Shown: positions 1 to 64,000 of the stretch, piece after piece | How the letters are laid out: each line of letters opens with the position of its first letter | How positions within the stretch are numbered: the first letter of the stretch is position 1 | Source of the DNA: Escherichia coli | Lineage (GTDB): Bacteria; Pseudomonadota; Gammaproteobacteria; Enterobacterales; Enterobacteriaceae | Reading direction: 5' to 3' (one strand) | Assembly: GCF_024700885.2 (NCBI RefSeq) | Contig: NZ_CP117016.1 | DNA length: 64,000 nucleotides | Translations under genes and position numbers: made by a program | The notes under the pieces: model-generated | Database searches by the model: none | What the model was told of the DNA's origin: nothing | The model's input: only the letters and a program-made list of their open reading frames with translations

Positions 1-809
1 ATGCGCGGCTGTTCCCGCATTACAAAGTGCGTGGCAATCTGCGCTACGGCATGTCGAAAAGTATGGTCGATCAGTTCGATAAGCTGGTGGCGCTTTTAGG
101 CATTGAACCGTTGCTTGACCGTTTACCAGGCAGCCTGTCCGGAGGCGAAAAACAGCGCGTGGCGATTGGTCGGGCTTTGCTGACAGCACCGGAATTGCTG
201 TTGCTGGATGAACCGCTGGCGTCACTGGATATTCCGCGTAAACGCGAACTGTTGCCTTATCTGCAACGGCTGACACGGGAAATCAACATTCCGATGTTGT
301 ATGTCAGCCATTCGCTGGATGAGATCCTCCATCTGGCAGACAGAGTGATGGTACTGGAAAACGGTCAGGTGAAAGCCTTTGGCGTGCTGGAGGAAGTGTG
401 GGGCAGTAGCGTGATGAATCCGTGGCTGCCGAAAGAGCAACAAAGTAGCATTCTGAAAGTGACGGTGCTTGAGCATCATCCGCATTACGCGATGACCGCG
501 CTGGCGCTGGGCGATCAGCATTTGTGGGTCAATAAGCTGGACGAACCGCTGCAAGCTGCGCTACGCATCCGCATTCAGGCTACCGATGTCTCGCTGGTTT
601 TACAACCGCCGCAGCAAACCAGCATTCGTAACGTATTGCGGGCAAAAGTTGTTAATAGTTATGACGACAACGGCCAGGTGGAAGTGGAGCTGGAAGTCGG
701 CGGTAAAACGCTGTGGGCGCGTATCAGCCCGTGGGCCAGGGATGAACTGGCGATCAAACCAGGCTTGTGGCTGTACGCGCAAATTAAAAGTGTGTCGATA
801 ACCGCCTGA
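1..809 (+). CDS. modC: Molybdate ABC transporter ATP-binding subunit (C-terminal part; 5' end outside window)
   Basis: ORF 27..809 translation has ABC signature LSGGEKQR, Walker B LLLDEP and a C-terminal Mop/TOBE-like domain; frame is open to the window start. Confidence 0.9.
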
Positions 810-1628
810 TTAAATCAGGTGGCTATAAATGAACTGGGCAATGCTGTCGGTGGTGTTATCACCAATCACAATGTTGGCGCGCGCTTTTACCGCGTCATCG
901 GCGTTGCCCATCGCCACGCCTGTACCAGCGGCTTCCAGCATACTGATATCATTAAAGTTATCGCCGAATGCCACGACGTTTTCCATCGACCAACCTTGTG
1001 CCTCAACCCATTTCGTCAAACGTTTACCTTTGCTGTTGCCGCCGCGTGCAATATCAACCTGATCGTGCCAGGACCATTCACACTCCAGTCCCAGTTCATG
1101 TTCGACATGCTTACCAAAATGCTGCAATTGCGGCAGGTCATCGTGCGTCAGGGCGAACTTCCATACGGCGTTAACTTGTTGCGCCGTTTCAGCCAGAGAA
1201 GCGACTTGTGTGAAAGTCGGACGCTGTTCCGGCGGCAGGGTTTGCGCCCAGTTAGACGTGCGAATGACATGCCCGGTCGGGTGCTCATAGACCATTGCAT
1301 CATCGACATACATCAGACCGTGAATGTGGTGTTCATTCAGCATCTCAATGAGTTGCAGGGCTTTATTAACGGGCATTGGGTCCGCTTCCAGCACTGTTTT
1401 TGCATGATAATCATACAAATAGGTGCCATTACAGCAAATAGCAGGTGTATCCAGCGCCAGCGCCTGATAAAAAGGATGAATAGCGACGTGATGGCGACCT
1501 GTGACGATGATTAATTGATAGCCTGCTTCGCGAGCGCGGGCCAGGGCTTCTATCGATGATGGAAGCAAGGTCTTTTTCGGGGTCAATAAGGTGCCGTCTA
1601 AGTCGAGAGCAATCACGCGTGTGGTCAT
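810..1628 (-). CDS. ybhA: HAD-family sugar/pyridoxal phosphate phosphatase
   Basis: Minus-strand ORF 810..1730 with HAD motif ALDLDGTLL; start trimmed to ATG at 1628 (MTTRVIALDLDGTLL). Confidence 0.85.
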   Translation of the reverse strand: MTTRVIALDLDGTLLTPKKTLLPSSIEALARAREAGYQLIIVTGRHHVAIHPFYQALALDTPAICCNGTYLYDYHAKTVLEADPMPVNKALQLIEMLNEHHIHGLMYVDDAMVYEHPTGHVIRTSNWAQTLPPEQRPTFTQVASLAETAQQVNAVWKFALTHDDLPQLQHFGKHVEHELGLECEWSWHDQVDIARGGNSKGKRLTKWVEAQGWSMENVVAFGDNFNDISMLEAAGTGVAMGNADDAVKARANIVIGDNTTDSIAQFIYSHLI

Positions 1629-1746
1629 GGCGTATTCCAGATTAAGGTTAAGAATTTTCTTCTGCGCGAATGGTACACCGATACCACTATCGGACAAAAT
1701 TCTGCGTTTTAATTCAGCATTCACCGCCAAAAGCGACTAATTTTAG

Positions 1747-2778
<1,032 letters not shown>

Positions 2779-2818
2779 CCGCTGATTTACCCGGCGCAGT
2801 CTCTTCTGCGCCGGTGTA

Positions 2819-3772
2819 TTAACCTATCTCCTGTAACGCATGTCTCTGGCGTTCGACGATATTGGTCCACAAATTGTCTTTATCGTCAGTCCACAAATTA
2901 ATCAGCAAGGCAAAAAAGCGTTCAGCTGCCGGAGAAAGCACGGCATCTTTGCGGCGAATAATCCCCAATGTCCGACGTATAACCGGTTCCACCAGCGGGA
3001 TACCAATAATCGAAGAATAGGGTGCATGGGGCATTGCCAGACCAGGAAGCGCCGAAATCCCCAGTCCCGCCTCCACCAGTCCTAATGACGTCGAAAGATG
3101 ACGCACTTCGTAAAACCAGTCCAGCTTCCAGGGCTTGTCGGCCAGCTGTTGTTCTATCAACAGTCGGTTGCCGCTGGAGGAGCGTACGCCAATCATTTTG
3201 TAACCCACTAACTCCTGCCATTCTACAAGCTGCTTTTTGGCCAATGGATGGTCACGCCGACAGGCCAGCACGAACGGCTCGTTGACCAGTGGGGTAAAAT
3301 CAATGGATGAATTTGTGACGTTGTTCATGTTTATGCCAAAGTCTGATTCGTTACACAGCACCGATTCCATGCAATTATTCGTGCCTTGTTCCAGAATCCG
3401 CACTTTAATATTGGGATACAGCTCATTAAATTTACCGATTGCCAGCGGTAAAAAATAAAATACCGCGGTCGGAATACACGCTAACGTCACCATACCACGA
3501 TGATAAGCATTCATATCACGAATATTAAAAAGCGTTTCATCGAATTTCTTTATTAATTCCCGCGCCTCCGGGAGCAACCTTTTTCCTGCTTTTGTTAACG
3601 TAACCTTGCGAGTTGTACGCTCAAATAGTTGAATATGTAAATCTTCCTCCATCTTTTTTATTCTTCGCGTTAATGCAGGTTGCGTAATATTGAGTAATTT
3701 AGCGGCATTGTTAAATGAACTGGACTCTGCCAGTATGACAAATGCCTTCATACTTGATAATTCATGCTTCAT
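2819..3772 (-). CDS. ybhD: LysR-family transcriptional regulator
   Basis: Minus ORF with N-terminal HTH (AAKLLNITQPALTRRIKKMEEDL) and LysR substrate-binding domain; start set to ATG at 3772 (MKHELSS). Confidence 0.85.
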   Translation of the reverse strand: MKHELSSMKAFVILAESSSFNNAAKLLNITQPALTRRIKKMEEDLHIQLFERTTRKVTLTKAGKRLLPEARELIKKFDETLFNIRDMNAYHRGMVTLACIPTAVFYFLPLAIGKFNELYPNIKVRILEQGTNNCMESVLCNESDFGINMNNVTNSSIDFTPLVNEPFVLACRRDHPLAKKQLVEWQELVGYKMIGVRSSSGNRLLIEQQLADKPWKLDWFYEVRHLSTSLGLVEAGLGISALPGLAMPHAPYSSIIGIPLVEPVIRRTLGIIRRKDAVLSPAAERFFALLINLWTDDKDNLWTNIVERQRHALQEIG

Positions 3773-3955
3773 TATTACTCCGAAAAATGGAAGCGTCGAT
3801 TTTGGGTGGCTGGCCGTTAAAAATTTTAACTGCATTTAGCCAACTTAAATTAATGAAAAAATGTTATTAATCGTTGAGCTAAAGTCATTAGAGATGCTTT
3901 GCCCTTAATGTAACCATATCGCAATAAGTTATGTTTTTAAATTGAGGGCATTATT

Positions 3956-5008
3956 ATGAAAAAAATACCCTGCGTGATGATGCGAGGTGGAACCTCGAGG
4001 GGCGCGTTCCTGTTAGCGGAACATCTACCCGAAGATCAAACGCAGCGCGATAAAATATTGATGGCAATTATGGGTTCCGGTAACGATCTGGAAATTGACG
4101 GTATTGGCGGCGGTAATCCGCTGACCAGTAAAGTCGCCATTATTAGCCGTTCCAGCGATCCGCGTGCAGATGTCGATTATCTGTTTGCTCAAGTTATCGT
4201 CCATGAGCAACGTGTCGATACCACGCCTAACTGCGGCAATATGCTGTCTGGGGTTGGGGCATTCGCCATTGAAAATGGTTTGATTGCAGCGACTTCGCCA
4301 GTTACCCGCGTACGTATCCGCAACGTCAATACTGGTACGTTCATCGAGGCTGATGTGCAAACGCCAAATGGTGTTGTCGAGTACGAGGGTAGCGCCAGAA
4401 TTGACGGCGTACCGGGTACTGCCGCACCGGTTGCGCTCACTTTCCTGAATGCCGCCGGAACCAAAACCGGAAAAGTCTTCCCGACTGATAATCAGATTGA
4501 TTATTTTGACGATGTCCCGGTGACCTGTATCGATATGGCGATGCCAGTTGTCATTATTCCTGCTGAATATCTGGGAAAAACAGGCTATGAATCACCGGCG
4601 GAGCTGGATGCCGACAAAGCATTATTAGCCCGCATTGAATCTATCCGTCTACAAGCGGGTAAAGCAATGGGCTTAGGCGATGTCAGTAATATGGTTATCC
4701 CTAAACCTGTGCTTATTTCTCCAGCGCAGAAAGGCGGAGCAATTAATGTGCGTTATTTTATGCCGCATTCTTGCCATCGCGCGCTGGCGATAACCGGAGC
4801 TATTGCCATTTCCAGTAGTTGTGCATTGGAAGGCACCGTCACCCGACAAATCGTCCCTTCTGTAGGATACGGCAATATCAATATTGAACACCCCAGTGGT
4901 GCGCTCGACGTTCATTTAAGTAATGAAGGTCAGGATGCCACGACGTTACGCGCATCTGTTATTCGGACAACCAGAAAAATATTTTCCGGTGAAGTTTATC
5001 TTCCCTGA
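3956..5008 (+). CDS. ybhH: PrpF/AcnD-accessory-like putative isomerase
   Basis: 350-aa ORF MKKIPCVMMRGGTSRGAFL..., characteristic of the PrpF family. Confidence 0.8.
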   Translation: MKKIPCVMMRGGTSRGAFLLAEHLPEDQTQRDKILMAIMGSGNDLEIDGIGGGNPLTSKVAIISRSSDPRADVDYLFAQVIVHEQRVDTTPNCGNMLSGVGAFAIENGLIAATSPVTRVRIRNVNTGTFIEADVQTPNGVVEYEGSARIDGVPGTAAPVALTFLNAAGTKTGKVFPTDNQIDYFDDVPVTCIDMAMPVVIIPAEYLGKTGYESPAELDADKALLARIESIRLQAGKAMGLGDVSNMVIPKPVLISPAQKGGAINVRYFMPHSCHRALAITGAIAISSSCALEGTVTRQIVPSVGYGNINIEHPSGALDVHLSNEGQDATTLRASVIRTTRKIFSGEVYLP

Positions 5009-5083
5009 AAAAATTCGTTGTCAGGATAAGGACAATCAATAAAGGACTTCTGTATGAGTCATACAGAAAGAACAGGATTTTAA

Positions 5084-6517
5084 ATGAATAAGAAATCGTT
5101 ATGGAAGCTAATTCTGATATTAGCGATCCCATGTATTATTGGCTTTATGCCAGCTCCGGCAGGATTAAGCGAACTGGCGTGGGTGCTTTTTGGTATTTAC
5201 CTGGCGGCCATTGTGGGGCTGGTTATCAAGCCTTTCCCGGAACCTGTCGTACTGTTAATTGCCGTTGCTGCCTCAATGGTGGTGGTCGGTAACTTATCCG
5301 ACGGTGCGTTTAAGACCACCGCCGTATTAAGCGGTTACTCTTCAGGTACCACCTGGCTGGTGTTCTCGGCGTTTACCTTAAGCGCCGCATTTGTGACCAC
5401 CGGCTTAGGTAAACGTATAGCCTATCTGCTGATTGGTAAAATTGGTAGCACTACCCTGGGTCTGGGTTACGTTACGGTATTTCTCGATCTGGTACTGGCT
5501 CCGGCAACACCGTCTAACACCGCGCGTGCGGGCGGTATTGTGTTACCGATCATCAACAGCGTGGCGGTGGCTTTGGGGTCCGAACCGGAAAAAAGTCCGC
5601 GTCGTGTCGGACATTACCTGATGATGTCCATTTACATGGTCACCAAAACCACCAGCTATATGTTCTTTACCGCAATGGCGGGGAATATTCTGGCGCTGAA
5701 AATGATCAACGACATTCTGCACCTGCAAATTAGCTGGGGTGGATGGGCGCTGGCCGCTGGATTGCCGGGTATCATTATGCTGCTGGTCACCCCGCTGGTG
5801 ATTTACACCATGTATCCGCCAGAAATTAAGAAGGTGGATAACAAAACCATCGCCAAAGCGGGCCTTGCCGAACTGGGACCGATGAAAATCCGCGAAAAAA
5901 TGCTGCTCGGTGTCTTCGTGCTGGCGCTGCTGGGCTGGATTTTCAGTAAGTCACTGGGGGTTGATGAATCCACCGTGGCAATCGTTGTTATGGCGACTAT
6001 GCTGCTGCTGGGTATCGTTACCTGGGAAGACGTGGTTAAAAATAAAGGCGGCTGGAATACCTTAATCTGGTACGGCGGTATTATCGGCTTAAGCTCCTTA
6101 TTATCGAAAGTTAAATTCTTCGAATGGTTAGCTGAAGTCTTTAAAAATAACCTGGCATTTGATGGTCACGGTAACGTTGCTTTCTTCGTTATTATTTTCC
6201 TCAGCATTATCGTGCGTTATTTCTTCGCTTCCGGTAGTGCCTATATCGTTGCCATGTTACCAGTATTTGCCATGCTGGCGAACGTCTCCGGCGCGCCGTT
6301 AATGTTAACCGCGCTGGCACTGTTGTTCTCTAACTCCTATGGCGGCATGGTTACTCACTATGGCGGCGCGGCAGGTCCGGTCATCTTTGGCGTGGGTTAC
6401 AACGATATTAAATCCTGGTGGTTGGTCGGTGCGGTACTGACGATATTAACCTTCCTGGTGCATATCACCCTCGGCGTGTGGTGGTGGAATATGCTGATCG
6501 GCTGGAACATGCTGTAA
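5084..6517 (+). CDS. ybhI: Divalent anion:Na+ symporter (DASS)-family membrane transporter
   Basis: 477-aa highly hydrophobic multi-TM ORF; conserved gene order ybhH-ybhI-ybhJ. Confidence 0.85.
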   Translation: MNKKSLWKLILILAIPCIIGFMPAPAGLSELAWVLFGIYLAAIVGLVIKPFPEPVVLLIAVAASMVVVGNLSDGAFKTTAVLSGYSSGTTWLVFSAFTLSAAFVTTGLGKRIAYLLIGKIGSTTLGLGYVTVFLDLVLAPATPSNTARAGGIVLPIINSVAVALGSEPEKSPRRVGHYLMMSIYMVTKTTSYMFFTAMAGNILALKMINDILHLQISWGGWALAAGLPGIIMLLVTPLVIYTMYPPEIKKVDNKTIAKAGLAELGPMKIREKMLLGVFVLALLGWIFSKSLGVDESTVAIVVMATMLLLGIVTWEDVVKNKGGWNTLIWYGGIIGLSSLLSKVKFFEWLAEVFKNNLAFDGHGNVAFFVIIFLSIIVRYFFASGSAYIVAMLPVFAMLANVSGAPLMLTALALLFSNSYGGMVTHYGGAAGPVIFGVGYNDIKSWWLVGAVLTILTFLVHITLGVWWWNMLIGWNML

Positions 6518-6526
6518 ATATACTCG

Positions 6527-6650
6527 TCATACTTCAAGTTGCATGTGCTGCGTCTGCGTTCGCTCACCCCAGTCACTTACTTATGTAAGCTCCTGGGGAT
6601 TCACTCGCTTGTCGCCTTCCTGCAACTCGAATTATTTAGAGTATATCCAT
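6527..6650. repeat. ERIC (enterobacterial repetitive intergenic consensus) element
   Basis: Intergenic imperfect palindrome containing CGCTCACCCCAGTCACTTACTTATGTAAGCTCCTGGGGATTCAC, the reverse complement of the ERIC core. Confidence 0.6.
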
Positions 6651-6699
6651 TTATTATCTTTCTGCGCACTTTCCGGTGCGCAGATATCTGGAGCATTTG

Positions 6700-8961
6700 A
6701 TGATCAAGTTATCTGAAAAAAGCGTGTTTCTCGCCAGTAATAACGAAATAATTGCCGAAGAACATTTCACCGGCGAAATTAAAAAAGAAGAAGCAAAAAA
6801 AGGCACTATTGCCTGGTCTATTCTCTCTTCTCATAATACGTCCGGAAATATGGATAAACTTAAAATTAAGTTTGATTCATTAGCCTCTCACGATATTACC
6901 TTTGTTGGTATTGTACAGACCGCTAAAGCGTCCGGTATGGAACGTTTCCCGCTGCCGTATGTGCTGACCAACTGCCATAACTCACTCTGCGCCGTCGGCG
7001 GCACCATTAACGGTGATGACCATGTTTTTGGTTTATCGGCAGCGCAGCGTTATGGCGGTATTTTTGTGCCTCCGCATATTGCGGTCATCCATCAATATAT
7101 GCGTGAGATGATGGCAGGCGGCGGCAAAATGATCCTCGGGTCAGACAGCCACACCCGTTACGGTGCATTAGGGACAATGGCAGTCGGTGAGGGTGGCGGT
7201 GAGTTGGTAAAACAGCTGCTTAATGACACCTGGGATATCGACTATCCGGGCGTGGTTGCGGTGCATTTGACCGGAAAACCTGCGCCGCATGTGGGGCCAC
7301 AGGATGTGGCGCTGGCTATCATCGGTGCCGTGTTCAAAAACGGCTACGTCAAAAACAAAGTGATGGAATTCGTAGGTCCCGGTGTTGCTGCGCTCTCTAC
7401 CGATTTCCGTAACAGCGTTGACGTTATGACCACTGAAACGACCTGTTTAAGTTCTGTCTGGCAAACCGATGAAGAAGTCCATAACTGGCTGGCGCTGCAC
7501 GGTCGCGGCCAGGATTACTGCCAGCTTAACCCTCAACCGATGGCGTACTACGATGGCTGCATCAGCGTTGATTTAAGCGCCATCAAACCAATGATTGCGC
7601 TGCCGTTCCACCCGAGCAACGTATATGAAATCGACACACTGAACCAGAACCTGACCGACATTCTGCGTGAGATTGAAATTGAGTCCGAGCGCGTGGCGCA
7701 CGGTAAAGCCAAACTCTCGCTGCTGGATAAAGTCGAAAACGGTCGCCTGAAAGTGCAGCAGGGGATTATCGCGGGCTGTTCTGGCGGTAACTACGAAAAC
7801 GTCATCGCGGCGGCGAATGCACTGCGCGGTCAATCCTGTGGCAATGACACCTTCTCGCTGGCGGTTTATCCGTCATCACAGCCGGTGTTTATGGATCTCG
7901 CCAAAAAAGGTGTGGTAGCAGATTTGATTGGCGCAGGCGCAATCATCAGAACCGCGTTCTGCGGCCCATGCTTTGGCGCGGGCGATACGCCAATCAACAA
8001 CGGTTTGAGCATTCGCCACACCACGCGTAACTTCCCGAACCGCGAAGGCTCTAAGCCAGCCAATGGGCAGATGTCAGCGGTGGCGTTGATGGACGCTCGT
8101 TCTATCGCTGCGACTGCGGCAAACGGTGGCTATTTAACTTCTGCCAGCGAACTCGATTGCTGGGACAACGTGCCGGAGTACGCCTTCGATGTAACGCCGT
8201 ATAAAAACCGTGTTTATCAGGGCTTTGTGAAAGGGGCAACTCAGCAACCGCTGATTTACGGACCGAACATTAAAGACTGGCCGGAATTAGGTGCGCTGAC
8301 TGACAATATCGTCCTCAAAGTGTGCTCGAAGATCCTCGACGAAGTGACCACCACCGACGAACTGATCCCTTCCGGTGAAACCTCTTCTTATCGTTCAAAT
8401 CCGATTGGTCTGGCGGAGTTTACCCTGTCACGCCGCGATCCAGGTTATGTTGGCAGAAGTAAAGCGACTGCTGAGCTGGAAAATCAGCGTCTGGCGGGGA
8501 ATGTCAGCGAGCTGACAGAGGTGTTTGCGCGCATTAAGCAGATTGCTGGTCAGGAGCATATTGATCCGCTGCAAACTGAAATTGGCAGCATGGTCTATGC
8601 GGTGAAACCAGGCGATGGTTCTGCGCGTGAGCAGGCGGCGAGCTGCCAGCGTGTGATTGGCGGTCTGGCGAATATTGCCGAGGAGTACGCGACTAAACGC
8701 TACCGTTCTAACGTCATCAACTGGGGGATGTTACCGCTGCAAATGGCGGAAGCACCGAACTTTGACGTAGGTGATTACATTTACATCCCAGGCATTAAAG
8801 CGGCGCTGGATAATCCGGGTACGACGTTTAAAGGTTATGTGATCCATGAAGATGCGCCAGTAACAGAGATTACGCTCTATATGGAAAGTCTGACTGCTGA
8901 AGAGCGCGAGATTATCAAGGCGGGTAGTTTGATTAACTTCAATAAAAACCGTCAGATGTAA
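6700..8961 (+). CDS. ybhJ: Aconitase-family protein
   Basis: Long ORF (track 6676..8961) with aconitase-like architecture; ATG at 6700 (MIKLSEKS) chosen as start. Confidence 0.8.
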
Positions 8962-8965
8962 AAAA

Positions 8966-9033
8966 AGGCGCTATGAAATATAGCGCCCAGTTTCATTAAC
9001 CCGATGGTTCAGACTATCGGGTTTTCTTTTTTA
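8966..9033. terminator. Bidirectional intrinsic terminator region between convergent ybhJ and ybhC
   Basis: Two GC hairpins (GGCGCTAT..ATAGCGCC and CCCGATGG..CTATCGGG) flanked by A/T runs. Confidence 0.5.
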
Positions 9034-10314
9034 CTTCTTCGCCTCTGCAACCACTTTGCTACCCACGCCGCGGTTATTGTATTCCCACATGCGGTTGTAG
9101 TTAGTGTCATTCAGATTGCGTTGTATTTCGTCGCTATCGTCAACGCTGCCGGTGTTACCTGCGAATGGACGATTGGAAATCACCGCATCGGCCCACGGTT
9201 TCGCCGTGTTAAAACCTTCGTTGATGGCGCTATCACGGATCACCACCTGACCGTTGGTATTGGCATCAACATCCAGCGAGCGGCCCAGTTGCGCCACGCC
9301 ATCACCGGAAGCATTGAAACGGCTGTTTACGGCGAGGAAACCGTAATAGATGTTAGACAGCGTAGCCGGTGCAAACACATACGCTTCTTGCTGAGTACGT
9401 GAGTTCACCACGCGGAATTCGGTATTATCGAACACCACTGCGCCGCGACCAGAAACGATATCCACATCCCCTTCAATATAGCTGTTGGTCACCAGAGTAC
9501 GCGGCTGACGGTTGGTTTCCAGACGGTTTTGCACACCACTGTTGGTGACAAAGAAGGTATTCTGACGACCGAGAATGTTGACGTTATTGATCTGCACTTT
9601 GTCGCCATCAGTACGCAGTGCCACCGCCGGATGGTTACCCGCATCTACGCTATCGCCCAGCGTGTTTTCGATGGTCAGGTTTTGCAGTTGCAGGCCATTG
9701 TTTTGTGACCAGAAGACCGCAGAGCAGAGAACGCCGATACTGTCGCTGCGTTTGCTCTGGCAGCTATCGTACATATACCACGCTGGTTTACCTGGCATAT
9801 ATTTGCCGCGCGGGTTGACGTCATGACGCCAGTCGGCAGGGCTCATGCCCCCATCAAGGGAAAGCCCAATCTTCACATCAATCGGTTTTTCACCTGTACC
9901 GTACAGAGTAATTCCACCCGGAGCGGCAGGGACATATACCGTTCCCTGATACTCACCAGGCATCACGGCAATATACTGGCGCTTGTTGGTGCGCTTGATA
10001 ATTGCCGCATCTACCGCCGCCTGAATCGTGGTATGCGTTACACCTTGAGTACCCGCCGGGCCGACAACAAAGTCAGGTTGCGCAGGCAGGGTAATCGGGG
10101 AAGGATTCCACGCTGCCGCACCTGGTGTCAGGGATGCAAAATAGTGTTGAGCATCGAAATTCTGCGCTTCTTTTGCCGACAGAATCGGGCGAGAAGAGGT
10201 ACCAGGCGCGGTTTGATCAGAAGGACGTTGATCGGGCGGTGTTGAGCTACAGGCGGTCAGCGTCACGCCAAAAGCCAATGCCAGCGCCAGACGGGAAACT
10301 GAAAATGTGTTCAC
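9031..10314 (-). CDS. ybhC: Pectinesterase-like outer-membrane lipoprotein
   Basis: 427-aa minus ORF with signal peptide plus lipobox (LTACSS) and a pectin-methylesterase-like beta-helix. Confidence 0.85.
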   Translation of the reverse strand: MNTFSVSRLALALAFGVTLTACSSTPPDQRPSDQTAPGTSSRPILSAKEAQNFDAQHYFASLTPGAAAWNPSPITLPAQPDFVVGPAGTQGVTHTTIQAAVDAAIIKRTNKRQYIAVMPGEYQGTVYVPAAPGGITLYGTGEKPIDVKIGLSLDGGMSPADWRHDVNPRGKYMPGKPAWYMYDSCQSKRSDSIGVLCSAVFWSQNNGLQLQNLTIENTLGDSVDAGNHPAVALRTDGDKVQINNVNILGRQNTFFVTNSGVQNRLETNRQPRTLVTNSYIEGDVDIVSGRGAVVFDNTEFRVVNSRTQQEAYVFAPATLSNIYYGFLAVNSRFNASGDGVAQLGRSLDVDANTNGQVVIRDSAINEGFNTAKPWADAVISNRPFAGNTGSVDDSDEIQRNLNDTNYNRMWEYNNRGVGSKVVAEAKK

Positions 10315-10360
10315 AGGTTGCTCCGGGCTATGAAATAGAAAAATGAATCCGTTGAAGCCT

Positions 10361-10375
10361 GCTTTTTTATACTAA
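10361..10375. other. attL: attL core (GCTTTTTTATACTAA), followed by the lambda-like P' arm
   Basis: Core is followed by GTTGGCATTATAAAAAAGCATTGCTTATCAATTTGTTGCAACGAACAGGTCACTATCAGTCAAAATAAAATCATTATTTG, lambda attP P'-arm sequence. Confidence 0.9.
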
Positions 10376-10448
10376 GTTGGCATTATAAAAAAGCATTGCT
10401 TATCAATTTGTTGCAACGAACAGGTCACTATCAGTCAAAATAAAATCA

Positions 10449-11519
10449 TTATTTGATTTCAATTTTGTCCCACTCCCTGCCTCTGTCATCACGATACTGT
10501 GATGCCATGGTGTCCGACTTATGCCCGAGAAGATGTTGAGCAAACTTATCGCTTATCTGCTTCTCATAGAGTCTTGCAGACAAACTGCGCAACTCGTGAA
10601 AGGTTGGCGGATCCCCTTCGAAGGAAAGACCTGATGCTTTTCGTGCGCGCATAAAATACCTTGATACTGTGCCGGATGAAAGCGGTTCACGACGAGTAGA
10701 TGCAATTATGGTTTCTCCGCCAAGAATCTCTTTGCATTTACCAAGTGTTTCCTTCATTGATATCCCGAGAGCATCAACATGCAATGTTGTAGGGATGGCA
10801 ATTTTTACGCCTGTTTTGCTTTGCTCGACATAAAGATATCCATCTACGATATCAGACCACTTCATTTCGCATAAATCACCAACTCGCTGCCCGGTAACAA
10901 CAGCCAGTTCCATTGCAAGTCTGAGCCAACATGGTGATGATTCTGCTGCTTGATAAATTTTCAGGTATTCGTCAGCCGTAAGTCTTGATCTCCTTACCTC
11001 TGATTTTGCTGCGCGAGTGGCAGCGACCGGGTTTGTTGTTATATGGCCTTCAGCTATTGCCTCTCGGAATGCATCGCTCAGTGTTGATCTGATTAACTTG
11101 GCTGACGCCGCCTTGCCCTCGTCTATGTATCCATTGAGCATTGCCGCAATTTCTTTTGTGGTGATGTCTTCAAGTGAAACATCAGGCAGACCCCTCCTTA
11201 TTGCTTTAATTTTGCTCATGTAATTTATGAGTGTCTTCTGCTTGATTCCTCTGCTGGCGAGGATTTTTTCGTAGCGATCAAGCCATGAATGTAACGTAAC
11301 AGAATTATCACTGTTGATTCTCGCTGTCAGAGGCTTGTGTTTGTGTCCTGAAAATAACTCAATATTGGCCTGTATTGCTTCAGTAATTGCTATCCTCCTG
11401 TCTCTGCCTAATCCGAACTCTTTACCCGTCCTTGGGTCCCTGTAGCAGTAATATCCATTGTTTCTTATATAAAGGTTAGGGGGTAAATCCCGGCGCTCAT
11501 GACTTCGCCTTCTTCCCAT
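10449..11519 (-). CDS. int: Lambda-type integrase (tyrosine recombinase)
   Basis: 356-aa ORF MGRRRSHERRDLPPNLYIRNNGYYCYRDPRTGKEF..., recognised as lambda Int; adjacent to attL. Confidence 0.95.
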   Translation of the reverse strand: MGRRRSHERRDLPPNLYIRNNGYYCYRDPRTGKEFGLGRDRRIAITEAIQANIELFSGHKHKPLTARINSDNSVTLHSWLDRYEKILASRGIKQKTLINYMSKIKAIRRGLPDVSLEDITTKEIAAMLNGYIDEGKAASAKLIRSTLSDAFREAIAEGHITTNPVAATRAAKSEVRRSRLTADEYLKIYQAAESSPCWLRLAMELAVVTGQRVGDLCEMKWSDIVDGYLYVEQSKTGVKIAIPTTLHVDALGISMKETLGKCKEILGGETIIASTRREPLSSGTVSRYFMRARKASGLSFEGDPPTFHELRSLSARLYEKQISDKFAQHLLGHKSDTMASQYRDDRGREWDKIEIK

Positions 11520-11715
11520 TTCTGATCCTCTTCAAAAGGCTACCTGTTACTGGTCGATTTAAGTCAACCTTTACCGCTGATTCGTGGAACAGATACTCTC
11601 TTCCATCCTTAACCGGAGGAGGGAATATCCTGCATTCGCGCACCCATCGACGAACTGTTTCAAGGCTTCTTGGGCGTCGCTGGCGTGCGTTCCACTCCTG
11701 AAGTGTCAAGTACAT
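11497..11715 (-). CDS. xis: Excisionase
   Basis: 72-aa ORF MYLTLQEWNARQRRPRSLETVRRWVRECRIFPPP..., lambda Xis; overlaps the int start as in lambda. Confidence 0.9.
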   Translation of the reverse strand: MYLTLQEWNARQRRPRSLETVRRWVRECRIFPPPVKDGREYLFHESAVKVDLNRPVTGSLLKRIRNGKKAKS

Positions 11716-11754
11716 CGCAAAGTCTCCGCAATTACACGCAAGAAAAAGCCGCCA

Positions 11755-11922
11755 TCAGGCGGATTGGTGTTCTTTCAGTTCTTCAATTCGAATATTGGTT
11801 ACGTCTGCATGCGCTATCTGCGCCCATATCATCCAGTGGTTATAGCAGTCGTTGATGTCCTCTGCTTCGATAACCCTGTCGAATGGCTCTCCATTCCATT
11901 CACCTGTGACTCGGAAGTGCAT
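11755..11922 (-). CDS. Small hypothetical protein (~55 aa), not in ORF track
   Basis: Hand translation of the minus strand from ATG at 11922: MHFRVTGEWNGEPFDRVIEAEDINDCYNHWMIWAQIAHADVTNIRIEELKEHQSA; sits where lambda has a small orf after xis. Confidence 0.35.
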   Translation of the reverse strand: MHFRVTGEWNGEPFDRVIEAEDINDCYNHWMIWAQIAHADVTNIRIEELKEHQSA

Positions 11923-12040
11923 TTATCATCTCCATAAAACAAAACTCGCCGTAGCGAGTTCAGATAAAAGAAATCCCCGCGAGTTCGAGGATTGTTATTC
12001 ATTGCCGATATTCACCTTTATCGCGAACACCTTTACCGGT

Positions 12041-12283
12041 TTATCTCCTTTGCATAGCACGTAATTTTTTCAGATGGTTCTCCTGTTCTGTTTCAGCCAG
12101 GATCTGGTGATATTCTCTGTGATCAATGTGTTCGAATAAATTATTGAATTTTCTGATGCACACTCTTCCAGGATAGCCATCCATCCTCTTGAAGAATACT
12201 GAGTGATCAGTACTACGAATGATTTTTACTGGATAGCCAGCGCTATCGGTGTATATCTGACCACGTTGAATCAGAGAGAACAT
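12041..12283 (-). CDS. Hypothetical early-left protein (80 aa)
   Basis: ORF in the leftward early operon; no recognised domain. Confidence 0.5.
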   Translation of the reverse strand: MFSLIQRGQIYTDSAGYPVKIIRSTDHSVFFKRMDGYPGRVCIRKFNNLFEHIDHREYHQILAETEQENHLKKLRAMQRR

Positions 12284-12349
12284 TCGTTTATCCCCAGATA
12301 AAAATATAGCAATACCAATTACATAAAATACTTCAGGCCAAGCATCATT

Positions 12350-13006
12350 TCACCCCTGGGGCGGTTCTGGTAGCGGCATCCAGTGGGTTACCTCCATGCG
12401 GCACCCATCATCCGACGTAAACCACGAACGATCGTCCGCACTGAACCAGCCAATCCGGATATAACCCCACACATCGAAGAAAAGTACGTCGTGATTATTA
12501 TCCGGCATTCGATCACTACAGCTTATCCAACCATCAGGAGTTACCGGAGAGTTGCCACCGGGAATATTTTCCGGAATATTTTGTTGTGCGTTTTGTGGTT
12601 GTTCGGATTTACCCTGAAGCATGGCGGCGCGGCAGGCGTTCCAGCCAGCTGTTCGCCCAAGCGCGTAAACTTCAGATGGCTCAAGATAATCAATGTCATG
12701 CCCATCCTCATCGTCGTTCTCAGGTAATGCAGCAGGTACTACCGGTACTGGCGGAGCGGCGTAGACTTCAATAATCCCATTATCAATAGGCCATTCCCCA
12801 TCCTTGATGTAGTCACTTGTGCCGTCAACTTGCTGTTCTGCAATGTGGAATGCGCCAATAGGCTCTGCTTCCAGCGATGCCAGTGCAATACGCAGGGCAG
12901 CCAGGATATTCCCCTGGTAATCATCAAGCCCGAAAGGAAGCTCATCACGAATGCTTTCATAATCGTTGATAGCCTGCTGCAGCCATTCTCTTGTGATAGT
13001 GCTCAT
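12350..13006 (-). CDS. Early-left accessory protein with C-terminal DUF551-like domain
   Basis: 218-aa ORF; C-terminus WISCSDRMPD...THWMPLPEPP is typical of prophage DUF551 proteins; stop overlaps the next gene start. Confidence 0.6.
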   Translation of the reverse strand: MSTITREWLQQAINDYESIRDELPFGLDDYQGNILAALRIALASLEAEPIGAFHIAEQQVDGTSDYIKDGEWPIDNGIIEVYAAPPVPVVPAALPENDDEDGHDIDYLEPSEVYALGRTAGWNACRAAMLQGKSEQPQNAQQNIPENIPGGNSPVTPDGWISCSDRMPDNNHDVLFFDVWGYIRIGWFSADDRSWFTSDDGCRMEVTHWMPLPEPPQG

Positions 13007-13671
13007 GATGCCTCTCCTTTACATGCTTCGGTGACGTTTATTCCAGCGTTGTGCAGTGCCTCAAGAACCTGATGCTGCCTGTAAACCATTTCAGTGTGGT
13101 AAGGCTCGTCAAAATCGACGCGATGCAACATGCTATAGCATTGCGGAAGCACAACCTCCCGCAACTCCAGCTCAGCAATGCGCTTCTCTGCGGCTTCCAG
13201 CTTCTCGCGCATATCGTCAACGTACTCGACCAGAGATCCGCCAGCAGGAATTTCGCACTCCTCGACCAGTTGGAAGTAGATATCAGCTGCGGCCCGTGTG
13301 TTGCTATGCCTAGCGTCGCCCATCTCACCTTCACGAAGAGCACCGCGTTCGGCGGTAAGATTGGCTATTTTGCTGTCTTTGCCTTCAAGCTCAACGCGCA
13401 GCTTCCCTACCGTTAGCGCAATATCCTCGTTCTCCTGGTCACGGCGTTTGATGTATTGCTGGTTTCTTTCCCGTTCATCCAGTAGTGCCAGCACGGTTTC
13501 TGGTCCGGCCAGAAATTTGAAGGCGTTGAGCGCATCAATATCCACACCGTAATCTTTAAGTTCCTGTTCACTTAACAAATCATCATCAGCTGGCAACATT
13601 AACAGGCGTTCCATTGCTGGAATTGCACGTTTCGCCGCCTCACGCAGTGCCTGATAGTCAATCTTGCTCAC
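13003..13671 (-). CDS. Ead/Ea22-like hypothetical protein, paralog A
   Basis: 222-aa ORF with N-terminal MSKIDYQALREAA motif shared with the adjacent gene; overlapping start/stop. Confidence 0.6.
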   Translation of the reverse strand: MSKIDYQALREAAKRAIPAMERLLMLPADDDLLSEQELKDYGVDIDALNAFKFLAGPETVLALLDERERNQQYIKRRDQENEDIALTVGKLRVELEGKDSKIANLTAERGALREGEMGDARHSNTRAAADIYFQLVEECEIPAGGSLVEYVDDMREKLEAAEKRIAELELREVVLPQCYSMLHRVDFDEPYHTEMVYRQHQVLEALHNAGINVTEACKGEAS

Positions 13672-14264
13672 TGGTTGCCTCCTTTTCGAAGCTGGGCGGC
13701 GATATCTTCGAGAACGCCATCAGAGAATGAGCGGTCAAAATCGCCTTCCGGCGCATTAGCCATAAACTCAGTAGAGGTAAGAATCATCCGGGCAATATCC
13801 GCGGCGTTCTTCGCAGTATCATCAATAAAACCAGCTTCCCAGGCAGCCAGCATTCTGTTCGCCACAAAATAAGCGCCTTCCTTGCGTGCTTCAGTCTTCA
13901 CTTCAGCTAGAAAAGCATCGGTAGCTGGAGTTTCGCTGTGGTGCAGGGCATCGTTGATAATCATTGCAGCAACTCCGGCCTGCCCTGCATCCGTGACCGA
14001 CACATGCTCAAGAGTTACGGCCATTGCGTGTTTCAGCCCGGCGTTCTCTGCCACCAGCGCCGCGAGATTAGTCTCAAGCTCTGCAATACGGCACATAGCA
14101 TCAATATTTGTGTCTTCCAGCCGCTTAATTTCATCCAGTAGAGCCAGTGCCACCGATGGCGTGAACGCCATACGAAACGCCACAAAATTTTGATGCATAG
14201 GTTCTGTTTCTACTGCAACTGCCGCATCTCGCAGTGCCTGATAGTCAATTGTCATTCTCGCCAT
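13668..14264 (-). CDS. Ead/Ea22-like hypothetical protein, paralog B
   Basis: 198-aa ORF with N-terminal [12 protein letters not shown] motif (compare paralog A). Confidence 0.6.
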   Translation of the reverse strand: MARMTIDYQALRDAAVAVETEPMHQNFVAFRMAFTPSVALALLDEIKRLEDTNIDAMCRIAELETNLAALVAENAGLKHAMAVTLEHVSVTDAGQAGVAAMIINDALHHSETPATDAFLAEVKTEARKEGAYFVANRMLAAWEAGFIDDTAKNAADIARMILTSTEFMANAPEGDFDRSFSDGVLEDIAAQLRKGGNQ

Positions 14265-14896
14265 CCTTCACAGTTGTAATCACGACAGCCTTCAAAATCA
14301 TATGGGCTGTACTGCCAGGTAATTTTTCCGCAATGCGGACAATTCCAACGCACCTTCCCGCTTCGCGACTTCTTTCTTCTGTTCTGCTTTTTCAACCAGT
14401 CAGGCATGACCAAACCTGCGCCCTGAACCATTGTTCTGCGGTTAAAGTTATTGATATTGAACGTCCGGCGCTTTGCTGAATCAGCAATGGAAAATGGCAA
14501 CCAAACTATTCCTGGTTCGTTTTTGTTGGCGACGCTAAAGATGGTCGCTTTACTGAAGTCATCTGTTGGCAATCCACCGTGTTGAAGCCAGTAAACATCG
14601 TTGCCGTTCCAGCTACCTTTTTTGTAGGCCACATACGCAGTGCAATCTGACTCAATCAGGCTTTCTGTAGGGATGTACTGGCAATCAACGTGCCACACTG
14701 CCATTGCATCCACGCTATCCGCGCAAACAGGCTGATCGATATCTCGCCCACAATTCCAGGCTTTTTGGGCTTCTTCCAGCGTGTAAACATGAGCGCGATC
14801 GATATCAGAACTGTAACCATTGCCGTTATGGCAATGGAATGAAGCGTTATTGCCCACAGTTTCACGCGAGCACATCATGTAAAAACGGTTAGTCAC
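14252..14896 (-). CDS. Hypothetical Cys-rich early protein
   Basis: Track ORF 14252..14917; C-terminal CPHCG...CRDYNCEGW Cys cluster; start moved to a GTG at 14896 that is preceded by AGGAGG. Confidence 0.5.
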
Positions 14897-15076
14897 TGGC
14901 TGCCTCCTTTGCGCCACATCGCATTCAGATATTTGTTTTCATTCACTGATGGAAAAGAATTTCTCTTAAGTAATTCCTCTCTCGATGGCATTGGCTTTAC
15001 GCGTTGGCGAATAATCATTTCTGCCGGAAGAATGCCGGGATTGTATGCAAGTCCTCTCATGGTAAATTACTCTTTG

Positions 15077-15391
15077 TTAATTTATTTGTATGCCTGCTCT
15101 TTCTTCATCGAGTTTTTTTAGCTTGTATCGCATAGCTCTTACTGAATAAATTGAGCGGCAGGTTGCAATTGCTATTTCTTCTGCGGAGAACTTACCGAAA
15201 AGTGATACTTCGGCTCTTGTCCATCGTCTTCCACGAAGTCGGCTAACAATGTCAGCGCCAATCCTTGTTGCTTTCGCCATTACTGCTTTTTCAGTCCTTT
15301 CCAGTTTTTCAGCGATAACTTCAACTGGCATTGTCGCCGCCACTTCGCGCAAGAAATCGACTTCCCATTTCTCCCATGGAGTCTTTTTCAT
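15077..15391 (-). CDS. Hypothetical protein with two internal Myb/SANT-like repeats
   Basis: 104-aa ORF with internal duplication (WEKWEVDFLREVAATMPVEVIAEKL / WTRAEVSLFGKFSAEEIAIATCRS). Confidence 0.55.
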   Translation of the reverse strand: MKKTPWEKWEVDFLREVAATMPVEVIAEKLERTEKAVMAKATRIGADIVSRLRGRRWTRAEVSLFGKFSAEEIAIATCRSIYSVRAMRYKLKKLDEERAGIQIN

Positions 15392-15402
15392 AGGCGATAC
15401 CG

Positions 15403-15891
15403 TTATTTGATAAGAAGTGAAGGTTTCCCAACTTTGAGTTGAGCACCGGGGATATTTATTCCTGCTTTTAGTTGGTGTTTGATTGCCAGTTTGTCGGCTT
15501 TAATTGTCGTTTCAAACTCAACGTATTCAGGAGGAAGGGTGCTTGAGTCGATGATTTCTACAGTTTCTGACGGTTTGCGGATTGTTACCTGGTGAATACC
15601 TGCTCGAATCTTTTTCTTGCCAACCATTTCAAGCGATGACGCTATATACGCCATAATGCTGTCAATCTTATTTTGAATTACTGCGGCTCGCTCATTTAGT
15701 GACTTTGCCTCGTCCTTGAGGCGTTCAGCATAACCAGATTCATTTTTAATAATGGCAAGAAGTTGCTCTATTTTATCGGTAAATTCTCCTTCCATGCCTT
15801 CTATTGTGTCAGCAATCATCTCTGGCTCTAAATCTGAATCCATCAATTTTGCGTATTCATTGGCTATTTCATATAGTTTGCTCACTGGCAA
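15403..15891 (-). CDS. Gp157-like phage protein
   Basis: 162-aa coiled-coil-rich ORF immediately downstream of RecT; resembles Siphovirus Gp157 family. Confidence 0.55.
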   Translation of the reverse strand: MPVSKLYEIANEYAKLMDSDLEPEMIADTIEGMEGEFTDKIEQLLAIIKNESGYAERLKDEAKSLNERAAVIQNKIDSIMAYIASSLEMVGKKKIRAGIHQVTIRKPSETVEIIDSSTLPPEYVEFETTIKADKLAIKHQLKAGINIPGAQLKVGKPSLLIK

Positions 15892-16771
15892 CCTCCAGTT
15901 TCGCTTTGCATTCTATGTAAATGGCTTGTACGTTCTGCTGCAATTTCATTCCAGATGTCAGGCGATATGCTTCTGCAAAATATCGCTTCAAATCATCCAT
16001 GTTTTCTGCCTGAGCCATTTCATCACAAAGAAGTTGTGCTTTTTCCATAATTTCCTGCTGGCGTTTCCGTTCATCTTCGCGGATATATTCCTCTGATTTG
16101 TGCGGCATAACTGGTTCAGTCCACACACCTTCTTCTTCGTTTAGTACGTGAATAGCACTATCAAGACGTGATGCCTTAGGCCAATACTTGCTTGCACGCT
16201 TTACGACCGTCTTTCGCGCCATCTCTTCCCAGAATGTTTTCCACGGTCCATTCTTTGCCTTGCTCGTTGCTTCCACAGCTTTAATTTCTGCCAGACTCAT
16301 TTCTTCAGTCAGGTAGTCACCATCTGCTGTTTTAACCGTGCAATAACCACCAACAATAGAGCCTCGCTCACCAAATGCGTTGTATTTGTGGGTTGGTGCT
16401 GAATCAAGACCGTTTGATTCATAGGTGTCGTTTGAGTACACCAGTTTGCATTGCCCCCACTTAATTGATCCTGTCGACTGTGCAAGGTGAAGTAATCCCA
16501 TGTAACTGATATCAAGGCACACCATGCCGTCGCGAGGAACCAGATAAGCCAGTTTGCTGGCCGGGTTTAAGGTGATGCCGATCGCCGCAACGTTGATGAT
16601 AGCGTTCTGTGCGCTGGTCGGATTTGCCAGTGCCGTTTTAGCCAGGTAATCATTTTTCTGGAAATACTGAATTGCAAACTGGCTTTCCTTAGCCCATGTC
16701 ACCGTCTGTTCAGTCAATGCTCCGCAGAATAACTGCTCCTGCTGTTTAACGAATTCAACGATATTGCTCAT
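15869..16771 (-). CDS. recT: RecT-family single-strand annealing recombinase
   Basis: 300-aa ORF with RecT-like core (GYCTVKTADGDY...EEMARKTVVKRASKYWP); occupies the lambda bet position. Confidence 0.8.
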   Translation of the reverse strand: MSNIVEFVKQQEQLFCGALTEQTVTWAKESQFAIQYFQKNDYLAKTALANPTSAQNAIINVAAIGITLNPASKLAYLVPRDGMVCLDISYMGLLHLAQSTGSIKWGQCKLVYSNDTYESNGLDSAPTHKYNAFGERGSIVGGYCTVKTADGDYLTEEMSLAEIKAVEATSKAKNGPWKTFWEEMARKTVVKRASKYWPKASRLDSAIHVLNEEEGVWTEPVMPHKSEEYIREDERKRQQEIMEKAQLLCDEMAQAENMDDLKRYFAEAYRLTSGMKLQQNVQAIYIECKAKLEVASEQTI

Positions 16772-17079
16772 GCTGCTTCTCCATAAATGTGTCTGCGTTT
16801 GAATATTGCGAAGGCATATTCAGCCTTAACTCTTTCGGTTATTGCATCCCAGAACCATTCAGCGGCTTTTTCCTGATAGTTACAGTCATCATCTTCCAGC
16901 CAGTCGATAGCGTCCTTAGTGTGTTCATCTGGTTTATATGAGCGAAGCATTTCGCTTATTGGGTCGCAACGTTTGCAGAGGCGATCAACTTCACTGTTGA
17001 TTCGTTCGTAATCTTCATCAGTAAAACTTGCGATTATTTGCGATATTTCACGCTTATCATTCAGAGTCAGAATCATCAT
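16768..17079 (-). CDS. Hypothetical early protein (103 aa)
   Basis: ORF with overlapping stop/start to recT. Confidence 0.5.
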   Translation of the reverse strand: MMILTLNDKREISQIIASFTDEDYERINSEVDRLCKRCDPISEMLRSYKPDEHTKDAIDWLEDDDCNYQEKAAEWFWDAITERVKAEYAFAIFKRRHIYGEAA

Positions 17080-17160
17080 CTTTCTCCTGTTCTTTGTGCT
17101 GATTGAGCATTTTGTTCATCTGACGAATGAATTCTTCGTCTGACCAGTTATCTGTAAAAC

Positions 17161-17313
17161 TCATTTCCTGCGATACCACGGAAGGTTGATAGCTGATTTC
17201 ATCTCTTTATTTGCTTCAAGCCACATTTTGGAATCACCAATAAATCTGGCTATTACTGCTTTGTTTTGTGCCGCACGAAGCATCTGGTGATTGATGGCTA
17301 TTTCATTGCGCAT
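17161..17313 (-). CDS. Kil-like small protein (50 aa), not in ORF track
   Basis: Hand translation MRNEIAINHQMLRAAQNKAVIARFIGDSKMWLEANKEMKSAINLPWYRRK; FIGD-containing small protein adjacent to the cIII-like gene, as kil is in lambda. Confidence 0.4.
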   Translation of the reverse strand: MRNEIAINHQMLRAAQNKAVIARFIGDSKMWLEANKEMKSAINLPWYRRK

Positions 17314-17432
17314 AACGCCTCCAGTTGTTTCTTTGCTGCTCTGATTAATTGTTTAACTCGGCGTGATAATTCAGATTCGTGCGGGTAGAAAGCGGACATG
17401 ACGCCGCTACCCGCGAGCTGAAAGTGCATCAT
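17298..17432 (-). CDS. cIII-like protease inhibitor (short)
   Basis: Internal start of ORF 17298..17537: MMHFQLAGSGVMSAFYPHESELSRRVKQLIRAAKKQLEALCAMK, pattern-similar to lambda CIII; preceded by GGAG. Confidence 0.45.
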   Translation of the reverse strand: MMHFQLAGSGVMSAFYPHESELSRRVKQLIRAAKKQLEALCAMK

Positions 17433-17496
17433 GGGTAACTCCTTATATTTGATTGCATAACGAAAACGCCTCGAGTGAAGCGTTATTGGTATGCAT

Positions 17497-17520
17497 ATAA
17501 AAAGGCCCTCACACTGGAGG
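17497..17520 (-). terminator. Putative leftward intrinsic terminator (tL-like)
   Basis: Hairpin GCCCTC-ACACTG-GAGGGC followed on the minus strand by a U-run. Confidence 0.35.
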
Positions 17521-17605
17521 GCAAAGAAGAGTTCCAATAATCAGAACAAGTCGGCTCCTGTTTAGTTACGAGCGACATTGCTCACATAGCAGACTCGTAA
17601 ATCTG

Positions 17606-17767
17606 CTATAGGCGCTTATTCGCATCGCATGACAACATCAAATTTTTCGAGATTACTTTGTCGCAACAATCCTTCTTCTACGCGGTCAGCTTTTCTATAA
17701 TTATCAAATTCGAAATGTTTAATTACTTCTTTTGTTTCTCGCTCTATAACTTCAACAATGTATTTCT
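17606..17767 (-). CDS. Small hypothetical protein (53 aa), not in ORF track
   Basis: Hand translation from ATG at 17767: MMNKKYIVEVIERETKEVIKHFEFDNYRKADRVEEGLLRQSNLEKFDVVMRCE; fills an otherwise unexplained gap; AT-rich. Confidence 0.3.
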
Positions 17768-17773
17768 TATTCA

Positions 17774-18070
17774 TCATTCTTCCCCAAGAGCTTTTCTGAT
17801 TGCTGCAAGACCTTTATTAACAGCTCCATACCATTCTGGATATGTTGTCGTTGTTCTATTTTTGGTTTGCTTAAGTAATAACTGAAGTGCTTCGAGAAGG
17901 TCAGGTGCTGCCGCTATTAGATTGGCATCTTCAATGCATTGAACTTCCTCACAGATTGCAATATACGAACGCCAGCCTGCGCCATTTTCAAGTGAGTCTG
18001 CCTGGATGATTTTAATCTCATCGCCATCCATCATTATTTCCCACTTACCTTCAGTACCTTTAAATTCCAT
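17774..18070 (-). CDS. Hypothetical early protein (98 aa)
   Basis: ORF between N and the cIII-like gene. Confidence 0.5.
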   Translation of the reverse strand: MEFKGTEGKWEIMMDGDEIKIIQADSLENGAGWRSYIAICEEVQCIEDANLIAAAPDLLEALQLLLKQTKNRTTTTYPEWYGAVNKGLAAIRKALGEE

Positions 18071-18109
18071 GTTAGCCTCTGTTGTTTATGCCAAAAATGA
18101 AGGCCACCA

Positions 18110-18361
18110 TCAGGCAGCCTTGTTGTAAATGTTGCAGGTATCAAGTAAGTAATTAGATGGAGCGCCATAAATTATGAATTCATCGTTTGTCGGGTCCATC
18201 TCCATCTCTTGGCCTATTGCCATTCTTGCGTCAGTGTCATCAGCGGCGAAACATAAAACAGCCCACGCACCCATTGTTTTAAAAAGAACTGCAATTGGCT
18301 GTGGTTTTACTGAATTTGCGTTAGCGCGAAAATCACAAATCGCACTTTCATGAAATTCCAT
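18110..18361 (-). CDS. Hypothetical early protein (83 aa), Ral position
   Basis: ORF immediately downstream of N in the leftward operon. Confidence 0.5.
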   Translation of the reverse strand: MEFHESAICDFRANANSVKPQPIAVLFKTMGAWAVLCFAADDTDARMAIGQEMEMDPTNDEFIIYGAPSNYLLDTCNIYNKAA

Positions 18362-18369
18362 ATCTCACC

Positions 18370-18696
18370 TCAAATAAGTGGTTTGCTGCCTAATTTCATT
18401 TTCTGGCGACCAACACAAGTCACGCCCATTTCACTGCGTGGCTTGCTGTACCATGTGCGCTGATTCTTGCGCTCAATACGTTGCAGGTTGCTTTCAATCT
18501 GTTCGTGGTATTCAGCCAGCGCCGTAAGGTCTATCGGATTCAGTGCGCTTTCTACTCGTGATTTCGGTTTGCGATTCAGCGAGAGAATAGGGCGGCTAAC
18601 TGGTTTTGCGCTTACCCCAACCAACAGGGGATTTGCTGCTTTCCATTGAGCCTGTTTCTCTGCGCGACGTTCGCGGCGGCGTGTTTGTGCATCCAT
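18370..18696 (-). CDS. N: Antitermination protein N
   Basis: Internal start of track ORF: MDAQTRRRERRAEKQAQWKAANPLLVGVSAKPV..., the arginine-rich motif of lambda/434 N. Confidence 0.9.
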   Translation of the reverse strand: MDAQTRRRERRAEKQAQWKAANPLLVGVSAKPVSRPILSLNRKPKSRVESALNPIDLTALAEYHEQIESNLQRIERKNQRTWYSKPRSEMGVTCVGRQKMKLGSKPLI

Positions 18697-18858
18697 CTGG
18701 ATTCTCCTGTCAGTTAGCTTTGGTGGTGTGGTAGGTGGGAGACCCATTTCGACCTGCTTCGGCCGACTTCAATTCGGCAATAGTTCCGCAGGCCTCGCCG
18801 CTTTACGTGCGACATATTCCCATCCATGAACCCTTCACCACACCCCAAAGCCTTCTGC

Positions 18859-18889
18859 TTTGAATGCTGCCCTTCTTCAGGGCTAAATT
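18859..18889 (-). promoter_or_regulatory. nutL: nutL (boxB hairpin GCCCTGAAGAAGGGC on the transcribed strand, plus boxA-like element)
   Basis: Plus strand shows GCCCTTCTTCAGGGC at 18859..18873, upstream of N in the leftward transcript. Confidence 0.6.
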
Positions 18890-18944
18890 TTTAAGAGCCT
18901 CACCTTCAATGGTGGTTAGTGCGTCCTGCTGATGGCTTAAAATT

Positions 18945-19012
18945 ACAAGAAAGATTGTATGTTGTAAACAAGAAATATTGTAAAAATGGGCGTGAAAAAC
19001 AAACTCCATTGT
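18945..19012. promoter_or_regulatory. OL operator cluster / pL region (three 434-type ACAA-N6-TTGT sites)
   Basis: ACAAGAAAGATTGT (18945..18958), ACAAGAAATATTGT (18968..18981), ACAAACTCCATTGT (18999..19012). Confidence 0.6.
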
Positions 19013-19062
19013 TTTTAAACGGAAAATAGTTTGTTTTTTGGTTGTCGAAATTGAGGTGAGGA

Positions 19063-20415
<1,353 letters not shown>

Positions 20416-20424
20416 GACATTCCC

Positions 20425-20456
20425 GCTCTTACACATCCCAGCCCTGAAAAAGGGCA
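20425..20456 (+). promoter_or_regulatory. nutR: nutR (boxA CGCTCTTA, boxB GCCCTGAAAAAGGGC)
   Basis: boxA at 20425..20432 and boxB hairpin at 20442..20456 downstream of cro. Confidence 0.7.
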
Positions 20457-20534
20457 TCAAATTAAACCACACCTATGGTGTATGCATTTATTTGCATACA
20501 TTCAATCAATTGTTATCTAAGGAAATACTTACAT

Positions 20535-20813
20535 ATGCAACTTACAAGTACTCGCAAGAAAGCGAATGCAATTACAAGCAACATCCTGAATCGAATTGCT
20601 GTACGTGGTCAGCGAAAGGTTGCCGACGCGTTAGGGGTTAATGAATCGCAAATTTCGCGATGGAAAGACAGCTTCATCCCCAAAATGGGAATGCTTCTGG
20701 CTGTTCTTGAATGGGGTGTTGAAGACGAGGAGTTGGCGGAACTGGCTAAGAAAGTAGCCAGAATGCTGACAAAAGAAAAAGCCCCGAAGAACGGCGAATT
20801 CTTCGAGGCCTAA
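20535..20813 (+). CDS. cII: cII-like transcriptional activator
   Basis: Internal start MQLTSTRKKANAITSNILNRIAVRGQRKVADALGVNESQISRWKDSFIPKMGMLLAVLEWGV, similar to lambda CII (SQISRWK...LLAVLEWGV). Confidence 0.8.
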   Translation: MQLTSTRKKANAITSNILNRIAVRGQRKVADALGVNESQISRWKDSFIPKMGMLLAVLEWGVEDEELAELAKKVARMLTKEKAPKNGEFFEA

Positions 20814-20847
20814 TGTAGAAAGACTGGATCAATCCACGGGAGTAATT

Positions 20848-21009
20848 ATGACAAAACGTCGTAAGAAATACCAGGAAAAAGAAGAGATTCGACACCCTGA
20901 TTCACCTGAGGGATTAGTGGTAGCCGCAGCAAATAACAGGGCGTTCGCAGAGCGCCTTGTTGGTGTTTACAGACTAGCCAAAGCAGGAGTGAAACATGGG
21001 CGTCGTTAA
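20848..21009 (+). CDS. Small basic hypothetical protein (53 aa), not in ORF track
   Basis: ATG at 20848 preceded by GGGAG; MTKRRKKYQEKEEIRHPDSPEGLVVAAANNRAFAERLVGVYRLAKAGVKHGRR; overlaps start of the O-like gene. Confidence 0.3.
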   Translation: MTKRRKKYQEKEEIRHPDSPEGLVVAAANNRAFAERLVGVYRLAKAGVKHGRR

Positions 21010-21886
21010 GTTAGCTGATTACAGGCATAACCCTGTACAACATCAGGAGGCATCCAGTATGGGGTATGTCTCTATACACCGCCAGTTTATGGACAGCAGG
21101 CTCTATAAGGACTCTCAGGCAGTACATCTTTGGCTTCACTTAATCCTCAAGGCTAATCACGAATCTACTGTCGTCAATACGGTTATCGGGCCGATAACTG
21201 TTGATCGCGGTCAGATGATAACTGGACGCCCGTCGCTGGTCAGAGAAACATTCATCCCCGACAACAAAGTTAGGAGCTTATTGCGGACTTTTGAGTCGAA
21301 AGGGATGCTTAATATTTGCTCGATGGGGAAGAAATTTAGCCTGTTTACAATCGTTAAATATGACGATTTTCAGGCAAAAAATTGTCCAACGGTTGTCCAA
21401 CGGTTGTCCAACGCAAACACCAGTAATGGCGCGGCTCTCAGCGGAGATTGTCCAACGGTTGTCCAACGGTTGTCCATAAACAATAATATAAATAATATCT
21501 CTAATACTGACGTATTAGAGAGTACCGCAGCAGACAAAAAGTCTGACAAGAAAAAACCTTCCGTCAGCTGTCAGGATGTTGTCGATGCTTACCACGAAAT
21601 CCTTCCTGAAGCGCCAAGAATCCGCGCACTGAATGACAAGCGTAAAAACCAGATCCGAACGTTCTGGCGCAAAGCCGGAGTGATAACCCGACAGCTTGAC
21701 GGGCATGGGTTCACGATGCAGGACTGGAGAAATTATTTGAGCTACGTAGGCGAAAATTGCCGATGGATGTTCGAAGAACGCCCAAACCATCAACGCGGAA
21801 CCGTCTGGCACAAAAAGGGATTTGATTTCCTGCTTAACGACAATACCTACCTGAAAGTTCGTGAGGGTGAACATGATGACCGATAA
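20996..21886 (+). CDS. Replication initiator (lambda O-like) with internal origin
   Basis: 296-aa ORF preceding the DnaB-like helicase; contains iteron array and AT-rich tract within the coding sequence, as for ori-lambda in O. Start codon uncertain. Confidence 0.65.
   Translation: MGVVKLADYRHNPVQHQEASSMGYVSIHRQFMDSRLYKDSQAVHLWLHLILKANHESTVVNTVIGPITVDRGQMITGRPSLVRETFIPDNKVRSLLRTFESKGMLNICSMGKKFSLFTIVKYDDFQAKNCPTVVQRLSNANTSNGAALSGDCPTVVQRLSINNNINNISNTDVLESTAADKKSDKKKPSVSCQDVVDAYHEILPEAPRIRALNDKRKNQIRTFWRKAGVITRQLDGHGFTMQDWRNYLSYVGENCRWMFEERPNHQRGTVWHKKGFDFLLNDNTYLKVREGEHDDR
21382..21479. repeat. ori: Origin iterons: six direct repeats of TTGTCCAACGG in two triplets, followed by AT-rich tract
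   Basis: Repeats at 21382, 21393, 21404 and 21448, 21459, 21470; AT-rich segment 21477..21520. Confidence 0.8.
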
Positions 21887-23312
21887 TTTTTATGCGCCGC
21901 CCCATAGCATCGAGGCAGAGCAGGCGGTGATTGGTGGATTGCTTCTGGATGATGACAGCAGTGAGCGCGTCCAGAAAGTTCTGGCGATGCTGAAGCCCGA
22001 TTCATTTTACAGCCGACCACACAAAATCCTTTTCGAAGAAATAACCAGAATGCACCGGGAGCAAAAGCCAGTAGATGGCCTGACGCTTTTCGATGAACTG
22101 GAGCGTAAATCGTTAACGGTGTCTGTTGGCGGTTTTGCTTATATCGCTGAGATCGCAAAGAACACGCCAAGCGCAGCAAACATCGTTGCCTATGCAATGC
22201 AGGTTCGTGAAACCGCAATGGAACGCTACGCCATCAACCGCATGACTGAAGCGACGGAATTGCTCTATTCCCGCAACGGAATGACTGCAACGCAGAAGTA
22301 CGAAGCTATTCAGGCGATTTTCACGCAACTGACAGACCATGCAAAAACCGGATCGCGTCGCGGCCTTCGCTCATTTGGTGAGGTCATGGAAGACTGGGTT
22401 AGCGACCTTGAGAAGCGATCTGACCCGTCAGGCGAACAACGAGGAATGAGCACAGGGATCCCATCTCTGGACAGGATGCTGTCACCGAAAGGTCTGGTGA
22501 AAGGCTCTCTGTTCGTCATTGGCGCTCGCCCTAAGATGGGGAAAACGACGCTATACAGCCAGATGGCAATCAACTGCGCAGTGCATGAGAAAAAGCCAGC
22601 TCTGATGTTCAGCCTTGAAATGCCAGGTGACCAGATACTGGAAAAACTGGTAGGGCAGAAGTCTGGTGTTAACCCGAATATTTTTTACCTTCCGGCGACA
22701 AATGACGCTGATGACGGCTATCAGGGTGATTACGATGGTGACTTCAACAGGGCGATCGAAACAGCAAATCGCTTGAGTGAAATCGACCTGCTTTACATCG
22801 ACGACACGCCGGGATTATCTCTGGCTCAAATCGTCAGCGAAAGCCGTCGAATCAAGCGAGAAAAAGGATGTGTTGGCATGATTCTGGTCGATTACCTGAC
22901 ACTAATGACCGCTGAAAAGGCCGATCGCAACGACCTTGCTTACGGCATGATCACCAAAGGACTGAAGAACCTTGCCAAAGAGCTTGATTGCGTTGTTGTG
23001 CTTCTGACACAGCTTAACCGCGCACTGGAAAGCCGAACCAATAAACGCCCATTACCAAGTGACTCACGAGATACAGGGCAGATTGAACAGGATTGCGATT
23101 ATTGGGTGGGGATCCATCGTGAAGGTGCTTTTGATGACAGCGTTCCTCCTGGTGAAACCGAACTAATCCTTCGTCTCAATCGTCATGGCAATACCGGCAC
23201 GGTGTATTGCATTCAGGTAAATGGCGCTATTTATGACACAGACCAACAGTCTGCTGAAATGCGCCGACGTGAACGCGAGGAACCGCAGTCCAAGAAGAAA
23301 GGAGGATTCTGA
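21873..23312 (+). CDS. DnaB-like replicative helicase (P22 gene 12-like)
   Basis: N-terminal DnaB domain (SIEAEQAVIGGLLLD) and Walker A GARPKMGKT; start taken at ATG 21873. Confidence 0.85.
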   Translation: MMTDNFYAPPHSIEAEQAVIGGLLLDDDSSERVQKVLAMLKPDSFYSRPHKILFEEITRMHREQKPVDGLTLFDELERKSLTVSVGGFAYIAEIAKNTPSAANIVAYAMQVRETAMERYAINRMTEATELLYSRNGMTATQKYEAIQAIFTQLTDHAKTGSRRGLRSFGEVMEDWVSDLEKRSDPSGEQRGMSTGIPSLDRMLSPKGLVKGSLFVIGARPKMGKTTLYSQMAINCAVHEKKPALMFSLEMPGDQILEKLVGQKSGVNPNIFYLPATNDADDGYQGDYDGDFNRAIETANRLSEIDLLYIDDTPGLSLAQIVSESRRIKREKGCVGMILVDYLTLMTAEKADRNDLAYGMITKGLKNLAKELDCVVVLLTQLNRALESRTNKRPLPSDSRDTGQIEQDCDYWVGIHREGAFDDSVPPGETELILRLNRHGNTGTVYCIQVNGAIYDTDQQSAEMRRREREEPQSKKKGGF

Positions 23313-23387
23313 TGACCATCTACATCACTGAGCTAATAACAGGCCTGCTGGTAATCGCAGGCCTTTTTATTTGGGGGAGAGGGAGTC

Positions 23388-23828
23388 ATGAAAAAACTAA
23401 CCTTTGAAATTCGATCTCCAGCACATCAGCAAAACGCTATTCACGCAGTACAGCAAATTCTTCCAGACCCAACCAAACCAATCGTAGTAACCATTCAGGA
23501 ACGCAACCGCAGCTTAGACCAAAACCGAAAGCTTTGGGCCTGCTTAGGTGACGTCTCTCGTCAGGTTGAATGGCATGGTCGCTGGCTGGATGCAGAAAGC
23601 TGGAAGTGTGTGTTTACCGCAGCATTAAAGCAGCAGGATGTTGTTCCTAACCTTGCCGGGAATGGCTTTGTGGTAATAGGCCAGTCAACCAGCAGGATGC
23701 GTGTAAGCGAATTTGCGGAGCTATTAGAGCTTATACAGGCATTCGGTACAGAGCGTGGCGTTAAGTGGTCAGACGAAGCGCGACTGGCTCTCGAATGGAA
23801 AGCGCGATGGGGAGACAGGGCGGCATGA
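23388..23828 (+). CDS. ninB: NinB (Orf family recombination mediator)
   Basis: 146-aa [62 protein letters not shown]..., recognised as lambda NinB. Confidence 0.9.
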
Positions 23829-24001
23829 GACGACAGCGACGAAGTATCACCGACATAATCTGCGAAAACTGCAAATACCTTCCAACGAAACGCTCCAGAA
23901 ATAAACGCAAGCCAATCCCAAAAGAATCTGACGTAAAAACCTTCAATTACACAGCTCACCTGTGGGATATCCGGTGGCTAAGAAATCGTGCGAGGAAATG
24001 A
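23825..24001 (+). CDS. ninD: NinD-like small zinc-finger protein
   Basis: Internal start [34 protein letters not shown]...; lambda nin-region small protein. Confidence 0.7.
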
Positions 24002-24381
24002 CAATGGATTATTCACAGTTAAGTGATTTTGAAATTAACAAGCGAGTGGCAATCGCAAATGGACTTTTGGTTCAGGGCATTGATGATAGTAAAGCCACTG
24101 GAATGACTAGCAAATATCACGAACTCCGGCCGCACACTGTTTGGGTGAGTGATGGTAAAAACCCATGGGTGCAATATGCACCAACTCTTTGCTGGGAGGA
24201 TGCTGGACCTGTCATCTTGAAGAATCGCATCAGTCTTGTTTGGGATTGCGCTGAAGATGGCAGTTCTGAATGGTGGAATTCTGTTGATCAGTTCGATTCT
24301 TGCCGAGTTCAGTACCAGTCTAATCCCCTCCGCGCCGCCATGATTGTATTTCTCATGATGCAGGACGCCAATAATGCTTAG
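23998..24381 (+). CDS. nin-region hypothetical protein
   Basis: ORF starting [26 protein letters not shown]...; no recognised domain. Confidence 0.5.
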
Positions 24382-24559
24382 CCCATCCCAATCCCTTCAA
24401 TACCAGAAAGAAAGCGTCGAGCGGGCTTTAACGTGCGCTAACTGCGGTCAGAAGCTGCATGTGCTGGAAGTTCACGTGTGTGAGCGTTGTATATATGAAT
24501 GCTTAAATATGGTGGAACATAATGAGAAATATAAGCAACATAGACGAATTAAGAAATAA
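24374..24559 (+). CDS. ninF: NinF-like protein with 3' end displaced by an insertion
   Basis: N-terminal 35 aa ([37 protein letters not shown]) match lambda NinF as recalled; the remainder is unrelated, and the expected NinF C-terminus (CAELMSDPNSSMYEEEDDE) is encoded at 25030..25086 in another frame. Confidence 0.6.
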   Translation: MLSPSQSLQYQKESVERALTCANCGQKLHVLEVHVCERCIYECLNMVEHNEKYKQHRRIKK

Positions 24560-25031
24560 ATTATCATATGATGATGTTTTAGGTGTGCTTAGATGGAAAG
24601 TGTCTCCTTCTAATAATGTTAAGGTTGGCAGTGTTGCTGGTTACATTAGGAGTGATGGTTATAGGATGTTAACTATCGATGGTGTAATTACTTATGCTCA
24701 CCACGTTATATGGATGATAAATAATGGTGAGATTCCATTAGGGTATAAAATTGATCATATAAATGGAGTAAGGTCAGATAATAGGCTATCTAATCTTCGA
24801 TTGGTTACACACCAACAGAATGCACAGAACCAAAAGAGAAAAATAACCAATTCGTCAGGAGTGACTGGAGTATATTTCAATAAAGAGAGATGTAAGTGGA
24901 TTGCGAATATATGCGTAGATGGGCGCACCAAATATCTTGGAATATTTGCAAGCATCATTGACGCTATTGCAGAAAGGAAGAGGGCAGAAAAAGAACTGGG
25001 TTTTCATGAAAACCATGGCAGACCATAACTG
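24487..25031 (+). mobile_element. Inserted free-standing HNH endonuclease cassette inside ninF (approximate boundaries)
   Basis: AT-rich ~0.55-kb segment with its own RBS and ORF, flanked by the two halves of ninF. Confidence 0.5.
24522..25028 (+). CDS. HNH homing-type endonuclease
   Basis: 168-aa ORF with HNH motif (YKIDHINGVRSDNRLSNLRLVTHQQN) and AP2-like segment (GVTGVYFNKERCKWIANI). Confidence 0.8.
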   Translation: MRNISNIDELRNKLSYDDVLGVLRWKVSPSNNVKVGSVAGYIRSDGYRMLTIDGVITYAHHVIWMINNGEIPLGYKIDHINGVRSDNRLSNLRLVTHQQNAQNQKRKITNSSGVTGVYFNKERCKWIANICVDGRTKYLGIFASIIDAIAERKRAEKELGFHENHGRP

Positions 25032-25081
25032 CGCAGAACTGATGAGCGATCCGAATAGCTCAATGTACGAGGAAGAAGACG

Positions 25082-25351
25082 ATGAGTGATTTCTCTGAGC
25101 TTATTTCCTTCAAAAAAGACAGAGAAGAAATGCGGACTGAATCTGTCTATTACGTTCAACACCGGAATAAACGCTCTGTGCTTGATCAGGAGCTGGTTAT
25201 TACCGGAGACCTGGCATTCAGAACATATAAGGCCAGCATGGAAATGAAGGATTTCCCTAAATGTGGTTCTGAAAGAGAAGCCGCGTTAAAGCTGGCAGAG
25301 TGGATGCAGAGAATGGCTGCTGCAATTGAGAATTACTGGAGCGAACCATAA
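25082..25351 (+). CDS. nin-region hypothetical protein (89 aa)
   Basis: ORF with ATGA overlap to the ninF remnant stop. Confidence 0.5.
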   Translation: MSDFSELISFKKDREEMRTESVYYVQHRNKRSVLDQELVITGDLAFRTYKASMEMKDFPKCGSEREAALKLAEWMQRMAAAIENYWSEP

Positions 25352-25641
25352 TGGCTAACCTACGCAAAGAAGCACGCGGCAGAGAATGCCAGGTACGTAT
25401 TTACGGCGTATGCAATGGCAATCCTGAAACTACAGTTCTGGCACATTACCGGATGGCTGGAATTTGCGGAACGGGAATGAAACCTGACGACCTGATCGGT
25501 GCATGGGCTTGTAGCGCGTGTCACGATGAAATCGACCGACGTACCCATAACCTCGACAACAAAGACGCCAGACTTTACCACCTCGAAGGCGTGATCAGGA
25601 CGCAGGCGATACTGCTGAGGGAGGGGAAGATTAAGCCATGA
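25351..25641 (+). CDS. nin-region Cys-rich hypothetical protein (96 aa)
   Basis: ORF with Cys/His cluster (CQVRIYGVC...CSACHDEID). Confidence 0.55.
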   Translation: MANLRKEARGRECQVRIYGVCNGNPETTVLAHYRMAGICGTGMKPDDLIGAWACSACHDEIDRRTHNLDNKDARLYHLEGVIRTQAILLREGKIKP

Positions 25642-26000
25642 ACGAATATCAGTTTGTGCTTCCATACCCGCCGTCGGTGAATACCTACTGGCGAAGACGG
25701 GGAAGCCAATACTACATCAGCGATAAAGGCCAGAAATACCGAAAAGATGTACAGCAAATAATCCGCCAACTCAAGTTAGACATTTTCACCAAATCACGAC
25801 TCCGCATCAAAGTCATCGCAGACGTTCCAGACTCCCGCCGCCGCGACCTCGATAACATCCTGAAAGGTTTACTCGATTCCCTTATCCACGCCGGATTTGC
25901 GGAAGACGACGAGCAATTCGATGACATTCGCGTAATTCGTGGTGTGAAAGTACCAGGCGGACGGCTTGGAATAAAAATCACCGAACTGGAGAACGCATGA
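25638..26000 (+). CDS. rusA: RusA-type Holliday-junction resolvase
   Basis: 120-aa ORF with LPYPPSVNTYWRR and DLDNILKGLLDSL motifs typical of RusA. Confidence 0.85.
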   Translation: MNEYQFVLPYPPSVNTYWRRRGSQYYISDKGQKYRKDVQQIIRQLKLDIFTKSRLRIKVIADVPDSRRRDLDNILKGLLDSLIHAGFAEDDEQFDDIRVIRGVKVPGGRLGIKITELENA

Positions 26001-26185
26001 ACGCCACAATTCAAACGATACCAGAGCTTCTTATTCAGACACGAGGCAATCAGACCGAAGTGGCGAGGATGCTTTCCTGCGCAAGAGGAACAGTGCTCAA
26101 GTACAACCGAGACAGCAAAGGCGAGCGTCACGTAATAGTTAACGGCGTCCTGATGGTCAAACAGGGCAAGAGGGGTAGACCATGA
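25997..26185 (+). CDS. ninH: NinH-like protein
   Basis: 62-aa ORF containing GNQTEVARMLSCARGTV, matching lambda NinH. Confidence 0.75.
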   Translation: MNATIQTIPELLIQTRGNQTEVARMLSCARGTVLKYNRDSKGERHVIVNGVLMVKQGKRGRP

Positions 26186-26805
26186 GACTCGAAAGTGTAG
26201 CTAAATTTCATTCGCCAAAAAGCCCGATGATGAGCGACTCACCACGGGCCACGGCTTCTGACTCTCTTTCCGGTACTGATGTGATGGCTGCTATGGGGAT
26301 GGCGCAATCACAAGCCGGATTCGGAATGGCTGCATTCTGCGGTAAGCATGAACTCAGCCAGAACGACAAACAAAAGGCTATCAACTATCTGATGCAATTT
26401 GCACACAAGGTATCGGGGAAATACCGTGGCGTGGCAAAACTCGAAGGAAATACTAAGGCAAAGGTACTGCAAGTGCTCGCAACATTCGCTTATGCGGATT
26501 ATTGCCGTAGTGCCGCGACGCCGGGCGCAAGATGCAGAGATTGCCACGGTACAGGCCGTGCGGTTGATATAGCAAAAACAGAGCAGTGGGGGAGAGTTGT
26601 CGAGAAAGAGTGCGGAAGATGCAAAGGCGTCGGCTATTCAAGGATGCCAGCAAGCGCAGCATATCGCGCTGTGACGATGCTAATCCCAAACCTTACCCAA
26701 CCCACCTGGTCACGCACCGTTAAGCCGCTGTATGACGCTCTGGTGGTGCAATGCCACAAAGAAGAGTCAATCGCAGATAACATTTTGAATGCGGTCACAC
26801 GTTAG
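26182..26805 (+). CDS. Q: Late-gene antiterminator Q (lambda type)
   Basis: 207-aa ORF MRLESVAKFHSPKSPMMSDSPRATASDSLSGTDVMAAMGMAQSQAG..., recognised as lambda Q including the Zn finger CRDCHGTG...CGRCKG. Confidence 0.95.
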   Translation: MRLESVAKFHSPKSPMMSDSPRATASDSLSGTDVMAAMGMAQSQAGFGMAAFCGKHELSQNDKQKAINYLMQFAHKVSGKYRGVAKLEGNTKAKVLQVLATFAYADYCRSAATPGARCRDCHGTGRAVDIAKTEQWGRVVEKECGRCKGVGYSRMPASAAYRAVTMLIPNLTQPTWSRTVKPLYDALVVQCHKEESIADNILNAVTR

Positions 26806-26847
26806 CGGCATGATTGCCACGGATGGCAACATCTTTACGGCATGATA

Positions 26848-26876
26848 TTGACTTTTTGAATAAAGTTGGGTAAATT
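26848..26876 (+). promoter_or_regulatory. Late promoter pR' with qut site
   Basis: TTGACT (26848) ... TAAATT (26871) directly downstream of Q, matching the lambda pR' region. Confidence 0.7.
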
Positions 26877-26882
26877 TGACCC

Positions 26883-27076
26883 AACGATGGGTTAATTCGC
26901 TCGTTGTGGTAGTGAGATGAAAAGAGGCGGCGCTTACTACCGATTCCGCCTAGTTGGTCACTTCGACGTATCGTCTGGAACTCCAACCATCGCAGGCTGA
27001 GAGGTCTGTAAAATGCAATCCCGAAACAGTTCGCAGGTAATAGTTAGATCCTGCATAACGGTTTCGGGATTTTTTA
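26883..27076 (+). ncRNA. 6S-like pR' leader transcript ending at tR'
   Basis: Lambda-like leader sequence ending in hairpin AATCCCGAAAC...GTTTCGGGATTTTTTAT (tR', ~27018..27076). Confidence 0.5.
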
Positions 27077-27079
27077 TTT

Positions 27080-27154
27080 GGGTCAGTCGTATAAAGGTCA
27101 TTACGGAAGGCTGTTAACCTTCTTATCGTGGTTCGAGTCCACGCTGTCCCGCCA
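27080..27154 (+). tRNA. tRNA-like gene, anticodon GTT (Asn-like)
   Basis: Hand-folded cloverleaf: acceptor GGGTCAG/CTGTCCC (one mismatch), anticodon stem GAAGG/CCTTC with loop CTGTTAA, T-arm CGTGG-TTCGAGT-CCACG, discriminator G and CCA. Confidence 0.5.
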
Positions 27155-27159
27155 AATAT

Positions 27160-27235
27160 GCTGGTTTAGCTCCAATGGTAGAGCAGTCGCCTTGTAAACG
27201 AATGGGTAGCGGTTCAAGTCCGTTAACCAGCACCA
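27160..27235 (+). tRNA. tRNA-like gene, anticodon TGT (Thr-like)
   Basis: Acceptor GCTGGTT/AACCAGC, canonical D-arm GCTC-CAATGGTA-GAGC, T-arm AGCGG-TTCAAGT-CCGTT, CCA end; anticodon stem has two mismatches. Confidence 0.5.
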
Positions 27236-27477
27236 TAACTGAGCCGTAGCCACTGACTATCCTGAATTCATCAGTGATAGTTACGCTGCGGCCTTCTACA
27301 CATGATATTCGTGAAAGCGGGTGGCAGGAGGTTGCGCTAACAACCTCATGCCGTTTTGCCCGTGCATATCGGTCACGAACAAATCTGATTACTAAACACA
27401 GTAGCCTGGATTTGTTCTATCAGTAATCGACCTTATTCCTAATTAAATAGAGCAAATCCCCTTATTGGGGGTAAGAC

Positions 27478-27801
27478 ATGAAGATGCCAGAAAAACATGA
27501 CCTGTTAGCCGCCATTCTCGCGGCAAAGGAACAAGGCATCGGGGCAATCCTTGCGTTTGCAATGGCGTACCTTCGCGGCAGATATAATGGCGGTGCGTTT
27601 ACAAAAACAGTAATCGACGCAACGATGTGCGCCATTATCGCCTGGTTCATTCGTGACCTTCTCGACTTCGCCGGACTAAGTAGCAACCTCGCTTATATAA
27701 CGAGCGTGTTCATCGGCTATATCGGTACTGACTCGATTGGTTCGCTTATCAAACGCTTCGCTGCTAAAAAAGCCGGAGTAGAAGATGGTGGAAATCAATA
27801 A
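27478..27801 (+). CDS. S: Holin S (class I, dual-start)
   Basis: [34 protein letters not shown]..., lambda S. Confidence 0.95.
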
Positions 27802-28261
27802 TCAACGTAAGGCGTTCCTCGATATGCTGGCGTGGTCAGAGGGGACTGATAACGGACGTCAGAAAACCAGAAATCATGGTTATGACGTCATTGTAGGCGG
27901 AGAGCTATTCACTGATTACTCCGATCACCCTCGCAAACTTGTCACGCTAAACCCCAAACTCAAATCAACAGCCGCCGGACGCTACCAGCTTCTTTCCCGT
28001 TGGTGGGATGCCTATCGTAAGCAGCTTGGCCTGAAAGACTTCTCTCCGAAAAGCCAGGACGCTGTGGCACTGCAACAGATTAAAGAGCGTGGCGCTTTAC
28101 CGATGATTGATCGCGGTGATATCCGTCAGGCAATCGACCGTTGCAGCAATATCTGGGCTTCACTGCCGGGGGCTGGTTATGGTCAGTTCGAGCATAAGGC
28201 TGACAGCCTGATTGCAAAATTCAAAGAAGCTGGCGGAACGGTCAGAGAGATTGAGGTATGA
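27785..28261 (+). CDS. R: Endolysin R (lytic transglycosylase)
   Basis: [42 protein letters not shown]..., lambda R. Confidence 0.95.
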
Positions 28262-28725
28262 GCAGAGTAACCGCGATTATCTCCGCTCTGGTTATCTGCA
28301 TCATCGCCTGTCTGTCATGGGCGGTTAATCATTACCGTGATAACGCCATCGCCTACAAAGAACAGCGAGATAAAAAAGTCAGTGAGCTGAAGCAGGCGAC
28401 CGCCACCATTACTGACATGCAGCAGCGCCAGCGTGCTGCTGATGCACTCGATGCTAAATACACGAAGGAGTTAGCTGATGCGAAAGCTGAAAATGATGCT
28501 CTTCGGCGCAAGCTTGATAATGGTGGTCGGGTGTTCGTCAAAGGAAAATGCCCTATGCCATCCTCAGCCGAAACCTCCAGCGCCTCCGGCATGGGCAATG
28601 ATGCCACCGTCGAACTCTCTCCAGTTGCTGGACGAAACGTTCTCGGTATCCGGGACGGAATCATCAGCGACCAAACAGCACTGAGAACGCTTCAGGAATA
28701 CATCAGGACGCAATGCCTTCGATGA
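28258..28725 (+). CDS. Rz: Spanin inner-membrane subunit Rz
   Basis: N-terminal TM segment plus coiled coil; lambda Rz-like. Confidence 0.9.
28478..28684 (+). CDS. Rz1: Spanin outer-membrane lipoprotein Rz1 (embedded in Rz, +1 frame)
   Basis: [21 protein letters not shown]... lipobox followed by a proline-rich segment, nested in Rz. Confidence 0.7.
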
Positions 28726-28899
28726 TAGCGATAATTTTACTCATCATCCTTCACATCTGGCTCTGTAGACAGGGTGGTGATCACTTCTGGAGTGAATCCA
28801 GATTAAACATCTCATTGCTGATGCTTGATATTGAGCATCTTGCGCGCGGTAAGGGGCTGCGTTGAGATAAGAGCCAGTTCATTACAAATACCAGGATTT

Positions 28900-28928
28900 A
28901 GCCTCGCATTCGCGGGGTTTTTTATTCC
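28900..28928 (+). terminator. Putative intrinsic terminator after lysis genes
   Basis: Hairpin CCTCGCATTCGCGGGG followed by TTTTTTATT. Confidence 0.4.
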
Positions 28929-28947
28929 CAACTCCATAGGTAATTTT

Positions 28948-29427
28948 ATGACCCAGCATATTGGCGTAAAACTGATTAACGCCTTTCCGATGACGAGACA
29001 GGCATATAACGATTTTCGTGGCTGGCAGCTTCCTGCCGGAGAAAACGGCGAGGACGAAGGCTATCTGGTTGAATATCTGGATGGCGGAAAACCTAACACC
29101 GATCGCTTTGATGGCTACGTTAGCTGGAGTCCAAAAGAAGTATTCGAAAAGGCTTATCGTCCGGTATCAGGACTAAGTTTCGGCCTTGCCATGGAAGCGT
29201 TAAAACAGGGCAAAAGTTTGCAGCGGGCAGGATGGAATGGGAAAGACCAGTTTGTTTATCTCGTGAAAGGGGAAAAATTAGCGTCTGCGTTGGGTTATGG
29301 CTTTGGCGAATATGTTGGCGAGCCAACTTTCAATGACACGCTTGTATTGAAAAACTCACAGAACCGCCTTGCTACATGGGTTCCATCCATTGGCGACCTG
29401 ATGGCTGAAGACTGGCAAATCATTTAA
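28948..29427 (+). CDS. Hypothetical late-region protein (DUF2829-like?)
   Basis: Track ORF 28825..29427; start moved to ATG at 28948 (MTQHIGVKL...) downstream of the terminator hairpin; C-terminal WNGK...YLV...TW.PS..DLMAEDW motif. Confidence 0.5.
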   Translation: MTQHIGVKLINAFPMTRQAYNDFRGWQLPAGENGEDEGYLVEYLDGGKPNTDRFDGYVSWSPKEVFEKAYRPVSGLSFGLAMEALKQGKSLQRAGWNGKDQFVYLVKGEKLASALGYGFGEYVGEPTFNDTLVLKNSQNRLATWVPSIGDLMAEDWQII

Positions 29428-29660
29428 CCATGTAGGCATTACAAAGCCTATCTACGGGTGGGCTTGATAATGAAACCGGAATTTATTCTGGGCAACCAGT
29501 TACGGCAGTACAGCGAAGCAACCCAAGCCAGAAAGTGGGGAAATAACACTGGCAGCCACTGAAAGATGAACCTCCTGCCTTATGGCAAAAAAGATTCTTT
29601 GTGGTGGCGGACTGATGGAAAGACATCCTAATCAAGCAACCACTCCACAGGGTCATAATT

Positions 29661-30032
29661 ATGAACGACCAGCAAATCGAAAAAGAAATCGTTGAGAAAG
29701 GCAAAACGGCACCGCGCGTTACGCCAGACCATATCGAAGGAATTATTGCTCAGGAGGCATATTTCACAGCAGAGGATGGTGCCTTTGGCAAAGCCATAAA
29801 AGATAAACATACTGGCGGAGAGGTAAACTACCAGCCGCACGAATCACTTTCTCTGCTGACGTTCTGCGTCCTGGTGCTGCGCAACGGCTTCACCGTCACC
29901 GGAGAGAGTGCCTGTGCAAGTCCGGAAAATTTTGATGCAGAAATTGGTCGGAAGATTGCCCGGCAGAATGCTGTAAACAAAATCTGGATGCTCGAAGGTT
30001 ACTTGCTGAAGCAGAAGCTAAGCGAACAGTAG
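29661..30032 (+). CDS. Hypothetical late-region protein (123 aa)
   Basis: ORF with RBS; no confidently recognised domain. Confidence 0.5.
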   Translation: MNDQQIEKEIVEKGKTAPRVTPDHIEGIIAQEAYFTAEDGAFGKAIKDKHTGGEVNYQPHESLSLLTFCVLVLRNGFTVTGESACASPENFDAEIGRKIARQNAVNKIWMLEGYLLKQKLSEQ

Positions 30033-30135
30033 TTATTACAAAAGCCATTCCCTACAGAGTGGCTTTGATAATGGCTTATACCCTACACGGGATAACTTAA
30101 CTGATATCCCTTTTAACGGATAAACGGAGCCAACA

Positions 30136-30378
30136 ATGGCAGAGATTATTCCCATGACTGAAGAACAGAAATTCCAGTTAGAGATTTACAAACTGGTCAT
30201 GAACCAGAACGCAGCCGCAGAAGAAGCATTTCAATTCATTGGCACTGACGAACTGAAGCTTGAGCTATTCAAAATTCACTTCCAGTCAGGCGGCGCTAAT
30301 TCGGATATCACGACCCGCACTATCGAAGCGGTGCGTAAATCGAAGGAAGCGTTAGACCTGTTCACTACCGGAGCATGA
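30136..30378 (+). CDS. Hypothetical small acidic protein (80 aa)
   Basis: ORF immediately upstream of the small terminase. Confidence 0.5.
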   Translation: MAEIIPMTEEQKFQLEIYKLVMNQNAAAEEAFQFIGTDELKLELFKIHFQSGGANSDITTRTIEAVRKSKEALDLFTTGA

Positions 30379-30407
30379 TGCTCAACCTGAAATAACAAAT
30401 AAGTGAG

Positions 30408-30902
30408 ATGAATATGGCAGCACCAAAGGGCAACCGATTTTGGGAGGCCCGCAGTAGTCATGGGCGAAATCCTAAATTCGAATCGCCCGAGGCGCTGTGG
30501 GCTGCTTGTTGTGAATACTTCGAGTGGGCTGATGATAACCCGCTATGGGAGGGTAAGGTATTTTCATATCAGGGAGAAATAATTAAGGCTAACGTTCCTA
30601 AGATGCGAGCCATGACTATTTCAGGATTGTGTACCTTCCTTGATATCACCAGGCAAACATGGGGAACCTTCCGGTCAATGGAAGGTTTTTCTGACGTCAC
30701 ATCACGAGCGGAAGACATCATCTACGACCAGAAATTCTCTGGCGCAGCCGCTGACCTTCTCAACGCTAACATCATCGCCCGTGATTTGGGCCTCAAAGAG
30801 CAGTCGCAAGTTGAAGACGTGACACCTGATAAGGGAGATCGCGATAAGCGGCGCTCTCGTATCAAGGAGCTATTCAACCGTGGAACTGGACGCGATTCTT
30901 GA
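30408..30902 (+). CDS. Terminase small subunit (P22 gp3-like)
   Basis: [38 protein letters not shown]..., P22 gp3 family; pac site expected within the gene. Confidence 0.85.
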
Positions 30903-32376
30903 TAACCTGAGCGACGAAGAGCAAATCGAATTGCTCGAGCTACTTGAAGAAGAAGAGAACTACCGTAACACACACCTGCTATATGAATTTACGCCATACA
31001 GCAAACAGCGTGAGTTCATCGACGCCGGACATGACTATCCAGAGCGATGTTTTATGGCTGGTAACCAGCTTGGTAAGTCATTTACTGGTGCTGCTGAAGT
31101 CGCGTTTCACCTTACAGGGCGTTATCCGGGCACAAAAGGCTATCCTGCTGATGGTAAATATGGCGGTGAGTGGAAAGGTAAGCGTTTCTATGAGCCTGTT
31201 GTCTTCTGGATTGGCGGCGAGACAAACGAGACGGTAACCAAAACGACTCAACGCATCCTGTGCGGTCGTATCGAAGAGAATGACGAGCCAGGCTACGGTT
31301 CCATACCTAAAGAAGACATCATTAGCTGGAAGAAGTCTCCTTTCTTTCCGAACCTTGTTGATCATCTTCTGGTTAAGCATCACACGGCTGATGGCGTTGA
31401 AGATGGCATTTCAATCTGCTACTTCAAGCCATACTCGCAAGGCCGTGCTCGCTGGCAGGGTGACACAATCCACGGCGTGTGGTTTGACGAAGAGCCACCA
31501 TACAGCATTTATGGCGAAGGTCTTACCCGTACCAACAAATACGGGCAATTCTCAATTCTGACGTTTACCCCGCTGATGGGGATGTCTGACGTTGTTACCA
31601 AGTTCCTGAAGAATCCCAGCAAGTCGCAGAAAGTGGTCAACATGACCATCTATGACGCTGAGCACTACACAGACGAACAGAAAGAGCAAATCATCGCATC
31701 CTATCCCGAACATGAGAGAGAGGCGCGTGCTCGCGGTATTCCTACGATGGGTAGCGGTCGAATCTTCCAGATACCGGAAGAGACGATTAAGTGTCAGCCG
31801 TTCGAGTGTCCTGATCACTTCTACGTCATCAACGCAATGGACTTCGGATGGGATCACCCACAGGCACATATCCAGCTTTGGTGGGATAAAGACGAGGACG
31901 TGATTTATCTTTCTCGCGTCTGGAAGGCCAAACAGAAGAAGGCGACAGAGGCATGGAGTGCTGTTAAAGCATGGAGCAAAAACACCCCTACGGCTTGGCC
32001 TCATGACGGGCATCAGCACGAAAAGGGAGGTGGCGCTCAGCTCAAGGAACAATACGCCGACGCTGGGTTCGACATGTTGCCAGATCATGCAACATGGCCT
32101 GATGGAGGTAATGCGGTCGAACCCGGGATAGCAGAGATACGCGACATGATGCTCGACGGTCGTTTCAAGGTATTTAACACCTGCGAGCCATTCTTTGAAG
32201 AGTTTCGCCTGTATCACCGCGATGAGAACGGGAAGATCGTCAAGCTAAACGACGACATCCTTTCTGCTGTTCGCTATGGCTACATGATGAGGCGTTTTGC
32301 AATACAGATGCGAGACATCAAAGATCCTAAAGAGATTGATTACTCAAGCTACAACATACCTTGCGGAGTTGGATGA
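30880..32376 (+). CDS. Terminase large subunit (P22 gp2-like)
   Basis: 498-aa ORF with Walker A-like GNQLGKS and a C-terminal nuclease domain; overlaps small subunit and portal genes. Confidence 0.9.
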
Positions 32377-34577
32377 TGGCTGATGATAGAAAGATGACTG
32401 ACTGGCATCGCAAGGTGCTGTGCAACTTTGATAATGCCTGGTCAGCAACGCAGGATATGCGAGAGCAGATTATTGAGGCTCAACGTTTCGTCCGGGTGTC
32501 CGGCGCACAGTGGGAAGGCAGCACAAACGCTGGTTACTCATTTGATGAAGGCAGGTTTGAGCATTACCCGCGTTTTGAACTGAATAAGATTGCCCGTGAA
32601 TGTGATCGCATCATTGGCGAGTATCGACAGAATCGCATCAGCGTTAAATTCAGGCCGAAGGACGATAAGGCATCGGAAGCGTTAGCCGAAAAGATGAACG
32701 GCAAATTCCGCGCTGACTATCAGGAAACATCCGGTGGCGAAGCGTGTGATAACGCATTTGATGATGCTGTAACGGGCGGATTCGGTTGTTTCCGCATGTG
32801 TGCAGATTACGAAGATGAAATGGATCCGAGTAACGAGCAGCGACGCATCAGCCTTCTTCCTGTTTACGACCCAGCGACATGCGTTTTCTTCGATCAGGAC
32901 AGCAAGCAATATGACCGCTCTGATGCTATGTGGGCTATGGAAATGTTCTCCATGACGCCTAAAGCGTTCGAGGCTGAATACCCTGATTCCATCGCGGCAA
33001 GCCTTCCTCGTGATGACACTGGTACTCAGTATGACTGGTCAACGCCCGATGCCATCTATGTTGGACGCTACTACGAAGTTCGCATAGAGAAGGTGAAGCT
33101 CACGGCGTGGCGCAATCCTGTCAGCGGAGAAACGGCAATCTATGATGAAGAGCAAATCAAAGATATTGTCGACGAGCTGACCGATGGTGCATTCGAACTG
33201 ATTGGCGAGCGAACGGTGAAGAAGCGCCGCGTTTATTGCGGTCTTCTGTCTGGCGCTGAATGGCTGGAAGAACCGAAGCGTATTCCGGGCGAACATATTC
33301 CTCTCATCCCGGTATATGGGCGTCGCTCATTTGTTGATAATCAGGAGCGAATAGAAGGCCACGCAGCAAAAGCGATGGATGCACAGCGTCTTGAGAACCT
33401 GATGGTTTCCATGATTGCAGATAACGCTACTCAGGCTGGCGGTGATGGCATTCCTATCGTGGATGTTGATTTCATTCCCGGTCCATTAATGAATCACTGG
33501 GCAGAGAGGAATAAGAAAAGACCTGCAGTTCTTCCCATGACCAGCAAGAAGGACAAAAACGGAACGGTCATTTCAGAGGCTCAGGTTGCTGGCTGGACAC
33601 CTCCGACACAAATGCCTCCTGCTCTTGCCGGGCTATTGCAGTACACCGGAACGGCTATTCAGCAAATTACAGGTGCGTCGCAGCTTGAGAACATGCCGAG
33701 CAACGTCGCTACCGATACCGTTGATAGCATCTTTAACCGGATGGACACGCAGTCCTATATCTACATGGACAACATGGCTAAATCCATGCGCCGTGCTGGC
33801 GTCGTGTGGCTTTCTATGGCTCGTGAAGTCTATGGCAGCGATACGCCAATGCGCATCGTTAATGAGGATGGAAGCGATGACGTGGCGCTGATGACTGGTG
33901 AAGTGGTTGACCGTCAGACAGGGCAGGTTATCGCGCTTAACGACCTTTCGCAGGGTAACTATGAAGTGACTGTCGATGTCGGTCAGTCGTTCGCTACTCG
34001 CCGTGATGCAACGGTTAAGTCGTTACTTTCCATGCTGGCACTTATCCCGCCAGGAACGCCGAAGCATGACCTTGTATCGTCGATGATTCTCGACAATATG
34101 GACGGCGAAGGGATGGACGACCTGAAAGAATACAACCGCAATCAGTTGCTTCTGTCTGGCGTTATCAAGCCGAGAACGCCTGAAGAACAGCAAATGGTTG
34201 AGCAGGCGAAACAACAACAGGCCAGTCAGCCAGATCCGGCTATGGTTGCTGCGCAAGGTCAGCTTCTTGCTGGTCAGGCTGAATTGCAGAAAGCGCAGAA
34301 CGAACAAGCAGCCATTCAGGTTAAAGCATTCCAGGCACAGACGGATGCTCAGGTTGCTGCGGCAAATGTTGTGAAAATCCTCGCATCTGCCGATAGCCAG
34401 CAAAAATCTGATATCCGTGAGGCGCTGAAACTGCTCGGACAGTTCCAGCAACAGCAAGGAGATAATGCCCGTGCTGATGCAGAGCTTGTCCTGAAAAGTC
34501 AGGCACAGGGCCATGCGCAGCGCATGGACATCAGCAGCATCCTGCAAAAATCAACTCAGCAACAACCACAGCAGTAA
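32373..34577 (+). CDS. Portal protein (P22 gp1-like)
   Basis: C-terminal barrel region PEEQQMVEQAKQQQASQPDPAMVAAQGQLLAGQAELQKAQNEQ closely matches the P22 portal; ATGA overlap with terL stop. Confidence 0.9.
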   Translation: MMADDRKMTDWHRKVLCNFDNAWSATQDMREQIIEAQRFVRVSGAQWEGSTNAGYSFDEGRFEHYPRFELNKIARECDRIIGEYRQNRISVKFRPKDDKASEALAEKMNGKFRADYQETSGGEACDNAFDDAVTGGFGCFRMCADYEDEMDPSNEQRRISLLPVYDPATCVFFDQDSKQYDRSDAMWAMEMFSMTPKAFEAEYPDSIAASLPRDDTGTQYDWSTPDAIYVGRYYEVRIEKVKLTAWRNPVSGETAIYDEEQIKDIVDELTDGAFELIGERTVKKRRVYCGLLSGAEWLEEPKRIPGEHIPLIPVYGRRSFVDNQERIEGHAAKAMDAQRLENLMVSMIADNATQAGGDGIPIVDVDFIPGPLMNHWAERNKKRPAVLPMTSKKDKNGTVISEAQVAGWTPPTQMPPALAGLLQYTGTAIQQITGASQLENMPSNVATDTVDSIFNRMDTQSYIYMDNMAKSMRRAGVVWLSMAREVYGSDTPMRIVNEDGSDDVALMTGEVVDRQTGQVIALNDLSQGNYEVTVDVGQSFATRRDATVKSLLSMLALIPPGTPKHDLVSSMILDNMDGEGMDDLKEYNRNQLLLSGVIKPRTPEEQQMVEQAKQQQASQPDPAMVAAQGQLLAGQAELQKAQNEQAAIQVKAFQAQTDAQVAAANVVKILASADSQQKSDIREALKLLGQFQQQQGDNARADAELVLKSQAQGHAQRMDISSILQKSTQQQPQQ

Positions 34578-34667
34578 TTAACCCATAACGTGCAATGGCT
34601 GTCTTTATGAGGCCTGGCACCCTATTGCCTTCCGATGGGCTGAACATCGAGTAAACAGGGGTAACAA

Positions 34668-35561
34668 ATGGACCAGATGGCAGAAAACAAACCAGAAGTT
34701 GAAATCGAAACCGACGCGTCAGAGCAGATTCCTGATGATGTCGAACTGGCTGAAGAAGTCGAAACAGAAGATGGCAGTGAGTCCTCTGGCAATTATGCAG
34801 AGGAAGCTACTGAAACTGATGACGACGAATCAGAACAGGAATTCTACTTTGGTGACGAAAAGCTGGATTCGCCAACCAGCGAAGATAGCGCAGAGCATGG
34901 ACTGGTAAAACACCTGCGCAAGACGATTAAAGAGAAAGACCGTGAGCTGAAAGAGCTGATGCGTCAGTCTCAGAAACCCGTCGAGCAGCAGCCGGTAATC
35001 ACTCAACCACCGCGAATGCCAAAACTGGATGATGAGGACATCGGTTTCGATGAAGAAATCTATCAGCAACGCATGGCTAAGTGGGCAGAGGATAACGGAA
35101 AGTACCAGCAACAGGAGATGGCTCGCAAGCAGAAGGAGCAGGAGCTTCAGGCTGCCTATCAAGAGCGATTATCCAAATATCAGCAACGTGTTAAGGCTCT
35201 CAAGGTTCCTGGCTATCAGGAAGCAGAACAGGCCGTACTCGAGGAAATCCCCATCGAGACACAAAACGCGATCCTGTTTGAGTCAGAGAAGCCGGAAATC
35301 GTTGTTCTGGCGCTTGGTCGCAACGCTGAACTGCGCAAGCAACTGGCAGAAGCTACCAACCCCGTAGCAATTGGTCGTCTGCTGGAACGTATCGAATCTA
35401 AGGCCAGAATCATGCCAAAAGCAAAAACCACGGCAGCCACAACCCCGACAGTTAAGGGGAGCAACGGCGCAGTAATCAATAACCTCGACAAACTGAAAGC
35501 CAAGGCGCTGGAAACTGGTGACTGGACGCCGTATTTCGCCGCTAAAAAGGCAAAAAAATAA
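34668..35561 (+). CDS. Scaffolding protein (P22 gp8-like)
   Basis: 297-aa acidic, coiled-coil-rich protein between portal and coat genes. Confidence 0.8.
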   Translation: MDQMAENKPEVEIETDASEQIPDDVELAEEVETEDGSESSGNYAEEATETDDDESEQEFYFGDEKLDSPTSEDSAEHGLVKHLRKTIKEKDRELKELMRQSQKPVEQQPVITQPPRMPKLDDEDIGFDEEIYQQRMAKWAEDNGKYQQQEMARKQKEQELQAAYQERLSKYQQRVKALKVPGYQEAEQAVLEEIPIETQNAILFESEKPEIVVLALGRNAELRKQLAEATNPVAIGRLLERIESKARIMPKAKTTAATTPTVKGSNGAVINNLDKLKAKALETGDWTPYFAAKKAKK

Positions 35562-35579
35562 CCTATCGGAGCATTAAGC

Positions 35580-36833
35580 ATGGCTAACCAATTAGCAAAA
35601 GACCTTGAAATCATGTTCGAAAACTACGTTGAAGGCTTTGAGGCCGCCTGCGTAGTTTCCCGTAACGCTAAAAAATTCCGTCCCGGTGATACAGCAATGC
35701 AGCGAGCAGGTGATGTTCTGTATCGTCCGCAGCATTACCACATGAACATTGAGGAAGGCCTCGATCTCAGCAGCAAAACGCCAACAGCACTGGTTCAGCG
35801 CCTTGTTCCTTCTGTGTTCAAGGAGCCGAAAAACATTCTGTACACTCTGGATGCGCGTGAAATGCGTGACCCGGAACATAAAACTGAAGCTGGTCGCGCC
35901 GCAGGTATGCGCCTTGCTGCACAGATTGACTCTGACCTGATTTCCATGGTTACGCAGCGTGCTACTAACGTGATCACCATGTCTGACTCAACCACAGGTT
36001 CACAGGGCCGTGATTTGTGGAACTGTGCGGCAGGTATTGATGCCACCATGACGGCGATTGGTGTACCTCAGGGTATCAACCGTCGCTCTTTCTGGAACCC
36101 CTTCAACTACAAAGACCTTGCTGGCGAGCTTGGTCACCGAGCCTACGCTCAGGGCGCAACCCTGACAGCATACGAAAAAGCGCAGATCCCTCCGGTTGCT
36201 TCCTTTGATAGCTACAAGACCGATATTTCTGGTCGATTACCGAAAGGAAGCACTGAATCCTTGACAGTATCAGGCCAACCTGAACACAAGGTTGAAGCGA
36301 AAGATTCAAATGGTATGCCAGTTGATAACCGACAGGGGACTATTACGGTATCTGCATCTGGCTTGCAGGTTGGTGATGCGTTCACCATTGCCGGTGTGAA
36401 TTCCGTACACCAGATCACAAAAGATACCACCGGTCAACCGCAGGTATTCCGTGTTCTGGCTGTTAGCGGAACTACCGTAACAATTTCTCCAAAGATTCTC
36501 CCTGTTGAAAATACTGATGTTGCGAGTCGTCCATATGCAAACGTCGATGCCAAACCGGCAGAATCAGCAGCAATCACCATTCTCAACAAGAACGCAGCAC
36601 CTGCTAACCTGTTCTGGGCTGATGGTTCTGTTGAGCTGATGTACGGCAAACTGGCGTTCCCGACTGGTCAGGGTCCACAGGTAATGACAGCAACCACCGA
36701 GCAGGGCGCTACGCTGATCATGTCTTACGCCTTCGACCACATCAAAGGCGTAACCACTGCTCGTTTCACCACTCTGTACGGTTGCTCTGTACTTGTTCCT
36801 GAATATACGGGCATCGTTATTGCCGGGCAGTAA
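35580..36833 (+). CDS. Major coat protein (P22 gp5-like)
   Basis: 417-aa ORF in the coat position, followed by a strong intrinsic terminator. Confidence 0.85.
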   Translation: MANQLAKDLEIMFENYVEGFEAACVVSRNAKKFRPGDTAMQRAGDVLYRPQHYHMNIEEGLDLSSKTPTALVQRLVPSVFKEPKNILYTLDAREMRDPEHKTEAGRAAGMRLAAQIDSDLISMVTQRATNVITMSDSTTGSQGRDLWNCAAGIDATMTAIGVPQGINRRSFWNPFNYKDLAGELGHRAYAQGATLTAYEKAQIPPVASFDSYKTDISGRLPKGSTESLTVSGQPEHKVEAKDSNGMPVDNRQGTITVSASGLQVGDAFTIAGVNSVHQITKDTTGQPQVFRVLAVSGTTVTISPKILPVENTDVASRPYANVDAKPAESAAITILNKNAAPANLFWADGSVELMYGKLAFPTGQGPQVMTATTEQGATLIMSYAFDHIKGVTTARFTTLYGCSVLVPEYTGIVIAGQ

Positions 36834-36840
36834 TTTTGGT

Positions 36841-36862
36841 GGGGCTTCGGCCCCATTTTTAT
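36841..36862 (+). terminator. Intrinsic terminator after coat gene
   Basis: GGGGCTTCGGCCCC hairpin plus ATTTTTATT. Confidence 0.6.
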
Positions 36863-36874
36863 TGGGAGAAGACA

Positions 36875-37063
36875 ATGGCACGAACAATGCTCTATAAGCC
36901 TGGCAACATGATCACCTGCGGTCAGTTTGCTGTCGATTACATCATTGTTGATGACGAAGAAGTTAAATCTCACCTGAAAAAAGGTTGGGTAAAAACTCCT
37001 GAAGAAACCGCAACGAAGCAAAAAGTGGCTAAGGCGGAAGAAGATGGCGAAAACGAAGGGTGA
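36875..37063 (+). CDS. Small hypothetical protein between coat and gp4 genes
   Basis: ATG at 36875 (MARTMLYKPGN...) with GGGAGAAG RBS, after the terminator. Confidence 0.4.
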   Translation: MARTMLYKPGNMITCGQFAVDYIIVDDEEVKSHLKKGWVKTPEETATKQKVAKAEEDGENEG

Positions 37064-37505
37064 TCTCGTTCTAAAGGCTTTACGAAAAGCCGGGCTGTAT
37101 TCCAATGCCACGTTGACAGATGCTGACCCTCAGGCAATTGAAGATGCCATTAATGACCTCGAAGACATGATGGCAGCATGGCAGGCTAAAGGTATCGAGC
37201 TTGGGTATCAGTTTGCTGATACAGAAAACGGCATCATGCCGTTACCGGACGATGATTCAGGTATCCCTGCATGGGCAAATGATGGCGTCGCTTTGAAACT
37301 CGCTGTGCAAGTGTGCATGGATAACGTCATTCAGCCGTCAGACGCTCTCCTTACCGCTGCTGACAGTGCATATCAGACAATCTGTATCGCTTTAACCAAA
37401 ATACCACCACTTGAGCGGCGAAATGACATGCCTCGCGGTAGTGGTAACAAAAGCGCGTTTACGTGGAATCGGTTTTACATCGAGAAAGATGATCCGAGTA
37501 CGTGA
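37044..37505 (+). CDS. Head completion / tail accessory protein (P22 gp4-like)
   Basis: 153-aa ORF in the conserved position. Confidence 0.65.
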   Translation: MAKTKGDLVLKALRKAGLYSNATLTDADPQAIEDAINDLEDMMAAWQAKGIELGYQFADTENGIMPLPDDDSGIPAWANDGVALKLAVQVCMDNVIQPSDALLTAADSAYQTICIALTKIPPLERRNDMPRGSGNKSAFTWNRFYIEKDDPST

Positions 37506-37514
37506 GGTGAATAA

Positions 37515-38933
37515 ATGCCGATTCAGCAACTTCCGCTTATGAAAGGCGTCGGCAAAGACTTTCGAAACGCCGACTATATCGACTATCTGCCAGTGAATAT
37601 GCTGGCTACACCCAAAGAAATCCTGAACAGCAGCGGATATCTTCGCTCATTCCCGGGCATTGCCAAACGTTCTGATGTGAACGGTATATCGCGCGGCGTC
37701 GAGTACAACATGGCGCAGAATGCTGTCTATCGTGTGTGTGGCGGCAAGCTCTACAAAGGCGAAAGCGAGGTCGGTGACGTCGCCGGAAGTGGTCGTGTAT
37801 CAATGGCGCATGGTCGGACATCACAGGCGGTAGGGGTTAAAGGGAAACTGGTCGAGTATCGCTATGATGGCACGGTTAAAACCGTCTCAAACTGGCCTAC
37901 AGACAGCGGATTCACTCAGTATGAGTTAGGTTCAGTTCGCGACATTACGCGCTTGCGTGGGCGTTATGCGTGGTCAAAAGACGGCACTGATTCATGGTTT
38001 ATCACTGACCTTGAAGACGAATCGCATCCTGACCGTTACAGCGCACAATATCGCGCAGAATCGCAGCCGGACGGCATCATCGGCATCGGCACATGGCGAG
38101 ACTTCATCGTCTGCTTTGGTTCATCGACGATTGAATATTTCTCCCTGACTGGTGCAACCACCGTTGGTGCCGCTTTGTATGTCGCACAGCCATCGCTGAT
38201 GGTGCAGAAAGGTATTGCCGGGACTTACTGCAAAACGCCGTTTGCTGATTCGTATGCGTTCATCAGCAATCCGGCAACGGGTGCGCCGTCTGTATACATC
38301 ATCGGCTCCGGTCAGGTATCACCAATCGCCAGCGCGAGCATTGAGAAAATCCTCCGCTCCTACACTGCTGATGAACTGGCTGATGGCGTGATGGAATCAT
38401 TGCGGTTTGATGCTCATGAATTGCTGATTATCCACCTTCCGCGCCATGTTCTTGTTTACGACGCATCTTCAAGCGCCAATGGTCCGCAATGGTGTGTGCT
38501 GAAAACAGGCTTATATGACGATGTGTACCGCGCTATCGACTTCATTTACGAAGGCAATCAGATAACGTGCGGCGATAAGCTGGAATCTGTTACCGGGAAA
38601 TTGCAATTCGATATCAGCAGCCAGTACGACAAGCAACAGGAACATCTGCTGTTTACTCCGCTGTTCAAAGCGGATAACGCAAGAGTGTTCGACCTTGAGG
38701 TTGAATCTTCAACTGGTGTTGCGCAGTACGCCGACCGCCTGTTCCTTTCTGCAACCACTGACGGCATCAATTACGGACGTGAGCAGATGATTGAGCAGAA
38801 TGAACCTTTCGTTTACGACAAACGTGTTTTGTGGAAGCGAGTCGGGCGCATCAGGAAAAATGTCGGCTTCAAATTGCGCGTTATCACGAAGTCACCTGTC
38901 ACTCTGTCTGGCTGCCAGATAAGGATTGAGTAA
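37515..38933 (+). CDS. Tail accessory protein (P22 gp10-like)
   Basis: 472-aa ORF, same length and position as P22 gp10. Confidence 0.7.
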
Positions 38934-39886
38934 TGGCTGATTCGAATCTCAATGAGCCGGTAATCATTCAGGCTACACGACTCGACACATCAGTCCTTCC
39001 ACGCAATATCTTCTCGCAGTCATATCTGCTGTACATTATTGCACAGGGTACTGATGTTGGTAACGTGGCAAACAAGGCCAACGAAGCAGGGAAGGGGGCT
39101 TATGATGCACAGGTGAAGAATGATGAGCAGGATGTCACCCTTGCAAACCATGAATCCAGAATTGAAGCTGCTGAAGCAACTCTCATCAATCATGAACATA
39201 GAATCGCAGAAGCGGAAATCACTCTTGCAGATCATGAAACAAGGATTACGGCTGCCGAAACAGAGCTTGCTGATCACGAGACGCGAATTGCTACCAATGA
39301 ATCTGAGTTAGCAAACCATGATGCGCGAATAACTCAGAATACAACCGATATCGACGCACTTGATACCAGGCTCACAGCGGCAGAGGGAAGTATTTCGACG
39401 CTACAAAGCACAGTTGGTGATCACTCAACAAGAATATCTGCGCTTGAGTATGCCACCACGCGCAAGAAATCAGAGGTTGTTTACTCAGGAGTATCTGTAA
39501 CCATCCCGACAGCGCCGACCAACCTTGTTAGCCTGCTGAAAACGCTCACGCCGTCATCCGGCACATTGGCACCATTCTTCGACACTGTTAACAACAAGAT
39601 GGTTGTGTTCAACGAGAACAAAACCTTGTTCTTCAAGCTGTCGATCGTCGGGACGTGGCCCAGCGGAACCGCCAACAGGTCAATGCAGCTAACCTTTTCC
39701 GGCTCTGTTCCTGACACGTTGGTCAGCAGTCGTAATGCGGCGACAACAACCGACAACATCCTGTTAGCTACGTTCTTCAGCGTGGATAAAGACGGCTTTC
39801 TTGCCACAAATGGCAGCACGTTAACCATTCAGTCGAATGGTGCGGCGTTTACTGCCACAACCATCAAAATCATTGCGGAGCAGTGA
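38933..39886 (+). CDS. Tail needle (P22 gp26-like) with extended coiled coil and C-terminal knob
   Basis: N-terminus [43 protein letters not shown] matches gp26; repeated heptads ([39 protein letters not shown]...); extra ~150-aa C-terminal domain. Confidence 0.8.
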
Positions 39887-40365
39887 TGGAAATAAAGCTC
39901 ATCGATAATCCGGTGAAGCTTGCAGAATTCCTCAACAATCCGGCAAACACGGGAAATATCGTAGACAGTGGAGATAAATACTACATCAAGCCTGATGCGG
40001 TATACCTCGGCATCTACGAAGGATTAGTGCTGGCTGGCGTTCATGAAGTGCGTAACTTCTGGCATAGCGTTGTTGAATGCCATGCGGTGTACGACCCCGG
40101 ATTCCGTGGTGAATATGCACTGCAAGGGCATCGATTATTCTGCAAATGGCTTCTCGAAAACTCACCATTCCTTAACAGCATCACTATGGTTCCTGACACC
40201 ACGAAATACGGACGGGCAATTATCCGTTTGCTTGGCGCTACCCGTGTTGGTCACCTTGATGATGCTTATACCAGCAATGGAAAGCCTGTAGGCATCACGA
40301 TTTATCAGTTACCGCGCTCAAAATACGAGGAGCTAAAGAATGTTAATTTTCCAGATTGCCAATAA
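39883..40365 (+). CDS. Head assembly protein (P22 gp14-like)
   Basis: 160-aa ORF in the conserved position. Confidence 0.55.
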
Positions 40366-41017
40366 GCACCTCAGCAAAACTGTTTACTGCAAAGGTAGCA
40401 GTGATGGCGGTTCAAAAGCCCAGGCACGCGCAACTGAAAAGGGCATCGAATTGCAGCGCGAAATGTGGCAGACGAACATGCAAAACCTTGCACCGTTCAC
40501 GCCACTTGCTCAGCAGTATGTATCAGAGTTGCAGAATCTTTCCTCTCTTCAGGGGCAAGGTCAGGCTCTTAACCAGTATTACAACTCTCAGCAGTACAAA
40601 GACCTTGCAGGTCAGGCGCGCTATCAGAGTCTGGCAGCAGCAGAGGCAACGGGTGGATTAGGCTCTACAGCAACCGGAAACCAGCTGGCAGCAATCGCAC
40701 CTACACTCGGTCAAAACTGGCTATCTGGACAAATGAACAACTACCAGAATCTGGCAAATATTGGTCTTGGCGCGCTTCAGGGACAGGCAAACGCCGGGCA
40801 GACATATGCCAACAACATGAGCCAGATTTCACAGCAAAGCGCAGCACTGGCGGCGGCAAACGCTAACAGACCTTCCGGCCTTCAATCTGCAATAGGCGGG
40901 GCTGCCTCTGGAGCAATTGCTGGAGCACAGCTTGGCAGCATTGTTCCCGGTATTGGTACTGGTATTGGTGCCGCTGTTGGCGGCGGTCTTGGTCTTCTTG
41001 GTTCACTACTTTATTAA
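40340..41017 (+). CDS. Ejection protein (P22 gp7-like)
   Basis: Gly/Ala/Gln-rich 225-aa protein with hydrophobic C-terminus. Confidence 0.6.
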   Translation: MLIFQIANKHLSKTVYCKGSSDGGSKAQARATEKGIELQREMWQTNMQNLAPFTPLAQQYVSELQNLSSLQGQGQALNQYYNSQQYKDLAGQARYQSLAAAEATGGLGSTATGNQLAAIAPTLGQNWLSGQMNNYQNLANIGLGALQGQANAGQTYANNMSQISQQSAALAAANANRPSGLQSAIGGAASGAIAGAQLGSIVPGIGTGIGAAVGGGLGLLGSLLY

Positions 41018-41027
41018 GGGGTAATCA

Positions 41028-42371
41028 ATGACTACGTGGCAACAGGGTATTAATTCTGGTGGTTTTCTGGCTGGCATTGGTGCGCAAAACGAGAATGCGC
41101 CAAAGGCAAGCGACATTAACGCAACGCTTGGTCTGATCCGCGAAAACAATGAACTGGCTCGCTCAGGTGCAAATAACGTTGGTCTGACCGCGTTACGTGG
41201 TCTGGCTGGAGTTGCTGATATTTATAAGCAGGAACAGCAACAGAAAGCGATTAGTGCGTTCAATAAGGTTCACGCTGATGCATGGGCTTCTGGTGATCCA
41301 TCGGGACTATTTAAGTTTGCCAAGGAAAATCCAGCGTTTGTTGCGCAGGCACAACAGGCGTTTTCCGGTCTTAATGAGCAGCAACGCAACGATATGGGCG
41401 ATTTAGCCATGAGAGCTAACGTCGCTCTTTCTCAGGGACCGGAAGCCTACAGTAAATTCATTACTGACAACAAGGACAGGTTAAATCGCGTTGGTGCTAA
41501 TGCTGACTGGATGATTCAGACAGGTATCCAGAATCCAGAGCAGCTATCACACATGCTGACTACTATGACGCTAGGGGCTGTTGGTCCGGATAAAATGCTG
41601 GATTATCAGGATAAGATGGTTGGTCGCCAACTAGAGAAAGGGCGATTGGATGAAAGCATCCGTCAGGCTGATATGGAGAATGCGAGAGGATGGGCAAATA
41701 TCCAGAACGCTCAACTAGACAGGGCTCAGCGGGCACAAATGCACTCAGATGAGATGGGATTGAAGCTAATGGAGCTGGGGCAAAAAGGTAAGCCGTCAGC
41801 AGACTTAATTAAGGGATTAAATTCTGATATTACCAATTTTGGCAAAAATTATAACTCTGTCAGAGCGGCGGCAAACTCTCTGCAAGCCCTTAGCAAGGTA
41901 AATACTGGCGCTGCCCAACTTGGGATTATCTTTAATTACATGAAGTCTCTCGACCCTCAGTCAGTTGTTCGCGAAGGTGAACAGGTTCAGGTCATGCGCT
42001 CTGATGGCATATGGGGGCAGATAAAAGGATATGTAGACCAGCTTAATGCAGGGAATGGCTTGTCACAGGAAGCGAGGGATAACATTGTTAACGCAGCCAA
42101 AATTAACGCCAACGCTATGGGGCAGCAGTTTAACCAGCAGGTAGACGAATATCTGGATACGTATGGAGATACTATTCCTCAAGGGCTGAAAAAAAGCTTA
42201 GGGAGAAGGAAGGCCAAGCTATTTGACGATGTCCCAGCGCAGCCTACACCACAAGGTGGTAATGGGCAGACAAAAGCTGCGCCAAGTGGGATATCAGAAG
42301 GCGCGACGGCAACGAACCCTAAAACTGGTCAGAAACTCATTTATAGGAACGGACAATGGCAACCGATGTAG
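41028..42371 (+). CDS. Ejection protein (P22 gp20-like)
   Basis: 447-aa ORF in the conserved position. Confidence 0.6.
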
Positions 42372-44479
42372 GTTTACCCGAAGGATTTGTTCTCGATAAT
42401 CAGCCTGATAACTCACAGCTTCCTGATGGTTTTGTGCTTGATTCCCAACCAGAGCAGCAGCAATCACCTTTGGTTTCACCAGAGGAAAATTCCAGACAGG
42501 AAAATGTTGTTAATAATGCTAACGGCTTCGACCGTTTTATGTATGGCGTTCTCAGTGGATTGATGGATGTTGGTAAAGGTGTTGGTCTATTTCAGGATAT
42601 GACACCAGAAGAGCAAGCCGCAATTCAGTCTCTACAGCAGAAGTTAGCGGCAAAACCATCAACCGCACAAGATGTTGGTGAGTTCGTTGGACAAGCAGCA
42701 CCATTTGTTAGTGGTGGTGGGATTATTTCTCAGGTTCCGAAAGGGGCGGCAAGGCTGGCTGCCGCCGCAGGGCTTGGTGCTGGAGAAGGGGCTATTGTAG
42801 CCAATGGAACAAATAGCGATGTTGCTTCTGGAGCTGCTATTGGCGCTGTGGCTGGCCCTGTAGCAGAGATTGTTGGTCCAGCGCTTGGGAAGATTGCAGG
42901 AAAAATTAAAAATAGTGCCGGAGATATTTATCGCTCATCCGTAGGGATGGGTAGTAAATCATCTAAAGCAACGTTAAAGAAAGCTGCTGGCGCAATGGAC
43001 AATAAATTTATCGGCGGGCAACGAGCTATTCAAGATTTCGCCGATGAAGTTAATCCTGATTTTAACGCGATAAATGCTATTCGTGAGCTAGAACTGGAAA
43101 ATTATGCCACTCCAGGCATGATCTCTAATAATCCTGCTGTCAGGGCTCTTGATAATGCAGTGGCAAGTCTCCCTGGAACAGAGATTAGTGAGGCGCATAA
43201 GCGTTTTATTACTGAATTAGGAAGAAAAGCTGATGAAATGATAACTTCATTTGGGGGAAGCCTTGATAAGCAACTGGTTTCTGACAGGCTTGCAGATAAT
43301 TTTGATAAAACCATTTCATCATTACAAAATCAGTCAGATAACATCTACAACAAAATTGCCGAAAAGGTTCCTGTAAGAGACCGGATTGAGGCAACTAATA
43401 CATTGAATTTTTTAGAGGATTTTGCTGATGATATAGGTGGAATTGATGAATTATCTCCAATAATGAAGCGGACATTGAACCGACTTGATCCAAACACCTT
43501 GCCAACGTATGGGCGTTTAGATCTCGCTAGAAAGCAGGTTGGACAAGCTATTGGCAAAGGCTCTGGTCCATTCAAGGATGAAGAAACAGGTGTTCTTAAA
43601 AAGTTATATGCGGCTATAACAGATGACCAACAGGCTGTCGCAGAAAAATATGGCGCAGGGGAGTTATGGACGCTTGGTAAGGAGTTGGTAAAAACACGAA
43701 AATCCATTGAAGATGATGCCGTAACCGTTTTGGGTAGAAAACTTCAGCAATCAGCAATTCCAAAAGTTGAAAGTGCCGTTGTTAATATGGCAAAAGGAAA
43801 CGGTGGTGACTTTAGGCAATTAATGAAGTCAATTCCAAAGGATATGCGGCAGGAAGTTGCGCTCACCTCAATGAATAAAGCATTTACCAGCTATGCTAAA
43901 TCACCAGGTCAGCAATTAGGGGTTGATGGATTTGTAAAATGGTATAACGGAATGTCACGCAATGGGGCCAATATGAAGGCTCTCCGTGATGCTATTGGCA
44001 CAGATGCATCAAAGCGCCTTGATACGATTTATCAAGCAGCCAAAGCTATGAATAGACTCAATACTGGTAAGCAGTATGCTAGCAGCCTTGTGGATCAGCA
44101 AGTTAATAACTTCCTGAAAGAAAAGGGTAGTCTCGCAAAAATTTATGGAATAGCCTCAAAAGCTGCTGCGGCGGAAGGTATTACAAGCTTATCTGGTCTT
44201 CCTGGTGTAGGTGCAACAGGGGTGATAACGTCAGCATTGATGTCAGGGAAAACAAGCAGGATAAAGGCTGCTGATGCTCTACTGTCTTCTCCTGAGTTTA
44301 AATCAATGCTATTTCGCCTGCAAAACGCACCAGTAGACAGAGCAGAAGTGAGACGCGTAATAGAAAGGAAACTGATGCAATCTGGGGCATTTAAGAGATG
44401 GGAGAAAACCTTATCAACAGATGAAGCAAAAACCATTGCCCGCACGGGGATTATTACATGGCTCGCTAGTGACAGTTAG
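42356..44479 (+). CDS. Ejection protein (P22 gp16-like), enlarged
   Basis: 707-aa ORF at the end of the rightward morphogenesis operon. Confidence 0.6.
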
Positions 44480-44766
44480 TCAACTTTGGTTATTTTGCCT
44501 TCTTTTTCTTGATGAACTTTGCATCCATCATCTTTTGATAGCCAAACTAAAAACTTTAAAACCTTAAACACAAGTACGGCTACTGCAATGAAAGCACCAA
44601 TTGCAATTATTGCTAGCGAAATTATTTGCATTGGTGCTTTTAATGCAGGGAAAATAGTGTAAATGATCGCGAAAACAGTAATTATGAGGAACCATCGCTT
44701 CACACCAACCTCCTTAGTTTTGAGCAGGATACCAGATGGTTTGGAGTGAGATAAAGGTTTGTCCAC
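44476..44766 (-). CDS. Small membrane protein (96 aa, two predicted TM helices)
   Basis: Hydrophobic segments WFLIITVFAIIYTIF and IISLAIIAIGAFIAVAVLVF; AT-rich; distal gene of the leftward cassette. Confidence 0.5.
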   Translation of the reverse strand: MDKPLSHSKPSGILLKTKEVGVKRWFLIITVFAIIYTIFPALKAPMQIISLAIIAIGAFIAVAVLVFKVLKFLVWLSKDDGCKVHQEKEGKITKVD

Positions 44767-44830
44767 TTTTGGCTATAGCTTTATGTATCCGTGACGGATG
44801 TAATTATCACGGATGCATAAAAATTATATT

Positions 44831-45379
44831 TTAGTGTAATCTCTGATCGTCTGAATCGTGTAAGAACTCCATGAGACTTTGAACCGGAATTGGTTCTATT
44901 GATGATAATGTGAACACAGGAATATTGAGACTTTTGCAACGCTCAAACACTCCCTTATCATGAGTCCATACCTCGTCAGCATTAATTGCTCTTGCAATTG
45001 CTATTATTTGTCTGTCAAACTTAATTTTGTTTGCTGTACCTTCTGTGCTAATTTTCCTTAATTCTTTTAATGTTGGTATCGATGCGCATTCAATAGCAGC
45101 CAACTCATCAAATGATACAGTTTCGAAGCACGATAACGATTTGATAACATTCAGTTTTTCTTGTTGGTAATCTTTATGGATTCCAACTAAAAACTCCGCC
45201 AATACAGGAGTTGGAACGATGATTGTCCCGTTCTTGTTATCTATTCGATCAACAAGAGCTTCTGCTCTTCTTTTGGCATCTGGAATCTCAGAACCAAGTA
45301 TAGGGTCAGATAATCTATAATCGTGTTCTATATCTGATAGTAGGTATACCAGAATATTGGTATCTAAAATTACTCGCAA
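44831..45379 (-). CDS. PIN-domain nuclease-like protein
   Basis: 182-aa ORF MRVILDTNILVYLL... with acidic residues spaced as in PIN domains (D6, E~62, D~122, WTHDKG); start overlaps the upstream gene. Confidence 0.7.
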   Translation of the reverse strand: MRVILDTNILVYLLSDIEHDYRLSDPILGSEIPDAKRRAEALVDRIDNKNGTIIVPTPVLAEFLVGIHKDYQQEKLNVIKSLSCFETVSFDELAAIECASIPTLKELRKISTEGTANKIKFDRQIIAIARAINADEVWTHDKGVFERCKSLNIPVFTLSSIEPIPVQSLMEFLHDSDDQRLH

Positions 45380-46089
45380 TTTATCTTCCTCAGAGTCCTA
45401 AGGATTGAATCAACATCGCGTTCCTCGGACCACTGATCTCCAGGAACTTGCTTGATAGCATTAATAGCATCCTTGAGTGATGATTTTTTGAGCAATACAA
45501 ATGAAGTTATTTTTAGTTTCTTTAGCTCCCATTTGTTGTTCTTTTTTTCCCAGCACCCATCTCCTTTAACCCTAATATATTTGAATAGATGGGACCCAAG
45601 AGCTGCCGCCAAATCAGGGGTTGCCTCGCACTTGAATGTTTCACCGTTGGCTCCCTCAATACGCACAGGTATTGAGTTGTCTTTTCCGCCAACACTGTAT
45701 AGCCTTCCTTGAACTTCTGACGTTTTTGTTATGAGTAAAGGGATTGGCTCCTTTTTTACTCGCGGGAATGCGATAATGGTTGAGTGGTTTCGTCCGAGTA
45801 GTTTCGCTGAAAAACCATCATGCTCCAGTAAATTAACAATTTTTTGATACGCGGGTGATTTCTCTTTGGCTGAGAGAGAGGCCCTTGCTATGACAGCGTT
45901 ATAACAAATATCATTATCGACCCATGCATTTAAGTCAGCCGATCCTTCACTTACACAGTCGAAGTGAACAGAATCTGCAGAACCGTATAGATCTACGAGA
46001 GCAGACATATACTTGACCAACTTAGCCATTGACAGCTGGCCAGGGGTGGTTCCGTCAAGTTTTAATGTGAGTCCATTGCTTTTTTTCAT
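45370..46089 (-). CDS. Hypothetical protein (239 aa), partner of the PIN-domain gene
   Basis: ORF directly downstream of mnt on the same strand, overlapping the PIN gene by 10 nt; no recognised domain. Confidence 0.6.
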   Translation of the reverse strand: MKKSNGLTLKLDGTTPGQLSMAKLVKYMSALVDLYGSADSVHFDCVSEGSADLNAWVDNDICYNAVIARASLSAKEKSPAYQKIVNLLEHDGFSAKLLGRNHSTIIAFPRVKKEPIPLLITKTSEVQGRLYSVGGKDNSIPVRIEGANGETFKCEATPDLAAALGSHLFKYIRVKGDGCWEKKNNKWELKKLKITSFVLLKKSSLKDAINAIKQVPGDQWSEERDVDSILRTLRKINCE

Positions 46090-46138
46090 TTGTCATCACG
46101 CGAGCCAATATCGATATGGTTAACTGTACGTCATAAGC

Positions 46139-46393
46139 CTATAACTTACTTTTGCTATAAATATTTTTCAGCGTTTCAAAGACCATCTTCTTAACAACGT
46201 CAGATTGCTCATCCGCGACTCGCTCAGCTTCGTCTCGATGGCCTACAATTGATGATGGCTTTGAGAGAGCATCCTGAACGATTTGTAATAACTCAGAGTT
46301 CATTGACCTTCCGTTAGCCTCTGCTCTTAATTTCAATTTTTCTCTTACTTCCAAAGGCATACGGAAGTTAAAGTGCGGATCGTCTCTAGCCAT
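46139..46393 (-). CDS. mnt: Mnt repressor (P22 immI)
   Basis: MARDDPHFNFRMPLEVREKLKLRAEANGRSMNSELLQIVQDALSKP..., ribbon-helix-helix; matches P22 Mnt. Confidence 0.9.
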   Translation of the reverse strand: MARDDPHFNFRMPLEVREKLKLRAEANGRSMNSELLQIVQDALSKPSSIVGHRDEAERVADEQSDVVKKMVFETLKNIYSKSKL

Positions 46394-46420
46394 GCCATCA
46401 CCCCAAGTTAGTGTATTGAC

Positions 46421-46468
46421 ATGATAGAAGCACTCTACTATATTCTCAATAGGTCCACCGTGGACCTA
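46421..46468. promoter_or_regulatory. Oarc and Omnt operators with divergent Pant/Pmnt promoters
   Basis: ATGATAGAAGCACTCTACTAT (46421..46441) and near-palindrome TAGGTCCACCGTGGACCTA (46450..46468), matching P22 immI operators. Confidence 0.75.
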
Positions 46469-46483
46469 TATTGTGAGGTAAAT

Positions 46484-46642
46484 ATGAAAGGAATGAGCAA
46501 AATGCCGCAGTTCAATTTGCGGTGGCCTAAAGAAGTATTGGATTTGGTGCGCAAGGTAGCTGAAGAGAACGGGCGATCTGTTAACTCTGAGATTTATAAG
46601 CGAGTGATGGACAGCCTGAAGAGAGAGGGGATAACGGTATGA
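46484..46642 (+). CDS. arc: Arc repressor (P22 immI)
   Basis: MKGMSKMPQFNLRWPKEVLDLVRKVAEENGRSVNSEIYKRVMDSLKREG..., matches P22 Arc. Confidence 0.9.
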   Translation: MKGMSKMPQFNLRWPKEVLDLVRKVAEENGRSVNSEIYKRVMDSLKREGITV

Positions 46643-46860
46643 AGTTTATTGAGGTTGATGAGATTGGCTATGAGAATGCACTTGGTAGAGGTAAATCTTT
46701 AGTTAACGTTAATGGCATTGAGTCGATAAGGAGCGGTGAATTTACGGAGATCAGAATGATGTCAGGTGGAATCATTCCTTGCCGTGATTCAGTAGAGTCA
46801 ATCAAAGCAAGAATGAGTGGTCAGTGGCTTTATAACTACAGTGACTTACAAAAACAGTGA
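46639..46860 (+). CDS. Hypothetical protein (73 aa) between arc and ant
   Basis: ORF with overlapping start/stop to arc and to the ant upstream frame. Confidence 0.45.
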
Positions 46861-46922
46861 AGCCCCAACTGCGGGAACAGTCAGGGCTTCGGGTGTCAGT
46901 AAATCCGTGGAGAAAAACCAAC

Positions 46923-47825
46923 ATGAATAGTATAGCAATTTTAGAAGCAGTGAACACCTCTTACGTGCCTTTCAATGGTCAGCAAATTATCACCGCCATG
47001 GCTGCCGGAGTTGCATATGTTGCGATGAAGCCAATCGTTGAAAACCTTGGAATGAGCTGGTCAACGCAGCAAACAAAACTCATGAAGCAGATTAGCAAAT
47101 TCAACTGTGTTCATATGAACATGGTTGCCGCTGATGGGAAGCTTCGTAAGCTACTCTGCCTTCCTTTGAAGAAGTTAAATGGATGGCTGTTCAGCATCAA
47201 CCCTGAGAAAGTTCGTGCTGACATCCGCGATAAACTGATTCAGTACCAGGAAGAATGCTTTACTGTGCTGCATGACTACTGGACAAAGGGAAAGGCAGAA
47301 AATGCACGTAAGAAAACATCTGTTGATGACAGGACTCCGCTTCGTGATGCTGTAAATATGCTGGTCAGCAAAAAGCATCTAATGTACCCAGAAGCTTATG
47401 CAATGATTCATCAGCGTTTCAATGTGGAAAGTATTGAAGAGCTTGATGCATCTCAGATACCGCAAGCCGTAGAGTACATCCACAGGGTAGTACTTGAAGG
47501 CGAGTTAATCGGCAAACAAGAGAAGAAAGCAAACGAGCTTTCTGCAAAAGAAGCAAACAGCCTTGTATGGTTATGGGATTATGCCAACCGCTCACAGGCA
47601 TTATTCCGCGAACTGTATCTGGCGCTAAAACAAATTCAATCGAACTATTCCGGCAGATGCTACGACTACGGTCATGAATTCTCGTATGTTATCGGAATGG
47701 CGAGAGACGTTTTAATAAACCACACACGAGATGTTGATATTAATGAGCCAGACGGACCAACGAATCTTTCCGCATGGATGAGACTTAAGAATAAAGAATT
47801 ACCTCCTTCAGTACATAACTACTGA
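46923..47825 (+). CDS. ant: Antirepressor Ant (P22 immI)
   Basis: Internal start [47 protein letters not shown]..., matches P22 Ant (300 aa). Confidence 0.85.
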
Positions 47826-47844
47826 CAGATAACCAACGCAACGA

Positions 47845-47872
47845 CCTAGCTTCGGCTGGGTTTTTTTATGCC
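47845..47872 (+). terminator. Putative intrinsic terminator after ant
   Basis: Hairpin CCTAGCTTCGGCTGGG followed by TTTTTTTAT. Confidence 0.4.
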
Positions 47873-48209
47873 CAAAATTCACCGTAGCCATGCTGCGGCG
47901 ATTCCTTGTATTTGGAGCAAATTAAATGACAGATATTATAAATAGGAATTGTTATTTAATAATGTTTGAAAATAAAAATCATGGACGATAGGAATAAAGG
48001 TATTACTTGTTTTTATTTTTGTAAGTGACGCATTAAGCGCATAAATAATATGCCTGTTGATCAAGATTCTTGAGTATTGTAAAATAATCGTTTTGTTCAT
48101 GTTGCATGGTTTTTAAATGAATAGAAGGTTATTTTTCAAAACAATTGCATCGTTGTCTGCAGTCATTCCGTTTTCTTCAATATCTAAATCTTCAAACAGG
48201 ATGACTAAT

Positions 48210-50795
48210 ATGCCTGATATAACCCCAAATGTTGTGATAGGTATGCCATCGCAACTCTTCACAATGGCTAGCTCTTTTAAAACCGTAGCAAATGGAAAAA
48301 TTTATATCGGTAAGATTGACACAGATCCGGTAAATCCAGAAAACCAGATTCCAGTATATCTGGAACGAGAAGATGGTACTTATGTTCAGGTGCCACAGCC
48401 AATCGTTATCAATGCTGCTGGATACCCGGTATACAACGGACAGATTTCCAAATTCGTTACCGTGCAAGGCCATTCTATGGCTGTTTACGATGCATATGGT
48501 ACGCAGCAGTTCTATTTTCCGAATGTGCTTAAGTACGATCCTGACCAATTAAGACAACAATTAGAAGACCCGGAAGGTGCTAAAAAATATCATGAATTGC
48601 AGATGTCTCGGTGGCGTGATGACGCTGACCCTCGCGGATGGGGAGCAAAAGGTGATGGCATCACCGATGACACATTATCTTTTCAAGAGTTAGAAAAACA
48701 AATCACAGGAAGGATTGTTGATCTAAGGGGTAATACATATATAACAGATCAAGTTTTTGATGGAAATAAGTATATAAATGGCTATTTTCGCACAGAGAAT
48801 CGATTACTGCCAGATGCTGATTTTACTGAAAAAAGAATACAAACTATAAAAAAGGGGATGTATACAGGTTTCAGACCTTCTACTCCTAATCATGTTAAGT
48901 CAGGGTTGCGACTGGCAACAATTAAAAATACTGTCATACAGGGTGCTGTTCTTGATTATTATGACAGTGTTCTTTATTGCTTGGTAAATGTGAGTGGCAG
49001 CGTTAGTTCTGGTGACGAAGTTAATAAAGTTGTTGCTTATAATTGGTTTGGGAATGAAGAGTTAACTCCTCTTTGGGAGACTAAAGGTAGTAGAGAATTA
49101 GGACATCAATGTCTTGGTTTAACCATAGGGCGCGTTGGTTTTCGTAACACAAGAGGCCAGTTACAGATATGGGGGTTAGCTGGCACAGCTAAAGGAGAGG
49201 ATCGCGCAAAGTATATCACCAGATTCACCCCTACTGATGGTGGTGAAATTGAACCAGAGTTTTTTCTCATATGGGAAGATGGTTACGAGAATCAGGTAAA
49301 TGTTTTATGCACCGACCCTATGAGTCGATGGCTGATTACTACAGCAAAACGTTATGTTGGCCCTGGTGAGAGCCCATCAACACCAGATCAAATTCGCTAT
49401 TATGTAAAAGTATTTGATACCAGCAAATTTATTAACCCGCAGGCGTACAATTACGATTATCGTAATGAAGCAACTTTTGAATTTGAAATTGCCGATTTTG
49501 TGAGGGATATGCAAACAGTTGCGTGTGACGGTACTGCTATTTATTTTTGTCAGGCTGGATCTGCATATTCTTCAACCAGAAAATATTTGCATCAGTACAC
49601 ACTTGATGGTGTTTATCTTGGGGTGCAGCAAATACAGGCAGGTGCAGGAAGAGCCTATGAAATAGCAGATCCAAATGATACCGGAACGCCAGATGTTAGC
49701 AATCTTACATATGAACCAGAAGCAATGTTTTTCCGTATGATTGCAGGTGGGTATGACCTTGTAATGGGGAATACAAATGGCATACCAGATGGTGATAGTG
49801 GGCGAGAAACTACATTTTACACATTAATGCCACAACAGGTAATGCATGTAAAAACAACATCAAGAAATCAGCCTGGTATTATCATTGATTCAACCCATGA
49901 TATTGTCACTAACTCTGGTTTGTTAAGCCTTGGTAAAATTATGCCTGGTGGTGAAGTCATAGAGCAGGCAAACCTTGATGACAAAGGATTCACTGTTTCG
50001 AGGGCAACAACACAAGCCGCCCGTTATGATGCAAAGAATACGTTACGGAATGTAACTTTTCATGTTAGTGAAAAAGGTGATACCGGTATTTATGACTTTA
50101 CCAATGCTCAATGGATATTTAAATCTCCCTTATCAACATCTTCATATTCGTATATCGGTCAGTCAGCGGAGGTTAATGGCTATATAAGTGCTAATAAAGA
50201 TAATACGTCATCATGTGGGACATCATCTAAACGGTGGACGCAAGTATATGCAACTAATGGGGCAATAAATACTTCAGACCAGACATTGAAAACAAAGCCA
50301 CTGACAGTAGAGCAACTTTCAGAAATCATGGAGGTGGATCAGGATGCAATTCTTGACGCATGGGGTGACGTAAATATTATCGTTTACCAGTGGTTGTCCG
50401 ATATTAAGGCTAAAGGTTCGGATACTGCTCGTTGGCATTTCGGAGCAATTGCACAGCAGGTAAGAGATGCGTTTCTTGCAAAGGGGATAGATGGAACAAG
50501 ATTTGGCTTGCTATGTCATGATAAATGGGATGATGAGTACCAACCTGTAATGGCACAGCGCAAGGTGTCATTTATAGCTAAATCCCCTGAAGGGGAAGAC
50601 ATCGTTCGCGAATACTTTGAAGAATACGATACTGGTGACACGGAACTGGTTGTACATGCTGGTGAGCGTTGGGGATTGCGTCCAGATGAATGTTTGTGGT
50701 TGGAGGCTGCATTCCAGCGAAGAAGGTGTGAACGCATTGAGTCTCGTTTAACAGAGCTTGAATTGATAATTAAAAAAGCAAAAGAGATAGAGTAG
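48210..50795 (+). CDS. Tailspike: P22-like head-binding N-domain, distinct beta-helix-like receptor-binding body, C-terminal chaperone-like domain
   Basis: Start at ATG 48210 ([50 protein letters not shown]...); [11 protein letters not shown] motif; C-terminal segment ([10 protein letters not shown]...[13 protein letters not shown]...[11 protein letters not shown]) resembles auto-cleaving intramolecular chaperone domains. Confidence 0.85.
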
Positions 50796-51083
50796 ATGGA
50801 TAAAACCCCAATTCATCACGCACTTTGCGCTGTGGTCGCACAGGTACTGGTTGGTCTTTTTACCGGAAACTGGGCTTACGGTGCGATAGCCGGTTGTACG
50901 TTCTTCATTGCTCGTGAACACACCCAGGCAGAATATCGCTGGATTGAAATGTTCGGGCATGGCAAGCGGATTAACATGCCGTGGTGGGGCGGTTTTGATC
51001 CGCGTGCATGGGATGTGGCAAGCCTGATGGATTTTTCTTTCCCAATTATCGGATGCTTATTGGTATGGATTCTTGCATCGTAG
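50796..51083 (+). CDS. Hypothetical small membrane protein (95 aa)
   Basis: ATG overlapping tailspike stop; hydrophobic segments; last gene before the attP P arm. Confidence 0.45.
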   Translation: MDKTPIHHALCAVVAQVLVGLFTGNWAYGAIAGCTFFIAREHTQAEYRWIEMFGHGKRINMPWWGGFDPRAWDVASLMDFSFPIIGCLLVWILAS

Positions 51084-51370
51084 TTAACACAGAGTTACCT
51101 ATGAGACAAAACTAAGGTACACAAAGCTTTGCACTGGATTGCAAGGCTTTGTTCTTCTCTGGAGTGTGACATGTTTTTATGACAAAAAATTAGCGCAAGA
51201 AGACAAAAAATCACCTTGCGCTAATGCTCTGTTACAGGTCACTAATACTATCTAAGTGGTTGATTCATAGTGACTGGATATGTTGTGTTTTGTAGCATTA
51301 TGTAGTCTATTTTTTAGACCAAAGATATTGTAACACATTGATATTAATGGATTTTAATGTTTCACGTTCA

Positions 51371-51385
51371 GCTTTTTTATACTAA
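51371..51385. other. attR: attR core (GCTTTTTTATACTAA), preceded by the lambda-like P arm
   Basis: P-arm sequence (CTGTTACAGGTCACTAATAC...TTGATTCATAGTGACTG...) upstream; bacterial flank CTTGAGCGAAACGGGAAGG downstream. Confidence 0.9.
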
Positions 51386-51475
51386 CTTGAGCGAAACGGG
51401 AAGGTAAAAAGACAAAAAGTTGTTTTTAATACCTTTAAGTGATACCAGATGGCATAGCGCCATCTGGCAGAGTGA

Positions 51476-51952
51476 TTAACTAAACATCGCAGTAATCGAG
51501 GCGCTTGCCAGAGAATGGAAATGGACGTTAAACCCGACCATCGCGCCGCTGGCACCTTCATCGACATCAATACGTTCTACATCCAGCGCGTGAACGGTAA
51601 AAATGTAGCGATGGGTTTCGCCTTTCGGCGGCGCTGCACCATCGTACCCGGTTTTACCAAAGTCGGTACGCGTCTGCAAAACGCCGTCTGGCATTGCTAC
51701 CAGACCAGAGCCAAACCCTTGCGGTAATACGCGGGTATCCGCGGGTAAATTAACAACTACCCAGTGCCACCAGCCGGAGCCAGTTGGCGCATCCGGGTCG
51801 TAGCAGGTGACAACAAAACTTTTCGTTCCCACAGGAACATCATCCCACGCCAGATGCGGTGAAATATTATCGCCATCGTAACCCATGCCGTTAAAGACAT
51901 GACGATGCGGCAACTTATCGCCATCGCGCAGATCATTACTGATGAGTTTCAT
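51476..51952 (-). CDS. ybhB: PEBP/YbhB-family protein
   Basis: 158-aa ORF MKLISNDLRDGDKLPHRHVFNGMGYDGDNISPHLAWDDVP..., PEBP family. Confidence 0.85.
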   Translation of the reverse strand: MKLISNDLRDGDKLPHRHVFNGMGYDGDNISPHLAWDDVPVGTKSFVVTCYDPDAPTGSGWWHWVVVNLPADTRVLPQGFGSGLVAMPDGVLQTRTDFGKTGYDGAAPPKGETHRYIFTVHALDVERIDVDEGASGAMVGFNVHFHSLASASITAMFS

Positions 51953-52010
51953 GAACCCTCCTTTCTAGTTTGCAGAAAGTGTAGCCAGAAACCCTCACGC
52001 TGACTTCCCG

Positions 52011-53300
52011 TTATTGGCAAAAAAATGTTTCATCCTGCACCGCACGATTAACCGCTGCGGTCAGACGCTGCAACTGTTGCGGGAGAATAATATAGGGCGG
52101 CATCAGGTAAATCAGTTTGCCAAAAGGCCGGATCCAGACACCCTGTTCGACAAAGAATTTTTGCAGCGCTGCCATATTCACCGGACGAGTGGTTTCGACC
52201 ACGCCGATTGCCCCCAGTACGCGCACATCGGCAACCATTTCGGCGTCACAGGCGGGGGCAAGTTGCTCGCGTAGCTGCCCTTCAATAGCCGCCACCTGAT
52301 GCTGCCAGTCGCCAGATTCGAGAATCGCCAGGCTGGCGTTTGCTGCTGCGCAGGCCAGCGGATTGCCCATAAAAGTTGGCCCATGCATAAAGCAGCCGGC
52401 TTCGCCGTTACTGATGGTTTCCGCAACCTCGCGCGTGGTGAGCGTGGCGGAAAGGGTCATTGTGCCGCCGGTTAAGGCTTTACCGAGACATAAAATATCC
52501 GGCGCGATTTCTGCATGTTCACAGGCAAACAGTTTGCCGGTACGACCAAATCCGGTGGCGATCTCGTCGGCAATCAGCAAGATACCTTCGCGATCGCACA
52601 TTTTGCGGATTCGTTTTAACCATTCCGGATGGTACATGCGCATCCCGCCTGCGCCCTGGACAATCGGTTCAATGATCACCGCCGCGATTTCATGACGATG
52701 CGCCGCCATCAGGCGGGCAAAGCCCACCATATCGCGCTCATCCCATTCGCCATCCATGCGGCTTTGCGGGGCGGGAGCAAACAAGTTTTCTGGCAGATAG
52801 CCTTTCCACAGGCTGTGCATTGAGTTGTCCGGATCGCACACCGACATCGCGCCAAAGGTATCGCCATGATAACCATTGCGGAAGGTCAGAAAACGCTGGC
52901 GCGCTTCGCCTTTGGCCTGCCAGTACTGCAACGCCATTTTCATCGCCACTTCTACCGCTACGGAGCCGGAGTCCGCGAGAAAAACGCATTCCAGCGGTTG
53001 CGGCGTCATCGCCACCAGTTTGTGGCACAGCTCAATGGCTGGCGCATGAGTGATACCGCCAAACATCACATGCGACATGGCATCAATTTGCGACTTCATC
53101 GCCGCATTAAGCTGCGGGTGATTGTAACCGTGGATCGCCGCCCACCAGGACGACATACCGTCAACCAGGCGTCTGCCGTCAGACAAAATTAGCTCGCAAC
53201 CTTCGGCGCTCGCCACCGGATAAACCGGTAGCGGGGAGGTCATGGATGTGTATGGGTGCCAGATATGGCGTTGGTCAAAGGCAAGATCGTCCGTTGTCAT
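52011..53300 (-). CDS. bioA: Adenosylmethionine-8-amino-7-oxononanoate aminotransferase
   Basis: Start trimmed to [20 protein letters not shown]...; class III PLP aminotransferase. Confidence 0.9.
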
Positions 53301-53307
53301 AATCGAC

Positions 53308-53347
53308 TTGTAAACCAAATTGAAAAGATTTAGGTTTACGAGTCTAC
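53308..53347. promoter_or_regulatory. bioO: bio operator (BirA site) with divergent bioA/bioBFCD promoters
   Basis: Imperfect palindrome TTGTAAACCAAATTGAAAAGATTTAGGTTTACGAGTC between divergent bioA and bioB. Confidence 0.7.
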
Positions 53348-53386
53348 ACCGAATTAACAACAAAAAACACGTTTTGGAGAAGCCCC

Positions 53387-54427
53387 ATGGCTCACCGCCC
53401 ACGCTGGACATTGTCGCAAGTCACAGAATTATTTGAAAAACCGTTGCTGGATCTGCTGTTTGAAGCGCAGCAGGTGCATCGTCAGCATTTCGATCCACGT
53501 CAGGTGCAGGTCAGCACGTTGCTGTCAATTAAGACCGGAGCTTGTCCGGAAGATTGCAAATACTGCCCGCAAAGCTCGCGCTACAAAACCGGGCTGGAAG
53601 CCGAGCGGTTGATGGAAGTTGAACAGGTGCTGGAGTCGGCGCGCAAAGCGAAAGCGGCGGGATCGACGCGTTTCTGTATGGGCGCGGCGTGGAAGAATCC
53701 CCACGAACGCGATATGCCGTACCTGGAACAAATGGTGCAGGGAGTAAAAGCGATGGGGCTGGAGGCGTGTATGACGCTGGGTACGTTGAGTGAATCTCAG
53801 GCGCAGCGCCTTGCGAATGCCGGGCTGGATTACTACAACCATAACCTCGACACCTCGCCGGAGTTTTACGGCAATATCATCACCACACGTACTTATCAGG
53901 AACGCCTTGATACGCTGGAAAAAGTGCGCGATGCCGGGATCAAAGTCTGCTCAGGTGGCATTGTGGGTTTAGGCGAAACGGTAAAAGATCGCGCCGGATT
54001 ATTACTGCAACTGGCAAACCTGCCGACGCCGCCGGAAAGCGTGCCAATCAACATGCTCGTGAAGGTGAAAGGTACTCCACTGGCAGATAACGATGATGTC
54101 GATGCCTTTGATTTTATTCGCACCATTGCCGTAGCGCGGATCATGATGCCGACCTCTTACGTGCGCCTTTCTGCCGGACGCGAGCAGATGAACGAACAGA
54201 CTCAGGCGATGTGCTTTATGGCCGGGGCTAACTCAATTTTCTACGGTTGCAAACTGCTAACCACGCCGAATCCGGAAGAAGATAAAGACCTGCAACTGTT
54301 CCGCAAACTGGGGCTAAATCCGCAGCAAACTGCCGTGCTGGCAGGGGATAACGAACAACAGCAGCGTCTGGAGCAGGCACTGATGACCCCGGACACTGAC
54401 GAATATTACAACGCGGCAGCGCTATGA
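53387..54427 (+). CDS. bioB: Biotin synthase (radical SAM)
   Basis: 346-aa ORF with CPEDCKYC radical-SAM cysteine motif. Confidence 0.95.
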
Positions 54428-55578
54428 GCTGGCAGGATAAAATCAACGCGGCGCTCGATGCGCGGCGTGCTGCCGACGCCCTGCGTCGCCGTTATCCAGT
54501 GGCGCAAGGAGCCGGACGCTGGCTGGTGGCGGACGATCGCCAGTATCTGAACTTTTCCAGTAACGATTATTTAGGTTTAAGCCATCATCCGCAAATTATC
54601 CGTGCCTGGAAGCAGAGTGCGGAGCAATTTGGCGTCGGTAGCGGCGGCTCCGGTCACGTCAGCGGTTATAGCGTGGCACATCAGGCGCTGGAAGAAGAAC
54701 TGGCCGAGTGGCTGGGCTATTCGCGGGCACTGCTGTTTATCTCTGGTTTTGCCGCTAATCAGGCAGTCATTGCCGCGATGATGGCGAAAGAGGACCGTAT
54801 TGTTGCCGATCGGCTGAGTCACGCCTCATTGCTGGAAGCTGCCAGTTTAAGCCCGGCGCAGCTTCGCCGTTTTACCCATAACGATGTCACTCATCTGGCG
54901 CGACTGCTTGCTTCCCCCTGTCCGGGGCAGCAACTGGTGGTGACAGAAGGCGTGTTCAGCATGGACGGCGATAGTGCGCCACTGGCGGAAATCCAGAAAG
55001 TAACGCAACAGCACAATGGCTGGTTGATGGTCGATGATGCCCACGGCACGGGCGTTATCGGGGAGCAGGGGCGTGGCAGCTGCTGGCTGCAAAAGGTAAA
55101 ACCAGAATTGCTGGTGGTGACTTTTGGCAAAGGATTTGGCGTCAGTGGGGCAGCGGTGCTTTGCTCCGATACGGTGGCGGATTATCTGCTGCAATTCGCC
55201 CGCCATCTTATCTACAGCACCAGTATGCCGCCCGCTCAGGCGCAGGCATTACGTGCATCGCTGGCGGTCATTCGCAGTGATGAGGGTGATGCACGGCGCG
55301 AAAAACTGGCGGCACTCATTACGCGTTTTCGTGCCGGAGTACAGGATTTGCCGTTTACGCTGGCTGATTCATGCAGCGCCATCCAGCCATTGATTGTTGG
55401 TGATAACAGCCGTGCGTTACAACTGGCAGAAAAACTGCGCCAGCAAGGCTGCTGGGTCACGGCGATTCGCCCGCCAACCGTACCTGCTGGTACTGCGCGA
55501 CTGCGCTTAACACTAACCGCCGCGCATGAAATGCAGGATATCGACCGTCTGCTGGAGGTGCTGCATGGCAACGGTTAA
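54424..55578 (+). CDS. bioF: 8-amino-7-oxononanoate synthase
   Basis: 384-aa PLP-dependent ORF in the conserved position. Confidence 0.9.
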
Positions 55579-56320
55579 TAAACAAGCCATTGCAGCGGCA
55601 TTTGGTCGGGCAGCCGCGCACTATGAGCAACATGCGGATCTACAGCGCCAGAGTGCTGACGTCTTACTGGCAATGCTCCCACAGCGTAAATACACCCACG
55701 TACTGGACGCGGGTTGTGGACCTGGCTGGATGAGCCGCCACTGGCGGGAACGTCACGCGCAGGTGACGGCGTTAGATCTCTCGCCGCCAATGCTTGTTCA
55801 GGCACGCCAGAAGGATGCCGCAGACCATTATCTGGCGGGAGATATCGAATCCCTGCCGTTAGCGACTGCAACCTTCGATCTTGCATGGAGCAATCTCGCG
55901 GTACAGTGGTGCGGTAATTTATCCACGGCACTCCGCGAGCTATACAGGGTGGTGCGCCCCGGAGGCGTGGTCGCGTTTACCACGCTGGTGCAGGGATCGC
56001 TCCCTGAATTACATCAGGCGTGGCAGGCGGTGGACGAGCGCCCGCATGCTAATCGCTTTTTACCGCCAGATGAAATCGAACAGTCGCTGAACGGCGTGCA
56101 TTATCAACATCATATTCAGCCCATCACGCTGTGGTTTGATGATGCGCTCAGTGCCATGCGTTCGCTGAAAGGCATCGGTGCCACGCATCTTCATGAAGGG
56201 CGCGACCCGCGAATATTAACGCGTTCGCAGTTGCAGCGATTACAACTGGCCTGGCCGCAACAACAGGGGCGATATCCTCTGACGTATCATCTTTTTTTGG
56301 GAGTAATTGCTCGTGAGTAA
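55568..56320 (+). CDS. bioC: Malonyl-ACP O-methyltransferase
   Basis: Start at [23 protein letters not shown]...; SAM-binding motif LDAGCGPG. Confidence 0.85.
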
Positions 56321-56990
56321 ACGTTATTTTGTCACCGGAACGGATACCGAAGTGGGGAAAACTGTCGCCAGTTGTGCACTTTTACAAGCCGCGAAGGCAG
56401 CAGGTTATCGGACGGCAGGTTATAAACCGGTCGCCTCTGGCAGCGAAAAGACCCCGGAAGGCTTACGTAATAGTGACGCGCTGGCGTTACAGCACAACAG
56501 CAGCCTGCAGCTGGATTACGCAACGGTAAATCCTTACACCTTCGCAGAACCCACTTCGCCGCACATCATCAGCGCACAAGAGGGCAGGCCGATAGAATCA
56601 TTGGTAATGAGTGCCGGATTACGCGCGCTTGAACAACAGGCTGACTGGGTGTTAGTGGAAGGTGCTGGCGGCTGGTTTACGCCGCTTTCTGACACTTTCA
56701 CTTTTGCGGATTGGGTAACACAGGAACAACTGCCGGTGATACTGGTAGTTGGTGTGAAACTCGGCTGTATTAATCACGCGATGTTGACGGCACAGGCAAT
56801 ACAACACGCCGGACTGACTCTGGCGGGTTGGGTGGCGAATGATGTCACGCCTCCTGGAAAACGTCACGCTGAATATATGACCACGCTCACCCGCATGATT
56901 CCCGCGCCGCTGGTGGGCGAAATTCCCTGGCTTGCAGAAAATCCAGAAAATGCGGCAACCGGAAAGTACATAAACCTTGCCTTGTTGTAG
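56313..56990 (+). CDS. bioD: Dethiobiotin synthetase
   Basis: GTG start ([18 protein letters not shown]-loop); overlaps bioC end. Confidence 0.85.
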
Positions 56991-57477
56991 CCATCCTGTA
57001 TTTGGTTAAATTGCGAGCGAGATCGCGTCTTCGATTGACTGCAATTTAACCAATTAAATTCTAAAATAATCACGAAAAAAATTTTACTTCCGCATCATGC
57101 GATGAATGTGGGAATTGCCCAGGCGGCGGGGGATAGGGGCTGCAGACAGTTATCCACTATTCCTGTGGATAACCATGTGTATTAGAGTTAGAAAACACGA
57201 GGCAAGCGAGAGAATACGCGGCTTGCACGCGAATTGGCGTTAAAGACGGCTCAAAGAAATATCTTTTATTTTTTAACTGGTTAGATAATTGCAATGGCAG
57301 TCACTGAAGAGGCATCTCTTGCCATAAAACTGTCATCACTCATCTTGACAAATGTTAAAAAAGCCGTTGCTTTGGGGATAACCCGGTAAGGCCGGAGTTT
57401 TATCTCGCCACAGAGTAAATTTTGCTCATGATTGACAGCGGAGTTTACGCTGTAACAGAAATATTATGGTGAGGAAC

Positions 57478-57493
57478 TGTTTTTTTATCCAGT
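57478..57493 (+). promoter_or_regulatory. LexA (SOS) box upstream of uvrB
   Basis: CTGTTTTTTTATCCAG (CTG-N10-CAG) about 75 bp upstream of the uvrB start. Confidence 0.6.
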
Positions 57494-57568
57494 ATAATTT
57501 GTTGGCATAATTAAGTACGACGAGTAAAATTACATACCTGCCCGCCCAACTCCTTCAGGTAGCGACTC

Positions 57569-59590
57569 ATGAGTAAACCGTTCAAACTGAATTCCGCTTT
57601 TAAACCTTCTGGCGATCAGCCAGAGGCGATTCGACGTCTCGAAGAGGGGCTGGAAGATGGCCTGGCGCACCAGACGTTACTTGGCGTGACTGGCTCCGGG
57701 AAAACCTTCACCATTGCCAATGTCATTGCTGACCTTCAGCGCCCAACCATGGTACTTGCGCCCAACAAAACTCTGGCGGCCCAGCTGTATGGCGAAATGA
57801 AAGAGTTCTTCCCGGAAAACGCGGTGGAGTATTTCGTCTCCTACTACGACTACTATCAGCCGGAAGCCTATGTACCGAGTTCCGACACCTTCATTGAGAA
57901 AGATGCCTCGGTTAACGAACATATTGAGCAGATGCGTTTGTCCGCTACCAAAGCGATGCTGGAGCGGCGTGATGTGGTTGTGGTGGCGTCTGTTTCCGCG
58001 ATTTATGGTCTGGGCGATCCTGATTTATATCTCAAAATGATGCTCCATCTCACGGTCGGTATGATTATCGATCAGCGCGCGATCCTGCGCCGACTGGCGG
58101 AGCTGCAATACGCTCGTAATGATCAAGCATTCCAGCGTGGTACTTTCCGCGTTCGTGGTGAGGTGATTGATATCTTCCCGGCAGAATCGGATGACATTGC
58201 ACTTCGCGTGGAGCTGTTTGACGAGGAAGTGGAACGATTGTCGTTATTTGACCCGCTCACCGGGCAGATTGTTTCCACTATTCCACGTTTTACCATCTAT
58301 CCGAAAACGCACTACGTCACGCCGCGCGAGCGCATCGTACAGGCGATGGAAGAGATCAAAGAAGAACTGGCCGCCAGACGCAAAGTGCTGTTGGAGAATA
58401 ACAAACTGCTGGAAGAGCAGCGGCTGACCCAGCGTACCCAGTTTGATCTGGAGATGATGAACGAGCTGGGCTACTGTTCCGGGATTGAGAATTACTCGCG
58501 CTTCCTCTCCGGTCGTGGACCGGGTGAGCCACCGCCGACGCTGTTTGATTACCTGCCTGCCGATGGGCTGCTGGTGGTTGATGAATCTCACGTTACCATT
58601 CCGCAAATTGGCGGCATGTATCGCGGTGACCGGGCGCGTAAAGAGACGCTGGTGGAGTACGGCTTCCGCCTGCCATCAGCGCTGGATAACCGTCCGCTGA
58701 AATTTGAAGAGTTCGAAGCATTAGCGCCGCAAACCATCTATGTTTCGGCGACGCCGGGTAATTACGAGCTGGAAAAATCCGGCGGCGATGTGGTGGATCA
58801 GGTGGTGCGTCCAACCGGATTGCTTGATCCGATTATCGAAGTGCGGCCAGTGGCGACACAGGTCGATGATCTTCTATCGGAGATTCGTCAGCGAGCGGCA
58901 ATTAACGAACGCGTACTGGTCACCACACTGACCAAGCGAATGGCGGAAGATCTCACGGAATATCTCGAAGAACACGGCGAGCGCGTGCGTTATCTTCACT
59001 CAGATATCGACACCGTCGAACGTATGGAGATTATCCGCGACTTGCGTCTGGGCGAGTTCGACGTGCTGGTGGGGATCAACTTACTGCGCGAAGGTCTGGA
59101 TATGCCGGAAGTGTCGCTGGTGGCGATCCTCGACGCTGACAAAGAAGGCTTCCTGCGTTCCGAACGTTCGTTGATCCAGACTATTGGTCGTGCGGCGCGT
59201 AACGTTAACGGTAAAGCGATTCTCTACGGCGATAAGATCACCCCGTCAATGGCGAAAGCGATTGGCGAAACCGAACGTCGTCGCGAGAAACAGCAGAAGT
59301 ACAACGAGGAACACGGTATTACGCCGCAAGGCTTGAACAAGAAAGTGGTCGATATCCTGGCGCTGGGGCAGAACATTGCTAAAACCAAAGCGAAGGGCAG
59401 AGGAAAATCGCGCCCGATTGTTGAGCCGGATAATGTGCCGATGGATATGTCGCCTAAAGCGTTGCAGCAGAAGATCCATGAACTCGAAGGGTTGATGATG
59501 CAACACGCGCAGAATCTGGAGTTCGAAGAAGCGGCACAAATTCGTGACCAGTTGCATCAGCTGCGTGAGCTGTTTATTGCCGCGTCGTGA
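57569..59590 (+). CDS. uvrB: Excinuclease ABC subunit B
   Basis: 673-aa ORF with Walker A GVTGSGKT and helicase motifs. Confidence 0.95.
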
Positions 59591-59650
59591 CAAGATGAAA
59601 AAGCCGGAATGTTCTTCCGGTTCAGATTAACGATCAAGTCAAAAAAGTGC

Positions 59651-59695
59651 TCGAACGTTCCCCTCGCCCCTCCGGGGAGAGGGTGAGGGGAACAG
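59651..59695. repeat. GC-rich palindromic element (REP-like) between uvrB and ybhK
   Basis: TTCCCCTCGCCCCTCCGGGGAGAGGGTGAGGGGAA, near-perfect inverted repeat. Confidence 0.4.
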
Positions 59696-59736
59696 GTCGC
59701 ATTGCACCAGAAGCCTGGTCAGCAATCTCGGCCACA

Positions 59737-60705
<969 letters not shown>

Positions 60706-60889
60706 TTAACCTGCCAATATTGAGGATACAAACTATTTTCTTCTACCTCTAAAGGATGATGTACGCTATGCCTCTCTGATGATGTATATCAAAGTAAAAC
60801 CGCCATTTTCCCTTATTCTGTAGCGAAATAGCACGATCATGACGCTATATACATGATTACATAGCGAAAGTGTGGATGGTAAAAATCTC

Positions 60890-61040
60890 ATTTACACGCT
60901 AGTATCGGCTTAACCACTAAACACTCTAGCCTCTGCACCTGGGTCAACTGATACGGTGCTTTGGCCGTGACAATGCTCGTAAAGATTGCCACCAGGGCGA
61001 AGAAAGAAATGACTTCGCCTCCCGTATCTGGAAAGGTGTA
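60890..61040 (+). ncRNA. Molybdenum-cofactor (Moco) riboswitch in the moaA leader (approximate bounds)
   Basis: Structured leader upstream of moaA; placement from established knowledge of the moa operon, not folded here. Confidence 0.45.
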
Positions 61041-61041
61041 C

Positions 61042-62031
61042 ATGGCTTCACAACTGACTGATGCATTTGCGCGTAAGTTTTACTACTTGCGCCTGTCGAT
61101 TACCGATGTGTGTAACTTTCGTTGCACCTACTGCCTGCCGGATGGCTACAAACCGAGCGGCGTCACCAATAAAGGCTTTCTTACCGTCGATGAAATTCGC
61201 CGGGTTACGCGCGCCTTCGCCAGTCTGGGCACCGAAAAAGTCCGTCTGACGGGCGGTGAGCCATCTTTACGCCGCGACTTTACCGATATCATCGCCGCTG
61301 TGCGGGAAAACGACGCTATCCGCCAGATTGCGGTCACCACCAATGGTTACCGTCTGGAACGCGATGTGGCGAACTGGCGCGATGCGGGACTTACTGGCAT
61401 CAACGTCAGCGTTGATAGCCTTGACGCTCGCCAGTTTCATGCCATTACCGGGCAGGATAAATTCAACCAGGTCATGGCAGGGATCGATGCTGCATTTGAG
61501 GCCGGTTTTGAGAAGGTCAAAGTCAATACCGTGCTGATGCGTGATGTTAATCATCATCAGCTCGACACCTTTCTGAACTGGATCCAGCATCGCCCTATCC
61601 AGCTGCGTTTCATCGAATTGATGGAAACGGGTGAGGGCAGCGAGCTCTTCCGTAAGCATCACATCTCTGGTCAGGTTCTGCGTGACGAGCTACTGCGTCG
61701 CGGCTGGATCCACCAATTACGTCAACGCAGCGACGGTCCCGCGCAAGTCTTTTGTCATCCGGATTACGCCGGAGAGATTGGCCTTATCATGCCGTATGAA
61801 AAAGACTTCTGCGCCACTTGCAACCGCCTGCGCGTTTCCTCCATTGGTAAACTCCATCTCTGCCTGTTTGGTGAAGGCGGCGTTAACCTGCGCGATCTGC
61901 TGGAAGACGATACCCAGCAACAGGCGCTGGAAGCGCGTATTTCAGCGGCGCTGCGGGAGAAGAAACAGACCCATTTCCTGCATCAAAACAACACCGGTAT
62001 TACGCAAAACTTATCGTACATTGGCGGCTAA
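61042..62031 (+). CDS. moaA: GTP 3',8-cyclase (radical SAM)
   Basis: Start at [33 protein letters not shown] (CxxxCxxC radical SAM motif). Confidence 0.9.
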
Positions 62032-62052
62032 AACGTCAAAAGGAGAGATCAG

Positions 62053-62565
62053 ATGAGTCAGGTAAGCACTGAATTTATCCCGACCCGTATTGCTATTCTT
62101 ACGGTTTCTAATCGTCGTGGTGAAGAAGACGATACCTCCGGTCACTATCTGCGCGATTCGGCGCAGGAAGCGGGCCATCACGTTGTCGATAAAGCCATTG
62201 TGAAAGAAAACCGCTACGCTATTCGCGCTCAGGTATCTGCGTGGATCGCCAGCGACGATGTACAAGTGGTATTGATTACGGGGGGTACTGGCCTGACGGA
62301 AGGTGATCAGGCTCCCGAAGCGCTGCTGCCGTTGTTCGACCGTGAAGTTGAAGGTTTTGGTGAAGTGTTCCGGATGTTGTCGTTTGAAGAGATTGGCACC
62401 TCAACGTTGCAATCTCGTGCGGTAGCGGGCGTCGCTAACAAAACGCTGATTTTCGCCATGCCGGGTTCGACCAAAGCGTGCCGCACCGCGTGGGAAAATA
62501 TCATCGCGCCGCAGCTCGATGCCCGTACACGTCCATGCAATTTCCATCCACATTTGAAGAAATAA
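62053..62565 (+). CDS. moaB: Molybdenum cofactor biosynthesis protein B
   Basis: 170-aa MoaB/MogA-fold ORF. Confidence 0.9.
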
Positions 62566-62567
62566 GT

Positions 62568-63053
62568 ATGTCGCAACTGACCCATATCAACGCCGCTGGC
62601 GAAGCACACATGGTGGATGTCTCCGCCAAAGCGGAAACCGTGCGTGAAGCGCGGGCGGAAGCCTTTGTCACCATGCGCAGCGAGACGCTGGCGATGATTA
62701 TTGATGGTCGCCACCACAAAGGCGACGTATTTGCCACTGCGCGTATCGCCGGTATTCAGGCGGCAAAACGCACCTGGGATCTGATCCCGCTCTGTCACCC
62801 GCTGATGCTCAGCAAAGTTGAAGTCAATTTACAGGCCGAGCCGGAGCACAATCGGGTACGTATAGAAACCTTATGCCGCCTGACCGGGAAAACCGGTGTC
62901 GAAATGGAAGCGTTAACCGCGGCCTCCGTGGCGGCGCTGACCATTTATGACATGTGCAAAGCGGTGCAAAAAGATATGGTAATTGGTCCGGTACGTTTGC
63001 TGGCGAAGAGCGGCGGCAAGTCGGGTGACTTTAAGGTGGAAGCGGATGATTAA
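62568..63053 (+). CDS. moaC: Cyclic pyranopterin monophosphate synthase
   Basis: Start at [24 protein letters not shown]... Confidence 0.9.
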
Positions 63054-63291
63054 AGTTCTTTTTTTCGCCCAGGTGCGCGAGTTGGTGGGAACAGATGCAA
63101 CCGAAGTGGCTGCGGATTTCCCAACCGTTGAAGCGTTACGCCAGCACCTGGCTGCGCAGAGCGATCGCTGGGCGCTGGCGCTGGAAGATGGCAAATTGCT
63201 GGCTGCCGTCAACCAGACGCTGGTGAGTCTTGACCATCCGCTGACTGACGGCGACGAAGTGGCTTTCTTCCCGCCGGTAACCGGAGGTTAA
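63046..63291 (+). CDS. moaD: Molybdopterin synthase sulfur-carrier subunit
   Basis: Start [15 protein letters not shown]...; C-terminal GG. Confidence 0.9.
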
Positions 63292-63292
63292 G

Positions 63293-63745
63293 ATGGCAGA
63301 AACCAAAATTGTTGTCGGCCCGCAGCCATTCAGCGTAGGAGAAGAGTATCCGTGGCTGGCGGAGCGTGATGAAGACGGTGCGGTAGTCACCTTTACCGGT
63401 AAGGTGCGCAACCATAACCTTGGCGACAGCGTCAAAGCATTAACCCTCGAACACTATCCGGGGATGACTGAAAAAGCACTGGCAGAAATTGTCGATGAAG
63501 CGCGTAACCGCTGGCCGCTGGGGCGCGTCACGGTGATTCACCGCATCGGGGAATTATGGCCGGGAGATGAAATCGTTTTTGTCGGTGTCACCAGTGCGCA
63601 TCGCAGCAGTGCGTTTGAAGCCGGGCAGTTTATTATGGATTATCTCAAAACCCGCGCACCGTTCTGGAAGCGTGAAGCCACGCCGGAAGGCGACCGCTGG
63701 GTTGAAGCTCGGGAGAGCGATCAGCAGGCGGCAAAACGCTGGTAG
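63293..63745 (+). CDS. moaE: Molybdopterin synthase catalytic subunit
   Basis: 150-aa ORF immediately after moaD. Confidence 0.9.
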   Translation: MAETKIVVGPQPFSVGEEYPWLAERDEDGAVVTFTGKVRNHNLGDSVKALTLEHYPGMTEKALAEIVDEARNRWPLGRVTVIHRIGELWPGDEIVFVGVTSAHRSSAFEAGQFIMDYLKTRAPFWKREATPEGDRWVEARESDQQAAKRW

Positions 63746-63881
63746 TTTTTTGTTAGCCGGATAAGGCACCGCTGCGTCCGGCAATTTCACCGCTCAGTAC
63801 ATGCGTTTACGCTGCGTCGATGCACAGCCTCATCATTTTGCAGTATCCTTAAGATATTCCTTATATCTTCAGGAGATCGTC

Positions 63882-64000
63882 ATGGACAGATTCCCACGTT
63901 CTGATTCAATTGTACACCCCCGGGCTGGCTTGCAAACTTATATGGCGCAAGTCTATGGCTGGATGACCGTTGGCTTGTTGCTGACCGCATTTGTTGCCTG
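63882..64000 (+). CDS. ybhL: Bax-inhibitor-1-family membrane protein (5' part; continues beyond window)
   Basis: ATG at 63882 with GGAG RBS; MDRFPRSDSIVHPRAGLQTYMAQVYGWMTVGLLLTAFVA. Confidence 0.6.
   Translation, partial: MDRFPRSDSIVHPRAGLQTYMAQVYGWMTVGLLLTAFVA

Follow-up and report, generated by a model that had tools for sequence, protein, structure and literature searches.

Introduction

A presumed replication origin inside the initiator gene is already on record for the phages Sf6, HK620 and L. In phage L, gene 18 carries six imprecise 11-bp repeats, TGTCCAACGGA, which have been described as the "likely" origin, and the gene product shares 25% identity with P22 gp18 and 15% with lambda O (bioRxiv 10.1101/2020.10.05.325894). 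The GenBank record of Sf6 holds a rep_origin feature at 28385-28480, annotated as [quoted passage not shown]. We found no binding, unwinding or origin-function assay for this 11-bp-iteron type in the openly readable literature. The initiator gp38 of phage SPP1 binds the direct repeats of oriL, which lie inside gene 38 beside an AT-rich unwinding element, and this system has been reconstituted in vitro; gp38 works with the phage DnaB-type helicase gp40 and also binds a second site, oriR, which has been proposed to stall forks (PMC6316719). A further relative, the replication module of the HK022/VT2-Sakai type, is known as the replication unit "Eru3" in the Stx-phage literature, which makes no mention of iterons (PMC8044961).

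Here, we describe the corresponding element in a 64,000-nucleotide stretch of the Escherichia coli chromosome (hereafter the window), which holds a P22-like (Lederbergvirus) prophage beside ybhC. We consider it roughly 85% probable that this element is the theta-replication origin of the prophage, which is of the HK620/Sf6 type, and that it works by the mechanism proposed below, for which lambda O/ori-lambda and SPP1 gp38/oriL serve as models.

Results

The element belongs to an annotated type of putative phage origin

The initiator gene in the window is orthologous to those encoding Sf6 gp43 and L gp18 and is followed by a gene for a DnaB-type helicase (Table 1). It is 98-99% identical to its counterparts in the phages Huey, mEpX2, IME10, HK106, HK633, HK75 and Sf6 (gene 43), with a nucleotide identity to Sf6 of 98.3% over the whole gene; for gp18 of the Salmonella phages ST160, SE1 and ST64T, the identity is 85%. 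The rep_origin feature of Sf6 corresponds to positions 21381-21476 of the window. The element is the already known putative origin of phages Sf6, HK620 and L; point differences at outer iteron positions and a different immunity region are all that set the window apart from origins of this type. Its gene is labeled by PGAP only as "DNA replication protein" with no origin marked, which makes the element useful for annotation.

A 301-bp query spanning the origin region matched E. coli MLI114 at 100%, and at least 80% of this region was present in about 140 of 5426 complete E. coli genomes.

Table 1 Features of the initiator-helicase region, in window coordinates
Feature	Position	Strand	Description
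Initiator gene	20996..21886	+	ORF, 296 aa; PHROG 345 "replication initiation O-like" at 4e-84
Iteron triplet 1	21382..21414	+	TTGTCCAACGG TTGTCCAACGG TTGTCCAACGC; period 11 bp
Spacer between triplets	21415..21447	+	33 bp; GC 0.58 (GC-richer); poorly conserved sequence
Iteron triplet 2	21448..21480	+	TTGTCCAACGG TTGTCCAACGG TTGTCCAtaaa
AT-rich tract, presumed DNA unwinding element (includes the palindrome)	21476..21521	.	9 G/C in 46 nt
Perfect inverted repeat	21498..21521	.	TCTCTAATAC-tgac-GTATTAGAGA; 10-bp arms (21498-21507, 21512-21521), 4-nt loop
Phage DnaB-family replicative helicase gene	21876..23312	+	TIGR03600 phage_DnaB, 3e-174; start per Sf6 annotation

Iterons are arranged in two triplets of 11-bp units

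The array lies within the initiator gene and consists of two groups of three imprecise 11-bp repeats, TGTCCAACGG(A); the arrays of Sf6 and ST160 are the same. Four of the units are exact copies, one carries a single mismatch, and the last is a half copy, in which the first seven bases are kept and the remainder merges into the AT-rich tract. An initial annotation of this DNA had spoken of six direct copies in two triplets; the two triplets stand, but the count of six full copies does not. Tandem Repeats Finder reported two period-11 arrays with matches of 100%, and a triplet together with its spacer forms a repeat module with a period of 66 bp. All four occurrences of the exact 11-mer in the window fall within the array, against a mean chance expectation of 0.01; none of 100 dinucleotide-preserving shuffles contained four.

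Outside the array, no second iteron cluster comparable to SPP1 oriR was found in the 64-kb window. The iteron core TGTCCAAC recurs as isolated 8-mers at 42686-42693 and 43538-43545 (- strand), where chance alone expects two, and matches to the iteron allowing up to two mismatches stayed at chance level throughout.

Two further candidate features of the iterons were rejected. Promoter-like matches within them are weak (9/12 positions), and their regional total lies within chance. The GTTG..CAAC half-palindromes, which hint at lambda-like dimer binding, are absent from the iterons of HK022, of the Klebsiella phage and of CobraSix, and dyad symmetry was not retained as a feature of the family.

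The presumed origin segment is constrained at the DNA level

Both triplets code for the peptide CPTVVQRLS (aa 130-138 and aa 152-160), as had been noted initially for PTVVQRLS. This duplication, the predicted disorder of the segment and the gain or loss of whole 22-codon units would suit a reading of the repeats as a duplicated peptide in a low-complexity linker, with no role in cis. Within a triplet, however, the DNA repeats three times and the peptide does not: 11 is not a multiple of 3, and each of the three units is read in a different frame, so the repetition is a feature of the DNA rather than of the peptide. The initial description of the repeats as in-frame accordingly applies to the 33-bp triplets and the 66-bp module, but not to the 11-bp units.

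Sequence comparisons at two distances point in the same direction. Relative to ST160, the origin segment shows 92% nucleotide and 81% amino acid identity, compared with 71% and 74%, respectively, for the N domain; nucleotide identity thus exceeds amino acid identity in the origin segment. For closer relatives, we used a scan of IMG/VR, which was meant to broaden diversity and returned only loci 98-100% identical to the window; the 80 near-identical loci yielded 70 distinct sequences, which served as a polymorphism set. Among them, the AT-rich tract with its palindrome (21481-21521) is invariant (0/41 variable sites), compared with 24/306 sites in the N domain and 36/327 in the C domain (8-11%), and the spacer is the most variable of all segments (10/33). 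The iteron core is nearly invariant in these sequences. Variation within the iterons is concentrated at iteron position 10, which accounts for 18 of 27 minor-allele counts regardless of codon position and with non-synonymous changes included. In the sequences compared, the origin is conserved more strongly as DNA than as the protein it encodes. Every homolog described below likewise retains an 11-bp period in its DNA while encoding another peptide. The peptide reading is contradicted by the sequence, and we regard it as hardly credible.

The number of modules varies between alleles. Initiators about 99% identical to that of the window occur with lengths of 274 aa (three iterons), 296 aa (six) and 318 aa (nine), i.e. 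with one, two or three triplets, and differ by exact 66-bp (22-codon) units. Single-triplet alleles are common, which implies either that six sites are not strictly required or that those prophages are impaired. Iteron-number variants are seen at positions 1887-2051 of locus L011, 1887-1919 of locus L012 and 21382-21480 of the window, all of which have intact replication modules and different immunity regions.

An AT-rich tract with a conserved palindrome follows the iterons

The AT-rich stretch that the initial annotation placed after the repeats was confirmed, with a GC content of 0.20 at 21480-21519, the lowest value of any 40-nt segment across 20800-22200. The palindrome inside it had been left out of that description. 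Folded as a single-stranded DNA hairpin, it reaches -7.9 kcal/mol (z = -3.8). Its pairing is kept in the Klebsiella phage through compensatory changes (TCTCTTCTAC/GTAGAAGAGA), and in CobraSix a different palindrome occupies the same place. The tract itself is near-identical in ST160 and HK022 despite their diverged N-terminal domains. The repeats, the AT-rich tract and the palindrome exist, and do so far beyond chance.

The palindrome also matches a terminator consensus on the minus strand. This match was judged incidental, with only 3/10 GC pairs in the stem and a T-rich tail that is the AT tract itself; a T run on the plus strand is absent. A search for RNA elements gave zero Rfam matches across 18000-24000 at E ≤ 0.1.

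Iterons follow the N domain and the C domain follows the helicase

Homologs at graded distances were recovered by tblastn against phage genomes, and their DNA was read for the same arrangement. Six enterobacterial homologs keep the layout of three 11-bp units, 33-bp spacer, three 11-bp units, AT tract and palindrome with a 4-nt loop. In a Pseudomonas phage, an AT-rich stretch comes after a tandem array of five 11-bp CCAGCA units. The iteron reads TGTCCAACG in the window, Sf6 and ST160; TTACCAGCA, i.e. (G/T)TACCAGCA and also written TTACCAGCAAA for the HK022 type, in HK022 and VT2-Sakai; GTGCCAACA in the Klebsiella phage; and TGTCCAGCC in the Enterobacter phage CobraSix. A CCA(A/G)C core is common to the iterons of all types compared.

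HK022 and the window have different iterons and N domains that are only 49% identical, while their C domains are 100% identical and the first 100 residues of their helicases 98% identical. In CobraSix and the phages of Klebsiella and Pseudomonas, divergence of the C domain goes along with divergence of the helicase. Across the homologs compared, iteron sequence co-varies with the N domain, as the distinct initiator specificity proposed in the initial annotation would have it, and the C domain co-varies with the helicase. As far as sequence can tell, inheritance thus proceeds in two units: the N domain travels with the iterons, and the AT-rich core with the C domain and the helicase. Such two-unit inheritance is what would be predicted for an initiator that reads the iterons by one end and recruits the helicase by the other.

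HK022 and VT2-Sakai (comparison loci L003 and L004) share with the window the AT tract, the palindrome, the C domain (99-100% at the amino acid level) and the helicase, and it is precisely at the AT-rich core, 21476-21521, that their sequence turns from divergent to near-identical. A mosaic joint at this place raises the question of whether the AT tract and palindrome serve mainly as a recombination joint, a "boundary sequence" of mosaic phages, with the repeats as a by-product and the true origin elsewhere. The distribution in E. coli would fit such a role, as 371 genomes match part of the 301-bp query and only 140 match at least 80% of it. A joint leaves unexplained, however, why phased 11-bp repeats should vary in concert with the N domain, and why the palindrome shows compensatory changes in distant homologs with no visible recent exchange. 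A shared origin core would moreover be a natural crossover point, so that the joint complements the origin reading rather than competing with it. We consider a joint without origin function very unlikely.

A different question is whether the array binds the initiator without initiating replication, for example in autoregulation, as a roadblock to pR transcription, in handcuffing-based copy control or, like SPP1 oriR, as a barrier to forks. Covariation between iterons and N domain shows specific pairing of protein and DNA only, not initiation. The second binding site of SPP1 gp38, as a proposed fork staller, offers a precedent, and the variable copy number of the module, from three to nine iterons, is a frequent trait of copy-control sites. 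Yet the adjoining AT tract and palindrome are strictly conserved among the close relatives, which is the signature of an unwinding element; order and in-gene position equal those of ori-lambda and of the annotated P22 origin; and the window lacks a second cluster, its two stray core 8-mers being the number expected by chance. A non-initiating binding cluster is thus unlikely in our view, and the origin reading is preferred. All computational tests agree with the initial proposal of a replication origin embedded in an O-like gene.

The initiator is predicted to have two domains

The N-terminal half of the initiator also matches PHROG families termed "DnaD-like helicase loader" (7e-23 to 2e-9). 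No Pfam or NCBIfam family scored above threshold, Pfam Phage_rep_O gave no match at E ≤ 0.01, and a PDB sequence search found no relative. An AlphaFold2 model, built from 21 sequences and with a pTM of 0.38, suggests a winged-helix-like N domain (~aa 25-126), a linker (aa 127-187) and a C domain (aa 188-296). The linker has a pLDDT below 50 and coincides with the DNA that holds the origin. Foldseek found weak resemblance of the N domain to the winged-helix DNA-binding domains of MarR, CodY, TubR and AspA (E ≥ ~0.03), and the winged-helix assignment is only indicative. Residues 76-104, a predicted helix-turn-helix, hardly vary among homologs with the TGTCCAACG iteron, even where overall identity falls to 74%, and differ in homologs of other iteron groups. 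From this pattern, we infer that these residues carry iteron specificity.

The start of the initiator gene is overlapped by a 53-aa ORF (20848-21009), which is conserved in position in Sf6 (gene 42, "HK97 53 protein homolog"), ST160, the Klebsiella phage and loci L011 and L012.

A phage helicase gene overlaps the initiator gene

The partner described initially as a DnaB-type phage helicase was borne out. The adjoining gene product scored 579.8 bits against TIGR03600 (cut-off 498.65) and also matched Pfam DnaB and DnaB_C. The two genes overlap by 11 nt, which leaves no space for an intervening loader gene; the longest ORF of the helicase begins further upstream, at GTG 21861.

Upstream of the initiator gene lie cII, a small conserved ORF, cro and a gene for a LexA-type repressor, and downstream of the pair follow NinB and the nin region. 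We made three side observations in this neighborhood. A strong terminator-like hairpin at 20779-20811 (- strand), also without an Rfam match, lies in the 3' end of cII, where lambda has its oop terminator. The ninF region (24374-25089), annotated in the MLI114 record as NinF (24374-24559) plus a partial NinF pseudogene (24982-25089), contains a 168-aa HNH endonuclease gene (24522-25028), which looks like a homing-endonuclease-type insertion. Two phage tRNA genes, Asn(gtt) and Thr(tgt), are located at 27080-27235, between the late antiterminator gene and the lysis genes.

Discussion

Proposed mechanism

In the mechanism that we propose for this origin, the winged-helix-like N-terminal domain of the initiator would bind the 11-bp iterons. 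With iterons one helical turn apart, the sites would lie on one face of the DNA, and six turns would separate the two groups. The nucleoprotein complex formed in this way would strain and then open the adjoining AT-rich tract, and the C domain would recruit the phage's own DnaB-type helicase; the two genes have no loader gene of the lambda P or G39P type between them. Primase and polymerase III of the host would take over once the helicase is loaded.

Head-to-tail 11-bp iterons with one-turn spacing and no conserved dyad symmetry may define a recognition geometry unlike that of lambda O dimers on dyad iterons. Winged-helix monomers could, for instance, line up along one face of the DNA, with the CCA(A/G)C core shared and specificity coming from the three bases 5' of it, and the alleles with three, six or nine iterons could tune origin strength or the incompatibility of co-resident prophages. 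We put this forward tentatively, as a possibility to which we give somewhat less than even odds.

Significance

As a discovery, the element carries little weight; it is a common and already annotated feature of P22-like and lambda-like coliphages. The comparison adds modestly to this picture: the 11-bp architecture with its CCA(A/G)C core is family-wide, a mosaic joint coincides with the AT-rich core, and the number of modules differs between alleles (one, two or three). The sister types, among them the module "Eru3" of VT2-Sakai, an Stx2 phage, amount to a compact natural experiment in initiator-iteron specificity. Because they share the AT-rich core, the C domain and the helicase but differ in N domain and iteron, specificity swaps should be straightforward.

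Comparison with known systems

The likeness to lambda noted in the initial annotation holds for the order of elements and the mid-gene position but fails for iteron geometry. In both systems, the origin or presumed origin occupies the mid-gene part that codes for the interdomain linker of a two-domain initiator, downstream of cII in the pR operon; after the iterons come an AT-rich tract and then a palindrome whose loop is 4 nt long (arms of 12 bp in lambda). Lambda has four iterons of about 19 bp with internal dyad symmetry and spacings of 20, 24 and 23 bp, unlike the six head-to-tail 11-bp units of the window with their one-turn spacing. The partners also differ: lambda P is a loader of host DnaB, whereas the window encodes a DnaB-family helicase of its own. 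Pairwise, the initiator has no similarity to lambda O (BLASTP E = 4.4) and does not match Pfam Phage_rep_O; the sole link is at profile level, where lambda O aa 16-169 matches PHROG 345 at 5e-17.

P22 shares with the window a gene 18 with an annotated internal origin that overlaps a gene for a DnaB-type helicase (gene 12), with no loader in between, and iterons and AT-rich tract occupy the same relative position of the initiator gene in lambda, P22 and the window. The C-terminal 116 aa of the initiator align with P22 gp18 at 25% identity (E = 2e-4), the N domains have no detectable pairwise similarity, and the helicase is 31% identical to gp12. P22 differs in its four lambda-like iterons of about 20 bp, which have dyad symmetry and spacings of 20, 24 and 23 bp and are followed by an AT-rich tract.

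[quoted passage not shown] This homology is remote and weak (27% identity to gp38 over aa 20-127, E = 1e-4 by tblastn). SPP1 differs in having a separate loader, gp39, and the second origin oriR, neither of which was seen in the window.

A counterpart with another iteron is found in HK022 and VT2-Sakai, where O and a DnaB-like P are encoded in an identical architecture with a near-identical AT tract and palindrome. Their iteron, TTACCAGCA(a/g)A, differs from the TGTCCAACGG of the window along with the N domain, and by sequence they are a sister specificity type.

Follow-up and report, generated by a model that had tools for sequence, protein, structure and literature searches.

The window, the whole stretch of 64,000 nucleotides of Escherichia coli DNA that was analysed, contains a lambdoid prophage in which ninF, a dispensable zinc-knuckle gene of the delayed-early nin operon, is interrupted by a foreign segment at 24491–25029. 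With a probability of about 80%, we read this segment as a free-standing homing endonuclease gene (HEG) whose product joins an HNH_3 domain to an AP2 fold. As an intact gene, ninF is lost here, although its 5′ part retains all four Cys residues. The features are collected in Table 1.

The window differs at a single base (position 60757) from the reverse complement of the E. coli MLI114 chromosome (NZ_CP117013.1, 3536397–3600396). It holds a P22-like prophage of 41 kb integrated at att-lambda between ybhC and ybhB, flanked by two copies of the 15-bp lambda att core GCTTTTTTATACTAA at 10361 and 51371. The nin region reads ninB, ninE, ninX, ninF, a hypothetical gene, ybcO/DUF1364, rusA, ninH and Q. 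Packaging genes begin about 5.4 kb downstream of the HNH gene, from window position ~30414; a terminase-associated HNH protein of the HK97 gp74 type was considered and set aside, the gene lying in the nin region at this distance from the packaging genes. The nin region of phage lambda is dispensable, as illustrated by the nin5 deletion, and an intron-less insertion in ninF should therefore be tolerated. Polarity on the next gene should be small, given the GAGGA Shine-Dalgarno sequence in front of it.

Table 1. Position and basis of the features in and around the interrupted ninF gene (window coordinates).
Feature	Coordinates	Strand	Basis or remark
ninF 5′ part, codons 1–39, with both CxxC pairs (CANC...CERC)	24374..24490	+	phrog_672 match; collinear with uninterrupted ninF
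Di-codon GAG CGT (E37 R38), just 5′ of the junction Cys codon	24482..24487	+	Seen only beside the insert
Inserted element, 539 bp, 35% GC	24491..25029	+	31-nt leader, HNH ORF and 1 nt
Insert-derived 22-codon tail on the ninF 5′ part, IYECLNMVEHNEKYKQHRRIKK and stop	24491..24559	+	ORF list; overlaps the HNH start by 38 nt
Shine-Dalgarno-like GGTGGA	24511..24516	+	5 nt upstream of the HNH ATG; read from the sequence
HNH homing-type endonuclease gene, 168 aa and TAA	24522..25028	+	Pfam HNH_3, phrog_99, PADLOC, AlphaFold/Foldseek
HNH_3 catalytic motif, residues 58–102	24693..24827	+	Pfam match; I-HmuI alignment
C-terminal AP2-fold DNA-binding domain, residues ~112–159	24855..24998	+	Secondary structure of the model; Foldseek
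ninF 3′ remnant, CAELMSDPNSSMYEEEDDE and stop	25030..25089	+	Out of frame with the ninF 5′ part and the HNH gene
Next nin gene, 89 aa, phrog_1258	25082..25351	+	ATG overlaps the ninF stop; GAGGA 8 nt upstream

The ORF that opens at 24374 encodes NinF through codon 39 (...VHVCERC, ending at 24490), and its residues 1–44 match phrog_672, the NinF family profile of 58 positions, with an E-value of 2.8e-24. Collinearity with uninterrupted ninF ends at TGT (24488–24490), after which the ORF continues into AT-rich sequence up to a stop at 24559. Residues 13–37 are identical to lambda NinF and residues 1–12 form a P22-type N-terminus. The first-pass annotation, which had equated the first 35 codons with lambda NinF before a divergence into AT-rich sequence, was right about the divergence and, from residue 13 on, about the match to lambda, and wrong about the first 12 residues. 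It had also placed a cassette at 24487–25031. The insertion is real, and comparison with lambda, SPN9CC, several E. coli prophages and more than 113 IMG/VR loci shifted its ends by up to 4 nt, leaving a boundary ambiguity of 1 nt (24490–25028 is equally possible). The insertion point falls at the boundary between the Cys39 and Cys40 codons, inside the codons for the second CxxC motif of NinF. The NinF C-terminus that had been noticed in another frame directly after the HNH stop was found there, in the third frame. Removal of 24491–25029 in silico restores an in-frame NinF of 58 aa that equals NinF of E. coli W284 except for H38R, and the interrupted gene is a collinear match to the NinF family (Pfam PF05810, phrog_672). 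The annotation had allowed that lambda NinF might itself have this C-terminus and gene order; it is contiguous and collinear with the reconstruction, ninF is contiguous in relatives, and against lambda and the other lambdoid ninF genes the insertion is precise.

The NCBI annotation lists the 5′ part plus its insert-derived tail as a 61-aa 'protein NinF' (WP_032192604.1), and PGAP labels the 3′ remnant a partial NinF pseudogene. Given that no start codon is present 3′ of the junction for the 19-codon remnant, the acidic tail of NinF is probably no longer made and simply lost; the sole nearby in-frame ATG, at 25015, lies within the HNH coding sequence and lacks a Shine-Dalgarno sequence.

The insert has a GC content of 35% (33–39% across the segment) vs 49% in the 3 kb on each side, a contrast for which a GC profile had been proposed as a check. 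The ninF 5′ part, the HNH gene and the ninF 3′ part occupy three different frames. As in free-standing HEGs, the HNH ORF has its own start, a ribosome-binding site and a TAA stop 1 nt before the junction; a diverged relative of the element, locus L022, carries AGGAG at the position equivalent to GGTGGA. No promoter was predicted on the + strand of the insert, which has fewer candidate sites than shuffled controls, and an Rfam search of 24000–25500 (E ≤ 1) matched no family. Because the insert consists of 31 nt, an ORF and 1 nt, is out of frame and has no Rfam match, it is free-standing and neither an intron nor an intein. The ribozyme core of a group I intron is absent, only 31 + 1 nt lying outside the ORF, and the in-frame fusion of an intein is not found, as the frames differ and 539 bp is not a multiple of 3. 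A target-site duplication was also considered and rejected: the last 9 nt of the insert (GACCATAAC) and the target (GAGCACTGC) agree at 5 of 9 positions, no more than chance would give. RNA hairpins that sequester the start region occur in HEGs of phage T4. A conserved hairpin of this kind was rejected here; the window copy folds with z = -3.0, but L022 folds no better than its shuffles (z = +0.6) and into a different structure.

The description of the inserted gene as a 168-aa HNH/AP2-type ORF with its own ribosome-binding site proved accurate. Pfam HNH_3 (PF13392) matches residues 58–102 over model positions 2–46 of 46 (E-value 1.9e-19), phrog_99 'HNH endonuclease' matches with an E-value of 3.4e-70, and the Pfam AP2 match is weak (E-value 0.083). 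PADLOC returned 'HEase' (homing endonuclease) models, and none of its defence-system models beyond 'homing endonuclease' matched the protein. Residues D78, H79, N91 and N100 align with D74, H75, N87 and N96 of I-HmuI; across 46 aligned homologues, D78 and N91 do not vary, while H79 and N100 reach a conservation of at least 90%. We take their roles from I-HmuI, presumably a catalytic His acting as general base and metal-binding Asp and Asn residues.

The AlphaFold model, built on the alignment of 46 homologues, has a mean pLDDT of 89.8. Its top PDB match in Foldseek is I-HmuI (1U3E; E-value 8e-4, probability 1.00), with a TM-score of only 0.46 because the domain arrangement differs; I-HmuI is also the only solved relative by sequence. 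The modelled C-terminal module, three strands and a helix at residues 117–159, resembles plant and apicomplexan AP2 domains (7ET4, 1GCC and 3IGM, rmsd ~2–4 Å) and also the arm-binding domain of lambda Int, and precomputed PF00847 (AP2) assignments are present on at least 15 homologues. Taken together, the profile matches, the model, the structural matches to I-HmuI and AP2 domains and the PF00847 assignments of the homologues identify the known HNH-AP2 homing-endonuclease architecture. Sequence and model point to an HNH_3 plus AP2-fold endonuclease that is predicted to cleave DNA. The first-pass conclusion, a free-standing homing endonuclease inserted in a phage gene, agrees with the precise junction, the HNH_3 and AP2 domains and the exclusion of an intron or intein; homing itself is what we infer.

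The insert DNA was found in none of 50,697 phage GenBank records, 225 of which contain uninterrupted ninF. It was present in 44 of 5,426 complete E. coli genomes, at 46 places and always between NinF fragments, while an empty-site query of the same genomes matched 2,183 places in 1,732 genomes. In IMG/VR, 6 of 119 ninF loci, sampled by an anchor 45 nt upstream of the site, were occupied. The insert thus occurs in approximately 1–5% of ninF loci, and contiguous ninF outnumbers the interrupted form by about 20–50 to 1. In a large protein collection, 3,440 blocks index the exact 168-aa protein, with E. coli and E. albertii as its named sources. For the 61-aa NinF fragment with the insert-derived tail, the named source is Salmonella enterica, and loci with this fragment carry an insert 2 nucleotides off the window copy that encodes an identical HNH protein. 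The wider HNH family is common in phages, with relatives in 3,805 of the 50,697 records and at up to 6 places per genome among the matches listed. These relatives are HEGs of unrelated phages, in which they occupy unrelated sites, and the closest ones, approximately 50% identical, come from virulent Klebsiella and Escherichia siphoviruses.

Presence and absence of the insert are polymorphic at one precise site, with 49 occupied and more than 230 empty loci. All 49 occupied loci examined share the same junctions, GAGCGTTGT joined to ATATAT at the 5′ end and CCATAAC joined to TG(C/T)(G/A)CAG at the 3′ end. Around these junctions the occupied loci vary: they have lambda-type or P22-type ninF N-termini and several C-terminal variants, and ninF is followed by ninG, by a 70-aa, 89-aa or 130-aa gene, by an antirepressor gene or by others, with at least eight downstream alternatives in all. 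The mean pairwise difference is 0.5% in the insert vs 4–13% in adjacent ninF, the low insert diversity being due in part to the retrieval of loci L008–L017 and L206–L209 by exact protein identity. Empty ninF genes likewise show N-terminus type, C-terminus type and the allele of two codons beside the insertion site in all combinations, so that exchange at the 50-bp scale takes place in ninF regardless of the HEG. Given that empty ninF is equally mosaic, the flanking haplotypes do not separate repeated homing from recombination. Some polylysogens hold both occupied and empty ninF, for example E2348/69, in which the co-resident allele is the rare EY variant.

The di-codon just 5′ of the junction Cys codon is linked to the insert. 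All 49 occupied sites have GAGCGT (ER), and none of the 233 empty IMG/VR sites, drawn in two samples (113 and 120), has it. Among the 5,426 E. coli genomes, there was no exact match for an empty ninF with GAGCGT, as would be left by precise loss of the insert or found in a naive immune allele; the nearest empty-site matches, with at least 2 mismatches, were CACTGT, GATCACTGT and TCCGATTGT. Locus L022 has GAGAAA (EK). Empty sites carry GAGCAC (EH), TCCGAT or TCAGAT (SD), GAAGCG (EA), GAGTAC (EY), GCCGAT (AD) and GATCAC (DH), alleles with as many as 5 of their 6 bases changed, although the sequence around them is nearly identical. In the 113 empty ninF genes, which were sampled without bias at the site, nucleotide heterozygosity summed per codon is ≤0.3 from codon -14 to +17, apart from one linked third position (0.46). 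By contrast, the pair of codons that directly precedes the junction Cys reaches 1.34 and 1.01, and the second empty-site sample shows the same pattern. This hypervariability could reflect free variation of the 'xx' residues of a zinc knuckle, escape from an endonuclease or short conversion patches. We tentatively suggest, while considering it improbable, an arms race in which the enzyme recognizes or cuts the 'xx' bases of the second CxxC, the empty-site alleles are escape variants, ER and EK are immune versions and the HEG drives nin mosaicism. If so, the HEG would be an active and selectively maintained driver of nin mosaicism in the lambdoid prophages of E. coli, E. albertii and Salmonella.

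Most copies of the element are intact, with an uninterrupted 168-codon ORF in 39 of 41 full copies; of the other two, one is disrupted by IS3 (L007) and one is frameshifted (L050). Degeneration of the copies in E2348/69 and ETEC4091, which PGAP labels as partial pseudogenes, was considered and rejected because their 168-codon ORFs are intact. Within the clade, 16 synonymous and 11 non-synonymous polymorphisms over ~106 and ~398 sites give a pN/pS of ~0.18, a value biased downward, as exact protein identity was the criterion by which some of the loci had been retrieved. Locus L022 (P0031), the single relative at 85% identity, has the same junction, TGT joined to ATATATG, in a clearly diverged ninF (…IHVCEKC), and comparison of its HNH gene with that of the window gives a dN/dS of 0.066 at a dS of ~1.3. 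The shared junction and these values indicate that the association with the ninF site is old and that the ORF is under purifying selection.

A mechanism can be proposed for the free-standing HEG. Given that no promoter is predicted inside the insert, the HNH gene would be transcribed by read-through from the early-right (delayed-early) operon, and its ORF would be translated from the element's own Shine-Dalgarno site. When HEG-carrying and HEG-free lambdoid genomes replicate in one cell, by co-infection or by induction of a polylysogen, the enzyme may nick or cut intact ninF around the point between GTGTGTGAGCACTGC and TGCGCAGAACTG. The lesion would then be repaired by recombination, with the occupied allele as the template from which the HEG is copied, as in 'intronless homing' (PMC2988022); RecT, NinB and RusA of the phage might help. 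An occupied allele would escape the enzyme because its site is split, and the linked CAC-to-CGT change may add to this protection. Placing the enzyme's target at the junction is a guess, because the enzymes of free-standing HEGs often cleave DNA a long way from where the gene itself is inserted (PMC2988022). Both cleavage of ninF and homing are predictions from sequence and model, and the population pattern fits homing and ordinary fine-scale recombination within ninF equally well.

The pattern could therefore also have arisen from one old insertion that no longer homes and spreads only as a passenger, by homologous recombination of lambdoid nin regions. Because ninF is finely mosaic even without the HEG, a single ancient insertion can reach many backgrounds without homing; the all-combinations pattern of empty sites, with its exchange at the 50-bp scale, agrees with this, as does the complete linkage of GAGCGT with the insert, which fits a single origin. 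The rarity of the insert and its absence from sequenced phage isolates point the same way and are not as expected of a strongly driving element. Against a relic of this kind, the dN/dS against the 85% relative and the pN/pS within the clade indicate an ORF kept by selection, nearly all copies are intact and the catalytic residues are conserved. We consider a passenger relic unlikely. Long purifying selection would equally suit a nuclease that benefits its phage, for instance through marker exclusion, in which ninF of rival lambdoid phages or of prophages in the same host would be cut, and the domestication of HEGs in phages has been discussed (PMC10448857). Polylysogens with occupied and empty ninF, such as E2348/69 with its rare EY allele, would provide the setting, and a hypervariable empty-site di-codon is what would be expected if cleavage selects for escape. 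Yet cutting and converting a rival are the same act, which makes this role inseparable from homing in silico; moreover, PADLOC gave no defence model besides 'homing endonuclease', and the gene is without a partner. Such a domesticated or weaponised nuclease seems to us rather improbable.

Two further readings, an ancestral interrupted form from which contiguous ninF arose by deletion and a group I intron or intein in place of an HEG, found no support and are refuted by the results. The contiguous gene is far commoner and defines the family, the insert has a foreign GC content, and its relatives are HEGs at unrelated sites of unrelated phages. An intron or intein is further contradicted by the lack of an Rfam intron match, by the mere 32 nt of non-coding sequence and by an ORF with a start and stop of its own, in a frame that neither ninF part uses. 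A free-standing HEG in ninF remains our preferred reading.

Our literature searches on ninF with HNH, on homing endonucleases of lambdoid nin regions and on ninF found no description of the ninF insertion, and the NCBI pipeline already annotates an HNH endonuclease between two NinF fragments in public genomes. The insertion accounts for a 'split NinF / HNH pseudogene' annotation that recurs across thousands of assemblies of enterobacteria. As a mobile element, ninF::HNH is clean yet ordinary and belongs to a familiar kind. It adds a natural case of an intron-less HNH-AP2 HEG inserted within a coding sequence of a temperate lambdoid phage, while most of what is known of HEGs comes from virulent T4-like phages. 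The system is tractable, with E. coli K-12 as host, a dispensable target and natural occupied and empty alleles. It could show whether homing adds to lambdoid nin mosaicism and whether the hypervariability of the target reflects escape from cleavage.

Among known enzymes, the protein is most like I-HmuI of Bacillus phage SPO1, a nickase encoded in a group I intron of a DNA polymerase gene. The two share the catalytic motif, the best structural match, a similar length (168 vs 174 aa) and a phage origin, but they are only ~23% identical, the window gene is free-standing and its C-terminal AP2 fold is not the I-HmuI module. HNH-AP2 homing endonucleases have been described in cyanobacteria, protists and phages, including the 'IPA-HNH' proteins of ICP1-like phages (PMC10448857) and those of Xanthomonas phages (PMC2248197). 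They resemble the window protein in having an N-terminal HNH and a C-terminal AP2 domain and in being encoded by free-standing phage genes. The ICP1 'IPA-HNH' domains are too diverged for a Pfam HNH_3 match (PMC10448857), whereas the window protein matches HNH_3 strongly. Furthermore, HNH-AP2 HEGs have mostly been described beside essential genes of virulent phages, while this one lies inside a dispensable gene of a temperate lambdoid phage.

Other lambdoid nin regions carry HNH_3 genes of the same family, 37–49% identical to the 168-aa protein, located between ybcO and rusA, upstream of ninB, after Q or between dnaB and ninB. Since related lambdoid prophages carry these additional genes, the nin region is a hot spot for HEGs. 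The others sit between genes, and the ninF insert is the only intragenic case seen. In mechanism, the closest analogues are two free-standing HNH HEGs that likewise interrupt a gene, mobE in nrdA of Aeromonas phage Aeh1 and mobA in gene 60 of T4 (PMC2988022). Like the ninF insert, they are intron-less, have their own translation signals, lie at codons for a functionally important motif and divide the host gene into two ORFs (PMC2988022). In contrast, mobE and mobA lie in essential genes whose two halves are both expressed and come together again, whereas ninF is dispensable and its 3′ remnant has no start codon 3′ of the junction.

In uninterrupted ninF, the two codons that separate the Cys codons of the second CxxC, and that adjoin the insertion point on its 5' side, form a multi-allelic hot spot, in which we found the alleles EH, SD, EA, EY, AD and DH. 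These alleles differ from one another at up to five of the six bases, with near-identical surrounding sequence. When occupied ninF genes were compared with the sampled uninterrupted ones, the ER di-codon (GAGCGT), present in the window, was found only adjoining the insert. E2348/69 (NC_011601.1) carries both states in the same genome: one ninF (L003) is occupied, whereas that of another prophage (L005) is empty and has the rare EY allele (GAGTAC). This pairing is of the kind predicted by the escape-allele hypothesis, as an anecdotal case.

Features of the window and of comparison loci (coordinates with an L handle are those of the comparison locus)
Feature	Location	Remark
ninF di-codon	24482-24487	equivalents in L055-L205
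DUF1364/YbcO gene	25351-25641	two genes downstream; match to phrog_131, labelled 'HNH endonuclease' (E 7e-50)
tRNA-Asn(GTT)	27080-27154	between antiterminator Q-like and holin genes of the prophage
tRNA-Thr(TGT)	27160-27235	between antiterminator Q-like and holin genes of the prophage
15-bp lambda att core GCTTTTTTATACTAA	10361-10375 and 51371-51385	flanks the 41-kb P22-like prophage
Diverged relative of the HNH gene	L022 1-909	Logan SRR25288770 contig; 85% identical, with the junction of the window; the ninF around it is diverged (…IHVCEKC)
IS3-family element inside the HNH gene	L007 1526-3401	E. coli Eco_70239
Other HNH_3 endonuclease genes	L013/L014 5053-5577; L014 3081-3683; L015 2768-3253; L005 5036-5548; L004 101-712	related lambdoid prophages

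RefSeq/PGAP labels the HNH gene copies of E2348/69 (L003 6177-6326) and ETEC4091 (L006 3033-3278) as partial pseudogenes; the 168-codon ORF is intact in both. In several GenBank records, the range given for the gene begins at the HNH start and ends only at the ninF stop. This annotation is probably an artefact of the overlapping NinF fragments. Several truncated members of the 90% protein cluster of 24522-25025 are called 'serine/threonine protein phosphatase, partial' in NCBI, a name that was probably carried over from the adjoining nin gene. In E. coli Eco_70239, the mobile elements are nested, with the IS3-family element lying within the homing endonuclease gene (HEG) and the HEG within ninF. 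In the diverged relative (L022), a deletion of 27 nt relative to the window has removed the HNH stop codon, so that the ORF extends over the ninF remnant to the ybcO start and reaches 176 aa.

The RNA around the Shine-Dalgarno site and AUG of the HNH gene (24466-24540) has a predicted folding energy of -18.7 kcal/mol, which is more stable than that of shuffled sequence (z = -3.0), and the predicted fold places the AUG in a stem and the Shine-Dalgarno site in a loop. The 85% relative does not share this structure (z = +0.6).

The prophage that carries the insert combines a lambda-type integrase with P22-type virion genes. Its integration site is att-lambda, with ybhC and ybhB on either side. 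Compared with E. coli MLI114, the window has a single mismatch, at 60757.

In related prophages, other HNH_3 genes, 27-49% identical to the one in ninF, occupy further sites of the nin region: between ybcO and rusA, between ninB and ninE, upstream of ninB, after Q, and between dnaB and ninB. The nin region appears to be a hot spot of free-standing HEGs. The DUF1364/YbcO product is rich in Cys and His, and its gene is conserved in nearly all related nin regions.

Follow-up and report, generated by a model that had tools for sequence, protein, structure and literature searches.

P2-OLD, the effector of classical P2-lambda interference, is activated by Gam and kills through cleavage of host tRNA-Thr(UGU) on the 3' side of C28 and of C40, within paired CNG motifs of the anticodon stem (Govande et al., 2025, PMC12445682). 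Slower substrates include Lys(UUU), Asn(GUU), Val(UAC) and other tRNAs. K-12 has only one gene for tRNA-Thr(UGU), thrU, and phage tRNA-Thr(UGU) genes rescue cells from P2-OLD; the UGU anticodon class is required, and the rescue of OLD toxicity by tRNA-Thr is only partial (PMC12445682). The tRNA-Thr21 of phage 21 'also protected against P2-OLD': it showed near-complete resistance at site 1, its anticodon stem is shorter and it has the changes C28U/G42A, and for tRNA-Thr to resist OLD, an altered motif and a shortened stem were both needed (PMC12445682). A second nuclease, AriB of the PARIS system, has host Lys(UUU), Thr(UGU) and Asn(GUU) as substrates and cuts after nucleotide 40 in the site U36-A-A-U39-C40/A41 (Belukhina et al., 2025, PMC12409363). 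Lys is the prime AriB target and Asn(GUU) a biologically relevant one. The substitution U39A in tRNA-Lys abolishes cleavage, A41C and U16C reduce it, and position 16 in the D-loop is a proposed AriB contact; the Lys, Thr and Asn tRNAs of T5 together neutralise PARIS (PMC12409363). The 2024 Nature paper on PARIS does not mention Asn or Thr tRNAs.

The tRNA-Asn/tRNA-Thr module of phage 21 is already known and routinely annotated. The pair is recorded as tRNA-Asn and tRNA-Thr in Sf6, mEp506, Kapi1, BTP1, SfI and phage 21, with the remark 'similar to phage 21' in the Sf6 record. A literature search on lambdoid tRNA-Asn with tRNA-Thr found no paper, and the Kapi1 and BASEL papers contain nothing on the function of the pair. 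We analysed a copy of this module in a 64-kb stretch of Escherichia coli DNA, hereafter the window. A sequence-only reading of the window had proposed two tandem tRNA genes, Asn GTT and Thr TGT, at 27080-27235, and had remarked that late-leader tRNAs are known in lambdoid phages, as the annotations in phage 21, Sf6 and others bear out; it missed the near-identity to the phage 21 pair that sequence comparison reveals.

The pair lies in a prophage that spans ~10449 to ~51083 of the window, at the lambda attachment site in the ybhC/ybhB interval. The prophage is P22-like, with P22-type virion genes and an immI region with sar RNA, and it also carries a lambda-type Q gene, pR', 6S leader and tR' together with an S/R/Rz cassette. 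The features that bear on the tRNAs are as follows.

26182..26805, plus strand: Q antiterminator gene of lambda type, 207 aa (ORF list; PGAP 'antitermination protein' in E. coli MLI114; aligns with lambda Q).
26848..26876, plus strand: pR' late promoter, TTGACT-17-TAAATT (promoter scan; near-identical to lambda pR').
27020..27079, plus strand: tR' intrinsic terminator, with its hairpin at 27020-27068 and a U-run to 27079, at the end of a 6S-like leader (fold; lambda tR' alignment).
27080..27154, plus strand: tRNA-Asn(GUU), 75 nt, encoded CCA, G73 (ARAGORN; Rfam; PGAP; identity to phage 21, Sf6 and ST64T).
27155..27159, plus strand: spacer AATAT, 5 nt, AACAT in phage 21 (sequence comparison).
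27160..27235, plus strand: tRNA-Thr(UGU), 76 nt, encoded CCA, G1-C72, C2-G71, A73 (ARAGORN; Rfam; covariation; 75/76 to Thr21).
27198..27198, plus strand: nucleotide 39 of tRNA-Thr, A in the window, whereas phage 21 and almost every relative have G (alignment).
27243..27292, plus strand: stable hairpin directly 3' of the tRNA pair (fold −28.2 kcal/mol, z −7.6; kept in lambda, Sf6 and phage 21).
27478..27801, plus strand: lambda-type holin gene S, first of the late genes after the tRNAs (ORF list; PGAP).

The tR' hairpin folds at −21.9 kcal/mol (z −4.8), and none of 200 shuffles was as stable. It was identified by folding and lambda alignment, its loop exceeding the limit of the promoter/terminator scan tool. 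By alignment, the tRNA pair stands upstream of S in place of ~190 bp of lambda sequence that is unrelated to it, and lambda homology is back at 27236, extending into S at 27478. The region past the 6S/tR' terminator had been described as unlike lambda, and the alignment agrees, being divergent until 27236.

Several other elements of the window were recorded alongside this locus. The immI region is of P22 type, with a sar antisense RNA at 46856-46922 (minus strand, 83.6 bits) and arc/ant genes. Beside it, at 44831-46089 on the minus strand, a gene pair encodes a PIN-domain protein and a 239-aa protein; PADLOC returned no match for this pair or for other small accessory genes, and the pair could be a toxin-antitoxin or accessory module. 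An HNH endonuclease ORF (24522-25028, within the segment 24486-25028) splits ninF. The HNH segment is missing from E. coli JNE21-009 and from one viral contig (L099), both otherwise 99.99-100% identical relatives, and it looks like a homing-endonuclease insertion with presence/absence polymorphism. In the host flank, a Molybdenum-cofactor riboswitch (60910-61054, plus strand, 102.9 bits) lies upstream of moaA and is ordinary.

ARAGORN called exactly two tRNAs in the 64-kb window, both on the plus strand and at the coordinates first proposed, Asn(gtt) at 27080-27154 and Thr(tgt) at 27160-27235. In a whole-window search against Rfam RF00005, for which the gathering score is 29 bits, they scored 55.3 and 55.9 bits, respectively (E ~1e-9), so that both predictors support the pair. 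The CCA end noticed for Thr is indeed encoded, and it is encoded in Asn as well. In E. coli, AsnRS relies on the identity elements G34, U35, U36 and G73, and ThrRS on G1-C72, C2-G71, G35 and U36. All of these are present: GUU and G73 in Asn, and G1-C72, C2-G71, G35 and U36 in Thr. U8, G18G19, U33, the UUCRANY T-loop, the 7-nt anticodon loop and CCA occur in both tRNAs, and the sole exception is C14 of Thr (window 27173), which stands where a near-universal A14 pairs with U8 and where a few contigs have U14, a departure that the sequence-only reading had passed over. The Thr D-loop, CAAUGGUA, differs from the host D-loop, AGUAGGUA, at position 16.

Helical irregularities are present in both tRNAs. 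The Rfam alignment confirms those originally listed, a D-stem of 3 bp in Asn, due to U13.U22, and the anticodon-stem mismatches G27.A43 and C31.A39 in Thr; Asn also has U4.U69 in its acceptor stem. From such imperfections it had been supposed that the genes could be degenerate, and in its strongest form this reading would make both tRNAs non-functional relics, or mere RNA-processing punctuation in the late transcript. It could draw on the non-canonical U4.U69 and U13.U22 of Asn and C14, G27.A43 and C31.A39 of Thr, and on scores of ~55 bits that lie below the 75-77 bits that Rfam gives the N4 and P7 tRNAs. The evolutionary record is at odds with it. Identical Asn sequences occur in 104 of the 120 viral contigs among the matches listed, and the variants are mostly in loops or wobble-compatible; the last 25 nt of Asn were fixed by the contig search pattern, so that no variation is possible there. 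For Thr, we aligned 21-type sequences with N4, P7, host thrU and T5 relatives: 95.2% of helix cells were paired versus 23-50% in slid controls, 0 of 500 shuffles reached the observed values, and 14 of 21 helix pairs had changes on both sides. A natural double change, G5-C68 to U5-A68, is found in the Thr of 6 contigs among the viral matches listed. Nearly all unpaired Thr cells lie in the anticodon stem, at 27:43 in every one of the five 21-type rows and at 31:39 in the window only. Given the near-invariance of Asn and the compensatory changes in Thr, degeneracy is not supported. Every imperfection except A39 is fixed across the family, and the short Thr stem is tied to P2-OLD resistance (PMC12445682); in addition, the anticodon loops, T-loops, G18G19, discriminators and CCA are intact, and the phage 21 tRNA-Thr is functional by experiment, with the UGU anticodon class required (PMC12445682). 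Judged by their sequences, both are genuine, functional tRNA genes rather than degenerate ones, and we regard relics as very improbable.

Capture from the host does not account for these genes and was rejected. Thr is just 72% identical to its host counterpart thrU and Asn 63% to asnT, whereas Thr is 83-87% identical to the P7 and N4 tRNAs. Over part of its length, Asn is ~84% identical to tRNA-Asn of T4-like and jumbo phages.

The arrangement of the locus suggests how the pair would be expressed. The end of the tR' U-run (27079) abuts G1 of tRNA-Asn (27080), and pR' is the only promoter-like site that the scan found upstream of the tRNAs. A separate promoter for the tRNAs was considered and rejected as unsupported, the scan having given pR' only and none on the minus strand. 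Because pR' is the sole promoter-like site and tR' abuts the 5' end of Asn, we infer that Q antitermination is necessary for tRNA expression, and the tRNAs would be the first, Q-dependent products of the late transcript. The hairpin at 27243-27292 is followed by a T-run in phage 21 and lacks one in the window and in lambda; in the phage L record a terminator is marked downstream of the tRNA pair. The hairpin may serve in tRNA 3' processing or be what is left of a terminator. In published RNA-seq of the Kapi1 lysogen an antisense signal over the homologous tRNAs is clear, and it is similar in BTP1 (PMC12922286); the scan found no promoter-like site on the minus strand of 27080-27235 despite that signal. 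We also considered whether the 'aRNA' of phage 21 record AJ237660 is an antisense RNA and rejected this, as it is the short pR'-tR' leader transcript.

The pair is widespread. Among 5,426 complete E. coli genomes, 368 carry it and PGAP annotates it there; at least 120 viral contigs have it too. HK446 and mEp506 match the region at 98.6% identity, Kapi1 and Sf6 at ~97%. In 119 viral contigs among the matches listed, the tR' that precedes the pair is 21-type in 92, other in 18 and lambda-type, as here, in just 9. Since varied tR' types stand ahead of it, the pair acts as a mosaic module that has the terminator as its boundary. The second slot of this module appears to be exchangeable, because chimeric tRNAs and a pairing of Asn with tRNA-Arg(UCU) occur: two of the contigs L010-L129 have a chimeric second tRNA, with nt 1-25 of 21-type Thr and a thrU-like 3' part, and one has the same Asn with tRNA-Arg(UCU). 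The anticodon stem of the chimeric Thr (ACUGA/UCAUC) is again shortened, and its site-2 motif is altered. In ST64T (L008, 1286-1357), phage L (L134, 686-757) and PS3, the second tRNA is a divergent 72-nt derivative with a Thr-like acceptor stem, C33 in place of U33 and no long variable arm; it is annotated as tRNA-Leu(TAA), scores 42 bits with Rfam and receives no ARAGORN call.

The most familiar explanation for such genes would be pure codon supplementation, with no role against defence nucleases. ACA is used at 17.0 per 1000 in late genes versus 5.6 in flanking host genes, a 3.0-fold enrichment and the third-highest ratio of all codons; K-12 has its single thrU gene for this isoacceptor, and the tRNAs directly precede the most heavily translated genes. 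The Asn codons AAC and AAT fit far less well, at 47.0 per 1000 in late genes and 40.5 in flanking host genes, a mere 1.16-fold difference. Moreover, AGA, AGG, GCT, TCA and CTT are enriched as much as ACA or more, yet are without a phage tRNA, and the tRNAs have low identity to the host versions and belong to phage-circulating lineages. Divergence from the host tRNAs matters, beyond dosage alone. For Thr we take ACA supply as a secondary benefit compatible with a role against nucleases; it explains Asn poorly, and we think it unlikely that codon supply is the whole story. The codon-usage comparison with the host that the sequence-only reading had in mind came out positive for ACA and weak for Asn. 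Its suggestion that the tRNAs may support late-gene translation was reasonable, considering their place behind tR' and the ACA enrichment; what it lacked was the specific sense of replacing nuclease-cut host tRNAs.

That specific sense emerges from comparing the anticodon arms with the published cleavage sites. With Thr21 taken from the phage 21 genome OL657228, the window Thr is identical at 75 of 76 positions to the tested tRNA, and the one difference falls within the anticodon stem, on which both resistance and function depend. The window stem, GUCGC/ACGAA versus host ACUGA/UCAGU, has U28-A42 and altered CNG motifs, and it is shortened by the unpaired G27.A43 and additionally by C31.A39. 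By this comparison the window tRNA-Thr shares the Thr21 features linked to P2-OLD resistance, the protection data being those for the G39 allele. The phage Asn also departs from its host counterpart: host asnT has both CNG motifs (GCGGA/UCCGU) and the phage Asn neither (GAAGG/CCUUC), and at positions 39 and 41 the phage tRNA has C39 and U41 versus U39 and C41 in the host. As a point against a role for Asn, its anticodon stem has the full 5 bp, unlike OLD-resistant Thr.

Both window tRNAs carry substitutions in the AriB site (U36 to C40/A41) and at U16. Over nucleotides 36-41 these are:

tRNA-Thr(UGU): host UAAUCA, window UAAACG; window position 16 is A.
tRNA-Asn(GUU): host UAAUCC, window UAACCU; window position 16 is A.

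ARAGORN found no tRNA-Lys(UUU) in the 64-kb window, leaving the isoacceptor set for T5-type PARIS evasion incomplete; since the prime target is Lys, the pair alone cannot neutralise B185 PARIS.

Whether this prophage perturbs RecBCD, and hence triggers OLD-type defences, is a question on which two of its products bear. At 15403-15885 on the minus strand it encodes a Mu Gam-like end-protection protein (PHROG 253, E 5e-53; PGAP name 'siphovirus Gp157 family') that adjoins a RecT recombinase gene. A PHROGs search of the prophage for a possible OLD trigger, either lambda Gam or P22 Abc2, returned only RecT and the Mu Gam-like protein. A further candidate trigger, a 98-aa protein, matches a PHROGs family of unknown function.

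The A39 allele deserves separate consideration, as C31.A39 is the only irregularity specific to this prophage lineage. The substitution G39A at 27198 turns the C31-G39 pair into a C31.A39 mismatch; in the Thr alignment, each of the eight remaining rows has a standard pair at 31:39. A39 was found in 1 of 120 viral contigs among the matches listed and in 2 of 344 E. coli genomes carrying this tRNA. All carriers fall in one prophage lineage whose members match at 99.99-100% between Q and the portal gene; what separates them is nin-region mosaicism and the HNH insertion, and the isolates come from Mali and Japan. The Rfam score falls by 5.6 bits, from 61.5 for the phage 21 G39 allele to 55.9 for the window, and in A39 Thr the predicted minimum-energy fold ceases to be the cloverleaf, having lost the anticodon helix.

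From the lost pair, the lower score and the altered fold it follows that this tRNA-Thr may be impaired. On that reading G39A is slightly deleterious and was fixed by drift, the Thr of this prophage is decaying or impaired, and only Asn is fully functional. The rarity of A39, its confinement to one near-identical lineage and the breaking of a pair that is otherwise standard speak for it, as do the two model-based indications, the score and the fold. Set against this, A39 has persisted through changes in the nin mosaic and the HNH difference, in isolates from two countries; the score is still about twice the threshold; stem shortening is itself part of the known OLD-resistance mechanism; and U39A in tRNA-Lys abolishes AriB cleavage, which also permits an adaptive reading. 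We therefore hold an impaired Thr to be the less probable outcome, though one to be taken seriously, and grant the same limited credence to A39 being mildly deleterious as judged from score and predicted fold. Alternatively, A39 could make the tRNA harder to cleave, given the importance to the nucleases of both the shortened stem and position 39. In either case, the natural G39A change is a ready-made point mutant at a position relevant to both P2-OLD and AriB.

Taken together, we consider it probable that the pair are nuclease-resistant, Q-dependent replacement tRNAs that also supply ACA decoding. In this model, the phage 21-type Asn(GUU)/Thr(UGU) module of many lambdoid and P22-like phages would head the late transcript. 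pR' would fire constitutively and transcription would be halted at tR', one base before tRNA-Asn, so that the tRNAs would be made only upon Q antitermination; host tRNA-processing enzymes would then excise both, with CCA already encoded. Each tRNA would have diverged from the host version while its charging elements stayed. The main job of the pair would be to stand in for host tRNAs destroyed by OLD-family Toprim nucleases during lambdoid infection, as P2-OLD cuts host tRNA-Thr(UGU) fastest and Asn(GUU) too, and the AriB targets are Lys(UUU), Thr(UGU) and Asn(GUU). Phage tRNA-Thr would escape via U28-A42 in place of C28-G42 and a stem shortened by G27.A43, and because it escapes cleavage the ACA codons of late genes would still be readable. 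Extra supply of a minor ACA-reading tRNA would be a second benefit, not exclusive of the first. As expression would be late and Q-dependent, early genes, with ACA at 15.5 per 1000, would go unprotected. If this is right, the 'imperfections' of the sequence are adaptive features of a counter-defence tRNA.

By analogy, we propose the same nuclease-replacement role for tRNA-Asn, because host Asn(GUU) is a P2-OLD substrate and an AriB target and the phage Asn lacks CNG motifs. A bolder version, which we offer only tentatively, holds that the pair is a two-part anti-Toprim-nuclease cassette in which Asn is also nuclease-resistant and G39A is an escape step, not damage. If true, the cassette would account for the joint occurrence of just these two isoacceptors, Asn(GUU) and Thr(UGU), across lambdoid, P1-like and N4-like phages, and G39A would shorten the anticodon stem further or remove a position-39 determinant.

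The closest described counterpart of the locus is that of phage 21 (OL657228, 39591-39746). The two share gene order, the 5-nt spacing and a site directly after tR' and before the lysis genes (S21 in phage 21); Asn is 100% identical and Thr 75/76, and U28-A42 and the stem shortened by G27.A43 are common to both. They differ at Thr nucleotide 39 (A in the window, G in phage 21), in the spacer (T in the window, C in phage 21) and in the flanks, which are lambda-type in the window (Q, pR', 6S, tR', S/R/Rz) and comprise Q21 and the S21 pinholin in phage 21. The P22-like phages Sf6, Kapi1, BTP1, SfI, HK446, mEp506 and Bas106 have the same module at 98-99.4% identity. Of these, HK446, mEp506 and Kapi1 share lambda-type flanks with the window; mEp506 and Sf6, the two checked, have G39, and in every listed P22-like phage record the pair departs from that of the window at one position or more.

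Among other lambdoid phages, the Stx phage 933W is reported (Plunkett et al., 1999) to carry the tRNA genes ileZ-argN-argO between Q and stx2/S. It resembles the window in having late-leader tRNA genes downstream of pR'/tR'. The 933W tRNAs read rare AUA and AGA/AGG codons and are classically explained by codon supply, and their isoacceptors differ from those of the window. The match of Stx phages to our query was confined to its first 29 nt, the tR' end.

T5, with 24 tRNAs, has in common with the window two of its three isoacceptors that together neutralise PARIS, and in both phages these tRNAs are substituted relative to the host at or near positions 39-41 and at D-loop position 16. In contrast, the window phage is temperate, has 2 tRNAs rather than 24 and is without tRNA-Lys, and the sequences are unrelated, at 62-66% identity.

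The order Asn(GUU) then Thr(UGU) is also that of the P1/P7 trnA-trnT tandem in the ban operon and of the N4 cluster. The window Thr is homologous to those of P7 (83%) and N4 (87%), whereas their Asn is of another lineage, at 59-64% identity. Expression differs as well, being C1-controlled in the ban operon of P7 and, we infer, Q-dependent in the window. In P7, Thr still has the two CNG motifs and 5 bp in its stem, and UAAUCA is unchanged in Asn; as P7 retains these sensitive motifs, the escape signature is not universal among phage Asn/Thr pairs. The combination of Asn(GUU) with Thr(UGU) nevertheless recurs in these unrelated coliphages, the P7/P1 tandem and N4, and the match of Asn to a secondary target of two Toprim tRNases offers a testable hypothesis for the co-occurrence of Asn and Thr in unrelated temperate and virulent coliphages.

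Follow-up and report, generated by a model that had tools for sequence, protein, structure and literature searches.

A late-operon cassette slot in a P22-like Escherichia coli prophage with tandem genes of the Tad2 and Acb4 sponge families

The Tad2 and Acb4 protein families are sponges that soak up bacterial immune signals. In Tad2 of phage SPO1, gcADPR is contacted by W25, N26, W73 and D79, with minor contacts from I63, T65 and T78. The first helix of this protein mediates tetramer formation, and cyclic dinucleotides are not bound. A Tad2 clade that binds His-ADPR also exists, and Thoeris was inhibited by four of the five Tad2 homologues assayed by others. For the second family, the discoverers of Acb4 equate it with PF13876, and 3'3'-cGAMP was bound by all of the purified homologues (8/8), while phages of Gram-negative hosts have homologues for which 3'3'-cAA is reported as a ligand. 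Acb4 of the SPO1 type has the architecture of a tetrameric pinwheel, and the 3'3'-cGAMP pocket of the SPO1 protein is formed by K36, F48, E49, V56, Y57, F62, N63, I66, T70 and K81. Fusions that unite Tad2 and Acb4 in a single protein are frequent, and one of them blocks Thoeris as well as CBASS.

Gene content between Rz and the small terminase

The window analysed here (the whole stretch of E. coli DNA at its full length of 64,000 nucleotides, from contig NZ_CP117016.1 of assembly GCF_024700885.2) carries a P22-like (Lederbergvirus) prophage. According to the ORF list and the sequence of the window, three + strand ORFs lie between Rz and terS. The original prediction had given their lengths as about 160, 123 and 80 aa, and this held, with ORF A at 159 aa. 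The genes of the region are as follows.

28258-28725, + strand: Rz i-spanin, left flank (PF03245, E 2.6e-29)
About 28478-28684: Rz1, embedded in Rz
28713-28865, + strand: ORF of 50 aa, hydrophobic at the N-terminus and homologous to Sf6 gene 65 (from the ORF list)
28948-29427, + strand: ORF A, ATG start, 159 aa
29661-30032, + strand: ORF B, 123 aa, Acb4/Gp49/Sf6 gene 66 family, an anti-CBASS sponge family (PF13876, E 8e-35)
30136-30378, + strand: ORF C, 80 aa, four-helix protein of the DUF2560 family, corresponding to P22 ORF80, HK620 hkbM and Sf6 gene 67
30408-30902, + strand: small terminase of the P22 gp3 type, right flank (PF16677, E 8.6e-31; phrog_606)

The three ORFs are genes and not chance ORFs: their matches to curated Pfam families lie far above the respective cut-offs (78.3 bits against 25 for ORF A, 119.6 against 27 for ORF B and 147.7 against 25 for ORF C), and all have many homologues elsewhere, with protein clusters numbering 2928 for ORF A, at least 8000 for ORF B and 93 for ORF C. 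They had been listed as unassigned, which proved incorrect, as all three fall into curated families (PF11195, PF13876 and PF10834). Accessory proteins of packaging or lysis were not among their homologues; the homology that was found is to anti-defence sponges. PADLOC matched none of the three proteins, as is expected for anti-defence genes. The NCBIfam search with the same proteins gave nothing significant, and Sequestin (PF21825) was absent from ORFs A, B and C in a Pfam scan at E up to 1. Among 5426 complete E. coli genomes, the complete A-B-C arrangement was recovered from 12 at a coverage of at least 80%, and 2 of these 12 were 100% identical to the window. The stretch at 28713-28865 is conserved in most P22-like records.

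Taken as a whole, the region is probably best explained as a late-operon slot with a Tad2-type ORF A and an Acb4-type ORF B, followed by the DUF2560 protein ORF C. ORFs A and B would thus be two sponge genes in tandem, both members of known families.

The Tad2, Acb4 and DUF2560 proteins

ORF A is composed of two parts, the second of which contains a variable segment.

28948-29169, + strand: N-terminal domain (N-dom), residues 1-74, strongly conserved, beta-alpha-beta-beta-alpha
29170-29427, + strand: complete Tad2 (Thoeris anti-defence 2) domain, residues 75-159 plus stop (PF11195 and SPO1 Tad2 matches)
29246-29401, + strand: variable segment in the middle of the Tad2 domain, residues ~100-152; phages Huey and IME10 have another allele here

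ORF A ends in a complete Tad2 domain of 85 residues. The profile PF11195 (Tad2-like, formerly DUF2829) aligned with residues 77-159 over positions 2-73 of 73 (E 6e-22), and the PDB match to SPO1 Tad2 (8sme/8wje) was full length with E 3e-26. Further matches were to ModTad2 (9eib) and Tad2 (8v3e), at E 2e-18. The resemblance to DUF2829 suspected earlier was therefore borne out, and the motif WNGK ... DLMAEDW is present as W96-N97-G98-K99 and D150-L-M-A-E-D-W156.

Residues 4-88 of the 89-aa SPO1 protein (Gp34.65; 8SME/8SMF/8SMG, 8WJE) align with residues 75-159 of ORF A without gaps, with 41 of 85 positions identical (48%), and the two proteins have in common a short beta2-beta3 loop of equal length. 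The four main gcADPR contacts W25, N26, W73 and D79 are all kept, as W96, N97, W144 and D150. On the adenine side, the same alignment revealed changes from I63 to L134, T65 to N136 and T78 to G149, and the ligand of ORF A may therefore differ from that of SPO1 Tad2. The long beta2-beta5 insertion that provides the cGG/cGAMP pocket of the HgmTad2/SptTad2 subtype is absent from ORF A, where the loop has the short SPO1 length. HgmTad2 (8KBI) and ORF A have the DUF2829/Tad2 core in common, but not the insertion with which HgmTad2 binds cGG and cGAMP. When compared with Huey and IME10 by blastn, 29246-29401 remained unmatched and both flanks matched, with the protein alignment giving the same result; the Huey/IME10 allele of the domain is 7 residues longer. 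By homology, the Tad2 domain is predicted to assemble as a tetramer. It would sequester TIR-made signals derived from ADP-ribose, namely 1''-3' gcADPR and possibly related molecules, with the consequence that Thoeris-type effectors would never be activated.

In ORF B, residues 20-120 matched PF13876 over all of its positions (1-82 of 82), and the protein is 74% identical to Sf6 gp66, Sf6 gene 66 being the namesake of that family, to which N4 Gp49 also belongs. Against the structure of SPO1 Acb4 (9E4W), E was 0.006 for the sequence on its own and 1.5e-6 when a 53-sequence profile was used, in an alignment limited to 42 residues that covers the core from beta1 to alpha4. Of the pocket residues of SPO1 Acb4, ORF B retains F48, F62 and I66 (F77, F91 and I95), and C85 and D92 represent conservative changes. 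E49, Y57 and T70 are replaced by T78, A86 and I99, respectively, while the alignment does not reach K36 and K81. A variable insert of ~30 residues (roughly 36-64) differs between alleles of ORF B that are otherwise near-identical. The protein would form a tetramer sequestering the cyclic dinucleotides of CBASS, 3'3'-cGAMP and probably also 3'3'-cAA.

ORF C was found to be 99% identical to P22 ORF80 (79/80 residues), so that for this gene the original prediction that P22 has different small genes at this position was wrong. It is a small acidic four-helix protein, for which neither sequence nor fold searches returned an informative homologue. The gene is conserved beside terminases of several types, and some lambdoid phages that do not belong to Lederbergvirus (mEp234, HK446 and mEpX1) have it too; it is therefore not tied to one packaging system. 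The small gene ORF59c/hkbN, which comes after DUF2560, is missing here. Our best guess, which is not supported by evidence, is that ORF C is another accessory or counter-defence gene.

The conserved N-terminal domain of ORF A

N-dom is the one part of the A-B-C finding that known families leave unexplained, and the one lead worth following. Its family has no entry in Pfam or NCBIfam and no solved homologue. The AF2 model (mean pLDDT 94) has a beta-alpha-beta-beta-alpha order and is mostly beta, which does not fit a Sequestin-like alpha-helical domain of 60-80 aa. The N-dom profile was matched by 2611 representative clusters. Among the best 149 representatives, the Pfam partners were Tad2 (54), Sequestin (37), Acb4 (12) and the Acb2/Tad1 hairpin (1), and RyR-type domains were also found as fusion partners. 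Bead-on-a-string triple fusions were observed as well, and the local census was concordant. Relative to the sponge domains, N-dom was located N-terminally, internally or C-terminally. It is a separate, very conserved module, found together with at least four or five families of sponge domain. Residues conserved at 90% or more across the architectures were R17, N21, R24, W26, E32, D36, D45, G46, G47 and N50, and in the Tad2-linked set 20 of the 76 positions were invariant and 8 near-invariant.

A described relative is found in RyR Tad (gp68 of Pectobacterium phage vB_PatP_CB1), whose N-domain (residues 1-65) aligned with N-dom over 65 columns at an hhalign probability of 96.1%, E 3.1e-9 and 31% identity; Foldseek also matched N-dom to an RyR-domain protein of Yersinia phage TG1. 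The gp68 N-domain and ORF A 1-74 have the motifs PMT, GYLV.Y and Y.SWSP..VF in common, and both precede a sponge domain. This partner is a ryanodine-receptor-like domain in gp68 but Tad2 in ORF A, and two motifs that hardly vary in the ORF A type, RGW and DGG..N, are absent from gp68. [quoted passage not shown] Residues 1-86 of gp68, the sole relative of N-dom to have been assayed, were inactive against type I Thoeris.

The likeliest roles of N-dom are dimerisation of the assembly or the binding of a further ligand. The first of these possibilities in its pure form, a dimerising or avidity scaffold that only staples sponge oligomers together and has no ligand of its own, is a serious candidate that falls somewhat short of probable. 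It is consistent with the strand-swapped dimer and the lack of activity of the homologous RyR Tad domain on its own, with the linker of only ~5 residues between N-dom and the tetramer-mediating first helix of Tad2, and with the variable placement around different sponge domains, as for a generic connector. However, Tad2, Acb4 and Sequestin self-oligomerise, so that the need for a scaffold is not obvious. The number of invariant and near-invariant positions also exceeds the conservation usual for a simple interface, and stand-alone N-dom genes exist.

It is possible, if doubtful, that ORF A is instead a two-headed sponge in which N-dom binds a second immune signal and represents a further undescribed sponge family. 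The range of fusions, from Tad2, Sequestin, Acb4 and the Acb2/Tad1 hairpin to RyR-type domains and including the triple fusions, points in this direction, and Sequestin itself was found by others through the same reasoning from fusion to known sponges. In addition, 9 of the 149 representatives were without any other long region, and the set of polar and aromatic residues conserved in all architectures is mostly missing from the inactive RyR Tad N-domain. Against this stand the inactivity of the gp68 N-domain towards type I Thoeris and its role as a dimer interface; the two "stand-alone" N-dom genes whose genomic context was examined sit on short contigs or contig ends and are only putative examples. 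Similarly tentative is the proposal that N-dom is an undescribed, widespread family that acts in counter-defence itself, either as a sponge for a new signal or as a shield against sponge-sensing defences. If this were true, N-dom could be used for "guilt by fusion", with more sponge families to be found among ~40 uncharacterised partner regions. Fused to at least four sponge families, N-dom presents a defined target for binding assays.

The cassette slot and its known counterparts

The Rz-terS stretch is a cassette slot in the late operon that holds the two putative sponge genes and then DUF2560. Its borders and non-coding elements are listed below.

28880-28888, + strand: left-hand CATTACAA(A) repeat, which borders the ORF A cassette on its left side (Sf6/HK620 junction alignment, blastn borders, repeat D8)
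28900-28925, + strand: terminator-like G+C hairpin with T-run at the 5' end of the cassette (scan; fold -14 kcal/mol, z -1.9)
29438-29471, + strand: hairpin J2, right border of the ORF A cassette, 10 nt past the ORF A stop (fold -18.3 kcal/mol, z -2.95)
29437-29627: conserved non-coding spacer of ~190 bp, matched by 193 phage records
29592-29571, - strand: terminator-like site in the spacer (scan; terminator annotation in the phage L record)
30035-30072, + strand: hairpin J3, 2 nt past the ORF B stop (fold -20.6 kcal/mol, z -4.2)

In the junction alignment, ORF A stands as an insertion relative to Sf6, with CATTACAA repeats on both sides. HK620 shares the hairpin at 28900-28925, with its match running up to 28925, and does not have ORF B, as 29628-30031 is missing there. 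Hairpin J2 is present in Sf6, HK620, IME10 and Huey, and J3 sits after an Acb4 gene in all recovered instances but one. The hairpin pattern gave 2 matches in the window versus 0 expected. A scan of viral contigs with the pattern gave 120 loci, mostly chance A+T-rich matches; only 27 were real instances, comprising 8 distinct sequences. One variant carried two compensatory changes and another had two pairs broken; as two variants are too few, no covariation is claimed. With Rfam, only two tRNAs reached the threshold within 26500-31000, and the hairpins and the spacer matched no RNA family. The spacer was also considered as a relic of rha, which was rejected: in P22 the homologous stretch is non-coding and begins at the stop codon of rha. 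No support was found for movement of the cassettes by an IS200/IS605-like element at TTAC. Judged by eye, the transposon in SEN22 appears to be of the IS3 type, and its insertion site is a different one, within the gene 65 homologue.

The slot carries different cargo in P22 (pid), HK620 (hkbK/hkbL), phage L (orf118/orf129/dec) and SEN22. Only some P22-like phages have ORFs A and B; in others, unrelated cargo replaces them.

No promoter-like site on the + strand was detected before ORF A in the scan of the window. All three genes are placed behind the late promoter region and the terminator-like hairpin and have no promoter-like site of their own, for which reason Q-dependent late expression is expected. 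ORFs A, B and C would be made in large amounts, exclusively under Q antitermination, from a position immediately 5' of the head genes. In general, sponges have been described as early genes, and the atypical late-operon position here was counted against the best explanation. Structural proteins have been reported as triggers of TIR systems, with escape mutations in a capsid vertex protein and activation linked to a tail fibre locus. Together with the slot before the head genes, this suggests that the antidote would be made alongside the trigger.

The location between lysis and packaging genes might instead indicate that ORFs A, B and C are ordinary lysis, packaging or virion accessories. This appeared improbable, although for ORF C, which many phages have immediately ahead of terS, its conservation next to several terminase types would agree with such a role, and phage L carries the head-decoration gene dec in the same slot. 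ORFs A and B, however, are patchily distributed and belong to sponge families, and ORF C accompanies different terS types and reaches some lambdoid phages outside Lederbergvirus. In addition, P22 with a deletion named orf25-orf80 is viable and lysogenising, although orf80 itself may not have been removed. The original prediction had put forward late-expressed anti-defence or virion-associated functions; the former fits ORFs A and B as members of the Tad2 and Acb4 families, while no evidence for a virion role was obtained for any of the three.

E. coli has type I CRISPR-Cas and not type II-A Cas9, which was counted against reading ORFs A and B as AcrIIA7-like anti-CRISPR proteins. That reading is very unlikely. 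In its favour, both homologues carry the label "anti-CRISPR protein" in the Huey record, the initial report of a DUF2829 protein was as AcrIIA7, and pdAcrIIA7 (9KZR), reported as a tracrRNA binder, has the DUF2829/Tad2 core in common with ORF A and gave a weak match to it (E 1.6e-5 over 34 residues). Against it, ORF A is far nearer to SPO1 Tad2 over the full domain, the activity of pdAcrIIA7 is tied to a two-long-helix head without which there was no anti-CRISPR activity, ORF A has neither this head (N-dom being modelled with a different fold) nor the extended insertion of pdAcrIIA7, and ORF B belongs to the Acb4 family.

With the tandem sponge genes as the preferred reading, it follows that P22-group temperate phages, and not only large lytic ones, carry putative anti-Thoeris and anti-CBASS sponge genes side by side. 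The RefSeq labels "DUF2829" and "Gp49 family", and "anti-CRISPR" in one phage record, hide the likely function and call for correction. The central segments of ORFs A and B, which differ between near-identical alleles, may reveal natural exchange of sponge specificity.

Among known systems, SPO1 Tad2 differs from ORF A in that the latter has an additional 74-residue N-terminal domain, an E. coli host and a position in the late operon. The moron slot rha-orf25-pid-orf80 in the late region of P22 is the same locus and has the same conserved spacer, but pid is antisense with its own weak promoter, whereas the sponge genes here are on the late strand. The Acb4-Tad2 fusion of Pasteurella phage Pm86 (bioRxiv 10.1101/2025.07.12.664507) combines anti-Thoeris and anti-CBASS in one phage locus, as is proposed here, and the Tad2-Sequestin and Acb4-Sequestin fusions (bioRxiv 10.1101/2025.07.12.664507; Ab09 gp59, 10.64898/2026.06.04.730250) are further combined modules. 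Unlike in such fusions, Tad2 and Acb4 are encoded here by separate neighbouring genes in separate cassettes, and Tad2 is fused to N-dom, a non-Pfam domain.

Three genes between Rz and the small terminase

This E. coli chromosome carries a P22-like (Lederbergvirus) prophage, and three + strand ORFs were confirmed between its Rz and small terminase (terS) genes, exactly where the original prediction had placed them.

Features of the late leader and the flanking genes
27080-27154, tRNA-Asn(GTT), in the late leader between the Q-like and holin genes
27160-27235, tRNA-Thr(TGT), in the same interval
28258-28725, Rz (PF03245), left flank, with the holin and endolysin genes also on the left
28948-29427, + strand, ORF A, 159 aa (ORF list, sequence)
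29438-29471, hairpin J2, directly after the ORF A stop codon; -18.3 kcal/mol, z -2.95
29661-30032, + strand, ORF B, 123 aa
30035-30072, hairpin J3, directly after the ORF B stop codon; -20.6 kcal/mol, z -4.2
30136-30378, + strand, ORF C, 80 aa
30408-30902, small terminase, P22 gp3-type (PF16677), right flank, followed by the large terminase and portal genes

As listed, the large-terminase ORF has a GTG start at 30880 and shares 23 nt (30880-30902) with the 3' end of terS.

The three genes had been described as unassigned, but all were found to belong to Pfam families. ORF A residues 77-159 matched PF11195 ("Thoeris anti-defense 2-like", the former DUF2829; E 6e-22), and the suspected DUF2829 resemblance of the first ORF was thus correct. 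ORF B matched PF13876 ("Phage protein (N4 Gp49/phage Sf6 gene 66) family"; E 8e-35), with 74% identity to Sf6 gene 66, and ORF C matched PF10834 (DUF2560; E 1e-43). The Tad2 (Thoeris anti-defence 2) and Acb4 (anti-CBASS 4) families of sponges, phage proteins that sequester immune signals, gain new members in ORF A and ORF B, respectively, while ORF C is a known domain without known function. For ORF A and ORF B, the anti-defence function proposed earlier is the best reading; for ORF C, an accessory role, possibly in counter-defence, is a guess. The Tad2-type and Acb4-type homologues in phage Huey (PQ850609.1, 3248-3748 and 3983-4363) are annotated "anti-CRISPR protein", and those in RefSeq E. 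coli genomes "DUF2829 domain-containing" and "Gp49 family", respectively. None of these labels conveys the sponge families.

P22 had been said to carry different small genes here, but ORF C is P22's own ORF80 (79/80 identical), with equivalents in HK620 (hkbM) and Sf6 (gene 67). The DUF2560 family is small (93 clusters), and all matches with a source name were from Enterobacterales. The gene lies beside terminases of differing types and is likewise present in some lambdoid phages that do not belong to Lederbergvirus, such as mEp234, HK446, and mEpX1. A P22 mutant named delta orf25-orf80 forms plaques and lysogenises, the published text being silent on removal of orf80 itself. The small gene that follows DUF2560 in P22 (ORF59c), HK620 (hkbN), and Sf6 (gene 68) is missing at 30379-30407, where terS directly follows ORF C.

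The 1,751-bp locus was found at 100% identity in strains MLI114 and O166:H15 JNE21-009. The complete three-gene arrangement was present at ≥80% coverage in 12 of 5,426 complete E. coli genomes, with partial matches in 2,753. The nearest isolated phage was Huey, followed by HZ41 and IME10.

Predicted ligand pockets of ORF A and ORF B

The top solved-structure matches of ORF A were SPO1 Tad2 (8sme and 8wje; E 3e-26), ModTad2 (9eib), and another Tad2 (8v3e), with SptTad2, HgmTad2/AcrIIA7 (8kbi), and pdAcrIIA7 (9kzr) far weaker. ORF A aligned with SPO1 Tad2 without gaps (41/85 identities). The SPO1 ligand-binding residues W25, W73, N26, and D79 are kept as W96, W144, N97, and D150, whereas the minor adenine contacts T78, I63, and T65 are changed to G149, L134, and N136. 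HgmTad2 has a long insertion at the β2-β3 position with which it binds cGG and cGAMP, while SPO1 Tad2 bound no cyclic dinucleotide. Since the β2-β3 loop of ORF A is as short as that of SPO1 Tad2, its ligand is expected to be of the ADP-ribose type rather than a cyclic dinucleotide.

In the paper describing Acb4, the family was equated with PF13876 (1,331 homologues), and SPO1 Acb4 was a tetramer with four 3'3'-cGAMP bound. Eight homologues were purified; each bound 3'3'-cGAMP, none bound cGG, and 3'3'-cAA was bound only by those from phages of Gram-negative hosts. ORF B matched Acb4 (9e4w) with an E value of 0.006 as a single sequence and 1.5e-6 with a 53-sequence profile, over 42 residues. 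The SPO1 Acb4 contacts F48, F62, and I66 are kept in ORF B (F77, F91, and I95) and V56 and N63 are conservatively exchanged (C85 and D92), whereas E49, Y57, and T70 are replaced by T78, A86, and I99. The residues lost are the guanine-specific ones, which would at least fit the wider ligand range, including cAA, of the homologues from Gram-negative hosts.

Both sponge genes were mosaic within the gene when compared with Huey, IME10, and Sf6. In Huey and IME10, the ORF A homologue is 166 aa long; its N-terminal domain is almost the same as that of ORF A and its ends are identical, but the central Tad2 segment (29246-29401, residues ∼100 to 152) differs. Likewise, the ORF B alleles (window, Sf6/Huey, and others) agree at both ends and vary in the middle (residues ∼36 to 64, ∼29766-29852). 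The variable regions are those that shape the ligand pockets in solved relatives, and a reasonable reading of these sequences is that ligand specificity may have been swapped.

Cassette structure and predicted late expression

Modules were defined by comparison with Sf6, HK620, IME10, and Huey. Sf6 and SEN22 read ...GTTCATTACAAAGCCTATCTACGGGTGGGCTTGATAATG..., representing the empty site. In the window and HK620, the insert begins after CATTACAA and closes at a second CATTACAA that starts J2, so that direct repeats flank the ORF A cassette, one of them being the J2 5' arm. The 5' end of the insert, a terminator-like G+C hairpin with a T-run (28900-28925), is common to both, but the cargo differs (ORF A in the window, hkbK/hkbL in HK620). 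Relative to HK620, a second insert spans 29628-30031, comprising ORF B and its hairpin-adjacent end. In P22 the same slot is occupied by rha, orf25, and the antisense moron pid, and in phage L by orf118, orf129, and dec. The Rz stop codon is overlapped by a 50-aa ORF with a hydrophobic N terminus (28713-28865) that is homologous to Sf6 gene 65; most P22-like phages keep this ORF, and in SEN22 it is broken by an insertion sequence that looks IS3-type by eye.

Folding showed J2 and J3 to be the same two-tier hairpin, AUUA-CA-AAGCC...GGCUU-GA-UAAU, with neither a T-run nor an Rfam match. The pattern occurred twice in the window against 0 expected and in 4/4 comparison phages (Sf6, HK620, IME10, and Huey), and phage contigs yielded eight distinct variants. 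The recovered J3-type hairpins follow an Acb4 gene in all cases but one, while those of J2 type come after Rz, gene 65, Tad2, hkbL, or Rha genes. The hairpins may serve as a recombination joint, an RNA 3' end, or a processing site. Between J2 and ORF B, a noncoding spacer of ∼190 bp (29437-29627) was 89 to 99% identical in 193 phage records; P22, L, HK620, and Sf6 are among them, as are some lambdoid phages that do not belong to Lederbergvirus (mEp234 and HK446). A terminator-like site on the minus strand of the spacer (29592-29571) is annotated as a terminator in the phage L record.

The sole upstream + strand promoter-like site (26848-26876) lies just past the Q-like gene (26182-26805) and is followed by the two tRNA genes and then the lysis genes (holin, 27478-27801); Sf6 carries tRNA-Thr at the corresponding place. 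The 28900-28925 hairpin stands inside the late operon, 23 nt upstream of ORF A, and the scan from Rz to ORF C gave no promoter-like site except one inside ORF B. Together, these features suggest that the ORF A-C region would be expressed late, dependent on antitermination. Late expression is unusual for sponges, which have been discussed as early proteins; it would give high sponge levels alongside the structural proteins, which have been reported to trigger TIR systems or to be loci of escape from them.

The N-terminal domain of ORF A

Residues 1 to 74 of ORF A (N-dom) had no match in Pfam (E up to 1) or NCBIfam, yet among 113 full-length homologues this half was conserved more strongly than the Tad2 half. 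In a 47-sequence alignment, 20/76 positions were invariant (G6, K8, N21, P29, G38, L40-V41-E42-Y43, D45-G46-G47, N50, G56-Y57, S59-W60-S61-P62, and Y70). AlphaFold2 confidently modeled a β-α-β-β-α fold (mean pLDDT 94, pTM 0.79).

An N-dom profile matched 2,611 clusters (E up to 0.001) among 1.84 billion representative proteins. Pfam partners in the best 149 of these were Tad2 (54), Sequestin (PF21825; 37), Acb4 (PF13876; 12), and an Acb2/Tad1 hairpin domain (1), and the triple fusions N-dom-Sequestin-Tad2, Acb4-N-dom-Sequestin, and N-dom-Tad2-Sequestin were seen. A local census of the best matches gave 43 N-Tad2, 22 N-Sequestin, ∼9 with Acb4, ∼9 triple fusions, 9 without another long region, and 42 in which a partner of ≥40 residues was not recognised; several of these partners were divergent Tad2 or the product of frameshifts, and one looked RyR-like by eye. 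In one related sequence from outside the window (P0247, 354 aa), an N-dom-Tad2 gene is split between the domains by an HNH + AP2 (homing-endonuclease-like) segment.

Foldseek against viral models matched N-dom to a ryanodine-receptor-domain protein of Yersinia phage TG1, which pointed to RyR Tad (gp68 of Pectobacterium phage vB_PatP_CB1). N-dom was homologous to the gp68 N-terminal domain (hhalign probability 96%, E 3e-9, 31% identity). N-dom may be a ligand-binding module whose ligand is outside those tested, and the same fusion argument took others from Tad2 and Acb4 to Sequestin. It may instead be a dimerising scaffold; the gp68 N-terminal domain formed a strand-swapped dimer in the crystal, and gp68 residues 1 to 86 alone were inactive against type I Thoeris.

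The study that found Sequestin through its fusions to Tad2 and Acb4 searched Pfam families only and would therefore have missed N-dom. Being widespread, without a Pfam or NCBIfam model, and repeatedly fused to sponge domains in phage genomes, N-dom is the part of the locus that merits follow-up. The motifs it has in common with gp68 (PMT, GYLV.Y, and Y.SWSP..VF) look structural, whereas R17, N21, R24-G25-W26, E32, D45-G46-G47, and N50 are near-invariant in all ORF A-type architectures and mostly absent from gp68.

Follow-up and report, generated by a model that had tools for sequence, protein, structure and literature searches.

Two stem-loops between late genes of a P22-like prophage: probably working RNA structures that also act as recombination joints

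Are two hairpin-forming repeats that follow consecutive late genes of an Escherichia coli prophage RNA elements, borders of exchangeable genes, or both? They lie in a stretch of 64 kb, here called the window, which is a prophage of the P22-like type. A preliminary description of this DNA had placed each repeat just after a stop codon and proposed a role in processing, in attenuation or as the boundary of a mobile cassette. The repeats fall in a variable region that is a hot spot for accessory genes, ordered as lysis genes (Rz and gene 65), cargo, and then the DUF2560 and terminase genes (Table 1). The gene 65 homologue overlaps the end of Rz and is the final backbone gene ahead of the variable region. 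On the right the region is bordered by the DUF2560 gene, also a backbone gene, and the small terminase subunit gene is the first of the packaging module.

Table 1. Features of the variable region and its borders, with positions in the window.
Feature	Position	Strand	Evidence
Small ORF, Sf6 gene 65 homologue	28713..28865	+	ORF list; phrog_11822 3.9e-38; Sf6 and epsilon34 annotations
Left-flank half copy CATTACAAA	28881..28889	+	Sf6 comparison; repeat D12
Intrinsic terminator AGCCTCGCATTCGCGGGG plus T-run	28900..28927	+	terminator scan; called at 28900-28919
Slot-1 cargo, 159-aa protein with Tad2-like (Thoeris anti-defense 2-like) domain	28948..29427	+	Pfam PF11195 6.4e-22; phrog_872 1.9e-69
Hairpin copy 1 (type B), with outer stem	29436..29473	+	48.6 bits; fold; alignment
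Short leader AAACCGGAATTTATTCTGGGCAACCAG	29474..29499	+	right-context clustering; sequence variants
Conserved 128-nt non-coding block	29500..29627	+	82 loci, 49 distinct sequences
Slot-2 cargo, 123-aa protein, Gp49 / Sf6 gene 66 family	29661..30032	+	Pfam PF13876 8.4e-35
Hairpin copy 2 (type A), with outer stem	30033..30074	+	59.7 bits; fold
DUF2560-gene leader, conserved	30075..30135	+	fold
DUF2560 gene (hkbM / P22 ORF80)	30136..30378	+	Pfam PF10834 1.1e-43; HK620, Sf6 and P22 annotations
Small terminase subunit gene	30408..30902	+	ORF list; IME10 and E212 matches annotated terminase small subunit

Both repeats are real, and the two sequences first quoted for them match the window letter for letter. 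Copy 1 (ATTACAAAGCCTATCTACGGGTGGGCTTGATAATG) had been placed at about 29450-29484 and truly lies about 12 nt to the left, at 29438-29472. The hairpins do stand downstream of stop codons: copy 1 starts 11 nt past the TAA (29425-29427) of the upstream ORF, and copy 2 (30035-30074 without the complete outer stem) starts 2 nt past the TAG (30030-30032) of the 123-aa ORF. Copy 1 has the inner stem AAGCCUAUC/GGUGGGCUU with the loop UACG and the flanks CATTACAAA and GATAATG, and GTAG precedes it at 29432-29435. Copy 2 has the inner stem AAAGCCAUUC/GAGUGGCUUU, the loop CCUACA and the outer stem AGUUAUUA/UAAUGGCU; an identical element is present in Sf6, Huey, mEpX1, phiKp_30 and a Stx2a phage. Both hairpins share one architecture, in which an inner stem of 9-10 bp is separated by a 2x2 internal loop (CA/GA) from an outer stem of 5-8 bp. 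When the two copies were aligned pairwise, they had the left block GTAG..ATTACAAA and the right block GTGG..TTGATAATG in common and differed by 4 nt in loop length.

Folding of the + strand RNA gave -18.3 kcal/mol for copy 1 (z = -3.0) and -20.6 kcal/mol for copy 2 (z = -4.8). The - strand folds were weaker (-12.3 and -16.0 kcal/mol, respectively; z about -1.7). Taken singly, the half-motifs were no more frequent than expected by chance; the combined motif had 0 matches in shuffles. With a covariance model built from relatives, the next-best site in the 64 kb after copy 2 (59.7 bits) and copy 1 (48.6 bits) reached 13 bits. The shuffles and the model scores rule out a chance repeat. A third copy in the window is partial and consists of the left flank alone (28881-28889).

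Copies 1 and 2 are paralogous members of one family of stem-loops of 38-42 nt, found in P22-like and other lambdoid phages, with one or two copies per locus in about 250 related loci. P22, Sf6, HK620 and Stx phages all carry the element. In all of them it stood after the lysis genes and before the terminase region, and in about 125 loci its one or two copies fell in the roughly 3 kb that precede the DUF2560 gene. The loci were gathered via anchors in the leader of that gene or in the non-coding block, so that sampling is biased to this neighbourhood. In orientation, 181 of the hairpins at these 125 or so loci lie on the late-operon strand, and one symmetric variant matches both strands. HK620 has just two hairpin sites genome-wide, and a search with filters off found no extra copies elsewhere in HK620 or in the 64-kb window; the only distant relative found was at locus L066. 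The type-B form occurs in 297 of 5426 complete E. coli genomes (∼5%), at 1-3 places per genome, all of them in prophages.

No Rfam 15 family matched either hairpin even at E ≤ 10 in a permissive scan of 28500-30600, which returned only two chance-level hits away from the hairpins; over the whole window Rfam found only sar, two tRNAs and a Moco riboswitch. The hairpins are unannotated in the HK620, P22 and epsilon34 records and in the stretch of the Sf6 record examined, and the epsilon34 genome paper has no discussion of the lysis-terminase interval. The prophage sRNAs AgvB and Pas were rejected as identities since they are encoded elsewhere, near Q/holin or structural genes. A link to insertion sequences or transposons through SEN22 was likewise dismissed, the annotated transposon there disrupting gene 65 rather than a hairpin. 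The experimental deletions in Sf6 (Dover 2016) all fall within the nin region and have no bearing on the hairpins.

Across the family the flanks (C)ATTACAAA and GATAATG are almost invariant, and the stems occur in at least four sequence classes with pairing kept in each. Among 25 distinct variants, 96% of cells were paired and 8 of the 16 pairs had two-sided changes, counts that take related sequences as independent; controls with partners shifted by 1-3 columns were only 32-64% paired. RNAalifold independently gave the same stems. Further stem classes are GAGACC/GGTCTC, GAGGCC/GGTCTC and GAGGCC/GGCCTC, the class D stem is AAGCGTC/GGGCGCTT, and a distant form has GGATGCA/TGCATCC. At the top of the outer stem, an A-U pair is replaced by G-C (ATTG...CAAT) via G·U intermediates. 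Where types A and B seem to covary, at columns 11-12 with 31-32, part of the signal may instead mean that a single A-T pair was lost.

The stems hold 52 G·U and 10 A·C pairs, and 43 of 75 type B loops are C(UACG)G, with C(UGCG)G and C(AACG)G as variants. The G·U excess and the C(UACG)G tetraloop indicate a structure of RNA, or at least of the + strand; when single-stranded, DNA of that strand could likewise make use of G·T pairs and hairpins. Frequent recombination (homogenisation), rather than functional selection, might explain why the flanks are nearly invariant.

The same hairpins were found in related phages, where they border variable cargo or no cargo at all. There are at least 19 unrelated left contexts, in which similarity is lost about 6 nt before ATTAC, and at least 6 unrelated right contexts, which switch directly after GATAATG. 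The hairpin flanks are the points at which phages gain or lose homology to one another, and some BLAST matches cover the hairpin only (mEp213, Stx2 phages and a lambda-type prophage of E2348/69). Hybrid hairpins with crossovers inside them occur at three loci (L086, L087 and L105), and at a fourth (L074) half a hairpin is fused to cargo. The boundary part of the mobile-cassette proposal is thus well supported; a dedicated mechanism of mobilisation is improbable. Random illegitimate joins, if only those that spare a conserved element survive, would place junctions at its edges just as well.

These junctions delimit two cargo slots whose contents vary between phages. In the window, the slot-1 module opens with the intrinsic terminator, and the same terminator element is annotated as Rho-independent in epsilon34. 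Sf6 has no Tad2-like gene at the corresponding place. At the 28881 joint the window reads ...GAGCCAGTTCATTACAAA/TACCAGG... and Sf6 reads ...GAGCCAGTTCATTACAAA/GCCTATC..., so that the joint continues as a type-B hairpin in Sf6 or as terminator-led cargo in the window. The window therefore has one extra module relative to Sf6, the terminator plus the Tad2-like gene, between the CATTACAAA joints at 28881 and 29437.

The elements do flank the 123-aa gene, as was noted at the outset, but their slot also contains the highly conserved 128-nt non-coding block. The leader AAACCGGAATTTATTCTGGGCAACCAG, which joins copy 1 to this block, is one among several alternative right-hand contexts. The block has a diversity of 0.00-0.08 and sharp mosaic boundaries. 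It has no Rfam match, and no covariation supports a conserved RNA structure in it because the block is too invariant; small ORFs across it are not conserved, and its A-run ranges from A6 to A8. Slot 2 holds different genes in other phages or is empty, and over about 100 loci the slot-1 and slot-2 cargos reassort in many combinations. Gp49, Rha and KilA-N proteins are among the cargos. To the right of copy 2, the DUF2560 leader has a second small hairpin by folding (GGGAUA...UAUCCC, 30089-30111), and Stx2 phages without the DUF2560 gene still keep this leader after the hairpin.

The hairpin is always intergenic, 2-65 nt after the stops of cargo ORFs, and follows stop codons of at least 15 ORF families unrelated to one another. 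After Gp49 (34 loci), hkbL (22) and Rha (5) the spacing is precisely 2 nt. In 7 of the 19 left contexts ATTAC is preceded, at a distance of 2 nt, by GTAG, which mostly represents the stop codon of the cargo but does not do so in copy 1 of the window; the remaining contexts have no GTAG.

On balance we favour the view that the element is a non-terminating stem-loop of late mRNA between genes, with conserved flanks that serve as short-homology crossover points. The hairpin is probably a working RNA structure, because compensating mutations preserve its base-pairing, and a recombination joint as well. In the Q-antiterminated late transcript it would fold as a non-terminator stem-loop, most likely blocking 3′ exonucleases or marking a place of processing, in the manner of REPs or of T7-type RNase III sites. 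Either role would insulate each cargo cistron. Since selection would hold the element nearly identical, its flanks and stems would offer 8-40 bp of identity, which phage or host recombinases could use to insert, delete or exchange cargo modules. Judged from the sequence, a part in RNA processing or stabilisation is plausible, given the conserved pairing with + strand bias and the stable tetraloops.

Several other explanations have to be weighed. The element may be a passive linker or 'boundary sequence' that homologous recombination uses and that has no function of its own, with the hairpin a relic, for example of an old terminator without its U-tract. We regard this as a credible but rather unlikely alternative. 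It accounts for the coincidence of the element with mosaic junctions, and terminators of the same region are junctions too; the Sf6 record annotates other 'bsq' boundary sequences, and the concept is established in lambdoid phages according to the passage of PMC3029335 that cites Clark et al. 2001. However, a relic would not hold its pairing over several independent two-sided changes and would not favour G·U pairs over A·C pairs by 5:1. The prevalence of stable UNCG-type loops also speaks against it, as does the diversity of the element and the neighbouring non-coding DNA (0.00-0.07, against up to 0.43 in the coding sequence between). It is improbable, too, that the hairpin is a transcription terminator or attenuator set after each cargo gene as in morons, which classically end with terminators. 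A stable hairpin does stand right after stop codons, and attenuation was among the roles first proposed. But the stem is followed by GAUAAUG(G/A), GAUAAUGA or GAUAAUGG and no U-tract, and the terminator scan called the true terminator of the window and neither hairpin. More than 40 loci have a bona fide T-run terminator immediately ahead of the hairpin, so a second terminator would be redundant there, and the essential packaging and head genes are downstream of the hairpins in the same operon.

Could the folded strand act as DNA? A site for dedicated recombination or transposition, recognised as folded single-stranded DNA as in attC, REP/RAYT or IS200/IS605-like systems, would make the cargo true cassettes. 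An outer stem, an unpaired spacer, an inner stem and a variable centre resemble the attC layout, and the element lies 3′ of the cassette ORFs in an ordered array. Several contexts have GTAG ahead of the palindrome, as REPs do, and the flanks hold TTAC and TTGAT, which we take to be the target motifs of IS608 and ISDra2. The junctions are precise on both sides, and the strand bias suits single-strand recognition. Nevertheless we hold such a site to be highly improbable: neither the annotated HK620 genome nor the annotated segments inspected in further phages have an integron integrase, RAYT or TnpA gene alongside the element, attC core motifs are missing, and there are just 1-3 copies per E. 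coli genome, all prophage-borne. Hybrid hairpins with crossovers within the stems or loop fit homologous rather than site-specific exchange. Very unlikely, in the same way, is a lambdoid cassette system whose recombination sites are the hairpins, comparable to integrons or to PeSL minicircles, in which resolution would act on the folded + strand, or on two adjacent hairpins, so that units of a gene plus its 3′ hairpin are excised and inserted. Such a system, if true, would be a dedicated ordered array by which temperate phages gain accessory genes, and its cargo would include candidate anti-defence genes such as that for the Tad2-like protein. Finally, the outer stem might hide the AUG of GAUAAUG and thereby regulate a downstream small ORF or re-initiation, an idea to which we give hardly any credence. 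This AUG is nearly invariant and paired within the outer stem, and in the many families whose cargo stop is only 2 nt away from the hairpin, the stem would be melted by the ribosome that terminates there. Against this idea, the ORFs from this AUG are unconserved (30 aa in the window, 3 codons in AAACCGTGA variants, 9 aa after copy 2) and have no Shine-Dalgarno sequence at a usable distance, and the genuine genes lie 60-190 nt farther downstream and have ribosome-binding sites of their own.

Ever since the modular theory, opinions have differed on the origin of mosaic junctions in tailed phages, with recombination at short conserved linkers set against random illegitimate joins followed by selection. 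This locus is a compact and very common test case. Its joints can be placed to the exact nucleotide, some of them are hybrids and the cargo reassorts freely, so that marked crosses and stem mutants could separate the two models. With this element, the late operon of model phages also gains a structured motif that had not been catalogued. The lysis-terminase interval emerges as a system of slots with candidate anti-defence cargo (the Tad2-like gene), and the hairpin borders should be useful for mining new accessory genes.

Among known systems, attC sites are imperfect inverted repeats 3′ of promoterless, co-oriented cassette ORFs, with conserved ends, a variable centre and activity as a single strand. 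In contrast to these, the hairpins have no RYYYAAC/GTTRRRY cores (their ends are (C)ATTACAAA and GATAATG) and no extrahelical bases, and they serve at most two slots. No IntI or attI was found in the annotated neighbourhoods of Sf6, HK620, epsilon34, mEpX1, mEp213, Stx2a_WGPS6 and P22, where all genes are for lysis, cargo or terminase; HK620 has a single integrase, the Int of the prophage, located at attP. REPs (repetitive extragenic palindromic sequences) are imperfect palindromes after stop codons within operons, co-transcribed and sometimes preceded by GTAG, and REP-type hairpins were reportedly found by Newbury and co-workers in 1987 to shield upstream mRNA from 3′ exonucleases. The present hairpins are unrelated to them in sequence, only GTAGGC being alike when compared by eye with the E. 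coli REP consensus. Unlike REPs and BIMEs, they number 2 per phage and 1-3 per genome, are all co-oriented, never form inverted pairs and have no RAYT gene. T7 RNase III sites are intercistronic hairpins of the polycistronic phage transcript with ∼16-20 paired positions and a small internal loop, and cleavage of this type leaves a protective 3′ hairpin on the upstream message. Here the likeness is of shape only (5-8 bp, 2x2 loop, 9-10 bp), with no sequence relationship, and for RNase III the helix is on the short side.

Most similar among known elements are the 'boundary sequences' of lambdoid phages and the PeSLs (promoter-early stem-loops) of T4-type phages. The Susskind-Botstein linker model of modular exchange underlies the idea of boundary sequences. 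PMC3029335, citing the HK620 work of Clark et al. 2001, describes them as short stretches at gene or module borders that are conserved amid otherwise unrelated segments and that were proposed to be foci of homologous recombination. The hairpins are likewise conserved between unrelated DNA at borders of genes or modules, but they add pairing kept by compensatory change and a strand bias, which boundary sequences neither require nor predict. The HK620 record and the examined part of the Sf6 record have no feature at the hairpin sites, the sole bsq in that part (bsq7) lying inside Rz. PeSLs are small conserved regulatory motifs with a stem-loop that flank non-essential ORFs of hyperplastic regions (PMC2839356, PMC4122927), and recombination between their copies leads to insertion, deletion and replacement (Arbiol et al. 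2010; Comeau et al. 2014; PMC2839356, PMC4122927). Neighbouring copies of PeSLs can also recombine into minicircles. A strong sigma-70-type promoter and a terminating stem-loop are features of PeSLs, whereas the hairpins have no U-tract, and a promoter scan found no sigma-70-type match at either of them; GATAAT could be a -10 element, with no -35 element at 16-18 nt. The hairpins also differ in sitting in the antiterminated late operon of temperate lambdoid phages. Like PeSLs, they flank variable ORFs, and indels or replacements map to the motif itself, as seen in about 100 loci and in the hybrid hairpins.

The prophage in the window is P22-like (Lederbergvirus), and each of its two late-region hairpins is a stem-loop that is strand-specific and under structural constraint, has invariant flanks and borders reassorting cargo modules. 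The hairpin region is 95–98% identical, piecewise, to Sf6, HK620, Huey, IME10, Kapi1 and many Salmonella P22-like phages. It has the arrangement of Sf6 with one addition, a 557-nt module made up of the terminator and the Tad2-like gene; two CATTACAAA joints, at 28881 and 29437, enclose this module. An Rfam scan of the window found the P22 sar antisense RNA at 46856–46922, a marker of the P22 immI region, and two tRNA genes directly upstream of the holin gene (27080–27232). A Moco riboswitch at 60910–61054, towards the window's right end, probably belongs to the host chromosome flanking the prophage.

Order of features around the two hairpins in the window
Feature	Position	Strand
Holin	27478–27801	+
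Endolysin	27785–28261	+
Rz	28258–28725	+
Small ORF, Sf6 gene 65 equivalent	28713–28865	+
Intrinsic terminator	28900–28919 plus T-run	+
159-aa protein with Tad2-like domain (PF11195)	28948–29427	+
Hairpin copy 1	29436–29473	+
Non-coding stretch, about 190 nt	about 29474–29660	+
123-aa protein, Gp49/Sf6 gene 66 family (PF13876)	29661–30032	+
Hairpin copy 2	30033–30074	+
61-nt leader	30075–30135	+
DUF2560 gene (hkbM, P22 ORF80)	30136–30378	+
Small terminase	30408–30902	+

Both repeat sequences quoted in the preliminary description are present. Copy 2 was found at 30035–30074, and copy 1, at 29438–29472, lies about 12 nt to the left of the place first assigned to it. The similarity and the folding proposed for them hold. 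The copies align over a left segment, GTAG..ATTACAAA, and a right one, GTGG..TTGATAATG, and the + strand RNA folds at −18.3 kcal/mol (z = −3.0) for copy 1 and −20.6 kcal/mol (z = −4.8) for copy 2. In each predicted fold, a 2x2 internal loop separates a 9–10 bp inner stem from a 5–8 bp outer stem. Both hairpins were retained when folded in longer context, and their − strands fold clearly worse. Singly, the half-motifs occur at chance frequency; the combined motif had 0 occurrences in shuffles. With a covariance model built from relatives, exactly two sites were found in the 64 kb (59.7 and 48.6 bits), the next best scoring 13 bits. No Rfam family matches the hairpin, and a promoter scan at the hairpins led us to reject a sigma-70-type promoter. 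The leader that separates copy 2 from the start of DUF2560 contains a second, small hairpin, GGGAUA...UAUCCC, at 30089–30111, and a look-alike, GATATCCCCGCAAGCGGATAAT, occurs in mEp213. The DUF2560 leader is retained 3′ of the hairpin in Stx2 phages without the DUF2560 gene.

To follow the family, we collected 120 viral contigs by an exact anchor in the DUF2560 leader and a further 120 by one placed where the non-coding block ends, and read several annotated phages. Within this sampling, which both anchors tie to the hairpin neighbourhood, hairpins number one or two, rarely three, in each locus whose upstream sequence is long enough, and all lie no more than about 3 kb upstream of DUF2560. On the late-operon sense strand there are 181; one symmetric variant fits both strands. 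The whole HK620 genome contains only its two copies. The left flank, (C)ATTACAAA, and the right flank, GATAATG(G/A), hardly vary, and the stems fall into four types: A, AAAGCCAYUC/GAGUGGCUUU (window copy 2); B, AAGCCYAUC/GGUGGGCUU (window copy 1); C, GAGRCCAUUC/GAGUGGYCUC (P22, epsilon34, HK620); and D, AAGCGUC/GGGCGCUU. A distant form, GGAUGCA/UGCAUCC, occurs in one contig 3′ of an HNH-like gene in the Q-holin interval. This relative (locus L066, 6299–6336; CCATTACAGGATGCATTTATGAGTGCATCCATTAATGG, 27 bits) has the same flanks with an entirely different stem, and lies 18 nt past a 173-aa HNH-like ORF, outside the usual hot spot. In the phage databases, the hosts were Escherichia, Shigella, Salmonella, Klebsiella and Raoultella.

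Related phages bear out the earlier proposal that the hairpins flank variable cargo. The layout is gene 65, slot 1, hairpin B, slot 2, hairpin A or C, and DUF2560, where the slots are exchangeable cargo-gene places. Slot 1 holds the terminator and Tad2-like gene, KilA-N with hkbL, Rha, a GIY-YIG nuclease or one of several unknown genes; slot 2 holds the non-coding block, either alone or together with a small gene, which is Gp49 or any of at least six others. These cargos occur in many combinations. Both slots are empty in 19 loci (gene 65, terminator, hairpin A), slot 1 is empty in the 10 loci with the Sf6 layout, and type B is joined straight to the DUF2560 leader, a slot 2 deletion, in 12.

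Sequence changes abruptly at the hairpin edges. At least 19 unrelated sequences lie to the left of ATTACAAA, similarity starting only about 6 nt before the motif. Immediately past GATAATG the context changes to the DUF2560 leader, one of several AAACCG... leader versions, or unrelated sequences (L042, L122, mEp213, L169). The hairpin follows the stop codon in at least 15 unrelated ORF families, with a gap of exactly 2 nt for Gp49 (34 loci), hkbL (22), Rha (5) and four rarer families. In BLAST searches with copy 1 and the non-coding stretch, breakpoints recur at hairpin edges, and mEp213 and Stx2 phages give matches confined to the 36-nt hairpin. In Stx2 phages it closes a KilA-N/hkbL module and in mEp213 it lies directly 3′ of the gene 65 region, each followed by unrelated DNA; in an E. 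coli search, it likewise closes the Rha module of an E2348/69 lambda-type prophage. Crossovers also fall within the hairpins. In L086 the left arm is of type C and the loop and right arm are of type A; in L105 only the left arm is type B, the rest being type A; L087 is a type B hairpin whose right flank is of type A; and in L074 and L079 cargo is fused to half a type C hairpin.

Two insertions were seen nearby. SEN22 carries an IS-like element with a disrupted transposase (positions 1274–2421 of locus L129), which breaks the gene 65 homologue and not the hairpin; its backbone is otherwise empty (hairpin B, non-coding block, hairpin C, DUF2560). In P22, an insertion of about 650 nt (positions 1570–2220 of locus L134) cuts the DUF2560 leader about 12 nt past the type C hairpin. 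As read from the sequence, it appears to carry an opposite-strand gene with its own terminator-like hairpin, AAAAAAGCCGCTTACTTAGCGGCTT; the P22 record annotates no reverse-strand CDS there.

Nucleotide diversity was profiled in 26 distinct loci with the order hairpin B, non-coding block, Gp49, hairpin A, DUF2560. It was about 0.06–0.07 in hairpin B, 0.00–0.08 in the non-coding block, 0.2–0.43 in the middle of Gp49, 0.00–0.02 across the last 60 nt of Gp49, hairpin A and the leader, and rose to about 0.2 in DUF2560. Conservation in the region is therefore highest at the non-coding joints. The block itself (29500–29627, 128–129 nt, TTACGGCAG...GGAAAGACATC) is present in 82 loci, is more conserved than the adjoining genes and is delimited at either end by a sharp mosaic boundary. 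Small ORFs through it are not conserved because an A-run varies from A6 to A8, and it showed neither covariation nor an Rfam match. The Gp49-family gene has almost invariant ends around a middle third with diversity up to 0.43, which suggests allele replacement inside the gene (intragenic mosaicism). The C-terminal half of the 159-aa slot 1 protein is a Tad2-like (Thoeris anti-defense 2-like) domain (6.4e-22), and the only matches to the protein's N-terminal half are function-unknown phage families. This gene, absent from Sf6 at the equivalent site, is a candidate anti-defence gene. Huey homologues of the Tad2-like and Gp49-family genes (positions 1748–2248 and 2483–2863 of locus L001) are annotated "anti-CRISPR protein", a name without support in Pfam or PHROGs.

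That the hairpin is a passive linker is unlikely. Several observations indicate selection on its pairing. Among 25 distinct variants, 96% of cells are standard pairs, 8 of 16 pairs have two-sided changes, and all five pairing measures exceeded every one of 500 shuffles; these statistics treat related sequences as independent and are not phylogeny-aware. Since the sequences are related, the counts of pairing changes overstate independent events, and part of the covariation between types A and B may instead reflect the loss of a single A-U pair. When the partner was slid by 1–3 columns, pairing fell to 32–64%, and unguided RNAalifold gave the same stems. The second collection contains an A-U, G·U, G-C series at inner pair 4 (GAGACC/GGTCTC, GAGGCC/GGTCTC, GAGGCC/GGCCTC). 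Types A and B have A-U as the top outer-stem pair; most type C copies have G-C there (ATTG...CAAT), and G·U intermediates occur. The 52 G·U pairs, compared with 10 A·C, mark the + strand as the one that folds. A stable C(UACG)G tetraloop forms the type B loop in 43 of 75 loci, with variants including C(UGCG)G and C(AACG)G; its prevalence favours RNA over DNA. A dedicated hairpin-recombination system is extremely improbable.

A terminator or attenuator is very unlikely. The stem is followed by GAUAAUG, the hairpins are not called by the scan that detects the genuine terminator at 28900, and we rejected an intrinsic terminator. Over 40 loci have a true terminator, T-run included, directly ahead of the hairpin, e.g. 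...GCGGGGCTTTTTATTGCC|ATTACAAAAGCC.... We give hardly any credence to translational control; the AUG of the right flank opens no conserved ORF and was rejected as a start. The reading that we favour, as probable, combines an RNA hairpin with a recombination joint. Its junction role, taken alone, is held with high confidence; the specific RNA role, which draws on analogy, is tentative. In the late transcript, the element would fold as a non-terminating RNA hairpin, which would most likely be a 3′ exonuclease block or processing site, as with REP or T7-type RNase III sites, and would uncouple the cargo cistrons from the lysis and packaging messages. Because the hairpin is nearly identical in every phage, it would also offer short identities through which homologous recombination could swap, insert or delete modules.

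Literature searches found no description of this family, and an earlier mention is possible in the original HK620 and Sf6 genome papers, which the searched literature did not include. The hairpin resembles REPs and attC sites only in shape and position. It works like the T4-type PeSLs (PMC2839356, PMC4122927) but is missing two of their defining features, the promoter and the terminator. The records of HK620, Sf6, P22 and epsilon34 do not annotate it as a boundary sequence. It falls within the operational definition of such sequences in lambdoid phages (Clark et al. 2001, cited in PMC3029335), and its conserved pairing exceeds that concept.
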